NCBI RefSeq assembly: GCF_009914755.1
Contig: NC_060941.1
DNA length: 64,000 bases
From: the human T2T-CHM13v2.0 reference genome, Homo sapiens
Reading direction: 5' to 3' (one strand)
Each line of letters opens with the position of its first letter. Position 1 is the first letter of the stretch. The position numbers and the translations under genes are program-made. A model generated the notes under the pieces. That model did not search any database and was not told the DNA's origin. It saw only the letters and a program-made list of their open reading frames with translations. Shown piece after piece: positions 1 through 64,000 of the stretch.

Positions 1-28
1 TATATACACACACACACACACACACACA
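1..28. repeat. (TA)n(CA)n microsatellite
   Basis: tatatacacacaca... Confidence 0.95.
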
Positions 29-125
29 GTGAACAATAAATGAAATGAAAAAATAAATTATATAGTTTTTTGCCCTGATTTTTACTTAACATTATACCAT
101 GAACATTTTTTCTACCTGTAAGTTA

Positions 126-493
126 AGTATTAGTCCGTTTTCATGCTGCTGATAAAGACATAACTGAGGCTGGGTAATTTATAAATTTACAAAGAAAAAG
201 AGGTTTAATGGACTCAGAGTTCCACGCGGCTGGGGAGGCCTCATAATCATGATGGAAGGTGAAAGCCATGTCTTACATGGCAGCAGGCAAGACAGAATAA
301 GAGCCAAGCAAAAGGGGTTTCCCTTATAAAACCATCAGGCCTCGTGAGACTTATTCACTACCACGAGAACAGTATGGGGAAACCGCCCCCATAATTCAAT
401 TATCTCCCACTCCATCCCTCCCGCAACACATGGGAATTATGGGAGCCACAATTCAAGATGGAATTTGGGTGGGGACACAGCCAAACTATATCA
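126..493 (-). mobile_element. THE1 (MaLR) solo LTR, THE1B-like
   Basis: gtattagtccgttttcatgctgctgataaagac ... ggggacacagccaaactatatca is the reverse of the THE1 consensus. Confidence 0.9.
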
Positions 494-3400
494 ATTGTGA
501 TTGAAACTTAATTTTTAGTGGCTGCATAATATTCCATCCTGTGGGTGCAAGATACTTAAGCTAATTAATTCCCCAATGGTAGATATTTAGAGAGTCTCCT
601 ATTCGTCTCCATCATAAAATAAAATGAAGATGAATATTGATATTTAGATTCCTAGAAGAGGGATAGGAACAATTGCAATGTTTTTGGTCCAAACTGCAGA
701 TACCCCACAGAAAGTACCCATAGAATCACCCTTTTCTCAAGCCTTAATCACTGACTGAAGCCTTAATCACTGACCACCAGCCTGGGATGGCAGCTGGTGT
801 GTCCCTTATGGAGATCTGTGGCTGGAAGACACTGTCATGGCTGGAGGGGACACTTCTGGCCCCCATCCCTACTGGCTGGCACCTCCATGGCATACACTCT
901 TTCCTTCCCAGATGCTGCCTGCCTAGAAAACCACTCTTTCAAAGCTTTTTTTTTTCCATTAACGTCAAAGCTAGGAAATGGCTATTTAAGATGTTATTTT
1001 CTGTCATCCCAGGAACCAGGAAATTGGGGAGGTGGCATGAGCCTGGTCCTGCTTTATTTGTTCTGAAATACATGGAAATGCTCTCATTTCCTGGCCTCCC
1101 TTTCTCCTCACTCCTATCCCCGTCCCTACTTTCCAGGGCCTTTGGCTTTGTTTTGGGGGCCCTCCCCACACCATGTCACTGATGTCTGCCCTGTGCAGTG
1201 TGCCCTGTGGAAGGCGGCAGCTATTTGACCTCTCTTCCCTTGCAACCATCCAGAAACCTGCTGAGCTGGCGGCCACAGCAGCCACACTTCTCACGGGCTG
1301 AGCGTCCCGAAGTTCTCTAAGGAGCCGCTCGTGTGTAACACCATAGCCCATGTGAATCCGTGCTGACATCCGCACAGATGAACGGATCAGATGAGATTTA
1401 ATCTCCCTGAGGCCCATGGGCACGAGTCACTGGAGTTTTATGGGGTCCAGTAAAGAGCAAGGAAAAGTCCGGGTCTTACAAGGCTGTAATCGCCTCTTAG
1501 AAAGAGTCTCCCCTAACCACCTGGTGCCTTAGCCCTGCAGGGAGCTGTCCAGATGCTGACCCATTTAAGCGCAGCTTCCTCGGCCGCCTTCAGACCTTCC
1601 CCGCCAAGGTTTTTTCCTCCCTGTTCCTGATGTATTCTGCTCCATCTGGGGCTTTTATTGGGTGTCGTTTCCTTTACCACCCTATAACTTTCTCAGCAGT
1701 CAAAATGGAGAAGAGTCTTCATTTTGCTGATGGGAGCCCTGCCCTTGGAACTGTTTTATAAGCAATCATCCAGTTACTAAGGGGAAAAATGATGAGAGCA
1801 GAGGACGAACAGCTGGTCTTAGGGGAGCCAGAAGGGCAGCTGGGAGAACAGCCAGTGGGAATCCGAGCTGCTGCTTGGTGATCCGGCAGGGACGCGGATG
1901 GCTGTGTGAACTCTCCCAGGCTTCACACTCGGATGCATCCGGAACAGGAGACCGCACACTCTCAATGAGGAAGAGATAGGGTTCTTAGGAAGCCACATAT
2001 GAGCCCTGATGAGGCCCTTAGTGGGCTGTGGAGAGGAGAGGGACGCTAGCTGGGAGGGGCTGTGGGGAACAGCTCAGACCGAATTGAGAGGTGGTGGGAA
2101 AAGGAGGGATGTGGCGAGGGCTGAGTGAGGGGGGAAGGGAGAGGTAGGACCAATGTCCCTGCAGACTCCACCCCCACCCCCACACACAAAGTCAAGTCCA
2201 GGAGAAAAAGAGGGAAACACAGGACTGAGTTCATGAGCAAGCAGGAGCAGGTGAGTGAACAATCTCATCTGGAGGCTTAGCACACCCAAAAGCACAGCCC
2301 CACCTTCTAGGTCCCCACCAACCAGCTCGGACAGGAAGTGCCATTTGGTGGCCCAGCCTCCTGCGTGAAGCAGAATGGACAATCAGCCTCTTGCTTTCTG
2401 AAGCACAGTATTCCTTGGGCCTCCTTGCCAGCGACTGTCACCTCCGCCTTCCCTGTTTGCTCAGTCATCCAGGCTACATGGCTCTGACACAGCTCCCTGG
2501 GTCCCCTGCTGAGACCAACTTTTGCATGCTTAAGCCCTGACAGCTGGCCTAAAGATTCCAGCTGTTGTGCCCACTCACAGCATGGGTGATGCTGATGTGG
2601 ATGGAGCCTCAATGTGCCATTCTCCTTTGAGCACTAGAATTTGGCCATATGTAGGGCAAATTACCTTTTTAATCCTCCATAGCCTTATCTGGAAATAGGG
2701 GCTAGCAATTGTCCTAGCTCAGAGGGCTGTTGTGAAAATTAAATGTCTTAACACATGGTAAGCACTTAGCAGAGTGCGTGGCATGTAATTGATATTAGCT
2801 GTAGTGGGGATTAATATTATTATTATTAGCCAATAAATATTATTATTTATAGGGGCAACTCCACAGTGAGCTCAATTCTTCTTGCTCTGACCTTGACCAG
2901 GTTTTTCTGCCTACACCCCCTCCCAACTTCATGGGGCCCTCTTCCCTCTCCCCCAGCCTCCTGACATACACACGTATGCACACTCTGCACATTTTCAGAT
3001 ACTGCTCATTTCAAACTTGACCTGGATCTGCTGAGAAGCTCTGGTCTCCTCCATCCCCAACACGATTGAAGGTGCCTTGATCGGTCTCGTATTGATCAGT
3101 CTGGTATTGATCGTCCCACATCAGTGTTGATGACCACTTAGATCTGGAGTTTGGAATTCCATCTCTGCTCTACACTGGAAGCAACATCTGTTTGCTCAAA
3201 TAAACCAGTCCGTGTGTACTAGAAGATACATACAGCTCATGCTATGTGGCTGCCAGAGGTCAGTAAGGAATCTCTACTCCTCGTCATCACGTGGGAGTTC
3301 AGAGTGACAGAGTGCCATCTTGACAACTGTCTCCACAATCCCAAAGGCAGAGAGACGAGCATGGCAAAGCACTCAGTGATTCCGAAAGCTTCCACCTGGA

Positions 3401-4293
3401 AGTGACACATGTCACCACCTCCACCCCCAAGGGACCAGAAGGAGGCTGCCTGGCTGGAAGACATTTCCTCCTCCTAGACATAACTGGGCCTCTTCCTTGT
3501 CATCCACACAGGCACATTCTGCAAATAATGTGCACATGGATGTGTGTTTCTCATTAAGATCTAATGAGTGAAGCCATCAGATTTGTTCAGACTGGCCCAG
3601 GATTCAGAGAGAGAGCTGAGGTTTTATGAAACTCCCCTACCAATGGGGAATCCATGAATTATTAAAAGGATAGAAAAAGAGACCCAGGGTGGAAGGGCTG
3701 CTCCATTATTCATCAGGCCTGGAGTCCCCAAATCCCCAAGCACAGCTGTTGGCTTTTACACCTACAGCATTTTCCCATTATGTCTACAGTCAGCCTTTCA
3801 AACACGCCGTATTGGCAGCCTCCGAGCAGTGCTCCCGCCCACGTCACCCACTGCCTGTCTCATTATCTGAACCAGTCCGCGGCCCAACCGTGGGACACAG
3901 ATGTTGGTGTTGCTCACCCACCTTCACGTCCCAGGCTCCCTGATCACAGACCTGAGGGCCTGAGGGCCAAGCTCCTTACAAGAACTGGGAGCCTCTCCCA
4001 CTCTGGCCCCAGTTGTCTCTTCAGTTTTGTCTCCCTCCATTTCCCATGCCCACCCTACCTCAGACCATTTGCCTTTCCCTGAATGTAATTTCATATTCTC
4101 AGGCCTTCGTCTAGGATGACCCCTTTGCCTGAAACTCCCTTCCCAGCCCTCTGTCTACCTGGTGAATTTCTATTTATCATTTACGGCCAGATCAGAGGAA
4201 GGGAAACTAACTTTTGCTGAGAGCCCCCAATGTGTCAGACCCTTGTGCAAACATGATCTCGCTTTCGCAAACCAGTGAGGTTAGCGTTATCAC

Positions 4294-4453
4294 CAGCATC
4301 AGAGACATAATTTTATGGGGTCCGGTGCAACAATTAAGATGTAGCCCCTTGTTGAAAACTGATTAAGAATTTCGAGATGGCAAAATCAGATCATCAAACC
4401 AGGCACAGAGCTTTCCTAAGAGCAAGGCTTTGAGAACCATGAAGCCAGCTTTG
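4294..4453 (-). mobile_element. MER45A-like hAT DNA transposon inside a MIR
   Basis: Matches reverse MER45A (ccccttgttgaaaa..ttaagaatttc..catgaagccagc); imperfect 8-bp TSD gttatcac/gttatcga. Confidence 0.7.
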
Positions 4454-4536
4454 GTTATCGAGAAGTGAACGAAAGCTCAGAGAGGTTAAGTAACTTGTCC
4501 AAGGTCACACAGCTAGTTGGGGCAGAGCCACGTTGA

Positions 4537-4970
<434 letters not shown>

Positions 4971-6339
4971 ACTAGCTTCCCTTTTGAAGGGTGTTTTCTG
5001 CAACCAATTGATCTGTTATTTCTCCATAAGCATTGCAAGATGATCCAGAGAATAGGGTCACACAGATCAAAAAGGGGGCCTATCTAGGGGGCAAGTGGAC
5101 ATTCTGGGATTGTTCAATTAACCCACAAGGGAGGACATTCCCTCTTCCACCCACCCCTTTCCTCACACCCAACACCAGGCAGTCTGCTCACCCCCACTCC
5201 ATACACTTACTCTTCAATGGCTGGAGGACATGGCGACGGCCCGCAGAGGTGACCCACAGGGCATGGATCCCAGGCCAGCCTCTCTGGCCTTTGCTGGGAA
5301 AATGACCTGCAGACTTTGCAAAAGGCACATCTCCTGGGTGCTTTGCCCGTTTTCATCTTTTCATTTCATTGATCCAGCCACCTCTGAGGTTTTCTTTGGT
5401 GGTTTTCTCCTTGACAGCTTTAGTCTTGGGGAGATGTGTCCAACTTCCAGTCATTCATTCAGCAAATACAATGTGCCTACTATGCATCAGACTTTCTCCT
5501 TTTAAGGGGCTCCCAGCATAGTTAGGGAGATTGACAGTAAATTCATCATTGCCATACTGGTGAGAGCTGTGCAAGAGGCTCCTGGGCCCAGAGACGAAGA
5601 AGAAGAAATCCATTCTTGGATTTCCATCAGGGTATTCTGGGGGATAGAGAAGAACACTCTTGGGGTAGGTGGGAAAAGGGAGAAAAAGCGGAAAACTGCA
5701 TAGGCCTAAAATGCTGTGAATAGACACGTGGTGTATCCTTTCCAAAAACCTTCAGTTGTCCCAACTCCACCTGGCCCCATTCACATGTGACAAAGTCCTC
5801 CCATGTCAGGAGACCTCAGCAACATAGATGCTTCTATAAAAGTTTCTGCCCTACAGTTTTAAACTAATATGTTCACTGCTGATGTCTCATTATTTAGCAA
5901 CCAACTTTGCCCCCAAATATTTCCACATGCCACATCTTTGACCCCCTCTTGGTCTGCAGGGATTTTACAGGCCTTTGAGGGGAAGCTGCTGGTCTGTGAG
6001 CATCTGCACAAGTGTGCCGGACAAAGATATCGGTCAGGCTGCCATTTCAAAGCAATAAAAGATATGTGGCTATGCAGGCCAGGAAGAGTTAGCCCTTGGG
6101 TTCCCCTTCCAACCTGGCTGACCACACTGGCTCCAGCTGCCACTTTCAAATTAGTCATAGATTAACAAACATCTATTGAGCACCTATTGGGTGTCCAGGA
6201 CCCAGAGACTAAAGGAGACATAGAACCTAAGAAAGGAAGAAATGTTTTATTGTTAGTTGCCACCATTTATTGGACATATATTACCATTTTACAGTTAAGA
6301 GGGACAAACACTTTGCTTAAGGCCACACAGTACAAAAGC

Positions 6340-6603
6340 AGAGTGGGGCTTTAAAGGCTCAGATTCTGCACTTAGACAGGCCTGAGCTGCAGTCCTGGCT
6401 CTGCCATTTTCCAGCTGTGTGTCCTCAGACTCCTCACTTAAGCGCCCTGTGCCTCAGTCTTCTCATCTGTAAAATGGGATTCGTGTGAGAATTAAATGAC
6501 TTAATACATGTGAAGCTCATTGAACGCTTACACTAGTAAGTGCTCAATAAATACTAGCTGGCATTGTTGTTCTATCACCATCATCATCATCATCATCATC
6601 ATC
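6340..6603. mobile_element. MIR followed by (CAT)n repeat
   Basis: MIR core ctgtgcctcagtcttctcatctgtaaaatggg; catcatcat at ~6579-6603. Confidence 0.8.
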
Positions 6604-6789
6604 CTTATTTAAAAGCAGCAGCAACGGCAGAGGCTGCAGCCCCAGCTGCTGGAATTTGAAGGTGAGTCTGACTCCAGGCAGGGTCTCCCAGCCCTATGCG
6701 GACTCTGAAAGCCTCTCCTCTCCCACGCCGGCCCCCAACTCTTCACCTGCCACCCCCACAAGGGTGCTCACCCCAGAGGTGCTCACCTC

Positions 6790-7330
6790 CCGGGCTGGGA
6801 GACCGCATCTGACCGGTCCCAAACCCCGCCTGCAGCTGGCAGCGCCGGGGTGGGGAGGCCCCGCCCTCGGCCCCGCCCCCTGCCCGCCCCTCCCTCTCGG
6901 GGTCCGGGGCGCGAGCTGCGGCGGCGGCGGCCACGGTCATTGGCGCCGAGCGGTTCCGGCTGACTGGACGGGGCGGGCGTCCCGGGCAGCCTAGCGCGGT
7001 ACCTCCCGCCCCGCGCGCCCAGCCGGCGAGGGACATTGGACCAGGGTCGGGGGTCGCGGCCGCTCCAGCGAGGTAAGAGCCGGGAAGACCGGGAGAGACC
7101 ACCTCTTCCATCCTGGGGGGGTCCCTGGGGGACGGTCTCCCACCGGTGCTGGGCCGCGGCGCCGGGCTGCGCCCCCATGACAGCCCAGCCAGGGGCAGGG
7201 GCTGGAGAGCCCTAGCGATCGCGCACCCTGGAAGGGGCAGTGTGGTGGGGAGCGCGGGCGTGTGTATGCGCGTGTGCGTGTGTCTGTCTGTCCATCTGTC
7301 TGTCCCAAGGATGTATCGGGGGAGATGATG
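6790..7330. promoter_or_regulatory. CpG-island TATA-less promoter with clustered GC boxes
   Basis: Very high GC/CpG density; repeated CCCCGCCC (Sp/KLF) at ~6858-6895, GGGGCGGG at ~6970, reverse CCAAT (ATTGG) at 6939 and 7035, (GCG)n at ~6918-6930. Confidence 0.88.
6939..7072 (+). other. CACNG5: Non-coding first exon of CACNG5 (5' end approximate)
   Basis: Lies in the only strong CpG island, has a strong donor GAG|gtaaga at 7072/7073 and no ATG; exon 2 has a clear acceptor 103 nt upstream of the ATG, so an upstream exon is required. Confidence 0.8.
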
Positions 7331-10300
7331 ACGCCCCCTCTTTGCAGTCGCTTCTAGGCAGTTTACCCATGCCAAAGCTGAGGGCAGACTTTTCCACGAC
7401 GGACTTGAATGGGGCTGGCAGATTATTATCCGGATAATGCAGGAAGGGATAAGCCCACCACCACCTGTTGAGCTGGGCTGTCGGCCTATGCGGGTCCAAC
7501 TCCCCGCTTATCACAGCCTGCAGGGTGGCCTCATTTCTCCAGCTCGTGGGACCCGGGGCTTCCTTCTCCCGCCTGTGAGAAGGGTTGATAGGAGGAGGTG
7601 TCCCTGCCAGGAGCCACTGAGCAGAGATGGACTCGCGGGGGTGATCAGGGTGGTGCTATGGGGACCCCACCGCAGGTGCTGGGCGTGAGGTGTCAACCAC
7701 CCAGGCACACCCCAAATTTGGATTTCCCCAATCACTCCAAAACCTCTCATTGTGATTCCCCGATCTTTGCTCTCATCCTAATTTGGCAGTTGATGAAGAT
7801 GCAGCTCGTTAAAAATGTTAAAGTGAAATCAAATTATCACTTCCTAGGACTGAAAATGATTTGAGAAATAATTCCGGGAGCCTGGCTGGGGAGGAAAGAA
7901 GCTCATATTCTGACTAGCTTCTCCAGGGCTGCCCCGGGGCTGCCTCCGGTACCTGCCAGGCACGCCGGTGGTTAAGGAAGCCCTTGTTCCCAGAAAGGAA
8001 GGGATTCACCCACTTTGCACTGGATTATCAGTGACTGGGTTAGAGCAGGACCCAGGACAGGATCCCCAAGTGGGAGCTGTCTCAGTTTGACAGATGTCAC
8101 ATACAAGCTGTCACCGAGGCTGGCTTCTGCTCCACATCCATCCTGGGGAACACAAGATGGGGCTTCCCCTCCCAGCCACCTCACACCCATTCCCCTCATT
8201 TCCACAAACCTGAAGTCTTGATCAATTAACAGCCAGGATTGCCTGGGTGTGGGTGTGGGACCTTGATTGGCTCTGATGTCCTGGATTCAGAGTATCTCAG
8301 GACCACAGGCATCTCAGTGGCAGGTTGGTGGCACCTCTTTGCAGACCCTGTAGCCAGCCCCTCATGCCGAAGTCTCCTGCCTGCCTGAGAAGCCCTAGAT
8401 CTGCCTCACTTCTCTGCTAACGCAGCCCCTGGAGGTAGCTGGGGGACACCTCATCTCAGGGCCAGGTCCCCAGGGTGCCTAACAGGGTGAAATCTGTGCT
8501 TGTGCCTGAGACCTCCCCACCCCCAAACCTCCTCTCTCTTGTCATGTGGAAGGCAGTGGATGTGCTGAGGGGCTGGGTAGTCCAGTTCAACGGAAGAGAG
8601 AGGTGGCCCTGCTGTGGCTGGGGCTGTTGGTGATGTGAGAACCCCAGCATCCTGGCTGGCTGCACCCCAGGCCCCACAAGCCAACAGCACACTTGAGGGA
8701 GCTCAGCCATTCTCAGGCTTGTCAGCTGGGGCTCTGTGACTTGGTGCAGGGGGAGATTGGCTGAATTGTTCACGCTTGTTTGGAAGAGACTGGCCTTAGG
8801 TTGTTGTGGAAAACGTCGGCTCCAAACCCTGCTAGGTTCCTGACTGTGTGACACTGGCCAACTTACAGAATGCTTGGAGGCTCAGCCTCCTCACCTGTAA
8901 GATGGGTCTGGCAGGGGGTTTTGAGAATCAAGTAAGGTCATGAATGAATGACAGTGTCCATTTTACTGGAGGTGGTTCTGGGCTGGTGTTGTGGCCTCTG
9001 CTTTCTCTAGCCCCCAGCTTGACTCTCTGACATTGGACTTGAGGGAAGTGGCTGTGTAGCTAGGATCCCTCATGCCATCCTTAGAGGTGGGGGAAGAGGT
9101 GTGAATTTTAGTAGCAGGGTAGCTCACAGATTGAGCTTGGATTCCCAAAAAGTGAGGATGGAGGATGTAACCCAGTCTCCAGCAAACTCTGCCTCTGCAG
9201 GGAGCTGGCACTTCTGTCCCCAGCTTCTGCCCCGAGCCATTGGTGTCCTGGGCCCACCCCACACAGCCTTCTGGCTCACTGACACTTGGCACATGCCTGC
9301 TCTGTCATCTTCTTCTGAGTTTTGGGCCAGTCCTACTCCCTGGCAGAATTGGGACTAGCTACTTAAGACTTCAGGGGCACCAGGACAACCCCTGCCCACC
9401 AAATATCATCCTGTTCCCCCAAACCTAGCCATCTGATGCTTAATATCCCACCATTAGAGACTTATGACTGTGGTTCATAGTCTCATGTCAGTTACTAATC
9501 CTTAACATCAATGACTTGTTGAGAAGCTTTCAGGGCCTTGGAGAGGAGAGAAAGAGAAGGCAGAACAGAGAGGAGGGAAAGAGAAGCTTGGGGAGTGTAG
9601 GAGAGAGAACATTGTACTTTGCCAGCCTCATAGTTCTGCAGAGACAGGCCCAGCTGCTAAGCTCAAGAAGGCCCCAGGGAGAAGGAGAGGCTTGGGGCGA
9701 GGGGGAAGGGGCAGGCCTCAGGCAGAGAAAGTTGTGAATATCAAGTGGGAATTCTCGGTGTGAATACAGGGTGGGTGCCAGGCCTGTGTCTGGGTTGGGC
9801 TCCGGCAGCCTGTTCGAGAGGTGAAATAGTCCCTGATGCAAAAGCATCGTTTCTTTTCATGCTGCTCTACCCGCTGCTCAGAACACACCACGTGGGGTTT
9901 GGTGTGTTCTATGGGTGGTGCCCTCTGCATTAGAAGAGTCTGGCCTGGTCACGCTGGCTGTTTAAAATTGTCAATGATAATTTGTTAGGTCAGCAAAATG
10001 ACAGAGTATACCCTGCCTGGCTGTGCCTCCCTGAAAATTCCCCTGTCACTCCCCTCGCCCTTTCTTGAAAGAAGCAAAAATGGCATAATTCACTCAGACC
10101 CATGAGTTTCCTGGGCTGAGAGTGGCCTGGGGGGAGCAGAGTTCGGCTGGGATCACCCTGAAAAGGCCTGTGGAGGTGATTCCTTGCTCAGTTGTGCACA
10201 AGGTCCTGAGTTTTCCAGTGTGGGAGCAAGCAGAAGGGGGGACAGAGGGGTGAGAATTGAGAGTCCCTGCTCACGGCAGCCCATGGCCAGGCTCCTTGTG

Positions 10301-10649
10301 GGGAGGAGAAGGCTGGCATCACCTGGGCGCCCAGGGGGCTTGATGATGTGGACTGGTCCTGGCTGGTGAAGCCCCAGCAATGAGCAGTTTACTGCCTTTT
10401 CTGGATGCTCCAGGGGGCAGAGCCTGGACCAAAAGAAAGATGTTTTAAGTCAACAGTATGACCTATTGGCCATGAGCACCCAAGGGACCATCCTTAAGGA
10501 TGATTCTCGACCACATCTATTCTTAAATAATAATAACGATGACAACAATGATGATAGCAGCTCCTCAGTCTTCCATAATGAGCATTTATTGAGCACCTGC
10601 TATGCATGTGCTGGCTGCTGTTCTAAGTAATGGGGATACGACTGGAGTA

Positions 10650-11171
<522 letters not shown>

Positions 11172-12804
11172 GGGATACAGCTAGAAAGAAAGACAAAAAT
11201 CAATCCTGTTTCTTAGGAGCAAGCATTCCACAGAGCGAAATGAACAATACATATGCTGTAGGAGTAGAAAATGGAGGAGGCTGCGTGGTGAAGATGCTAG
11301 AAAGGTCAAGCAGGGTCAGGGTTTAGAGAGCACAGGTGAGGCAGGGTTGCCATTTTCGAAAGGAGCCCCAGGAAGGGCCTCACTGCACAGGTGACATTTA
11401 TCAGAGATGGGAAGGTGGGGAGAGAGCGAGAGGGGGAGGTCTGGGAAAGAGCTTCCAAGCAGCTGCAGGAAGAGAAAATGGAGGAACATGGAGGGGGTCA
11501 GTGAGTCTGGGGGCTGGGCAGTGTGGGAGCAGCTGGGTGGGCTCTGCTGGGCCCTGCATCACCGAGGGCTGTGAGCTTTCTCTGTGAGTAGAAAGGGGAG
11601 GTCAGTGAGCACTCACTACCTGCTAGGCACAAACGCCGCTCCAGGGCTGTTCCGCGCACGTGCACTGAAGTCCTGTCGGGTAAGTGTTATTCCTTTTCTT
11701 GATTGCTCAACTGAGAAAAGCAAGGCCCAGAAGGGTTAAGGAATTCAGGCAGCGCTGTTGGGGCATGAGTATGGGCAGCCCACTCTCTACTGTCCACACT
11801 AAAATGTGGACTTCGGAGCCACACAGAACTGAGTTCAAATCCCAGCACAGTCTCTTACTATCCGGGTGGCCTTAGACGAGCCACAGAATCTCTCTGGCCC
11901 TCAGTTTTCTCTGGCGACCGGTGATCTCCGCTTTGCGGGGCTTTTGTTGGGAGTGCTGTCCTCAGTGCCCCCTCACTGGCCCCCTCTCTGTGCACCCGTG
12001 CCAGAGAGAAGCCAGAGGGCAGGTGGCCCCCTCCCAATCCGCCCAGCCACGGGCATGTGCTCTGGACTTGTGTATCTATTCACCGAGCTGCAGCAATGCC
12101 ATCTGCTGAGGTCAAAGCCAATATCCCAGGAGGTCAGGGGAAGTTAAGCACTCCCTCTCCCAGAGCTGAGGAGGAGGTCTGGCCCTTTCAGAGTCAGCAT
12201 CTCCCGGGATCTTCAGGGCCAGTCTGCTGGGTTCCCTCTGATGATGCTGCCCCGGCTTCCCCAGGAAGCTAAGCCTGAACCCAAAGTTAAGGATCATGGT
12301 TGAGCAGGGGCAGCCAGCACAGGCTCCATTAGCAGGATTCTGCAGCCTCAGAACCCCTAAGACTTAAATCCAGAGAGCCTCAATGAACCCATCTGGCAGG
12401 TTCACATTATTGCAGAGGCACATGTCAGAGGCAGGTTCATCACTGGAAATGTGGGTTTTAAAAATACCCCAGAGTTGAAAAACGAGAAGCAGCTGCTGGT
12501 ATCCACAGACACCTCCCCAATAACTCTCACTGTCAAACCCCTCTGCTCCTCCTGTGTGGGGATGTCTTCCTTGGGGATGGACCGCAGTGACAGCGAGACC
12601 CCAGGAAGGAAGTTTCCTGGGACTGTCGGGCACACCGGTGTGTTGCTGTGTGCTCCAGATGTGTGAGGTCCCTCTCAGGAGGTGTGTGTGTTTGCCCTGT
12701 TTGATCCCTGAGTAAGTGGCTATCGGAGGTGGTGTGTCCTCCAGAGCCTGTGGCTTCTGATGATGATGGGATGTCACAGCCATATGACTTTGCTGGGCAG
12801 GCCC

Positions 12805-13254
12805 TGTGAACCTCAAATATCTGAGACAGGTCTCAGTTAATTTAGGAAGTTGATTTTGCCAAGGATGAGGACGTGTGCCAGTGACAGCCTCAGGAGGTTC
12901 TGACGACATGTGCCCAAGGTGGTTGGGGGCACAGCTTGGTTTTATATGTTTCAGGGAGACATGAGACACCAATCAATATATGTAAGATGTACATTGGTTC
13001 TGTCCAGAAAGGCAGGACAAATTGGAGCATGGAGGGGGCTTCCAGGTCACAGGTAGGTGAGAGACAGATGGTCACATTCATTTGAGTTTCTGATTGGCCG
13101 TTCCAAAAGAGGCAATCAGATATGCATCTATCTCAGTGAGCAGAGGGATGACATTGAATAGAATGGGAGGCAAGTTTGCCTTAAGCAGTTCCCAGCTTGA
13201 CTTTTCCCTTTAGCTTAGTGATTTGGGGCCCCCAAGATTTATTTTCCTTTCCCA
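12805..13254 (-). mobile_element. MER4A-type ERV1 solo LTR
   Basis: TG...CA ends, 4-bp TSD gccc/gccc, reverse of MER4A start (gaaaggaaaataaatcttgggg). Confidence 0.88.
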
Positions 13255-13326
13255 GCCCCATCCAGGAGAACATCCTCAAATGCCCACTGCTGGAATTGGC
13301 TCCTTCCACTCACCTGAAGATAACTT

Positions 13327-13341
13327 CCAGCAGGTGGCAGC
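13327..13341 (+). promoter_or_regulatory. CTCF-like motif
   Basis: CCAGCAGGTGGCAGC fits CCASYAGRKGGCRSY fully; occupancy unknown. Confidence 0.4.
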
Positions 13342-16300
13342 CCTTTCTGTACCTGTCCAAAGGAGCATCCTACCCAGCTGTCTCCCACTGCCCTAGGCAA
13401 GGAGAGCCGGGCAGGACAGCAGAGATGCCTCCTGCCCAGGAATCTTCTCAGGGGGCTGCCACAGGAGGAGCCCTGGCTTCAGGATGGGCAACAGGAGACC
13501 AGGGTTTGAGGCCCAGTGACTCAGTGCGTGAGCTTAGACAAGTCCCCACACTCCTCTGGGCCTCTGCTTTCCATCTGTAAAAGGACGGGGTGGGAGAGGA
13601 TTCATCTTCTCCACAATCTATTTCTGGAACGTCTGCTCTGTGTCAAGGGTCAGGTGTGTTTTATGGAATTAAACTGTCCCTCCCTTAGAGGGTTTCCAGT
13701 CCAGAACCTCTGAAGGTCCTCTAGCACCAGAGCTCAAGGGACTGTGATTATTTGAAAATCAAGCTGGACAGAGGCACCACTGAGCAGATGGAGCTGTGGA
13801 GCCAAGCAAGGAATCAGAGTATCTTCCATCACACAAAAAGTAAAGGCCAGAAGAGGGTGCCACTTTCCCAGTGAGGTTTAGGGGGGCTTCAACTCCCGGC
13901 TCTCTCCGGCCCCACTGCCCACCATGCCCTCACCTTTACTGCCAAATGGGCTGGGCTGGTTGTCTGCAGAGGAGGCCTGTGAAATATAAAAGTGATCCCA
14001 CGGTGGGGGAGTGGCTTATCAGCCTCTACCAGGCAAGGCAAGGTGGTGAGAAGGTGGCATCCTGGCCTGGGAGGGTTTATATCTGGCCTGTACCACCCAC
14101 TGCCCCAGGACCTTAACCAAGTTCCCTGCTGGCTCTTGCTCAGTCTTCTCCATGGGTAAGACAGATAATGAGAGCACTGTCAGGAGGGTTTGTGGTTGTT
14201 GCAGAAAAAGGAAAGTTTACAGATGAGAAGCCCAAGGCTCAGAGAGGTTGAGCCACTGCCCACAGCTACCCACTTAATAAGTGGCAGTGCTGAGATTTGA
14301 ACCCAGGCCTCTTGGAAGTCAAGCCTGTAGGCTCCTTCTGTTCAGTGTAGCTCAAGAAAAAGGCGGAGTTGATTAGAGGCCTTAGGTGTGTCCTGGAACT
14401 CAAGGATGGGCCTCACAGTCTGATTTCATGAGAACCCGGAATCTGGAGTTAAAGAGAGGCAGGACCCACAGCTCTTGCAGCCTCTCTAACACCAGGGCCA
14501 GCAGACCTAGTTTCCTCTGCAGGCCTCAGGCCATAAGAGCCCCAGGCAGCCTGATGGACCTTAAAAATAGACGAGCACTTCCTAAAAGGAAGCGTCTGAT
14601 GGGGCTGGCTACGTTGGGTGTTCACCTTTGGCCAAGCAGCTGGAACCAGGTGATGTGCCTACAAGGACCACTCCTAGGGTAGAGGGGTCAGTTCTTGGAG
14701 AAAGAGCAGGGACTGTGGGGAGCAAACAGGCCAGTGGGCAAGTGGGACAGATGGCCTATGAGTTGGCTGAGTAATTTTCTAAAGCACTGTCTTCAGTCCT
14801 GCACGCCAGCAACTGGAAAGAGGCTGATGTGTTAGGACATTTCCGAAAGATGGTGGCCAATAATAACTCCCACCACTTTGGAAGCATCTAGCTTGTACTT
14901 GACATGTATTGCACTATTTAATGGAATCCCCTGCCATAATCTTGGTTGAGGGTATTATGATTCCCATTTTACAGATGAGGAAACTGAGGTTCAGTAGCTT
15001 GCCTACAATCCCATGGTTGATAAGCGGCAAAGCCAGGATTTGAACCTAGGCCCTTCTGATGCTAATGGGGGCAAGCTTTCACTGTGCCACTCTGAAGTCC
15101 AGCACCTAAAGAAGTAAAGGCACCAAACAAAGGAGGGGAAAAGCTTGGAAGGCAAAGTGGGACAGGACATTTCAAGAGCTACAGTTTGGACGGAAGTTGC
15201 TCATGCTTCAGTGACCCTTGTTGCTTTTGGTTTTTATTTTCTGGTTATTGAAGTAATTTCTGTTTCTGGCAGAATGTTTGGGAAATGAGACCTATCTCCG
15301 TAATCCCGGAGAGTAAATCTGAATTTGTAGAAAATGACCTTACCAGGAGGTAGATGTGGTGCAGTCTTGGGCAAACTTCTGCTCACATAGGGTTGGCTGA
15401 TGGGGAGTTTCCCATCTTCCCCTGTGTTTAAACCCAGGCTACCTGAATCACATTGGAGCAAGGATGCTGCAGGGGGGTGGTCCTGTTCCAGGAGTTGGGA
15501 CTTCCATGAGCCGTTCGTGGGTGGAGACAGCCTGCTCCCAACTCAAAGGCAGCTGGCATAGTAGTGAAGGTCAGGTAGAGGGTGCTGCTCCTATCTGGAA
15601 AGAAGCCAGCTGTCAGCCTGGTCCTGGGTGGGGGGAGGCAGGAACCACTGGAATAAGCCAGTGTTGCAATTGCTCTCACACTGGGTGCTCTCGAGCAAAA
15701 GAGTACAAGCTGCTCCTGGAATTTGTCTCTGTGCAGTTTGGCATGGGGGACGCAGCTGGGAAGAAAGAGGCCCTTGACTCGGGGGGAGAGAGCCTGGGCT
15801 GGGGGGGTTGTCCATACTCTCTGGGGTCTGGAGTGATGAACCAGACAGCAGATCTGTGCTGTCCCTTCCAGAGCCAGATGCTTGCAAGAGCATGGGTCAC
15901 CGGTGTTCTCTGATAGGAGGTAGCAGGATGATAGAGTAATGCTAGGAGCTAATACTCGTTGGGTGCTTATCACTGTCAAAGTCTTTATAAGCATCCTGTT
16001 GTCTAATCCTTATGAGGTACACCTTATCATCATGTGTGTTTTCAGATCAGGCATCCAGCTCTGCTGTAAGCATTAGCTTGGGAATTCAAACCTGTGCTAT
16101 TAATCACTAGTCCTGGGCCCCTGACATATGCACTGTGCAGTGGACAAAGGGAATGTGGGATTTGGAGCTCAACTGTTCCATGTGGCCTTAGGTAAGTCAT
16201 TTTACCTCTTTGAGCCTCAGCTTCCTCAATTCTAAAATGAGAAGGAGAGCAGCTACTATATAAGGTTGACATGATGATAAAATTATAAAGGAGAAGACAG

Positions 16301-16800
16301 ATGTCATACAAGAGGTCCTCGATATACTGATAGCCACTCACTTTGTCTTCCTGGTGCTGCAGACACAGAGTTCATCATATCCTCTCCATATTGTCTGAAT
16401 GAGGCTCAGCTGAAGTTTGTGGCTGGGAAGAGCAAAGTTAACAGGTCCTTATAGACCACAGTATCAGTGGTCTCGGCCCCACAGCCATTGTGTGCAAGGG
16501 AATGGCTATGATGATGACAAGTTCCTACTTTGGATTTCCCATACTGAGTGCTCTACTGAATGTCTACGAGGTCACTATCATGAAACACATTTTATAGGTG
16601 AAGAAACTGAGGCACAGAGAGGTTAAGTAACTCATCCAAAGTCACCAAGCTCATAGGTCCAGGATTTGAACCTCAGGAGCCCCATGTTCTTTCTGAACCC
16701 TTGGAATTTGTGAAAGGCGAATGTAACCAAAATGTCTAGCATAGGGTCTGACTCTTCCAAAATTCTCTTCTCTTCATTTAAAACAAAAACTATTCCCCTA

Positions 16801-17294
16801 AAGACACATGCACATGTATGTTTATTGCAGCACTATTTACAATAGCAAAGACTTGGAACCAACCCAAATGCCTATCAATGATAGACTGGATAAAGAAAAT
16901 GTGGCACATATACACCATGGAATATTATGCAGCCATAAAAAGAATGAGTTCATGTCCTTTGCGGGGACATGGATGAAGCTGGAAAACATCATTCTCAGCA
17001 AACTAACACGGGAACAGAAAACCAAACACCGCATGTTCTCACTCATAAGCGGGAGTTGAACAATGAGAACACATGGACGTAGGGAGGGGAATATCACACA
17101 CAGGGACCTGTTAGGGGGGTGGTGGGCAAAGGGAAGGACAATGTTGGGACAACTACCTAATGCATATGGGGCTTAAACCTAGATGATGGGTTGATAGGTG
17201 TAGCAAACCACCATGGCACACGTATACCTATGTAACAAACCTGCACATTCTGCACATGTGTCCCAGAACTTAAAGTAAAATTTAAAAAAAAAAA
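16801..17294 (+). mobile_element. L1PA 3' end (5'-truncated)
   Basis: aagacacatgcaca...tgtaacaaacctgcac...poly-A; TSD-like aaaacaaaaactattcc/aaaacaagaaactatcc. Confidence 0.92.
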
Positions 17295-18044
17295 ACAAGA
17301 AACTATCCTATATACAGGAACCAGGTGACGGAATGGACTAGCTCAAAGATCAGCTTCTCCTGGAAGCTTTGCCAGATGTTCCCCAATTAGGGGTCCTTGT
17401 CTGTGCTCCCGTGGCATCCCCAGCACACCTCCATCAGCCAACTTGCCCCCTGCACTGCCAACATCGGTGCCTTCCCAGCTACCCCACTAGACCAGGGGAT
17501 CACCAAAGGGATATTACTACCTGCTTGTTGAATAGCATTCATGCCATGGTCACTGAAATCAATGCCCAGTGTCTCCTTTGCCCTTTGGAGATCTGCCTTG
17601 GCCCAAGAAGATTATGTCCCCCAGTGCTAATCACAGACCTCCATGGAGGTCAGTTATTAAGACCTTCAAGGCAAGTACCATCCCTGGGGTCTTGTCTCCA
17701 TCCACTCTGGGAGGCAGGGAGCCACCTGACCCACAATGTGCAGTTGTAAGACCTTAAGGACCTGACCTCCTGCCTCTTGGGGCTCCAAGACCAGGTGATG
17801 TGTGAAAGGGCGTGGCCAACAGAGGCATGTTCTCTAACATGAGGGGTAGCTGAGAGAGGCTGGTGTTTACTGAGCCGTTACTTCATGGCCCACTCTGTGC
17901 CAAGCACTTCACTTCCAGTCTCCTTTAATATCCTCCCCCAGCAACCTCCCTGACCCTCATAATTGCTTATATGCATACACTTTGGGTATGCGTTTTTTAA
18001 ATCGTGGTGAATCATATTCTTTGATATAAATAGATGCAGTCTTT

Positions 18045-18752
18045 AGGGGTTTTTATTGTGGCACAATACATATAACATAAAATCTACCATGTTAACCATT
18101 TTAAAGTGTGTGATTCAGTGGCATTTGATACATTCAAATGTTGTGCAACTTTCAGCATTCTCTAGTTTCAGAATATTTTCATCACCCGTGAAGCAGTCAC
18201 TTCCATTCCCTCTTTTCCCAAGGCCCTGGCAACCTCTAATCTGCTTTCTGTCCCTCTAGATTTGCCTTTTATGGACACATCACATAAATGGAATTATAAT
18301 CATACAACAAGTGGCCCCTGTGTCTGGCTTCTTTCACTTCACATAATGTTTTCAAGGTTCATTCATGTTGCAGCATGCGTCCGTGCTTCCTTCCATTTTA
18401 TGGCTGGATAATATTCCATTTTGTGGATGTACCACAGTGTGTCCATTCATGAAATGGAATATTATCTCGCCATAAAATGCATGCTACCACACGAATGGAA
18501 ATTTGGGTTATTTCCGTCTTTGGACTTATGAATAATGCTGTGATGAACATTCATGTACAAGTATTTGTCTGAACACCTGCTTTCAATTCTCTTGGGTATA
18601 TCCCTAGGAGTGGGGTTACTGGATCATCCGGTAACTCTGTGTGCAACATACTGAGGCGCCACCAAACTCCTTTCCACAGTGGCTGCATCACTTTACGCTC
18701 CCACCTGCAAAGTATGAGGGTTCCAATTTCTCCACATCCTCGCCAAAACTTA
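18045..18752 (-). mobile_element. L1MB 3' end
   Basis: ttaaccattttaaagtg...gtttcttcacttcacataatg...ttctccacatcctcgccaa-type reverse L1MB sequence. Confidence 0.85.
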
Positions 18753-19116
18753 CAATTTTCCTGAAAACCTTTCGAAGTGTGGTTACCCATGTTTTACAGA
18801 TACACACGTGGAGGCACTGAGCAGTGAAGCAAACTTGTCAAAAGCTACACACCTGCTTGGTGGCAGAGCCAGAGTTTGTGCTCAGGGACTGTGCACACTT
18901 AGCTACCAACCTGTTCACTTCATGGCTCTTGTGAGGCTGAGAAGTCAGAGGCTTGAGGCTTGAAGGAGCTCCATTCTGTTCTTGGCTCCTGTCTGTGTAC
19001 CTGGCACCCTCTGTCTCCCAGAGTGTCCCTTGGACTTCTGTACCTGGACACAACTTGCCCTCTAGAGGCCCCACTCATGGGCAGTAAGTGTTGGTGTGCC
19101 AGAAAGCAACAGCTTC

Positions 19117-19477
19117 TGTATTAGTCCCTTTTCATACTGCTGTGAAGAAATACCTGAGGCTGGATAATTTATAAAGAAAAAGAGATTTAATGGACTCAGA
19201 GTTCCACATAGCTGGGGAGCCCTCACAATCATGGTAGAAGGCGAAGGAGGAGCAAAAGCACATCTTACATGGCAGCAGGCAAGAGAGTGTGTGCAGGGGA
19301 ACTGCCCTTTATAAAACCATCAGATCTCGTGAGACTTACTATCACGAGAACGGCACGGGGAAAAACCCACCCCCATGACTCAACTACCTCCCCCTGGGTC
19401 CCTCCCATGACACATAGGGATTATGGGAGCTACAATTCAAGACGAGATTTGGGTGGGGACACAGCCAAACCATATCA
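19117..19477 (-). mobile_element. THE1C/D solo LTR
   Basis: tgtattagtcc...ccaaaccatatca; TSD gcttc/ccttc. Confidence 0.92.
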
Positions 19478-19707
19478 CCTTCCCCCTAGGGTGATATATC
19501 CAGACACCCCTCACCCACCTTCCCCCAGTCATGGCCCTAGGAGACAGGAGACTTCCTATGTAAATCTCACTTGGTCTCAAAATAGGTATCTCTTCCCAGG
19601 TGGGTGGCCCTCCCTTGCACCTCTTCATTGCAGAGGTGAAGATGACTGGGCCAACCTCACCTTGCTCTGCAGAAGGAGCATACCAGGTGCTCTGAGGCCA
19701 GCAGATG

Positions 19708-19728
19708 CACAGCACCAAGGCCAGCTCC
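19708..19728 (+). promoter_or_regulatory. RE1/NRSE-like REST site
   Basis: cacagcaccaaggccagctcc versus TTCAGCACCNNGGACAGCNCC with canonical 2-nt spacer. Confidence 0.4.
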
Positions 19729-20620
19729 CTCCTTCCAGGGCACAAGGCATGTCTCTGATGGAGCCCAGACTCTTGGCCGGGGTAGGCTGTGAGTGATGGG
19801 GTCAGGTGGGCCCCCACTGGCTTCCCAAAAAGAGTGTTGTTTCCTGGAGAAGGGTGGGATTTGCTCTGTGCATGGAAAATGTCTTTCTCACCCTTCATGT
19901 CGGGACAACCTCGTTGCTCCCACCCACCTTCAACTCCAGCTCCACCTGAGACTGCCGGTAGCAGGGGTCTTGATCTTTTTTCTGAATCTGAACCTGACAG
20001 CCCAGCCCTCCGTGACTGGTTGCTGCCCACTCTGAATCCTTCCTGAGGGACGTTGCTCCATTTCTGGGTATCCCTGTATTCTCCCCTCATTCCAATCCCA
20101 CAGGAAACTTCCAGAAGTTCCAAATACCAAGGAAGCATTCCCAGGTGAGAAGATGGAGGGCTCCATAGGTGACTGAAGTTTCAGGGACAGCACACCGTTG
20201 AATGTCACCCCATCAGATGGGGGCTGCAGGGCCAAGGCCAGAACCCGGCTTAATCAGCAGTGGGGACAGTCCCAGGTATGGGCTGGGCCCTGCACACGGT
20301 CACCTCATATTCCCTACCACATCCCTGAAACAACACTGGGACTATCCTCACTGAGGACAAACCTCTACAGATTCAGACTAAAGTGTTACTGGCTGATGGG
20401 ACCATTTGCACCACTTGGATTTCTGCTCAGTTTTGAAGGCGTTTGAGTCCGAGTTGGGTAGGAGAATTTTACCTTGGCAGGGGAGACGAATTTGAGGTCC
20501 TGGTAGTGGCCCTGCTCCCCTCCTTGGACCTTCTCCCCCAGCCCCTACCCCAGCTGGTGACCCAAGTTCAGACCCTGCTGAGCAGACCCCAGCGCTGGAT
20601 GCAAGGAGAAGCCAGGACGT

Positions 20621-21627
20621 CTGACCTTGACCTTGGGATTAACAGTGTTTTACCCAGTGCTTTCCTATGGGGCTGTGACCTCCTTGGCTCCTTCGAGTAA
20701 GCCTAGGAAGATGGCATTATGGGTGACACAGACGCTGAGAGGGGTGTCCTCCCCAGGAAGGCCAGGGCAGGACCTGAACTTTGTGCTTTCTGGAGTGCAA
20801 TCAGATGAATAGGCTGCCGCCGTGTGCATTGATTGAGTGCTTGTTGTCAGCCCTAGAGCCGGGAGGCCATGGCTGCCCATTAAGGGAGTACCGCGGGGTT
20901 CACCCAGCTTCAAGATCAATTCATGTCAAAACTGCAGCCAACATTTTCCCCATCTGCCTCTGCGGAGGGAAATAAACCAGGGGAGGCAGAATACAGAGAC
21001 ATCATTCCCGGTGATCAATTTCCTCCACCCCTTCTTCCCTCCGGATGGGAACGGCCGTCTCCATCCTGATGGATGCATTGTTGTGGGGAGGGTGAGGAAC
21101 ACTCATCCTCTGAGGCACCCGGGGTTGGGGGCAGGGGTGGGGGGAGCCGCACTGGGACGGGAGGGGCAGAGGAGGAGGAGGCCAGCAGGCCCGATGGAGC
21201 CAGCCCAGGAAGGCAGGGCAGGAACGCAGAAGGCAGCAGTGTTCCCACCCCGGGAGGGCAGATCCAGCAGTGGGGTGGTGGCCAGGAGCCCCTCACTCAG
21301 GGTGCCCAACCCTGAACCTTGGGATTACACTTCCTGGCTGAGTGGCCTTGGGCTGTGTTCTGGGATCTGCCTGGGGAATGCACCCTACCTCTGCAGGCTG
21401 AATGGCTGAACACAGGTGGGGGACCACATCCCAGAAGGCACAAAGTTCAGGTCCTGCCCTAGCCTCCCTGGGCAGGACACCCCTCTCAGCCTTCGTGTTC
21501 TCACAGGTGAGACGGATCACGCCACCCACAATGTCATCTTCCTAGGCTTGATGGAAGGAGCCACGGAGGTCACAACCCCATAGGAAAGCATTGGGTAAAA
21601 CACTGTGAATCCCAGGGTCAAGGTCAG
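20621..21627. repeat. Non-Alu inverted repeat (arms 20621-20793 and 21431-21627)
   Basis: Hand alignment: 96/107 plus 56/60 identical, one net 24-nt indel, 637-nt spacer. Confidence 0.95.
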
Positions 21628-23706
21628 GCAATGGAGGCGCACACACCTCTGTGACGTATCCTTTCTCCCTCTTGCCTGATGATTCTGCCGTTGCCTTTCC
21701 AAGCTCCTGGGTGTGTGATCTTTTTGCGGTCAAGTGGTGAAAAGATACAGTTTAGATCACTGTGAAGGTCTAGAAATTAAATAATTAAGGAAGAAGAATT
21801 AAAATCCCCTGGTGCTTCAGGAGGTGGGTCCCGGTACAACTGCCAGTCAATCCAGCCTGGAGCCAAGTTCAGCAGATCACCAAGGGGTCAGGAGAGGTGA
21901 GAAAGCCCCTGCAGCCAGGCTGCCCCTTGGCTCTCAAAAGCAGGCTGCAAGTGTACTCCACCCCAGCCTGTCTTCCTGCCCTGCATTCTGCAACCCTTCT
22001 GTGTCTTCCCTTGAAAGACTTCTCCCCATCCCTGCTCTTTTGGCCTCAGACTGAAATGGACTGGGGGAGGGGGTCTGAGACCCCATTAATGGCCTGTTGA
22101 GCTCCCTGTGACTTGGGCATTTGCAGACAGAGGTCAGTTGTCCATTAAACGATGGAACTGAGCACTCCACTTAGCAGTGTATATGGGACACAGTTAAATA
22201 ATGAAACAAAAATAGAACATTGCAAAAGCCTGGGGCAGGCTGGCTTGTGCCCCAGGAAGAAGCAGAGAAAGCCATCCCAGGGAGAGGGGAGGAAATTCAC
22301 TGTTGGCCTCCCTCTTCCATGAAATGCTCTGGTTTAAAGTATATTTTTTTTTTACATATAGGTTATCTTTTATTGATTTTTAAAATTAAAGTTCACATAT
22401 ATATATACATACACAAATACATATACACACACACACACACACACAATGCAGTTGGAAAAATAATTTGTGCTCATTGCAGCACACTGGGAAATGCAGAAGA
22501 ATAGAAAGAGGCAGGTTTTCCTCCTCTCCTCCATCCATAATGTGGGGTTGGGGGTGTTAGAGCTTTCCAATACCACCCCTAGGAAAGGGAGGGGGATGAA
22601 AAATATGTACTGAATTTGAGAGTTCTAGTTTTGGCAACAGAGTACCAACTGTCAGCACTTCAGAAGGTTTTAAAATACATCATTGACTTATAAGAGAGAA
22701 GGAAATCCCCAGGGAACTGAAACTCAAAGCCTTGAGCATGTGAACTAATACTAAGGAGAACCAGGGGGTACTGGATCCAGATATGTGCCATCATAGCTCA
22801 AGTCTGGAATTTTAATGCCCACCCATGGACTGTAAAACGTGGTCTTGGGCCCCCGCAAGGCCAGAAGTTCGCACTGAGACTCCCCCTCCATGAAGGGGAG
22901 GCTAAAATTTGCCAACTACCAGCCCAAAAAATTGCCAGGACATTTAGATCTGCCCAGATTCTCTAGGAAGGTGGAGGAGGGTCTCCTCCAAAAAAAACAA
23001 AGACCGAAGAATGAGCTGCCCACAGGTACAGAATCTAAGTTTCTAACGCCCCCCAGGGGGAGAAATCCTGAGCTAAGAATTTAATGTAAAATCAGATCCT
23101 GGATTGATGGAACTTCTAGCTCACCCAGCTGAATCAAATCCAAAACCACTTTCCAGAGACTCTTCCAGGACCCAGAGTACATAGGATTCCCATGGGGATG
23201 GTTGAGGGGAAGCCTTGCTGAAGATGAGCTCACAATAAAAATTACAGACCACATGAGAGCATGGTTTAACCTTGAGGCAACTTAGTACAGACAGCAAATG
23301 GGGAAATTAGCATTTCAAAAACATGGTTGTAGAACAGTGTGGAAAAGTCTATAAAATAAATCCAATGTGTTTAAAACAACAAGGAGGAGTAGAAACCATA
23401 TTAAAATAACAGAGCAGATTTCTAATCAGCAACAATGAAATAAAGATGAACAACAAAATCTAGAGCTTGTTGTTTGTAAGAGCTGAATAAAATTGCCCAA
23501 ACTGAGGAAATACCGGAAAGGGAAAAAGAGAGAGAAAACACAAACAATATTGGGAACGAGAAAAAGACCAAAATGATATGTGGGATAATCATTATTTAAC
23601 ACCTAAGAGAATATCATGAAAGAGTTTATGCAAATATGGGTGACTTTCTGGGAAGTCACTCAAAAAGAAATAGAAAACCTAAATAGATTGTAGCCATTAA
23701 CACAAT

Positions 23707-24262
23707 TGATAATGGTTAATCTTAGGTCTTGATCCAAGTGGATTCAGGGATACTTGGATAGCTGATAAAGCATTGTTTCCAGGTGTGCCATGAGGGCGTT
23801 TTGGCAGGAGATTGGCATGTGAGTTGGATCGAGTAGGAAAGATCCACTCTCAGTGTGGATGGGCACCATCTAATCGGCTGGGGCCTGGATAGAACAAAAA
23901 GGCAGGGGACAGGCAAATTTGCTTTCTTTCCCCTGGAGGTGGGACACCACCTTTCTTCTGCCCTTGGACATCAGAACTTCAGGCTTTCTGGTCTTCGGAC
24001 TCTGAGACTTGCACCAGCAGCCTCCCAGGTTCTCAGGCCTTTGACCTCAGAATGAGAGTAGCGCTGTAGGTCTTCCCTGGTTCTGAGGCTTTCAGAGTTG
24101 GGCTGAGCCACAGTGCTGTTATACCTGAGTCCACAGCTTGCAGGCGGCCTGTTGTGGGAATTCTTAGTCTCCATAATCATGTGAGCCAATTCCGGCAGCA
24201 AATCCCCTCTCATATATGTATATATCACCTCCCATTTCTCTCTCTCTGGAGAACCCTAATAG
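23707..24262 (+). mobile_element. MLT2 (ERVL) LTR within old L1 sequence
   Basis: tgataatggttaat...gtggatgggcaccatctaatc...ctctggagaaccctaat. Confidence 0.85.
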
Positions 24263-24399
24263 AAAATTGAAGCAGAATTAAAATATACCCACAAAAAGAA
24301 ACAGGCCCACATGGTTTTACTTGGCAAGTTTTACCAAACCTTTAAGAAACTGAAAATTGCTGTTTTATGCAAACTTATTTAGAAAGTGAATATCACTTT

Positions 24400-25400
24400 T
24401 AAAAAGGTATAATTAGTATATAATGAAATGTATCACTTCTAGGTATACACTTTGATAAATGTGTAATCATGATAATATAGAACATTTCAATCACCTCCAA
24501 AAAGTATCTTGTGCCTCTTTGCAGCTAATGCCCTGCCCTCTGCTGATCTGCTTTCTCTTCCTATAGTTTTGGCTCTTCTACAAGTTCATATAAAGGAAAT
24601 CATACAATATGTAGTCTTTTCTGTCTGAACTCTTGCCTGCCTGCCTTCTTCCCTTCGCTTCCCTTTTCCCTCCCTCCCTCCCTTCCTTCCTCTCTCTTTC
24701 TCTCTCTTTTTCTCTTTCTCTCTTCTCTCTCTTCTTTCTCTCTTCTCTTTCTCTCTTGTCTTTCTCTCTTCTCCTCCTCTCCTTCTCTCCTCCTTCTCTC
24801 TTCTCCTTCTCTCTTCTCTTTCTCTCTTCTCTTCTCTTCTCTTCTCACCATCTTGCCTAGGCTGGTGTCAAACTCCTGGGCTGAAGCAATCCTCTCACCC
24901 TGGCTTCCCAAAGTGCTGGGATTACAGGTGTGAGCAACCATGCCCAGCTGTGTCTGGACTCTCATTTGGCCTAATGCTTTCAAGATATCACCCATGTAGT
25001 TGTATACATGAGTAGTTTATTCCTTTGTATTGCGGAGTAGTATTCTATATACCACAGTTTGTTTATCTATTCACCAGTTTTGGACACTGGGGTTGTTTCT
25101 AGTTTGGGACTATATGAATCAAGCTGTACTCGGGTGTAAGTCTTTATGCAACCACAAGTTTTCATTTTTCTAGGAGTTCCACCTAGGAGTAGAATTTCTG
25201 GTTGTGTGGCAAGAGCATGTTTGACTTTACAAAAAGCTGCAAAACTGCTTTCCAAAGCAGTTGTACCATTTTGCATTTCTACCAGCAACATATGAGAGCT
25301 GCAGTTTCTCCAAACCTTCTCCAATATTTAGTATGGCCAATCTTTTTAATTTTAGCCATTCTAGTATGTGCGTAATGGTATCTCATTGTGGTTCAACTGA
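24400..25400 (-). mobile_element. Old L1 (L1MB/ME) interrupted by CT-rich repeat (24633-24845) and Alu monomer (24846-24948)
   Basis: L1 3'UTR motifs; pure polypyrimidine tract; ctgggattacaggtgtgag. Confidence 0.8.
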
Positions 25401-25970
25401 AACTTTGATGATGAAACTAAACAGATTAAGAGTATATATGTAAGACAACAAAAGCAAGCTATGTCCCAGTAATGCATGGGTTGTTTAACATTACAAAATC
25501 TATAAATATAATTGAAATAAGCACATTATTTCAATAAATGCAGAAAAACATATGGTAAAAATCAATATAATTATAAAACAAACAAAAACAAAAACAAAAC
25601 CTCTTTGCAAACAGAGAACTTCCTTACCCTGATAAGCTGTATTTTCAACAAATATCATATGTAACGGTAAAATGTTAGAATCATTCTCTTTCAAATTAGA
25701 CAAGAATATCACTATCATCACTTTTATGTCATCGAGTCCCTAAGTGCACCAAGACAAGAAAAAAATGAGGTATCAGAATTAGAATGAAAAACTACAAAAC
25801 TGTCAATATTCACAGGCTATATGCTCATCCTCATAGAAAATCCAAAGGAACATTATGCAGCAAAGTTACTAGATGCAAGACCAACATATGTAAATCAATA
25901 ATAGTACAATACATTTAATTTAAATTTAAATTTAAGAATGTCTGAAAAGTTAGCATTAAAAAAGTGAAAA

Positions 25971-26260
25971 GGCCGGGTGCGGTGGCTCACGCCTGTAATC
26001 TCAGCACTTTGGGAGGCCGAGGCGGGTGGATCACAAGGTCAGGAGATCGAGACCATCCTGGCTAACATGGTGAAACCCCGTCTCTACTAAAAATACAAAA
26101 ATTAGCCGGGCATGGTGGCGGGCACCTGTAGTCCCAGTTACTTGGGAGGCTGAGGCAGGAGAATGGCGTGAACCTGGGAGGCAGAGTGCAGTGAGCCGAG
26201 ATCGCGCCACTGCACTCCAGCCTGGGTGACAGAGCCAGACTCCGACTCAAAAAAAAAAAA
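25971..26260 (+). mobile_element. AluY/Sc
   Basis: ggccgggtgcggtggctcac...poly-A; flanking agtgaaaa duplication. Confidence 0.95.
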
Positions 26261-26271
26261 TAGTGAAAAGA

Positions 26272-26568
<297 letters not shown>

Positions 26569-27224
26569 TCAGCACATACATATGGCAAAATATTAATATC
26601 CACAACACCTCAAGAACTCCTATAGATGAATAAGAAAGAAGATGAAGAATCCAATAGAAAAAAAAATGGGAAAAAGACATGAACAGGCATTTCACAGAAA
26701 AGGGAAGAGAAAAATAGCCAAACATAAAAAGATACCCCATATCACCGGCAATCATAGAAATGCCAGTTGAGATGACAATGGAATATCATTTGATTCTCAC
26801 TGTGATTGATAAAATTTAAGATATGTGACAATACCAAATGTTGGTGAGGATATGAAGGCCTGAGAATTCTTACATACTGCAGGTGGTAGAACTACATTGA
26901 AAAACAATTGGCGTTGCCTAGCAGAATAAAGCCCATTTCACCCCTTAAACACCCCCCAATACAGGGATCATGTTATTGCCACCGTTTAATATCTTTACTG
27001 AATGAGACTCAGAAAGCTCAAGTGTCTTGTCAGAGTTCACATAAGCTGCAATGTTCCCGATTCTTTTCTTTTTTCTACTCTCTTAACAGGCAGCGATTCT
27101 CTGAGCGGCTTTGCGGCAGGAATGGGAACCCTAAATCTGCCCTTAATTGGCCCCAGGCCGGGGGCCTCTGTCCTGGCTGTGCCTTCAGGCTCTTCAGGTC
27201 TCTGGGCCGCACCACCATGTTCAA

Positions 27225-27239
27225 CCGACAGGGGGCGAC
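27225..27239 (+). promoter_or_regulatory. CTCF-like motif in a local CpG-retaining patch
   Basis: CCGACAGGGGGCGAC; surrounding 27050-27290 keeps CpGs amid AT-rich L1. Confidence 0.5.
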
Positions 27240-27355
27240 CTCTTCCCTGGTTGGGCATTGCCCCTTAGCTCCAGGAAGACAGCTCCAGGAAACTCCTTAA
27301 TTTTAAAAAGAGGAATGATCATTATGTCATTAAATTAAAAAGTTGTGCATATGTA

Positions 27356-27887
<532 letters not shown>

Positions 27888-28146
27888 CTATAACTCTTCT
27901 TTGCAGAGAGGCATGTTGGTGGCTTTGAGCACTGTGCTATTATCAACAACAGTGAATCAACATTTTTGTGTATTTTGTACTTGTGTTTATATTTTTTAGT
28001 AGCAATTCCCAGAGGTAGAATCACTGGAACCAAGAGAGATGAAAATGCTTAACGCTCAACCAAATTGCTTTCCAAAAGAGTGAAATACTTTTATGCTCCT
28101 GCCAGCAGATAATGGAAGTTATTGTTTCAGAGGTGAAATTTTTTAA

Positions 28147-28665
<519 letters not shown>

Positions 28666-28888
28666 TCGTGTTGTCCCTTTATAGCCACACTGGCCTCTTC
28701 CTCTCTCCCCTCTCTGTCCCTGACCCTAACAACCACTAATCTGTTCTCCATTTCTTTATTTTTGTCATTGCAAGAATGTTATATAAGTGGAATCATGAAG
28801 TGAAGTTTTAAAGAAAATTATCATCAAAAACAAATAAACTTATCAATAGAAGAAATATAGAAAACACATTTTTATTTCAATTTTTAAG

Positions 28889-29521
<633 letters not shown>

Positions 29522-32500
29522 CTAGTCCAGATTAGACCAAAATCAGATCATGAGTGCATGGTCTGCATATCTTTAGGCCTGTGGGGGACCTCACATGGGC
29601 TAGTGGCTCTTAGCCTTGGCTGCACATTAGAATCAACTGAGAGTTTTACAAAACACTAATATCCGGTCCCAGCCCACTCCATCCCACCCCCAGAAGGTCA
29701 CATATAGTTGGTCTCAGAAGCAACTCAGCATTGGGATTATTTTAAATCCCCCCAGATGACACTCATGGGCAGCGGGAATTAAGGACCATTGATATATGGG
29801 TTTGGGGTTGGGTTCTATCCAATCCTGTCTGGGCATGGGCTCCTGGGAGAGGTCATGGGCACACCATGCCTTTTCTCCTCTCAGTTCCTTACCTGACTTC
29901 TTGGAAAGCAGACACTTTCCTCTCTAGCAGCTTCTGGGAGGTTCTGGGCTTTCTGGCCTTGCAACATCCTGCACCTCCCCGGCCCACCCCAAATCTCTGC
30001 CTCCTTCATCTAGAGGCTGGTTTTAGACTGGGGTGCACACAAGCTTCCCAACCCATGAGTGCCATCTTCTGAGGCCCAGTATTTTCCACCCTGGGCTCAG
30101 CCAGCCTGGTGGTCAACCTTGCCTCCTTTCTGGACCCGGGAGTGAAGACAGCCATTTGATGACAGCCCAGGGCCTACATCCTTATAGCAGCTCTGCAGAG
30201 GGACAGCCATTCCTGTATTATTGATGAGGCTCTGAGTGGCTGAGTGAGTTCCCCGATAGCCCCAGCTCCTCAACTCGCAGGACTAACAGTCCCAGGCCTG
30301 GGCCTCCCCCACCCGCCACACTCTCCCCAGCACCTCTGCATCTGCCTGATGGGATCTCCAGCTGAGCGGCAAGCAGGAGGGGTGGCATGAGCCAGGCTGA
30401 GGTTAACGCTTGTCCTGCCTTGCACTTCTTTTTCCAGACCAGTGCTCTCCGATGCCCAGCAGCACATTGCTGGCTGAGGAACAGGGCAAGCTGCAGCCCC
30501 CCCTCCCTCCCCCCACCTTCTCACCAACTGTCTCCCAGGGGCCCCCTGAAGAGTGAAATCTCCCCCTGCATCCTGGCAGTGGTGTCCCTCCCCAGGCCTC
30601 TTATTCTGCCATCCAGTCAGGAGATAGTAACCACTCTTTAAAGTGACTCTTGAGAGATGAATTCAAGATACTCACAATGTTCTTTAAAGAGAGGTGGTCA
30701 AGGTGTGAATACCTTGAATTCATCACTCAAGAGTCACCAGTCATCTGCCAAGGCACAGCCTTGTGGTGACAGCAACCGCACCCTCCAAGGGCCACCTTCC
30801 AGGGCCATGAGAAGCGATGGCCTTTGCTGTGGCTCCTATATGACCTTGGGCTTCCTCACTCGTAGGGACATGCTCCAACCCAGGCAGCCAGGCGCTCAGC
30901 TGTGCTCAGACACCTTTTCATCTGAAGTCACGGGGGCAGAGATGGGGAGGAGAAAACACCAAGTTGAGAACTGACTCCTCTGAGAAATACATCATCCATT
31001 GTAAAGTTTTTTTCTCTCCTTCTGCATCTAGTTCAAGAGCCTCGCCCTGAAGTAGCTGGTACATCATTTCTCTTTTTGTACTCATGTTTGTGGGGCTAGA
31101 ACTCAGGGCTTATGGCTGTTGTGTCTGGACCCCCAGCAACCTGTCTAGTTCCTCTGTTTGACTCAGTTTTGGGGGAGAAGCGGAGGGATAGAGTGTGGTG
31201 GAGGGAAGGAGAGGTTTGGGTATGTGTCCTACATATCATTAGAATCCTGGTTTACAGTAAAATGTGCTGGAGGCAGGAAAACGATGCTGGGAGGAGGTAT
31301 TTATAGAAGCGCATCACAGTGCTTTGTAACCTGGCAGGGCCTTATTTGGTTGTCTTGTGAGAATCCTCCTTGGGCAGCACCGTGTTTCTCTTGAGGGGCG
31401 TGTCTTCTGCACGGCGCCGAGGCTGGCTCCAAGTACATCCTAGAGAGCTTTGCTAAAGCCAGATTGGTTTCCCTCCCCAGGCTTCTCCAATCCCTCCTTC
31501 CTCCCTTCACCCCAAAAGGAAGAATCAGCAGAAAAATACATTTTCTCTTGAAACAGAAATACTAGCTCTAATCATGGAGGGGGCTGGGCATGATCAAGAA
31601 TAACTCAGTGTCCAGCAAGAAACACTCGGTTACTTTCTCCCCTCTCCCTCCTCCTTCTCCTCCCCCCTCCCCTCTTCTCTCCCTCTCCACCCTCTCCTTC
31701 CTCCCTTCTTCCTTCTTCTCCACCTCTTCCATAATCACTATTTTGTAAGGAAAATGCTGGGTTCGTCCATCCACCCGCATGATGCAAAGGCCCAGGAGAA
31801 AAGGACTTGAATCTTTAGCTCACTTATCTTAGGCAAGAAGCTGATACTGTTGAGAAAAATCAGGTCAGAGTTTCCATTTGCCATTCAGGAATCTCTGTTT
31901 TTCAGAAGTGAGAGTTTTCAAGGTGGTGAGCTAAGCATTCTGTCCAAGCTTACCTATGCAACCCCACGAGAACCAGGCTGAGAGGTGAATGAGAGACAGT
32001 TTAGTATAGCAGATAACTGGGCTAGATTGCTGGGTTCAAATCCCAGCTCCCCCAGTTTCTAGCTGGGTAAAGCAAAAAGCTTTACCATTCTGTGTCCCAA
32101 CCTCCTTATCTGTAAAGTGGGGACAATAAGCTTGATAAAGATGAGCTATGCCACACCCAGACACATCATAGTCAAAATGTCAAAAGACAAAGATAAAATC
32201 TTGAAAGCTCGGAGAGAAATGTGGTTCATCACACACAAGGGAACTCCCCTGTAAGAGTAAGAACTGACTTCTCATCAAACACACTGGAGTCAAGAAGGCA
32301 GTGGGTCCGTCTATTTAAAGTGCTGGAAGAAAAAAAAAATATTGTCAGCTGAGAATCTTATAGCAACAAAACGATCCTCCAAAAATGAAGATGGAATGAA
32401 AATACCCCAGATAAACAGAAACTGAGAGAATGTGTTGCTGGAAGAGCCACTTGACAGAAAAAAAAAAAAAATGCTAAAAGAAGGTCTTCAGACTGAAAGC

Positions 32501-32570
32501 AAGTGACATCAGACATTAATTTGAATTCTCATAAAAAACAGAGAGGACCAGTGAAGATAATTATGTAGAT

Positions 32571-32782
32571 CAAGCTTGTCCAACTCATGGCCCATGGGCT
32601 GCATGTGGCCCAGGACAGCTTTGAATGCAGCCCAACACAAATACGTAAACTTTCTTAAAACATTATATAAGACTTTCTTGACATTTTTTTTTTTTTTAGC
32701 TCATCAGCTATCATTAATGTTAGTGTATTTTATGTGTGGCCCAAGACAATTCTTCCAATGTGGCACAGGGAAGCCAACCCTG
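32571..32782. mobile_element. MER30 inserted in L1MC-like sequence (~32140-33130)
   Basis: caagcttgtccaac...ccctg; perfect 8-bp TSD atgtagat. Confidence 0.9.
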
Positions 32783-34694
32783 ATGTAGATAATTGGGTAA
32801 AAAAGTAATCATATATAATACATAAGCATTTTATATATTGTGCACATGCACGCACACACACACACACACACACACACCAGAAGTATAATTGCATATTTCT
32901 TCTCGACAGATATAAAAAGCCATTGTATAAAAATATGTATACAATTGAATTGTTGGGCTTATCACATACAGAATTGTAATATATTTGACAATAACAGCAC
33001 AAAGGAGTTGGGAGAAGGAGAAGCCAAGCTGTATTGAAGTAAGGAAATGACATCAAGTGGTAACTCACATACACAGGAAGAAATGGAGAGAACCAGAATA
33101 ATTAATTAAAAGGTTAATGTAACACATTTGTTTTAAAAGAAGACCTACGTGCACTTACCATGTGCCAGGCTAGAGTCTCTATTTTAAGCTTGTTACATGT
33201 GTTACCTCGTAACCCTTTAAAGAAGATGCCATTGTTATCCCTGTTTTAATCATAGTGCCTACTGCAAAGCGTTGTTGGGAGATGGTGTGAATTACTATGT
33301 GTAAATTGCTAGAACAGTGTCTGGCACGTGGTCCTGGTCCAATAAATGTCATCCTACTGGAATAGGGGTGCAGACATACATGGGTGAGGGAGGCTGAGGA
33401 AGGGTGAAAAGGCCCTGGCCTGGCTTCCTTGCAGGCTTCTGAAGCCTGGGTCTGATAGATGACCAGTGTCACTAGAATTAGATCAAGTCTGAACATTGTT
33501 TCTGTCTACACATATTAACACACAGGGTACCAAATTGTTTTCCATTTCTCGCTGGCTGTTATTGCACCCGGTAGCCATGGGGGCAGTGAGCATTTGGTGT
33601 TCAGCTGGAGCTGCCAGAGGTGGTGGCCCGAGCAGGCTCCTAATTGCCAACAGTTAAGACTTAATGTCACCGAATTATGAAGTTTGCCACCCCCGTTGCC
33701 ACTATGTTTAAGTGGAATCTAAGGAAGAAGAAAGCATGCAATCCTGCCTTTTCTAAAGGGTGTTTTGCTTTCTGCAAATGCTGAAAAATAAAAATCAATT
33801 TCTGGTGTGGGAGTTGGGTGGTGGCTCCCTTCATCTTGGGGCTGGTCTTTGGGCTGGAGTGTTTCTCCTGCTGCTGAGGTCCCTGGTATGCCCTATGGCC
33901 GAGTTGTGACTTGGCATGGCAGAGAGTTGGGTTGTATCTGCAGGGCATGGCTGATGGTGGGTCTGGGAGTGATTCGAGTCATTAGTTGGAGGAGCAGAAA
34001 GCCCCAAGAAGCAGAAATATTTGCTCAAGAACTCATCTCTATGTTGTTGGAAAAAGGCAGAATTTTTTAAATGTATGGATTAAATGGAAGAGAAAGATGG
34101 TCTCTATCTCTTCATAGGTACAGGTGTTGGGGAGACGTGAATAGGGTCTGTGCTTGGGGGCTACACACGCCCAGCTATGAATCCAATCCAGCTTGTGTCA
34201 CTTACAAGCTGCCTTAGAGAGCTCTCTGTCTCTCTGTATATATGTGTGTGTGTGCACATAGGCACATGTGTGTATGCGAAAGTGCACATACATAAACACA
34301 TATATATAATATATAAAATGCTTATGTAGTATATATGATTACTTTTTTACCCAAGAATATCACACTTCCCACATTGAGCATATGGAACTTCCTCATATGT
34401 AATAGTTACAGAATATTCCATTATATGGTTGAATCCTAATTTATTTAACGAGCATCGCCCGCCCCCCTCCCCAGCATTGGTCATTGAAGCAGCAGAGATA
34501 TGCTTCCACATGCATCTTAGCATGATTTTCTCAATATAGCCGTAAAGTACATTCATAGCTATGGAATTACTAGGTCATAGAATAATTACATGTTTAATTT
34601 TGGTGGATTCCACCAAATAGATATGTACACTCACTCCTACCAAGAGTATATGAGAGTGCTGCGTCTTACAACCTTGTCTGCCAGCATATTCTCT

Positions 34695-34697
<3 letters not shown>

Positions 34698-34729
<32 letters not shown>
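34698..34729. repeat. (TG)n microsatellite
   Basis: Pure TG run. Confidence 0.95.
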
Positions 34730-34731
<2 letters not shown>

Positions 34732-35032
34732 TCAGTCTCAGAAGGGGTTTACCAGTTCTACAGGTGGATATTGTATGTTTGTTTTTTATTCATTAATTTC
34801 TGCTGTCTTATTATTTCTTTTCTCCTATTATGGGGTTTATTTGCATTCTTTTTCCACTTTCTTGGGCTAGGTACTTAGATGGTTTACTTCTAGCCCTTCT
34901 TTTTTTTCTAATATATGCTCTTAAGGTTATGATTTTCCTTCTAAGCTAACTTTGCTTTACCCAACAAGTTTTGATAAGTTATGTGTCTATCATTATTCAG
35001 TTCAACAGACAAAGAGAACATCTTAAATTTAG

Positions 35033-35473
<441 letters not shown>

Positions 35474-36730
35474 TGAGATTTATACACATAATCCTCTTTT
35501 CATTGCTTCTCTTCTCTTCTGCATTTCTATGCTTCAATGCTGATCATTCTGCCTGAAGAATCTGTTTAGTAATTTTTTTGATTCAAGTCTGCTGATAACA
35601 ACTTTCCTCAATTTTTGTTTGTCTGAAAATATTTCTATGTTGCCTTCAATGTTGAGGGATATTTTTACTGGACAGGACATTCTAAGTGGACGATTACTTT
35701 CTTTAAGCATATTAAAGGTGTTTTCATGTTATGTTCTGGCATTCATCATTCCTGTGTCTGATGTTTTCATGCCTCTTGATATGTCCGGTAACTTTTGATT
35801 GAATGCTAGACATCTGTGTGGAACACAATAGAAGTTTTGGCATTGTCATCTTCCCCAAGGTAGGATTCACTTTTGCTGTTAGAATCCTACCTTGGGGAAT
35901 CTGTTAGATATCCTGTTAGAATCCTGTTGGCAATCTGTTAGATAGGAGAAGGTTGCCTATATCCAGTCATGAATTGAGCTGATTTGAAGATGAGTTTCAG
36001 TCTTTGTGAAGGCGGATCTATTACTTGCTCACCTAGAGTAGGAGCCTTCCCAGACCCCCATTTGAAAGATTGAGCTATTTACCAGACCTGTCCTCTTTGG
36101 CAAGCTCTCAACTCCAATGTTGAGTCCATAGCATCATAAGATTGCTGTGCCATCTGCACAACCTTTTGTTCTGCCTCTCAGACTCTCATTCTGTGTGAAC
36201 TGACACATACCTCAACTGCAGAGGTTGTACAAAATATAAGTCTTATCTCAATGCATTTCCTTCATCTTCAGTTATTGACCTCTAAACTATTGGTTTCCTT
36301 GATTGCTCTCCAATGTCTTCAAATAGATTTAATCCAACTGTTTCAATTATTTTCAGCAAGAAGCTTGGTCCATGCTACATAAGCTAGTTCATTATCACCA
36401 GAAATGGAAGTCTGAACTCTCTTTTTATTTCCATTGATTGATTTATTTTTTCATCAGCATCAAACTGTTTTAATTTTTGTAGCTGCTCAATAAGCATGAA
36501 TAGCTGGTAGTTCCCACTCATTTATGTTCATCTTTAAAAGAAATATCCTGGTTATTCTAAAATGCATCCTTTAGACTAACCCCAGAACCATGTGTCATCT
36601 TCTAAACCAAACTCATTGCATTTAATTCACACATTAATTTAAAGAAGAGTTGATATTTTTACAACATTGTATTCCTATTTTAAAATGTGATATTTTATTT
36701 ATCAGTCTTGTTTTATGTTCATCAATATAT

Positions 36731-36850
36731 ATTTTTAAGGTGAGGTCTCACTATGTTGCCCAGGCTAGTCTTGAATTACTGAACTCAAGCCATCCTGCTG
36801 CCTCAGCCTCCCAAGTGTTGAGATTACAGGCATGAGCCACCATGCCTTGA
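36731..36850 (-). mobile_element. Alu monomer (FLAM-like)
   Basis: gaggtctcactatgttgcccaggct...attacaggcatgagccac. Confidence 0.8.
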
Positions 36851-37344
36851 TCGTTCAACAGTAGTTTTAAGGTTTTCTTTATGTAGCACCGGCATATAAC
36901 TTATTAAGTTTATTTCCAATAGTTTACCATTTTGTTACTGTATAGATATTATTTTTTAATGCATTACATTTTCCAACTGGCTATTTGTGTGTAGCTGTTT
37001 ATTTTTTAATGTTATTTTTGTGCACAGCCATTTATCTCAACTCTTGTACTATTTTTATGTTTTTTTTTTTCAGCTGGTTTTGATCTGGGCATGCATATGT
37101 TTACAGTGTTGCACAAGTGGTGATGATGCACCCCAGAAAATTTCAAATCGCTGATGTAAGACATTCTGCTTTACATAGGAGGTCTTGGAATTTTCTGGAG
37201 TATCATCAATAGTATAGAGCTCTCAGTCTAGCAAATCATGTAGCTACAGCAAACAGAGCTGAGCAGAGCCCAGGTTCCAAATTCTCAGTAGAAATAGGGA
37301 CTCTTCTGTTATGGAGTTGTTTCAAATTCTCTCTGTCTATGTAG

Positions 37345-37730
<386 letters not shown>

Positions 37731-38231
37731 AAGTCTGACAAAATTTCTAAGAATGCTAAAACAATTCGTATTGTTTAATCCAGAAATTCCACTTAATTAC
37801 ACTTGCAGAATTTATCCTGAGAAAATTCTTGCAGATGCCCACACATATTTAGCTGTAAGTATGGTTATTTACTGTAGATTACAATAAAGGAAATTTTGGA
37901 AAAAACCTGGATGTTCTAGAGTAGAGAAATGGCTACATCAATTTTGGTATATGCAAATCAGAGACTATATATATTCTGCAGCTACTAAAAACAGTGCAGA
38001 AAATATTTATGCTATTAAGTAAAATAAAACTAGGCCCCACTATGGATGGTATGTGCAGTATGGTCCCTTTTTAAAATTTTTTTTGGCAGGATCTTGCTCT
38101 GTCGCCCAGGCTGGAATGCAGTGGTGTGATCATAGCATAACCTTGAACTCCTGGGCTCAGGTGATCTTCTCGCTTCAGTCTCCCAAAGCACTGGGATTAG
38201 AGCACTCCACCACACCTTACCTTCCATTTTA

Positions 38232-39729
38232 TTTTATTTTTAAATTTTATTTTATTTTAAGTTCCAGTATACATGTGCAAGGTTTGTAGGTTTGTTAACC
38301 TAGGTAAATGTGTGTCATGGTGGTTTGCCACACCTATCAACCCATAACCTAGGTATTAAGCCCTGCATGCTTTAGCTATTTGTCCTGATGTTCTCCCTCC
38401 CTCTGCCCACTGCCTCCTGCACTGACAGGCCCTGGTGTGTGTTTTTCCCCTCCCTGTGTCCATGTGTTCTCATTGTTCAGCTCCCACTTATGAGTGAAGA
38501 CGTGCAGTATTTGGTTTTCTGTTCCTGTGTTAGTTTGCTGAGGATGATGGCTTCCAGCTTCATCCATGTCCCTGCAAAGGACATGATCTCATTCCTTTTT
38601 AAGGTTGCATAGTATTCCATGGTGTATATGTACTACATTTTCTTTATCCAGTCTATCATTGATGGGCATTTGAGTTGATTCCATGTCTTTGCTCTTGTGA
38701 ATAGTGCTGCAATAAACATATGTGTGCATGTATCTTTATAATAGAATGATTTATATTCCTTTGGGTATATACCCAGTAATGGCATTCTTGGGTCAAATGG
38801 TATTTCTGGTTCTAGATCCTTGAGGAATATCCATACTGTCTTCCAAAATGGTTGAACTAATTTACATTCCCACCAACAGTGTAAAAGCACTCCTATTTCT
38901 ACATAGCCTTGCCAGCATCTATTGTTTCTTGACTTTTTAATAATCACCATTCTGACTGACATGAGATGGTATCTCATTGTGGTTTTGATTTGTATTTCTC
39001 TAGTGATCAGTGATGTTGAGTTTTTTTTCATATGTTTGTTGGCCACATAAATGTCTTCTTTTGAGAAGCATCTGTTCATGTCCTTTGCCTACCTTTTTAT
39101 GGGGTTGTTTGTTTTTTTCTTGTAAATTTGTTTAAGTTCCTTGTAAATTCTGGGTATTAGACCTTTGTTAGATGAGTAGATTGTAAAAACTTTCTCCCAT
39201 TCTGTTGGCTGTCTGTTCACTTTGATGATAGTTTCTTTTGCTGTGCAGAACCTCTTTAGTTTGATTAGATCCCATTTGTCAATTTTTGCTTTTGTTGCAA
39301 TTGCTTTTGGTGATTTCATCATAAAATCTTTGCCCATGCCTGTGTCCTGAATGGTATTGGCTATATTTTCTTCTAGGGTTTTTATGGTTTGGGGTTTTAC
39401 ATTTAAATCTTTAATCCATCTTGAGTTAATTTTTGTATAAGGTGTAAGGAAGGGGTCCAGTTTCAGTTTTCTGCATATGGCTAGCCAGTTTTCCAAGCAC
39501 TGTTTATTAAATAGGGAATCCTTTCCCCATTGCTTGTTTTTGTCAGGTTTGTTGAAGATCAAATCATTGTAGATGTGTGATCTTATTTCTGAGATATCTA
39601 TTCTGTTACATTGATCTATGTGTCTGTTTGCATACCAGTGCCACGCTGTTTTGATTACTATAGTCTTGTAGTATAGTTTGAAGTCATGTAGCATGATGCC
39701 TTCAGCTTTGTTCTTTTTGCTTAGGATTG
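38232..39729 (-). mobile_element. L1PA/PB 3' 1.5 kb with frameshifted ORF2 remnant; Alu monomer just upstream (~38076-38215)
   Basis: ORFs 39089-39694 and 38633-39079 translate to the L1 ORF2 C-terminus ([37 protein letters not shown]); TSD accttccatttta. Confidence 0.95.
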
Positions 39730-40718
39730 ACCTTCCATTTTAAATGCATAGAAAATTTCTGCAAAGAAAACAATGATATAATTGCTATTATCACTACTTG
39801 GTTAGTACTACCTGGTTAGACAGCGCTCCTACTTGGTGTTTATGCCCATGCCTTTGGGGAAATATTGTGATATTTATGAGACATCTTGTTGGACTTTCAA
39901 TAAAGGCACCGTCAGCTCTCTCTCCAGCTGGACTTCTTCTTTTGTTAAGAGCAGTGACCCTTGCTGGGTGCCTGTCATGCCCCTTGGTCCCTACGGAAAA
40001 TGGACCTTCAGTTACCTTCTGCCAAACCAAGGATGAGAAAGTTGTATTAGACACTGACCTCCACTCCAGGAAGTTTTGGAATGCAGTGTGGCAGGGGTGT
40101 GCCAGAGCTCTGTATCCTCATCTCTGTAGCCTGGACTCCTGGCAGACAGGCTAGCTGTGGCTTTGCTTTTAGTCTTGGGGCAGAGAGAGCCTCACACTCC
40201 AAAAGCATAATCCTGGGGTTTTGTTTTTGTCAAAGGACAGGAATCCCTGCCTGGCAATGCTCACTCTCCAAAGGGCCTCAACAATGTGGCAGAGAGAGTT
40301 TGGTGGGGTCAGCAGGGAAAACAGGCCACTCATCAGGACCTCCATCCCTCATTAGCTGGCAGCTTCATGACCACTTGTTGGGGGCCAGTGTCTCTAACTA
40401 AAAGGATCCCAGGTTGGAAGAGCAGGACTGTAATGACACCTAGAGGTCTCCAGTCTCCAGGTGACACATCCCCTTCTGATGCTGAGTCCCTGCTGTGCTT
40501 GACGTGTCCTTAGTACGCACTTGACCCATGTTTGCTAACATCATATTTATTCTTTGTCTACTGAGATGCCACTGTGCCCACCATGAAGACACCTTTTATA
40601 TCATTAAACAGAGCATTTTATCTCCTCACATCAGAAAAAACTCAAATCTCTCCAATTTGTTGATATGGAGATGAGAGAGGAGACAGGAGGGCTGAAATTT
40701 GCCAGGGATGGAAAATAA

Positions 40719-41189
<471 letters not shown>

Positions 41190-41591
41190 TGATTGCAGCA
41201 TTGTACTGAGATGGCATGAGGTAGCCCAGACTTACTTGATAAGTCTTTCATAAGTCTTCACAATAACTCTTATGAAGTTATCCCTGTTTTACAGATGAAG
41301 AGACTGAGGTTCAGAGTGGCCATGTGACTGGCCCAGGATGGTACATGGGAGAGCCAGCATTACATCCCAGATTTGCCTACTTCCGTGTGCCATTCACTCC
41401 CCCATGTAGCTGTAAACTCCAGGGACTAAACTATGACCCTCAAGCCCTCTGTCACTGTCACGTTCTGGACAAGGCCATGCCTGGAATTTATATCACATCT
41501 AGGTAGTGAGAAGGAGCTAAGTAAGTGAATAAAGAAGTTATTTTGGTAACTTCTGTTGTGTATCAAATTATCTTGAAACGTAATGGTATAA

Positions 41592-42915
<1,324 letters not shown>

Positions 42916-43477
42916 ACCAAGGAAGATAATGGGGATTAGCATGGTGGGAAGCAGGCAGGGCCAGAGAAGCACTGGGGGTTTTCCTCTGGTCACCAGCCCA
43001 TCCTGCTGGACACTGGCTACGCTGACACTGAGTCACTGGACAAGCTCCCAGGAGCAGCTCTTGTCACTGGCTCCAAAGCTTTGTCAAAAACCCCTACACC
43101 ATGAACCTTTTATCAAAGCACTCTGAGTTTTCTCTGAGCCAGTAGGAAACTGAGATCAGGGTGTCTGCATTTGACTCTCTTTCCACTTCCTTCCTCCTTC
43201 TCTCCAATTAAACCCCATCCATCCTTCCCAGCAATTGATAACTGGGCTCTCACTTGCTCCTCTAACCTCACCTACCTCTGGGCACCTAAGCACTTCATTG
43301 CAAGTCCTTTTATTATTGGCTTGAGCAGGGGAATGTGCCATTAATGATTTAATCTCCACAAGACATTTCTCCCTAATTGCTAGTCATGGATGATAATTAG
43401 CGACTGTTAATTCCTGATAATTAACAAGCTAATACTTAGAGGTAATGGCGCCTGGGTAATCATCTTAAAAAGCTCCT

Positions 43478-43680
43478 GTTTCTACTAAAAATACAAAAAA
43501 ATTAGCCGGGCGTGGTGGCAGGCACCTGTAGTCCCAGCTACTCAGGAGGCTGAGGCAGGAGAATGGCGTGCACCTGGGAGGCGGAGCTTGCAGTGAGCCA
43601 AGATCGCACCACGGCATTCCAGCCTGGGTGACAGAGCGAGACTCCATCTCAAAAAGAAACAAACAAACAAACAAAAAACT
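43478..43680 (+). mobile_element. 5'-truncated AluY
   Basis: Starts at linker tctactaaaaatacaaaaaa; gcggagcttgcagtgag diagnostic. Confidence 0.9.
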
Positions 43681-46113
43681 CAAGAAGGCTGCCTGCTTCT
43701 GGAACCCAGCCCTCAAAAGATGACACTACATGTTGCCATCTCCAGCCCAGGAGTTTAGCTGGAGCCCTGCACTTTTGTATACAAGGAGAGTGATTGGAGA
43801 ATAGATCACTCTAATCTTTAATTTAGTTTTCTTCTCTGATTCTGGAAACAATACATGTTCTTTGAGAAGCTTTGTTGAGCACAGAGAAGTATTTTAAAAA
43901 CCATGCATAACCTAATTACCTGGAAGCAGCCATCATCAACATTTTGGGTTATTTCTTTCCAGTCTGTGAATTTTGTATACGGTTGAGTTTAAGTTAAAAG
44001 TGTGATGTTGCATTCAACTTCATTAATTTACTATTATAGTGTAAACATTTTATCTTGTGATAGCAACTTATAAAAAATGGCTCCTCTCCTATAAGAAAAA
44101 TCAAATGAACATGAGATTCATGGGATAGAGAAGGAACCATGTAAAAGCAGAAGCTCGAACAAGGGTCTAAGAATACAGTTCAGACTAGGGTGTCTTCAAG
44201 GGCCTTCCTGTCCCTACTGAAGACACTGGGTGAGAGAATATGTACACACATGCACAACTACGTAGAAAAAAAGACTAAAAGGCAATGAACTAAGATATTA
44301 ATGATGATGGTGTTCTAAGAGTGGGAAAGTGCAGGTAATTTTCATTTTCTGTGTTATATAATTTTCTGCGCAATACAGAAGGAAAAAGCACTGGGTCAGG
44401 ATCTAAACTATTGCTGGTGCACACTTTTATCTTTTCAAGTAACTGTTTGGGTTATCCCAGGCACTTCTCCCCTCTGGATCTTGATTTCCTGTGTGTGCTT
44501 TGAGGAAAGTATTAGTCCTGCCACCCCACTAGGTGGGTTTCAGAAGTAGAAATCCTGGGTCAGAGTGCACCTCCAAGAAGCTACCAGAAGATATGACTGG
44601 ATGACTCCCAACAATATGCCCTATAGTATCAAACGAGAAGCCTTTATGTGACACTTGGCCACTTCTAAAGAAACATTTCTGAATACTGTGTCTCGTACAT
44701 TTCTAGATAGCCTGAGTGACCTACTTTGGATTATTTTCCTTCTTCCCAACACTCTTTGAGCCCATATTTCTTCAGTAGCGAGATGATGTAGTCCAAGCAT
44801 AGACTTTGGAGTTAGACCTGGGTTTAAAGCCAGCCTACGGCTCACCTGTGCTTTCCTGTAGGCTACTCCACATCTCTAACCCTGAGTTTCTCCATCCACA
44901 AAGTGGGGCTGATCCCACCTACTCACAGGGTTATCGTGAGGTCCTGATGAAACCCTGTACCTGAAGGATTTTGCACAGTGCCTGGGAGCTAACCCTACTC
45001 AGTCAATAATATGATTTATTTATAAATAAATAGGATTACATAATAGAAGCATAGATATAATTTTGTAATGAATAAGATTGCTATTTTCCACCCCAGGTAG
45101 CATTCCATAAATGTATTACATACTCTGGAAATAGATGAAACTTTTTGGTTTTCCTAGGTATATTCCAGGCTTTAGGATCTGCTATTGTAGAGTTTGGCAG
45201 GCAAGGTCACTTTCAGCCTCTTTTATTTCTCGCTTTTGTAGATTAAGATCCAATCTCCTCTCCACTTTCATCTTTCCAAATCTCCAAACATGAATCTTTT
45301 TCATCTCCCTGCCAAGCTTAACATTAAGATTGGCTGCTCAGCTTCGACCAGGCAACAGCAGTCGTGCTTCAGAAGCTCTGATCCATTCTCTCTGCAAGAC
45401 TCAGGGGCTTAGTCCACTGTTGCTTAATAACAATACCTTATACCAGGATCATGCTTTAGACTTTTTTCAAAGCATAGTCATATCTGCTGTCGTGTTTAAT
45501 CACACCAGCAATTTTGTGGAGTGAGCAAGGCAGGTCTTCCTATTCTTCCTGGCAGGCAGTGTGGTTCCCAAAGTGGGTTTCACAGAACATGATGTCTTTT
45601 TTTTTTCTTTGCTCAAATAAGTTTGGAAAATACAGAAATAAGCAAAGCTAAGCAGGCTTTTCAAAGCCTTTACCATAATGTGCAATGCGGTTCTTCAAGA
45701 GCTAGGTGCAGTGCTTCTCACAAGCTGTTTTTTTTTTTTTTCCTTTTAACCAGAGTCACTTTTTCTAGAATATTCCATGGAATTATTGCTCCATGGACCC
45801 CACTTTGGATAAACTCATGGGGTGGGAGTTTGAGAACGCAAGCCTTGAAAAAGGGCTTGGGAGTGGGGCAAGGTAAGGTTCAAATGCAGGCACCAACATT
45901 TGCCAGCTGAGTGCTCTTGTGCAAGCTTCTTAACCTCACTGATCCTCAGTTTGCTCACCTGTAAAATGGGTGTGGTAATAGAATAGCCAGGATTAAAATG
46001 GGGAGTAAGGTGCTTAACAGGATGCCTAACAATGATAAACGTTCAATGTACTTTGGTGTTTATTATTAGTCTCTTCCTCCATGTTATCCAGGAGAAAATC
46101 AGTCTTCAGAGAG

Positions 46114-46531
46114 TGTCTTAGTTTGTTCTGTGTTGCTATAACAGAATACCTGAGACTGGATAATTTATAAAGAAAAGAGGTTTATTTAGCTCTTGGTTCT
46201 GCAGGCTGAGACGTTCAAGGCCATATCCCTGGCCTGTGATGAGGGCTTTCATAGGGCATCACGACAGAGCAGAGAAGGGCAAGAAGGAAACGGAGAAAAC
46301 CTGAGGCTTTATAACAACTGTCTCAAGGGAACTAATTCATTCCTTCAAACTAATCCAGTCTTCGAGGGTGAGAACTCACCACCATGAAAACAGCACCAAG
46401 CCATTCCTGAGGGATTCCATGACCCCAGACACCTTCTGCTAGGCACACCTCCCAACACTACCACATTGAGGATCAAATTTCAACATGAGCTTTGGTGGGG
46501 GCAAACAAACCACCTTATCCGAACCATAGCA
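46114..46531 (-). mobile_element. MST (MaLR) solo LTR
   Basis: tgtcttagtttg...aaccatagca; perfect TSD gagag. Confidence 0.9.
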
Positions 46532-47799
46532 GAGAGGTTAATTTCCCAAGCTTACATGGATCTTTAGTGGCACGGTTGAGTGTAAGTTCAAGGCTCTGTT
46601 CGCCTTTGGGAGCCATATCCCTTTGTTCTCCACTGCTCCCCTTACTCCTGCTAACCATCCTTGGTGTTTCAATTCCATTTCCTTTGGCAGATGTTGGGAC
46701 TTTGTGAGCTTCAAGTGTAAATGACAGGGTTTGGCTAACTGCTATTAATATAAAAATACTATCAGTACAACGTCACTAGCACTTCCCACCAGTCGGCAGC
46801 AGCCTTGCCCTGGACCTCTGCTAGGAGTTGGCTTCTCTTCCCCAGGACCTGGGTTCTGCCTGTTATGATGCTACCCCACCTTCAGTCAGAATGGGATGCT
46901 GTGGTTTCCCATTTTTCCAGCTCGCAAACTCTGCAAGCGGCAACACCTCTGATTTTGTTGCCTCTTCCTCAGCTGCAAGCACAGGGCTTATAGGCGCTTT
47001 ACTAGATACTCATGCTAGATACAAACTGTCCTGCTCCCCTCTGCCCACGCTGTTGCATGGAGAATGATTTGGCTGGGTGGAGAGGGCTGTTTGGTGTTTC
47101 ATTTCTCCCTCCTTTGTCAAAGCCAACACAGGAAGGATCATTGTGGCTTAAAGCCCTGTGCTCTTCAGCCTTGCAAACATGGACATAGACTCACACATGC
47201 CTCCAGGAAGCCAATATATGGCTCACTCTGTAGATCAATCAACTTTCCCATGATCAACTGCTAGAGCAGGGCCGGCGCTGTGGAATCAGGGCCAGCGTGC
47301 ACCCCTCAACCCCTTCTCACAAAGAGGCTCTAAACTCTGCCACTCTCCTCCTACAGTCAACTCAGACTCTGCAGACAAATCTGGCTTCTGTCCATTTTCA
47401 GCTGCCTCAATACCCACCTGTGCCTCAAATCTCAACTGGAACATGATACCATCCCTGGGGCAGGGCCCTAGGACTCCACTGGAGCCCTGATATTGGTGGA
47501 CTGCACCGAAGCACTGCTGCACCTCTTTCCCAAACATCACTAACATCCAGTTTCAAAAGTTCTGACTTTGCAATATTGCAAGGTGCCAGTGAAAGATGCC
47601 GACAGGATAGCAAACTTGCAGCCAAGGGTGGCTTGGGTGACACAACCTTTCTGAGTTGCCCCAGGCCTCATTCTCTTCTAGAGATGGCTCTGCCTGCCCC
47701 CTCCAGCCCCACTGGATGACCCCTTCTGGGCCCTTGTCATATCCTGGGCTTTCCCCATCATAGCAGTTGCTACATTACAATGCCATCAACTGTTTGCTT

Positions 47800-48140
47800 G
47801 GCACAGCACTTCTCAGATTTTAGTAGGCAGACAACTCACCGGGATCCTGTTAAAATGCAGATTTCAATTTAGGATGTTGGAGAGGCCAGAGAGTCTACTT
47901 TTCTAACCAGCTGCATGGTGATGCCTACATGGCTGGTCCATGGACCATACTTTGAGTAGCGAAGATCAGTTGTTTTGAACTTTGGCTACACATTAGAATC
48001 ACCTGGCAGAATTTAAAAAATACCATTGTCCAGGCCCCACTTGAGCTCAATTGTATCAGAATCTCTTGGAGCAGCACCAGGGTATCAGGGATTTTTAGAC
48101 ACTTCCTAGGTGATTCTAGATTACAGCCAGAGCACAGAAG
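47800..48140. mobile_element. Two MER5-family DNA transposon remnants
   Basis: gttaaaatgcagatt, gctggtccatggaccatactttgagtagc, tttggctacacattagaatcacctgg. Confidence 0.75.
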
Positions 48141-48769
48141 CCCTGAGACTGGCTATGGGCTCCACGGGGGCTGGCATCCATCTGCCTTGCTCTCCACTGT
48201 TTTCCAGCTCCAAGTCCAGTGCCTGACCCTGGCAGATATCAGCAGGTGGGGCTTGTGGTTGACCTTGCTTAGACACTTAGCTTCTCTTTTTCTCGTTCAT
48301 TGCTGGCCCCTGCCGATACAGCGTGCTGAGCAGGTAAGAGTCAGCCCATTTCTGATTAGGTGGATTTAGGAGGCTGTTGCACTTGGACTGTGGTATGGCT
48401 TCTTTACTTGTGTTGACCAAGTGCTGCAACTTATTAGAGTCACATGAGGAGGACACTTTCCTCCAAGAAATCTTCCCTGCCTCTCTACTCCTTCCCAAGG
48501 CTGCTGCCATTTTCCTGTCTGGAGCTGGCATCTCTCACAGAGACTATTTGAGCCTCAGAATCCTTTTCAACACAGAGAAGCTCACCCAGCAGAGTTGTCT
48601 CCTCCATTCTTCCTCTCTACTTCCTGGACAGGTCTCTACCACAGCCCTCAATAGGTCGCATTTAATTGCTTTGGGGGTGCCTTTGTTCTTCTAGATGGGA
48701 AACCCTTCAATGGCAAGGATAGTGTCATGTTCATTTTTGTATCTCCCATGTCTGGCACAATGGGTTGCT

Positions 48770-48801
48770 GAATGAATGAATGAATGAATGAATGAATGAA
48801 T
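48770..48801. repeat. (GAAT)n, L2 tail-derived
   Basis: gaatgaatgaat run. Confidence 0.9.
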
Positions 48802-49117
48802 GGCAGTACCCAGCAAGGGGACTCCCAGAGAGGACAAGGGGGTCCTTGCAGTGGCATGCCAAGAACGCTCTGAATTGCTGCGGGGTTAGGGGGAGGGTGG
48901 CACCTCTGTTGCAGTGACCTGGTGTCCAGGGGGTTGCCTGGTGGTCTTTACCCATCCATTGAGCCAGGTTGGGGTTTGACTTTAGTTACTGGCTCCTCAT
49001 CTTCGTCTTCTCAGAGCCGTGGGTACTGCCACCTGCTCACCCACTCTCCCTAGCCCCAGAGCGCAGTCCGTGCTGGTGGGAGCGTGGCGACTAGTTGCAC
49101 AGCAACGGTCCAGGAAG

Positions 49118-57020
<7,903 letters not shown>

Positions 57021-58509
57021 GCCTCGGCCGCCCCCATCCCTGGACTGTGGGTGGCCAGACAACCCTTCCTGTTCTCTCCAGGTGACCCCTGAGCCCCAGG
57101 CCTGTGGTTGACAGGCCCAGGCCACCCATGCTTAGCTGTTGTCACTTGACCCCAGTCCTCTCCCTGCTTCTCCAGAAGGGCTCTAACTGCCCCAGCATGG
57201 GTGTGGGAGTCTGGAGTCTGTGGGCAAGCTGATTGTCTGGGAACATGGGAGAAGCCCCGCCCATGTGAGTGCCAATCACAGCAGTGGCTCCAGGAAGCCA
57301 GCAGCTCCCCCCCAAGCCCAGGAGACACCGATGTTCCCTTTGTATATTCTTCCTGCACCCCCCAACTTCATGGCCCTGGGCCAGGGCCAGCTCTGAGATG
57401 CCAAGCTCCTTACACAGATGCAGCTGGACTCGTGCACTTGCCAACTGGCCTGGCCATTCACATTCAAGATCTGCACCATCTGGCCGAAAGGTGACTCTGA
57501 TATAGAGGTCTGGCTGACTTAGACATGTCAAGCTGTCAGTGTTCCTTCTGAACTCCTTTCTCCTTGTCACCCCTGTCCCTCCACATGACACACCTGTCCA
57601 TGCTCTTCCCTCCCTGACACAGGCTGTGGTGAACTTTTTCTCCTTTCCTCACACCAGAACTCAGCTGCCCTGGGCCCTGGCACTAAGGGACTAAGGGTGG
57701 CTCTGAGGCCACACTGATGAAGTCACAAAGAGGTGTTAATGGCTGAAGACATCCTAATATGTATGGCCCTTTGATAACATATTTTACAGGAGCCTTTTAT
57801 GCCTTAACCCAAATAACTGATTCTGACAATGAGAATTTTAGAATCGGGCTGGTCTGAGTTCCTATTATCAGACACTGTTTCTGGTCCTGGGGATACTGTC
57901 CCCTTACAAGGGTAATATTTCCGGACCAAGGCCCTAAGATGGAATCTTGTAGACATCTGTCTAAACCACCTAAGTGGAAGGTTGCCTTCGAAGAGGCTGC
58001 CTGGGAGTGGGAGCTGGATTTGAGGACACCTGGTGCAGCTTGAGTGCAAACAAAGGCAGACTTGGAATAATCCAGCTGCTCTCCGAAGGCTGCCTGTGAA
58101 CATTGGGGGGTTGCCAATTTAATCCTAATATAGAGGAGTGTCTGCTTCCTGGGTGTAGGACAGATGTGGGCAAATCAGATTTTTCCAGAAGACCAGGCAG
58201 TGTGACACCCATTCTTCTGGTGGGAAACCGGAGCCAGGAGGGTTTCAATTACCCTCCGTAAGTCCACAGAAGCCACTGCAAGCCATGCCCCCCTTCAGTT
58301 CTCCAAGTGTCAGCTTAGCTTAGATGTTTTTGGTTTTGAGATTTTGAGTAGCAAAACAATGCTGTGTGTCGCTGCTGTGCCCGCTCTCTTCTTGCCCTCT
58401 TTAAGACGCCGCTAGGTTCTGAGAACAGAAAGCCATGGTGGCGACACGTGGGCTCCAGCACGTAGTCCAGAAAGCTGCACGTCTGGTGTGCGCAGCCTTG
58501 GAGAGGCGG

Positions 58510-58917
58510 TGTGTCAGGCAGCCGGGCTGCCGCAATGAACTACCACAGACTGAGTGGCTTAAATAACGCACATGAATTTTCCTACAGTTCTGGGTACCGG
58601 AGTCCAAGATCACGGTGTTGGCAGGATTGGTTTCTTCTGAGGCCTCTGTCCTTGGCTTGCAGACGGCTACCTTCCCGCTGTGTCCTCATGTGGTCTGTGT
58701 GCCCGTGTCCCTGGTGTCCCTCAGTGTGTCCACATTCCCTCTCCTGGTGTCCAAGGACACCAGTCAGATTGGATTCGGGTCCATCCCCGATTAATTGGTG
58801 GTTAATTTTCATGAAATAACCTCTTTAAAGGCTCTATCTCCAAATACAGTCATGTTCTGAGGTACTGAGGGTCATTCTACAAATGAATTTAGGGAAGACA
58901 GAGTTTAGCCCATGACA
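58510..58917 (-). mobile_element. MLT1A/B-like LTR
   Basis: taccacagactgagtggcttaaa...ctatctccaaatacagtca...tagcccatgaca. Confidence 0.85.
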
Positions 58918-59854
58918 GGTATTTTGTTGCTGGATTCTTCCATTTGTCTCACAGCATGGTGGAGGAGAAGGGTAAGAGAAGCCAGTTCTGGTCCCAATTC
59001 AGCCACTCATTCACCACGAATCCTTGGGCAACACCCTTCCACTCTGAGGGGCTTGGCCTAAATGGTTTCCAAGCCCACTCCCCTCCCACCCACCCACAAC
59101 TCCAATGACTCAGCCTCCTGTGGGAGGCTCTCTGTTGCTTTTGTATGTGACTTTTCAATCCTTGCCTATAAACTGATAGCAACTGCAAGGCCCCCCTCCC
59201 TCTCCACTGGCACCCTTGCAATGACTGTTGTATTCTTCAGTTACTGTTTACAGAATAATACCAAAACCATGTTCTCCTCACCGCAAAGTAAAGGAATCAG
59301 TTTTTGTGCTTGGAGACAGATAGCGTTTCCGAACTGGACAATCATTTAGGTAAGCGCTATTCCAATTTTTATCAATGTAATTAGCTCCTAATTGCACTTT
59401 TCTCTCTCTAGAACACTCTTTCTCTGTCACTGTGCCAGGCTTGTTTTTGGTGCACCTGGAAAAAGTAGAATCCACTCCTAAATACAAGTTGATTGTGGAC
59501 TCAGACATCACTAGGTTCGGTCTTCACTGGCCCTGATGCTGAGCTGCTAAATGAAGGAGCCCTTAGCCTGGGAAGATGTGGTTTACACGCATCTTAGGAA
59601 CAGGTTCTCGGTCATTACCTGTTTGGGGGTGGGTGCATGTGTCAATAATCACATCACCATCACAATTTCCTTTCTGTCTATAAATTCATCTCCGAATCAG
59701 GGCCTAGTTGCAGCCTCTCCTCAATCAGGAGACTTTTACCAAACGTTAACATGTACAAACTCAACTCAGAAATCATAAATTAGGGTCTCTTCTTCAATAT
59801 ACATTCTGATCTTTTGTTTCCTCAAGCACTGTAAAAAAATGGGAGGGGTAGACT

Positions 59855-59887
59855 AATAAACCCAAGTGTCATGATTTATGGAATAAA
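59855..59887 (+). terminator. Tandem candidate poly(A) signals
   Basis: AATAAA at 59855-59860 and 59882-59887, TGTA upstream (~59752, ~59830), T-rich tract at 59964. Confidence 0.45.
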
Positions 59888-59963
59888 ATAACTTGGGGTA
59901 ATCAGCCATTAACAGAGAACAATCTGACATTGGTTCCCCCACACCTGGAACTTACTACCCTAC

Positions 59964-61066
<1,103 letters not shown>

Positions 61067-61264
61067 TGAGTCAATGATGTCCTCCCAGCCCCACCAGTGA
61101 CCTTCAGAAGAATCATGTGTTACCAGGGCTGCATGCAGAGCTGGGGTGGGGGCGTGGGGGAAATCCATAGGTTGCCACAGGCTTATCAGTGATGTCCCTA
61201 GAGAATCACATGTAGGGGGCACCCCTCCTTAATGTTTGAGTAACTCTCCCTTCTCCCTAGATAC

Positions 61265-61691
61265 AGGTGGTCTATCAGGGTTCTCCAGAAAAACAGAATC
61301 AACAGGATGAATATATAGAGAGAGAAAGATTTATTTTAAGGAATTAGCTCAAGAAGTTGTGGAGACTTGGTGAGTACAACCAAAATCTGATGGCAGAGGC
61401 TGGTTGGGCTGGAGACCCGGTGAGGACTTGCAGTTCAAGTCCAAACTTGCAGTCTCCTGGCAGAAATCCTGGCTGCTCAGGGGAGGTCAGCCTTTGTTCT
61501 ATTCAGGCTTTCAGTGCAGTGGTTGAGGCCCACCGACGTTAGAAAAGGTAATTGCTTTACTCAGTGTCCACTGATTTAAATGTTAGTGTCATCCAAAACA
61601 CACCTTCACAGGACAGTTAGAAAAATGTTTGGCCAAATATTTGGGCAGCACCATGGCCCAGCCACACTGACATGTAAAACTAACCATTGTA
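61265..61691 (-). mobile_element. MLT2 LTR
   Basis: tcagggttctccagaaaaacagaatcaacagg...catgtaaaactaaccatt. Confidence 0.85.
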
Positions 61692-62819
61692 AGTGGAGAA
61701 AGGACAGCGGAGGCCGGGGGAGCCACATTCCACCTAAGGCCTGAGCAAATTGGCACCTGGGCTCTGTTCCTTCACCAGCTGCCTGGATTTTGGGTATGAG
61801 GGCCAATTGGCAGCTCTCCAAGTCTTGACTTTCTCCGCACACTCAGTGAACCACTTTCATATGCTCGTGTGACACTTGGAAGTTAACCTGCCTTTGGAAC
61901 ACAGCACTCTGCCTAGGGAGTAGGTGCACAGGTGGATGGATGAGTGGATTCTGTCTAATGCACCTGTGCCTGAGGCCCGGCTAGCACTGTGAGTGTGGGT
62001 TCATCCATGGTAGCAGTGGCTGCTCCAGTGTGCCATAGAAGAGACGAGGCTCAGTGGTCACCACTACAGGGGGTGGAGGGTGGTACGCTGGAGCCAGTCA
62101 GAGCCCTCACCAGGGCTGCTTTTGCTCTTTGGGTTCCAGGCATGCAGATGAGTGAATAGGAACTGGGCAGGTGCCCCTCTAGCATCCACGTCTCCCAGGA
62201 CAGGTGCTAGGGCCTCATGTCCTTGGTACTGGCAGAGCTGAGGTCTCTGGAGTCTCACATCCCTGAACCAGGATCCTGGACCTCTGCTCTGTGACCTTGG
62301 ACATATCACATCCTTCTGGGCCTGCCTCCACCTTCTGGTGTGTGAAGCCAGGACTCCCTGTGTGCTCACTGTGGGGCTAAGGTTTTCTGCCCCAGGTGGC
62401 CCCATCCTTGAAGGTTTGCATGCGTGGGCTCTCTGTCCTGCTGGTTCAGAGGCCTGAGTTCTCATCAGGTGCTGCTGCACCCTCTGTGTGTTACCAGCAG
62501 CCCTCGGAACTTCTGTCTTTTCATTCCTGTAATGGGGGAGTGTAGATAAAATCACCTCATCAGGCTCTATCCCCAGACTCTATACCCAACTCTAGAGGCT
62601 GTAAGTTTTACAAGCAAAATGCAACCAAGCTCAAGTAGTAGACTCCTCCCAGCCCCTGCCTCCTGATGGAGGCACCCAGATGACAACACTCCAAAGAATG
62701 TGGAATTTAGCTAAGAGATCAGATACTTGCAGCACCCCAAGGAAGAATAAGATTTATGCATAATGGAGTGCACATGGCAGGCAGTAGCAGTGGGGAGACA
62801 GTTGGAGGAAGGCAGAATT

Positions 62820-63803
62820 CTGCTGCCTTTATCCACGAGTGGGTAGCAAGATGGCAACAGTGATTCCAAACATCCTATCAAGATGCAACAGCTTCAGAGG
62901 GAAGAGAAGGGTGGTCTTTTTCTCTATGTTTTTCTAAGGAATAAAGACAACTTTCCCAGAAGCAACCCCAGCAGACTTCATGTCATGTCTCATTGGCCAA
63001 AACCAAGTCACATGCCCATTCCTAAACCACAATCTGGCAAGGGGAACAGGGTGGCCATGTGCTCCAGTTTATTAATATACAAGCAATTGCCCCAAAATTT
63101 AGTAGCTTAAGACAGCAACAATCATATCATGATTATTTCTGACAGCTTTAGGGGTTGGCTGGGCTCAGCAAGGCTGTTCTCACTCAGGATCTCCCAGGCA
63201 GTTGGAGTCAGACAGTGGCTGTCATTTCAAAGGCTTCCCTGCTCATTGGTGTGGCAATTGCATCCACTGAGACTTCAGCTAAGGTTGTCACTAGAACATC
63301 TTTGCACACGGTCTCTTCTTAAGGCCTGGTCTTCCTCATAGGGTGACAGCTTTGTTTTAAGAGTGAGGGTCCCAAGAGACAGGCAGAAGCTTCATTGCCT
63401 TTCTGGAAGCAGCCTTTGAAGTTACCTGATGTCATTTCCATCATAATCCCCAGACAACCTAGGTTTATAGAGAAGAGAACATAGATCCCACCATCTCAGA
63501 TGTGAGGAGTGTCAGAGTTCCATTGTGAGGAACACATGAGAGATGGGATCTATGGTAGCAACCACCTTTGAGAAACACGATCTGCTGTACCATGACTGGC
63601 TTTGACTAGTAAGTTATTCTCCCAGCCTGGAGATTCTGAAGTTACTCTGGGGTGGGACCTGAGGGTCTGTTTCTCTTAAAAGCTTCCAGGCAATGTCAAG
63701 GCCATGATATGCTCTAGGCTCTAGGGGTTTAGTCCCAGATCTCTGAAATTTGTTTAAAGCTCTCCAGATGGTTCTAATGTGAAACCAGGGTTGAGAACCA
63801 CTG
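62820..63803. mobile_element. MLT1 LTR fragments followed by MER5 remnants
   Basis: ccccaaaatttagtagcttaagacagcaac; ccagggttgagaaccactg. Confidence 0.7.
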
Positions 63804-64000
63804 GCTTAGACCTACTGGGATTTATCACTGTAGCTGGGGATAAGGCCACCTTCTGAGTCTGGCTGGGGAGTGGTGGCATCCCAAACAAAATGCAAGAAAA
63901 GGAGGGAGAATGGTGCTGGGTGGACTCCTGAGGAGGTGGAAGCCCCAGGGACCTCCCCCCACTCCTCGCTCTGTCTCAGCCTGCACCAGCCCCACCTCCT

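What the first reader, a model, noticed from the sequence alone, without database searches (positions are those of the whole stretch)
20621..21627. Unique-sequence inverted repeat enclosing a 637-nt enhancer-like cassette in intron 1
Seen: 20621-20727 is the reverse complement of 21521-21627 (96/107), and 20734-20793 of 21431-21490 (56/60), about 91% overall. It resembles no Alu, L1 or MER I recognise and has no TSD. Both outer ends carry RGGTCAAGGTCA (nuclear-receptor DR0 / ERR-SF1 TCAAGGTCA) pointing outward. The spacer keeps CpGs and has TGATTGA and two GATCAAT motifs. Inference: in pre-mRNA it forms a ~170-bp duplex (ADAR substrate, loop-out); in DNA it could let the spacer invert by intrachromatid recombination.
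Basis: partly seen in the sequence, partly recalled or inferred. Interest (0 to 1): 0.8.

Follow-up and report, generated by a model that had tools for sequence, protein, structure and literature searches.

The report
Single-copy inverted duplication in CACNG5 intron
A stretch of about 180 bases in the first intron of the human CACNG5 gene is present twice in opposite orientation 637 bases apart, most likely an old local copying accident that lets the intron RNA fold into a long hairpin, an ordinary kind of feature with no sign of a special function.

Summary
Window 20621-20793 (173 nt) is the reverse complement of 21431-21627 (197 nt): 156 of 173 aligned bases match, with one 24-nt indel and a 637-nt spacer. 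In the whole T2T genome each arm finds only itself and its partner, and the spacer finds only itself. There is no target-site duplication, no Rfam match inside the element and no Pfam match.

The arms differ as neutral old DNA would. K2P is 0.106, with 11 transitions and 6 transversions. No CpG is shared, mismatches are evenly spread, and the longest identical run is 23 nt. Neither RNA strand is favoured.

My best reading is one local inverted duplication, by replication template switch, fold-back or staggered-break inversion, tens of millions of years old. The sense pre-mRNA is predicted to form a duplex of about 162 bp (z -17.5; -311 kcal/mol). Its dimensions resemble published "edited non-repetitive dsRNAs" (PMC11838218), so ADAR editing is plausible but untested.

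The enhancer, nuclear-receptor and spacer-inversion ideas have no support. No primate orthologues, Dfam, editing or pangenome data were available. Interest is low.

The parts
20621..20793 (.). Left arm of the inverted duplication (173 nt)
   Evidence: reverse complement of 21431-21627 with 156 of 173 aligned bases identical. It lacks 24 nt that the right arm has. Its only genome-wide matches are itself and the right arm.
20794..21430 (.). Spacer, 637 nt, which forms the loop of the predicted RNA hairpin
   Evidence: Single-copy in the genome: 1 candidate found, itself. GC 0.603 and CpG observed/expected 0.28. No Rfam match. Of the 18 stop-free frames of 50 aa or more, 6 were scanned against Pfam and 0 families were found.
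21431..21627 (.). Right arm of the inverted duplication (197 nt)
   Evidence: Its only genome-wide matches are itself and the left arm (E 1.6e-45).
21499..21522 (.). 24-nt segment present only in the right arm (an insertion there or a deletion in the left arm; direction undecided)
   Evidence: It is the gap in the alignments, and the sequence was printed. It contains a short internal palindrome that folds as a 5-bp side hairpin.
20622..20633 (-). AGGTCAAGGTCA at the outer end of the left arm (tandem AGGTCA half-sites including TCAAGGTCA)
   Evidence: motif positions. It is the mirror image of the right-arm copy, so it counts as one occurrence duplicated.
21615..21626 (+). GGGTCAAGGTCA at the outer end of the right arm
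   Evidence: motif positions. It differs from the left copy by the transition at 20633/21615.

Best explanation
This is the product of one local rearrangement that copied about 175-200 bp of unique intronic DNA in reverse orientation about 0.64 kb away. Possible routes are a replication template switch, a fold-back synthesis event, or a small inversion made by staggered breaks that duplicates one breakpoint. It lies in intron 1 of CACNG5.

Since then the two copies have drifted apart neutrally to about 90% identity. With recalled primate substitution rates of 1.1-2.2e-9 per site per year, that suggests roughly 25-50 million years. This date is an inference.

Its only predictable molecular effect is on RNA. 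When CACNG5 is transcribed, the two arms should pair into a hairpin of about 162 bp closing a 637-nt loop inside the 42-kb intron. Such a hairpin is a likely substrate for ADAR editing and is discarded with the intron. I see no evidence that it regulates anything.

Shown: the structure, its single-copy status, the neutral-looking divergence and the predicted fold. Inferred: the mechanism of origin, the age and the editing.
For: 1. Two arms end at coincident boundaries at 90.2% identity with one indel.
2. Each arm matches only itself and its partner in the 3.1-Gb genome, and the spacer matches only itself. The outer 24-mer with up to 3 mismatches occurs 3 times genome-wide: itself, the partner arm and one 3-mismatch hit on C20. 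The reversed control pattern gives 1 hit.
3. There is no TSD for the whole element or for either arm.
4. The divergence looks neutral.
   - There are 11 transitions and 6 transversions, K2P 0.106.
   - 0 of 4 alignable CpGs are kept in both arms.
   - Mismatches are evenly spread. The longest identical run is 23 nt, the simulated mean is 30, and P(23 or more) is 0.86.
   - By my count from the list, 6 of 11 transitions leave a G-U pair in sense RNA and 5 of 11 do so in antisense RNA.
   - Duplex energies are alike on the two strands, -310.7 and -312.6 kcal/mol.
5. The hairpin dominates the predicted fold (z -17.5).
6. Its dimensions are 162 pairs, a 31-bp contiguous run, -311 kcal/mol and a 637-nt loop. 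These sit at or above the medians of the 4,597 'edited non-repetitive dsRNAs' in Andrews and Bass (144 bp, 30, -184.8, 509 nt). They are far from the unedited class (75 bp, 14, -44.6, 1407 nt). Source: Table 1 of PMC11838218, passages seen.
7. Template switching is described as generating nearby inverted repeats in great-ape genomes (PMC7954356, passages seen).
Against: No outgroup genome was available. The absence of one arm in older lineages, which arm is the copy, and the ancestral orientation of the spacer are therefore all untested.

No microhomology is visible at the junctions. The bases just outside the arms do not extend the repeat (sequence, alignment ends).

The short-range template switches described in PMC7954356 involve templates within tens to hundreds of nucleotides. 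A 173-197-nt copy placed 637 nt away is at or beyond the large end of that range.

The genome search is word-based, so it would miss copies below roughly 80% identity. An ancient mid-copy repeat family as the ancestor of the arm sequence is therefore not excluded. That would not change the conclusion that the two arms arose from one event.

Editing is only predicted.
Confidence: 0.65

Rival explanations
1. It is the relic of a non-autonomous DNA transposon (MITE-like, 1007 bp) whose 173-197-bp terminal inverted repeats are the arms, inserted once into the intron.
For: The overall architecture, two terminal inverted repeats around a non-coding core, fits. The arm divergence of about 10% would fit the last period of DNA-transposon activity in primates; that date is recalled and comes from no call.
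Against: There is no TSD. The only candidate is a 4-nt match at shifted ends, which 157 of 500 random site pairs equal. No other copy of arm, spacer or terminal 24-mer exists in the genome, whereas a family active that recently should leave copies about 90% alike that this search would find. No transposase-like frame was found: 0 Pfam families for the 6 frames scanned out of 18. GC content does not change sharply at the left boundary.
Confidence: 0.08
2. It is an older inverted repeat kept similar by selection or gene conversion because it works. Possible roles are a structured RNA (a hairpin for editing-dependent regulation or small RNAs) or a palindromic regulatory cassette bounded by outward-facing nuclear-receptor half-sites.
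For: The duplex is very stable. Spacer GC is 0.60 against 0.476 for the window. TCAAGGTCA occurs 3 times in 64 kb, where about 0.5 is expected from 9-mer frequency by my arithmetic, and two of the three are here. Chen et al. 2017 (PMC5398296, abstract seen) argue that some expressed, stable inverted duplicates are functional.
Against: There is no strand bias in wobble-preserving changes (6 against 5 of 11) or in duplex energy. Six transversions break pairs. No identity tract is longer than expected by chance. There is no Rfam family inside the element and no RefSeq functional element at this place (hub table). CpG observed/expected is 0.28. The two motif copies count as one mirrored occurrence. 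No paper in the library holds CACNG5 together with 'inverted repeat', 'dsRNA' or a relevant 'RNA editing' context.
Confidence: 0.12
3. The arms are two independent insertions, in opposite orientation, of one interspersed repeat family, like an inverted Alu pair.
For: The same intron holds many such pairs. There are 29 inverted pairs with arms of 60 nt or more within 4 kb in the window. Of the 25 listed, 2 are this repeat and the rest lie at 26-29 kb, 37-44 kb, 52-56 kb and 60-61 kb, mostly in blocks the hub lists as masked. A two-arm profile also gives one weak hit (E 0.037) to a copy of an abundant SINE-like family at 14941-15058.
Against: The arms are single-copy genome-wide. A 169-position profile built from 17 window copies of that SINE-like family gives no hit in either arm. 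Its only hit is at E 4.3 in the spacer at 21327-21353. Independent insertions would not share both boundaries.
Confidence: 0.02

Closest known systems
Non-repetitive intramolecular dsRNA-forming inverted repeats in human introns (the dsRNAscan class of Andrews and Bass, PMC11838218)
   Same: Both have two complementary arms within 10 kb on one transcript, in an intron of a protein-coding gene. This one has 162 pairs with 324 of 370 arm nucleotides paired (87.6%, my arithmetic), a 31-bp contiguous run and a 637-nt loop. The medians of the edited non-repetitive class are close: 144 bp, 87.5% paired, 30 bp and 509 nt.
   Different: 'Non-repetitive' is shown here only as single-copy in the genome, not by repeat annotation.
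Inverted Alu pairs (IRAlus), the main ADAR substrates in human pre-mRNA
   Same: Both are intronic inverted pairs with similar arm length, identity and spacing. Neighbours in the same intron include 26272-26499 / 28400-28627 (228 nt, 88%) and 40864-41053 / 43489-43678 (190 nt, 84%).
   Different: The arms here belong to no multi-copy family. The pair therefore arose by one duplication rather than by two retrotransposon insertions.
Template-switch mutations and inverted duplicates (Walker, Loytynoja and Goldman, PMC7954356; Chen et al., PMC5398296)
   Same: A nearby sequence is re-copied as its reverse complement, creating a hairpin-capable inverted repeat. The locus falls inside Chen et al.'s definition of arms of 10-10,000 nt with a spacer of 0-1,000 nt.
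   Different: The described short-range events use templates within tens to hundreds of nucleotides. This copy is long (173-197 nt) and distant (637 nt). The ancestral state is unknown, so the four switch points cannot be placed.
MITE-like non-autonomous DNA transposons
   Same: Both have terminal inverted repeats around a short non-coding core.
   Different: This locus has no TSD, no other copies and unusually long repeats.

Membership tests
Inverted duplicate / non-repetitive intramolecular dsRNA (PMC5398296, PMC11838218) | Two reverse-complementary arms of 10-10,000 nt with a spacer of 0-1,000 nt (Chen et al. definition) | tested here: met
   Arms of 173 and 197 nt with a 637-nt spacer.
Inverted duplicate / non-repetitive intramolecular dsRNA (PMC5398296, PMC11838218) | At least 25 bp and at least 70% of bases paired (dsRNAscan filters) | tested here: met
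   RNAduplex gives 162 pairs at -310.7 kcal/mol, and 324 of 370 arm nucleotides are paired.
Inverted duplicate / non-repetitive intramolecular dsRNA (PMC5398296, PMC11838218) | Arms do not intersect annotated repeats | tested here: inconclusive
   The arms are single-copy in the genome and are not hit by the window's SINE-like family profile. No RepeatMasker or Dfam annotation was available.
Edited dsRNA (ADAR substrate) | A-to-I sites on both arms in RNA-seq | not testable with these tools
   No editing database or RNA-seq was on hand. The 4 papers that hold CACNG5 and 'RNA editing' have titles and abstract openings unrelated to this locus (search listing only).
DNA transposon / MITE | Target-site duplication flanking the terminal inverted repeats | tested here: not met
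   The only candidate is CAGG, 4 nt at offsets -4/-3. 157 of 500 random site pairs give as good a candidate.
DNA transposon / MITE | Other copies of the family in the genome | tested here: not met
   Arm, spacer and terminal 24-mer searches find only this locus, plus one chance-level 3-mismatch hit. Copies below about 80% identity would be missed.
Inverted pair of interspersed repeats (IRAlu-type) | Each arm is a member of a multi-copy family | tested here: not met
   The 17-copy SINE-like profile gives no hit in the arms.
Template-switch mutation (four-point model) | The descendant carries a reverse-complement copy of nearby sequence that the ancestor lacks | not testable with these tools
   The reverse-complement copy is present, but no outgroup genome is held; the genome 'has no relatives here'.
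CpG island / annotated enhancer | CpG observed/expected about 0.6 or more (criterion recalled), or a curated functional-element record | tested here: not met
   Spacer CpG observed/expected is 0.28 and GC 0.60. The hub's RefSeq table lists enhancers only at 809-2621 and a silencer at 50414-50624.
Known structured RNA (Rfam 15) | Match to a covariance model | tested here: not met
   In 19500-22700 there are 2 matches at E up to 1. Both lie outside the element and far below the gathering score.

The most novel reading that the evidence does not exclude
The hairpin is a primate-specific functional RNA element. It would be an intronic, heavily edited or Dicer-processed dsRNA that tunes CACNG5 pre-mRNA processing or yields small RNAs in brain. 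Alternatively, the outward-facing ERR/SF-1-type sites make the 1-kb palindrome a hormone-receptor-bound cassette. Nothing here excludes these readings, because no expression, editing, chromatin or comparative data could be consulted. Every internal test looked neutral.
Probability: 0.05. Interest if true: 0.5.

Novelty: new member of a known kind. Interest (0 to 1): 0.17.

Why it matters
It matters little on its own. It is a clean example of a long hairpin-forming inverted repeat made from unique sequence rather than from Alu elements. If outgroup genomes are aligned, it becomes a dated case of a large local inverted duplication. That bears on how new dsRNA structures, and possibly new hairpin RNA genes, arise.

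For CACNG5 it adds one more predicted dsRNA to an intron that already holds several inverted Alu-like pairs. Genome-wide catalogues already count thousands of edited and hundreds of thousands of unedited non-repetitive dsRNA-forming pairs (PMC11838218), so a specialist would not be surprised.

Tried and rejected
2. A sequence-only model of the two arms was built (R1), but this genome cannot be searched with a model. A profile-level genome-wide search was therefore not done.
3. A pattern given as a window reference was not accepted. The 24-mer was then typed.
I could not check whether their catalogue lists this locus or editing on it.
5. I tested the idea that the arms derive from the abundant SINE-like family in the window. 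I recognise that family as MIR-like from recall only.
   - A two-arm profile gave a weak hit (E 0.037) to one copy at 14941-15058.
   - A profile of 17 window copies gave nothing in the arms.
   - I rejected the idea as unsupported.
6. I looked for a third, partial arm copy in the spacer. 21203-21223 matches the left arm at 20 of 21 bases, and 1 of 300 mononucleotide shuffles scores as well, but four comparisons were made. It was not reported by blastn at E up to 1. I treat it as G/A-rich low-complexity resemblance.
7. I looked for hidden coding sequence or a transposase. There are 18 stop-free frames of 50 aa or more. I scanned 6 of them (81-190 aa, those lying mainly inside the element) against Pfam and found 0 families. 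The other 12 were not scanned.
8. I looked for a compositional boundary that would mark an insertion. GC is already 0.53-0.60 for about 1 kb upstream, so there is no sharp left edge.
9. Literature searches:
   - CACNG5 with 'RNA editing' found 4 papers; judging by titles and abstract openings in the listing, none concerns this locus.
   - CACNG5 with 'inverted repeat' found 0 papers.
   - CACNG5 with 'dsRNA' found 0 papers.

Full report
**Observation**

- The repeat finder gives two gapless arm pairs: 20621-20725 / 21523-21627 (105 nt, 90%) and 20726-20793 / 21431-21498 (68 nt, 90%).
- A local alignment joins them into one alignment, with a single 24-nt gap opposite 21499-21522.
- Of 173 aligned positions, 156 are identical.
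- The spacer is 637 nt.
- The arm-to-arm match has E 1.4e-45 in a search of the whole 3.1-Gb assembly.

**Copy number**

Both arms and the spacer are single-copy at the sensitivity available.
- The left arm finds 2 places in the genome, itself and the right arm; 2 candidates were found and 2 scored.
- The right arm finds the same two places.
- The spacer finds only itself.
- The outermost 24 bases of the left arm, allowing up to 3 mismatches, occur 3 times. These are itself, the right arm with 2 mismatches, and one 3-mismatch hit on another chromosome. The reversed control pattern gives 1 hit.
- Within the 64-kb window, blastn with 7-base words finds nothing else at E up to 1. The only extra hit is a 38-nt internal palindrome at 21036-21073.

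The genome search is word-based and would miss copies below roughly 80% identity. A profile-level genome search was not possible.

**What it is not**

- It is not a transposon by the usual marks. The whole element and each arm alone lack a target-site duplication. The only candidate is a 4-nt match at shifted ends, which 157 of 500 random site pairs equal.
- There is no sign of coding sequence. Of the 18 stop-free frames of 50 aa or more that overlap it, I scanned 6 and found 0 Pfam families.
- It is not a pair of interspersed repeats.
  - A two-arm profile gave one marginal hit (E 0.037) to 14941-15058. I recognise that sequence, from recall only, as a MIR-like SINE.
  - I collected that family from the window with the element masked. 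It had 9 hits including the seed at first, and 17 copies after five rounds.
  - I scored the element with the resulting 169-position profile. There was no hit in either arm, and one hit at E 4.3 in the spacer at 21327-21353.
- It is not a known RNA family. Rfam gives 2 sub-threshold miRNA-like hits in 19500-22700, both outside the element.
- It is not a CpG island. Spacer CpG observed/expected is 0.28, against 0.21 for the window.
- GC is raised, 0.60 in the spacer with a 0.70 peak at 21100-21299. It is already 0.53-0.60 for about 1 kb upstream, so nothing marks the left arm as an insertion boundary.

**How the arms have diverged**

Nothing in the divergence points to gene conversion, or to selection for pairing on the transcribed strand.
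- There are 17 mismatches, 11 transitions and 6 transversions. The p-distance is 0.098 and K2P is 0.106. Thirteen mismatches lie outside CpG contexts.
- None of the 4 alignable CpGs is kept in both arms.
- Mismatches are evenly spread. The longest identical run is 23 nt. Random placement of 17 mismatches gives a mean longest run of 30, and a run of 23 or more in 86% of trials.
- From the list I counted that 6 of 11 transitions leave a G-U pair in sense RNA, and 5 of 11 do so in antisense RNA.
- Duplex energies are -310.7 kcal/mol for the sense strand and -312.6 for the antisense strand.

**Most likely origin**

Two arms share both boundaries, are 90% alike and have no other relative in the genome. 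They must therefore come from one event.

I favour a local inverted duplication, with confidence 0.65. It could have arisen by:
- a replication template switch or fold-back synthesis, a process described as generating nearby inverted repeats in great-ape genomes (PMC7954356, passages seen);
- a small inversion formed by staggered breaks that duplicates one breakpoint.

With recalled long-term primate rates of 1.1-2.2e-9 substitutions per site per year, K2P 0.106 between the arms corresponds to roughly 25-50 million years. This is an inference and assumes no gene conversion.

Three things remain open, because no non-human genome is held here:
- which arm is the copy;
- whether the 24 nt were inserted in one arm or deleted from the other;
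- whether the spacer is inverted relative to the ancestor.

**What it does**

CACNG5 is on the + strand, and the element lies in intron 1 (7073-49014 by the hub table).

The 999-nt sense RNA folds with the two arms paired end to end. The minimum free energy is -589 kcal/mol, against -418 +/- 9.8 for 20 shuffles, giving z -17.5. The arms alone give 162 pairs, a 31-bp contiguous run and -310.7 kcal/mol.

Andrews and Bass (PMC11838218) report median values for 4,597 edited non-repetitive dsRNAs: 144 bp, 30 contiguous bp, -184.8 kcal/mol, 87.5% paired and a 509-nt loop. For 492,832 unedited ones the medians are 75 bp, 14 bp, -44.6 kcal/mol, 75.2% and 1,407 nt. I read their sections 5, 9 and 10 and passages including Table 1.

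This hairpin looks like the edited class. I therefore expect ADAR editing wherever the gene is transcribed, and removal of the hairpin with the intron. That is a prediction and was not observed.

The same intron holds several inverted Alu-like pairs of equal or greater length, for example 26272-26499 / 28400-28627 (228 nt, 88%). This hairpin is thus one dsRNA among several.

- The two RGGTCAAGGTCA motifs are confirmed, but they are one motif mirrored by the duplication. A third TCAAGGTCA lies at 2888 on the - strand.
- TGATTGA occurs 11 times and GATCAAT 12 times on both strands of the window. They were chosen after the fact.
- RefSeq lists no functional element here (hub table).
- Recombination between arms whose longest identity is 23 nt should be very rare. 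The length threshold for efficient recombination is recalled and comes from no call.
- Distance and divergence between inverted repeats lower their instability under normal conditions (abstract of PMC10164571).

**Comparison and novelty**

The locus meets the published definitions of an inverted duplicate (PMC5398296; abstract and sections 6 and 12 read) and of a predicted intramolecular dsRNA (PMC11838218).

The human genome is reported to hold 4.3 million inverted duplicates of all sizes and about half a million predicted non-repetitive dsRNAs. This one is longer and better paired than most of them, but it is a new member of a known kind.

No paper in the library holds CACNG5 with 'inverted repeat' (0 papers) or with 'dsRNA' (0 papers). 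Four papers hold CACNG5 with 'RNA editing', and none concerns this locus judging by titles and abstract openings in the listing. Supplementary catalogues that may list the locus could not be opened.

**Verdict**

Noticed in passing
window 14918-15093 and 16 other places (e.g. 6344-6496, 41247-41409, 44779-44952, 45876-46008, 18754-18886): An abundant dispersed repeat family has 17 copies in the 64-kb window, recovered by iterated nhmmer from one seed. I recognise it from recall as MIR-like SINEs; no tool named it.
   Followed up: partly
window 21121-21144 (+): A canonical G-quadruplex motif of four runs of 4-6 G lies on the sense strand inside the spacer, at the 0.70 GC peak.
   Followed up: no
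window 21203-21223: This stretch matches the inner part of the left arm (20751-20772) at 20 of 21 bases, in direct orientation. 1 of 300 shuffles scores as well, but four comparisons were made. It is probably low-complexity resemblance. A similar G/A-rich motif recurs at 21968-21988 (I4).
   Followed up: partly
window 21504-21512 (+): The 24-nt segment found only in the right arm contains CAGGTGAGA, which reads like a consensus 5' splice site on the sense strand (sequence; the consensus is recalled). No exon is annotated here.
   Followed up: no
window 21036-21073: A small internal palindrome in the spacer: 38 nt, 79% self-complementary, E 0.004 within the window.
   Followed up: no
window 20837-21409 (+): A 190-codon stop-free frame spans most of the spacer and has no Pfam match. 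It is probably a by-product of the high GC content.
   Followed up: partly
window 26272-26499 / 28400-28627, 40864-41053 / 43489-43678, 37600-37730 / 41592-41722, 60164-60293 / 60792-60921: Several inverted pairs of 130-228 nt at 84-93% complementarity lie within 4 kb of each other, mostly in blocks the hub lists as masked (Alu-sized). They are further predicted dsRNA in CACNG5 intron 1 and the 3' region.
   Followed up: no
window 2888 (-): This is the only other TCAAGGTCA in the window. It lies about 270 nt beyond the RefSeq enhancer record that ends at 2621.
   Followed up: no
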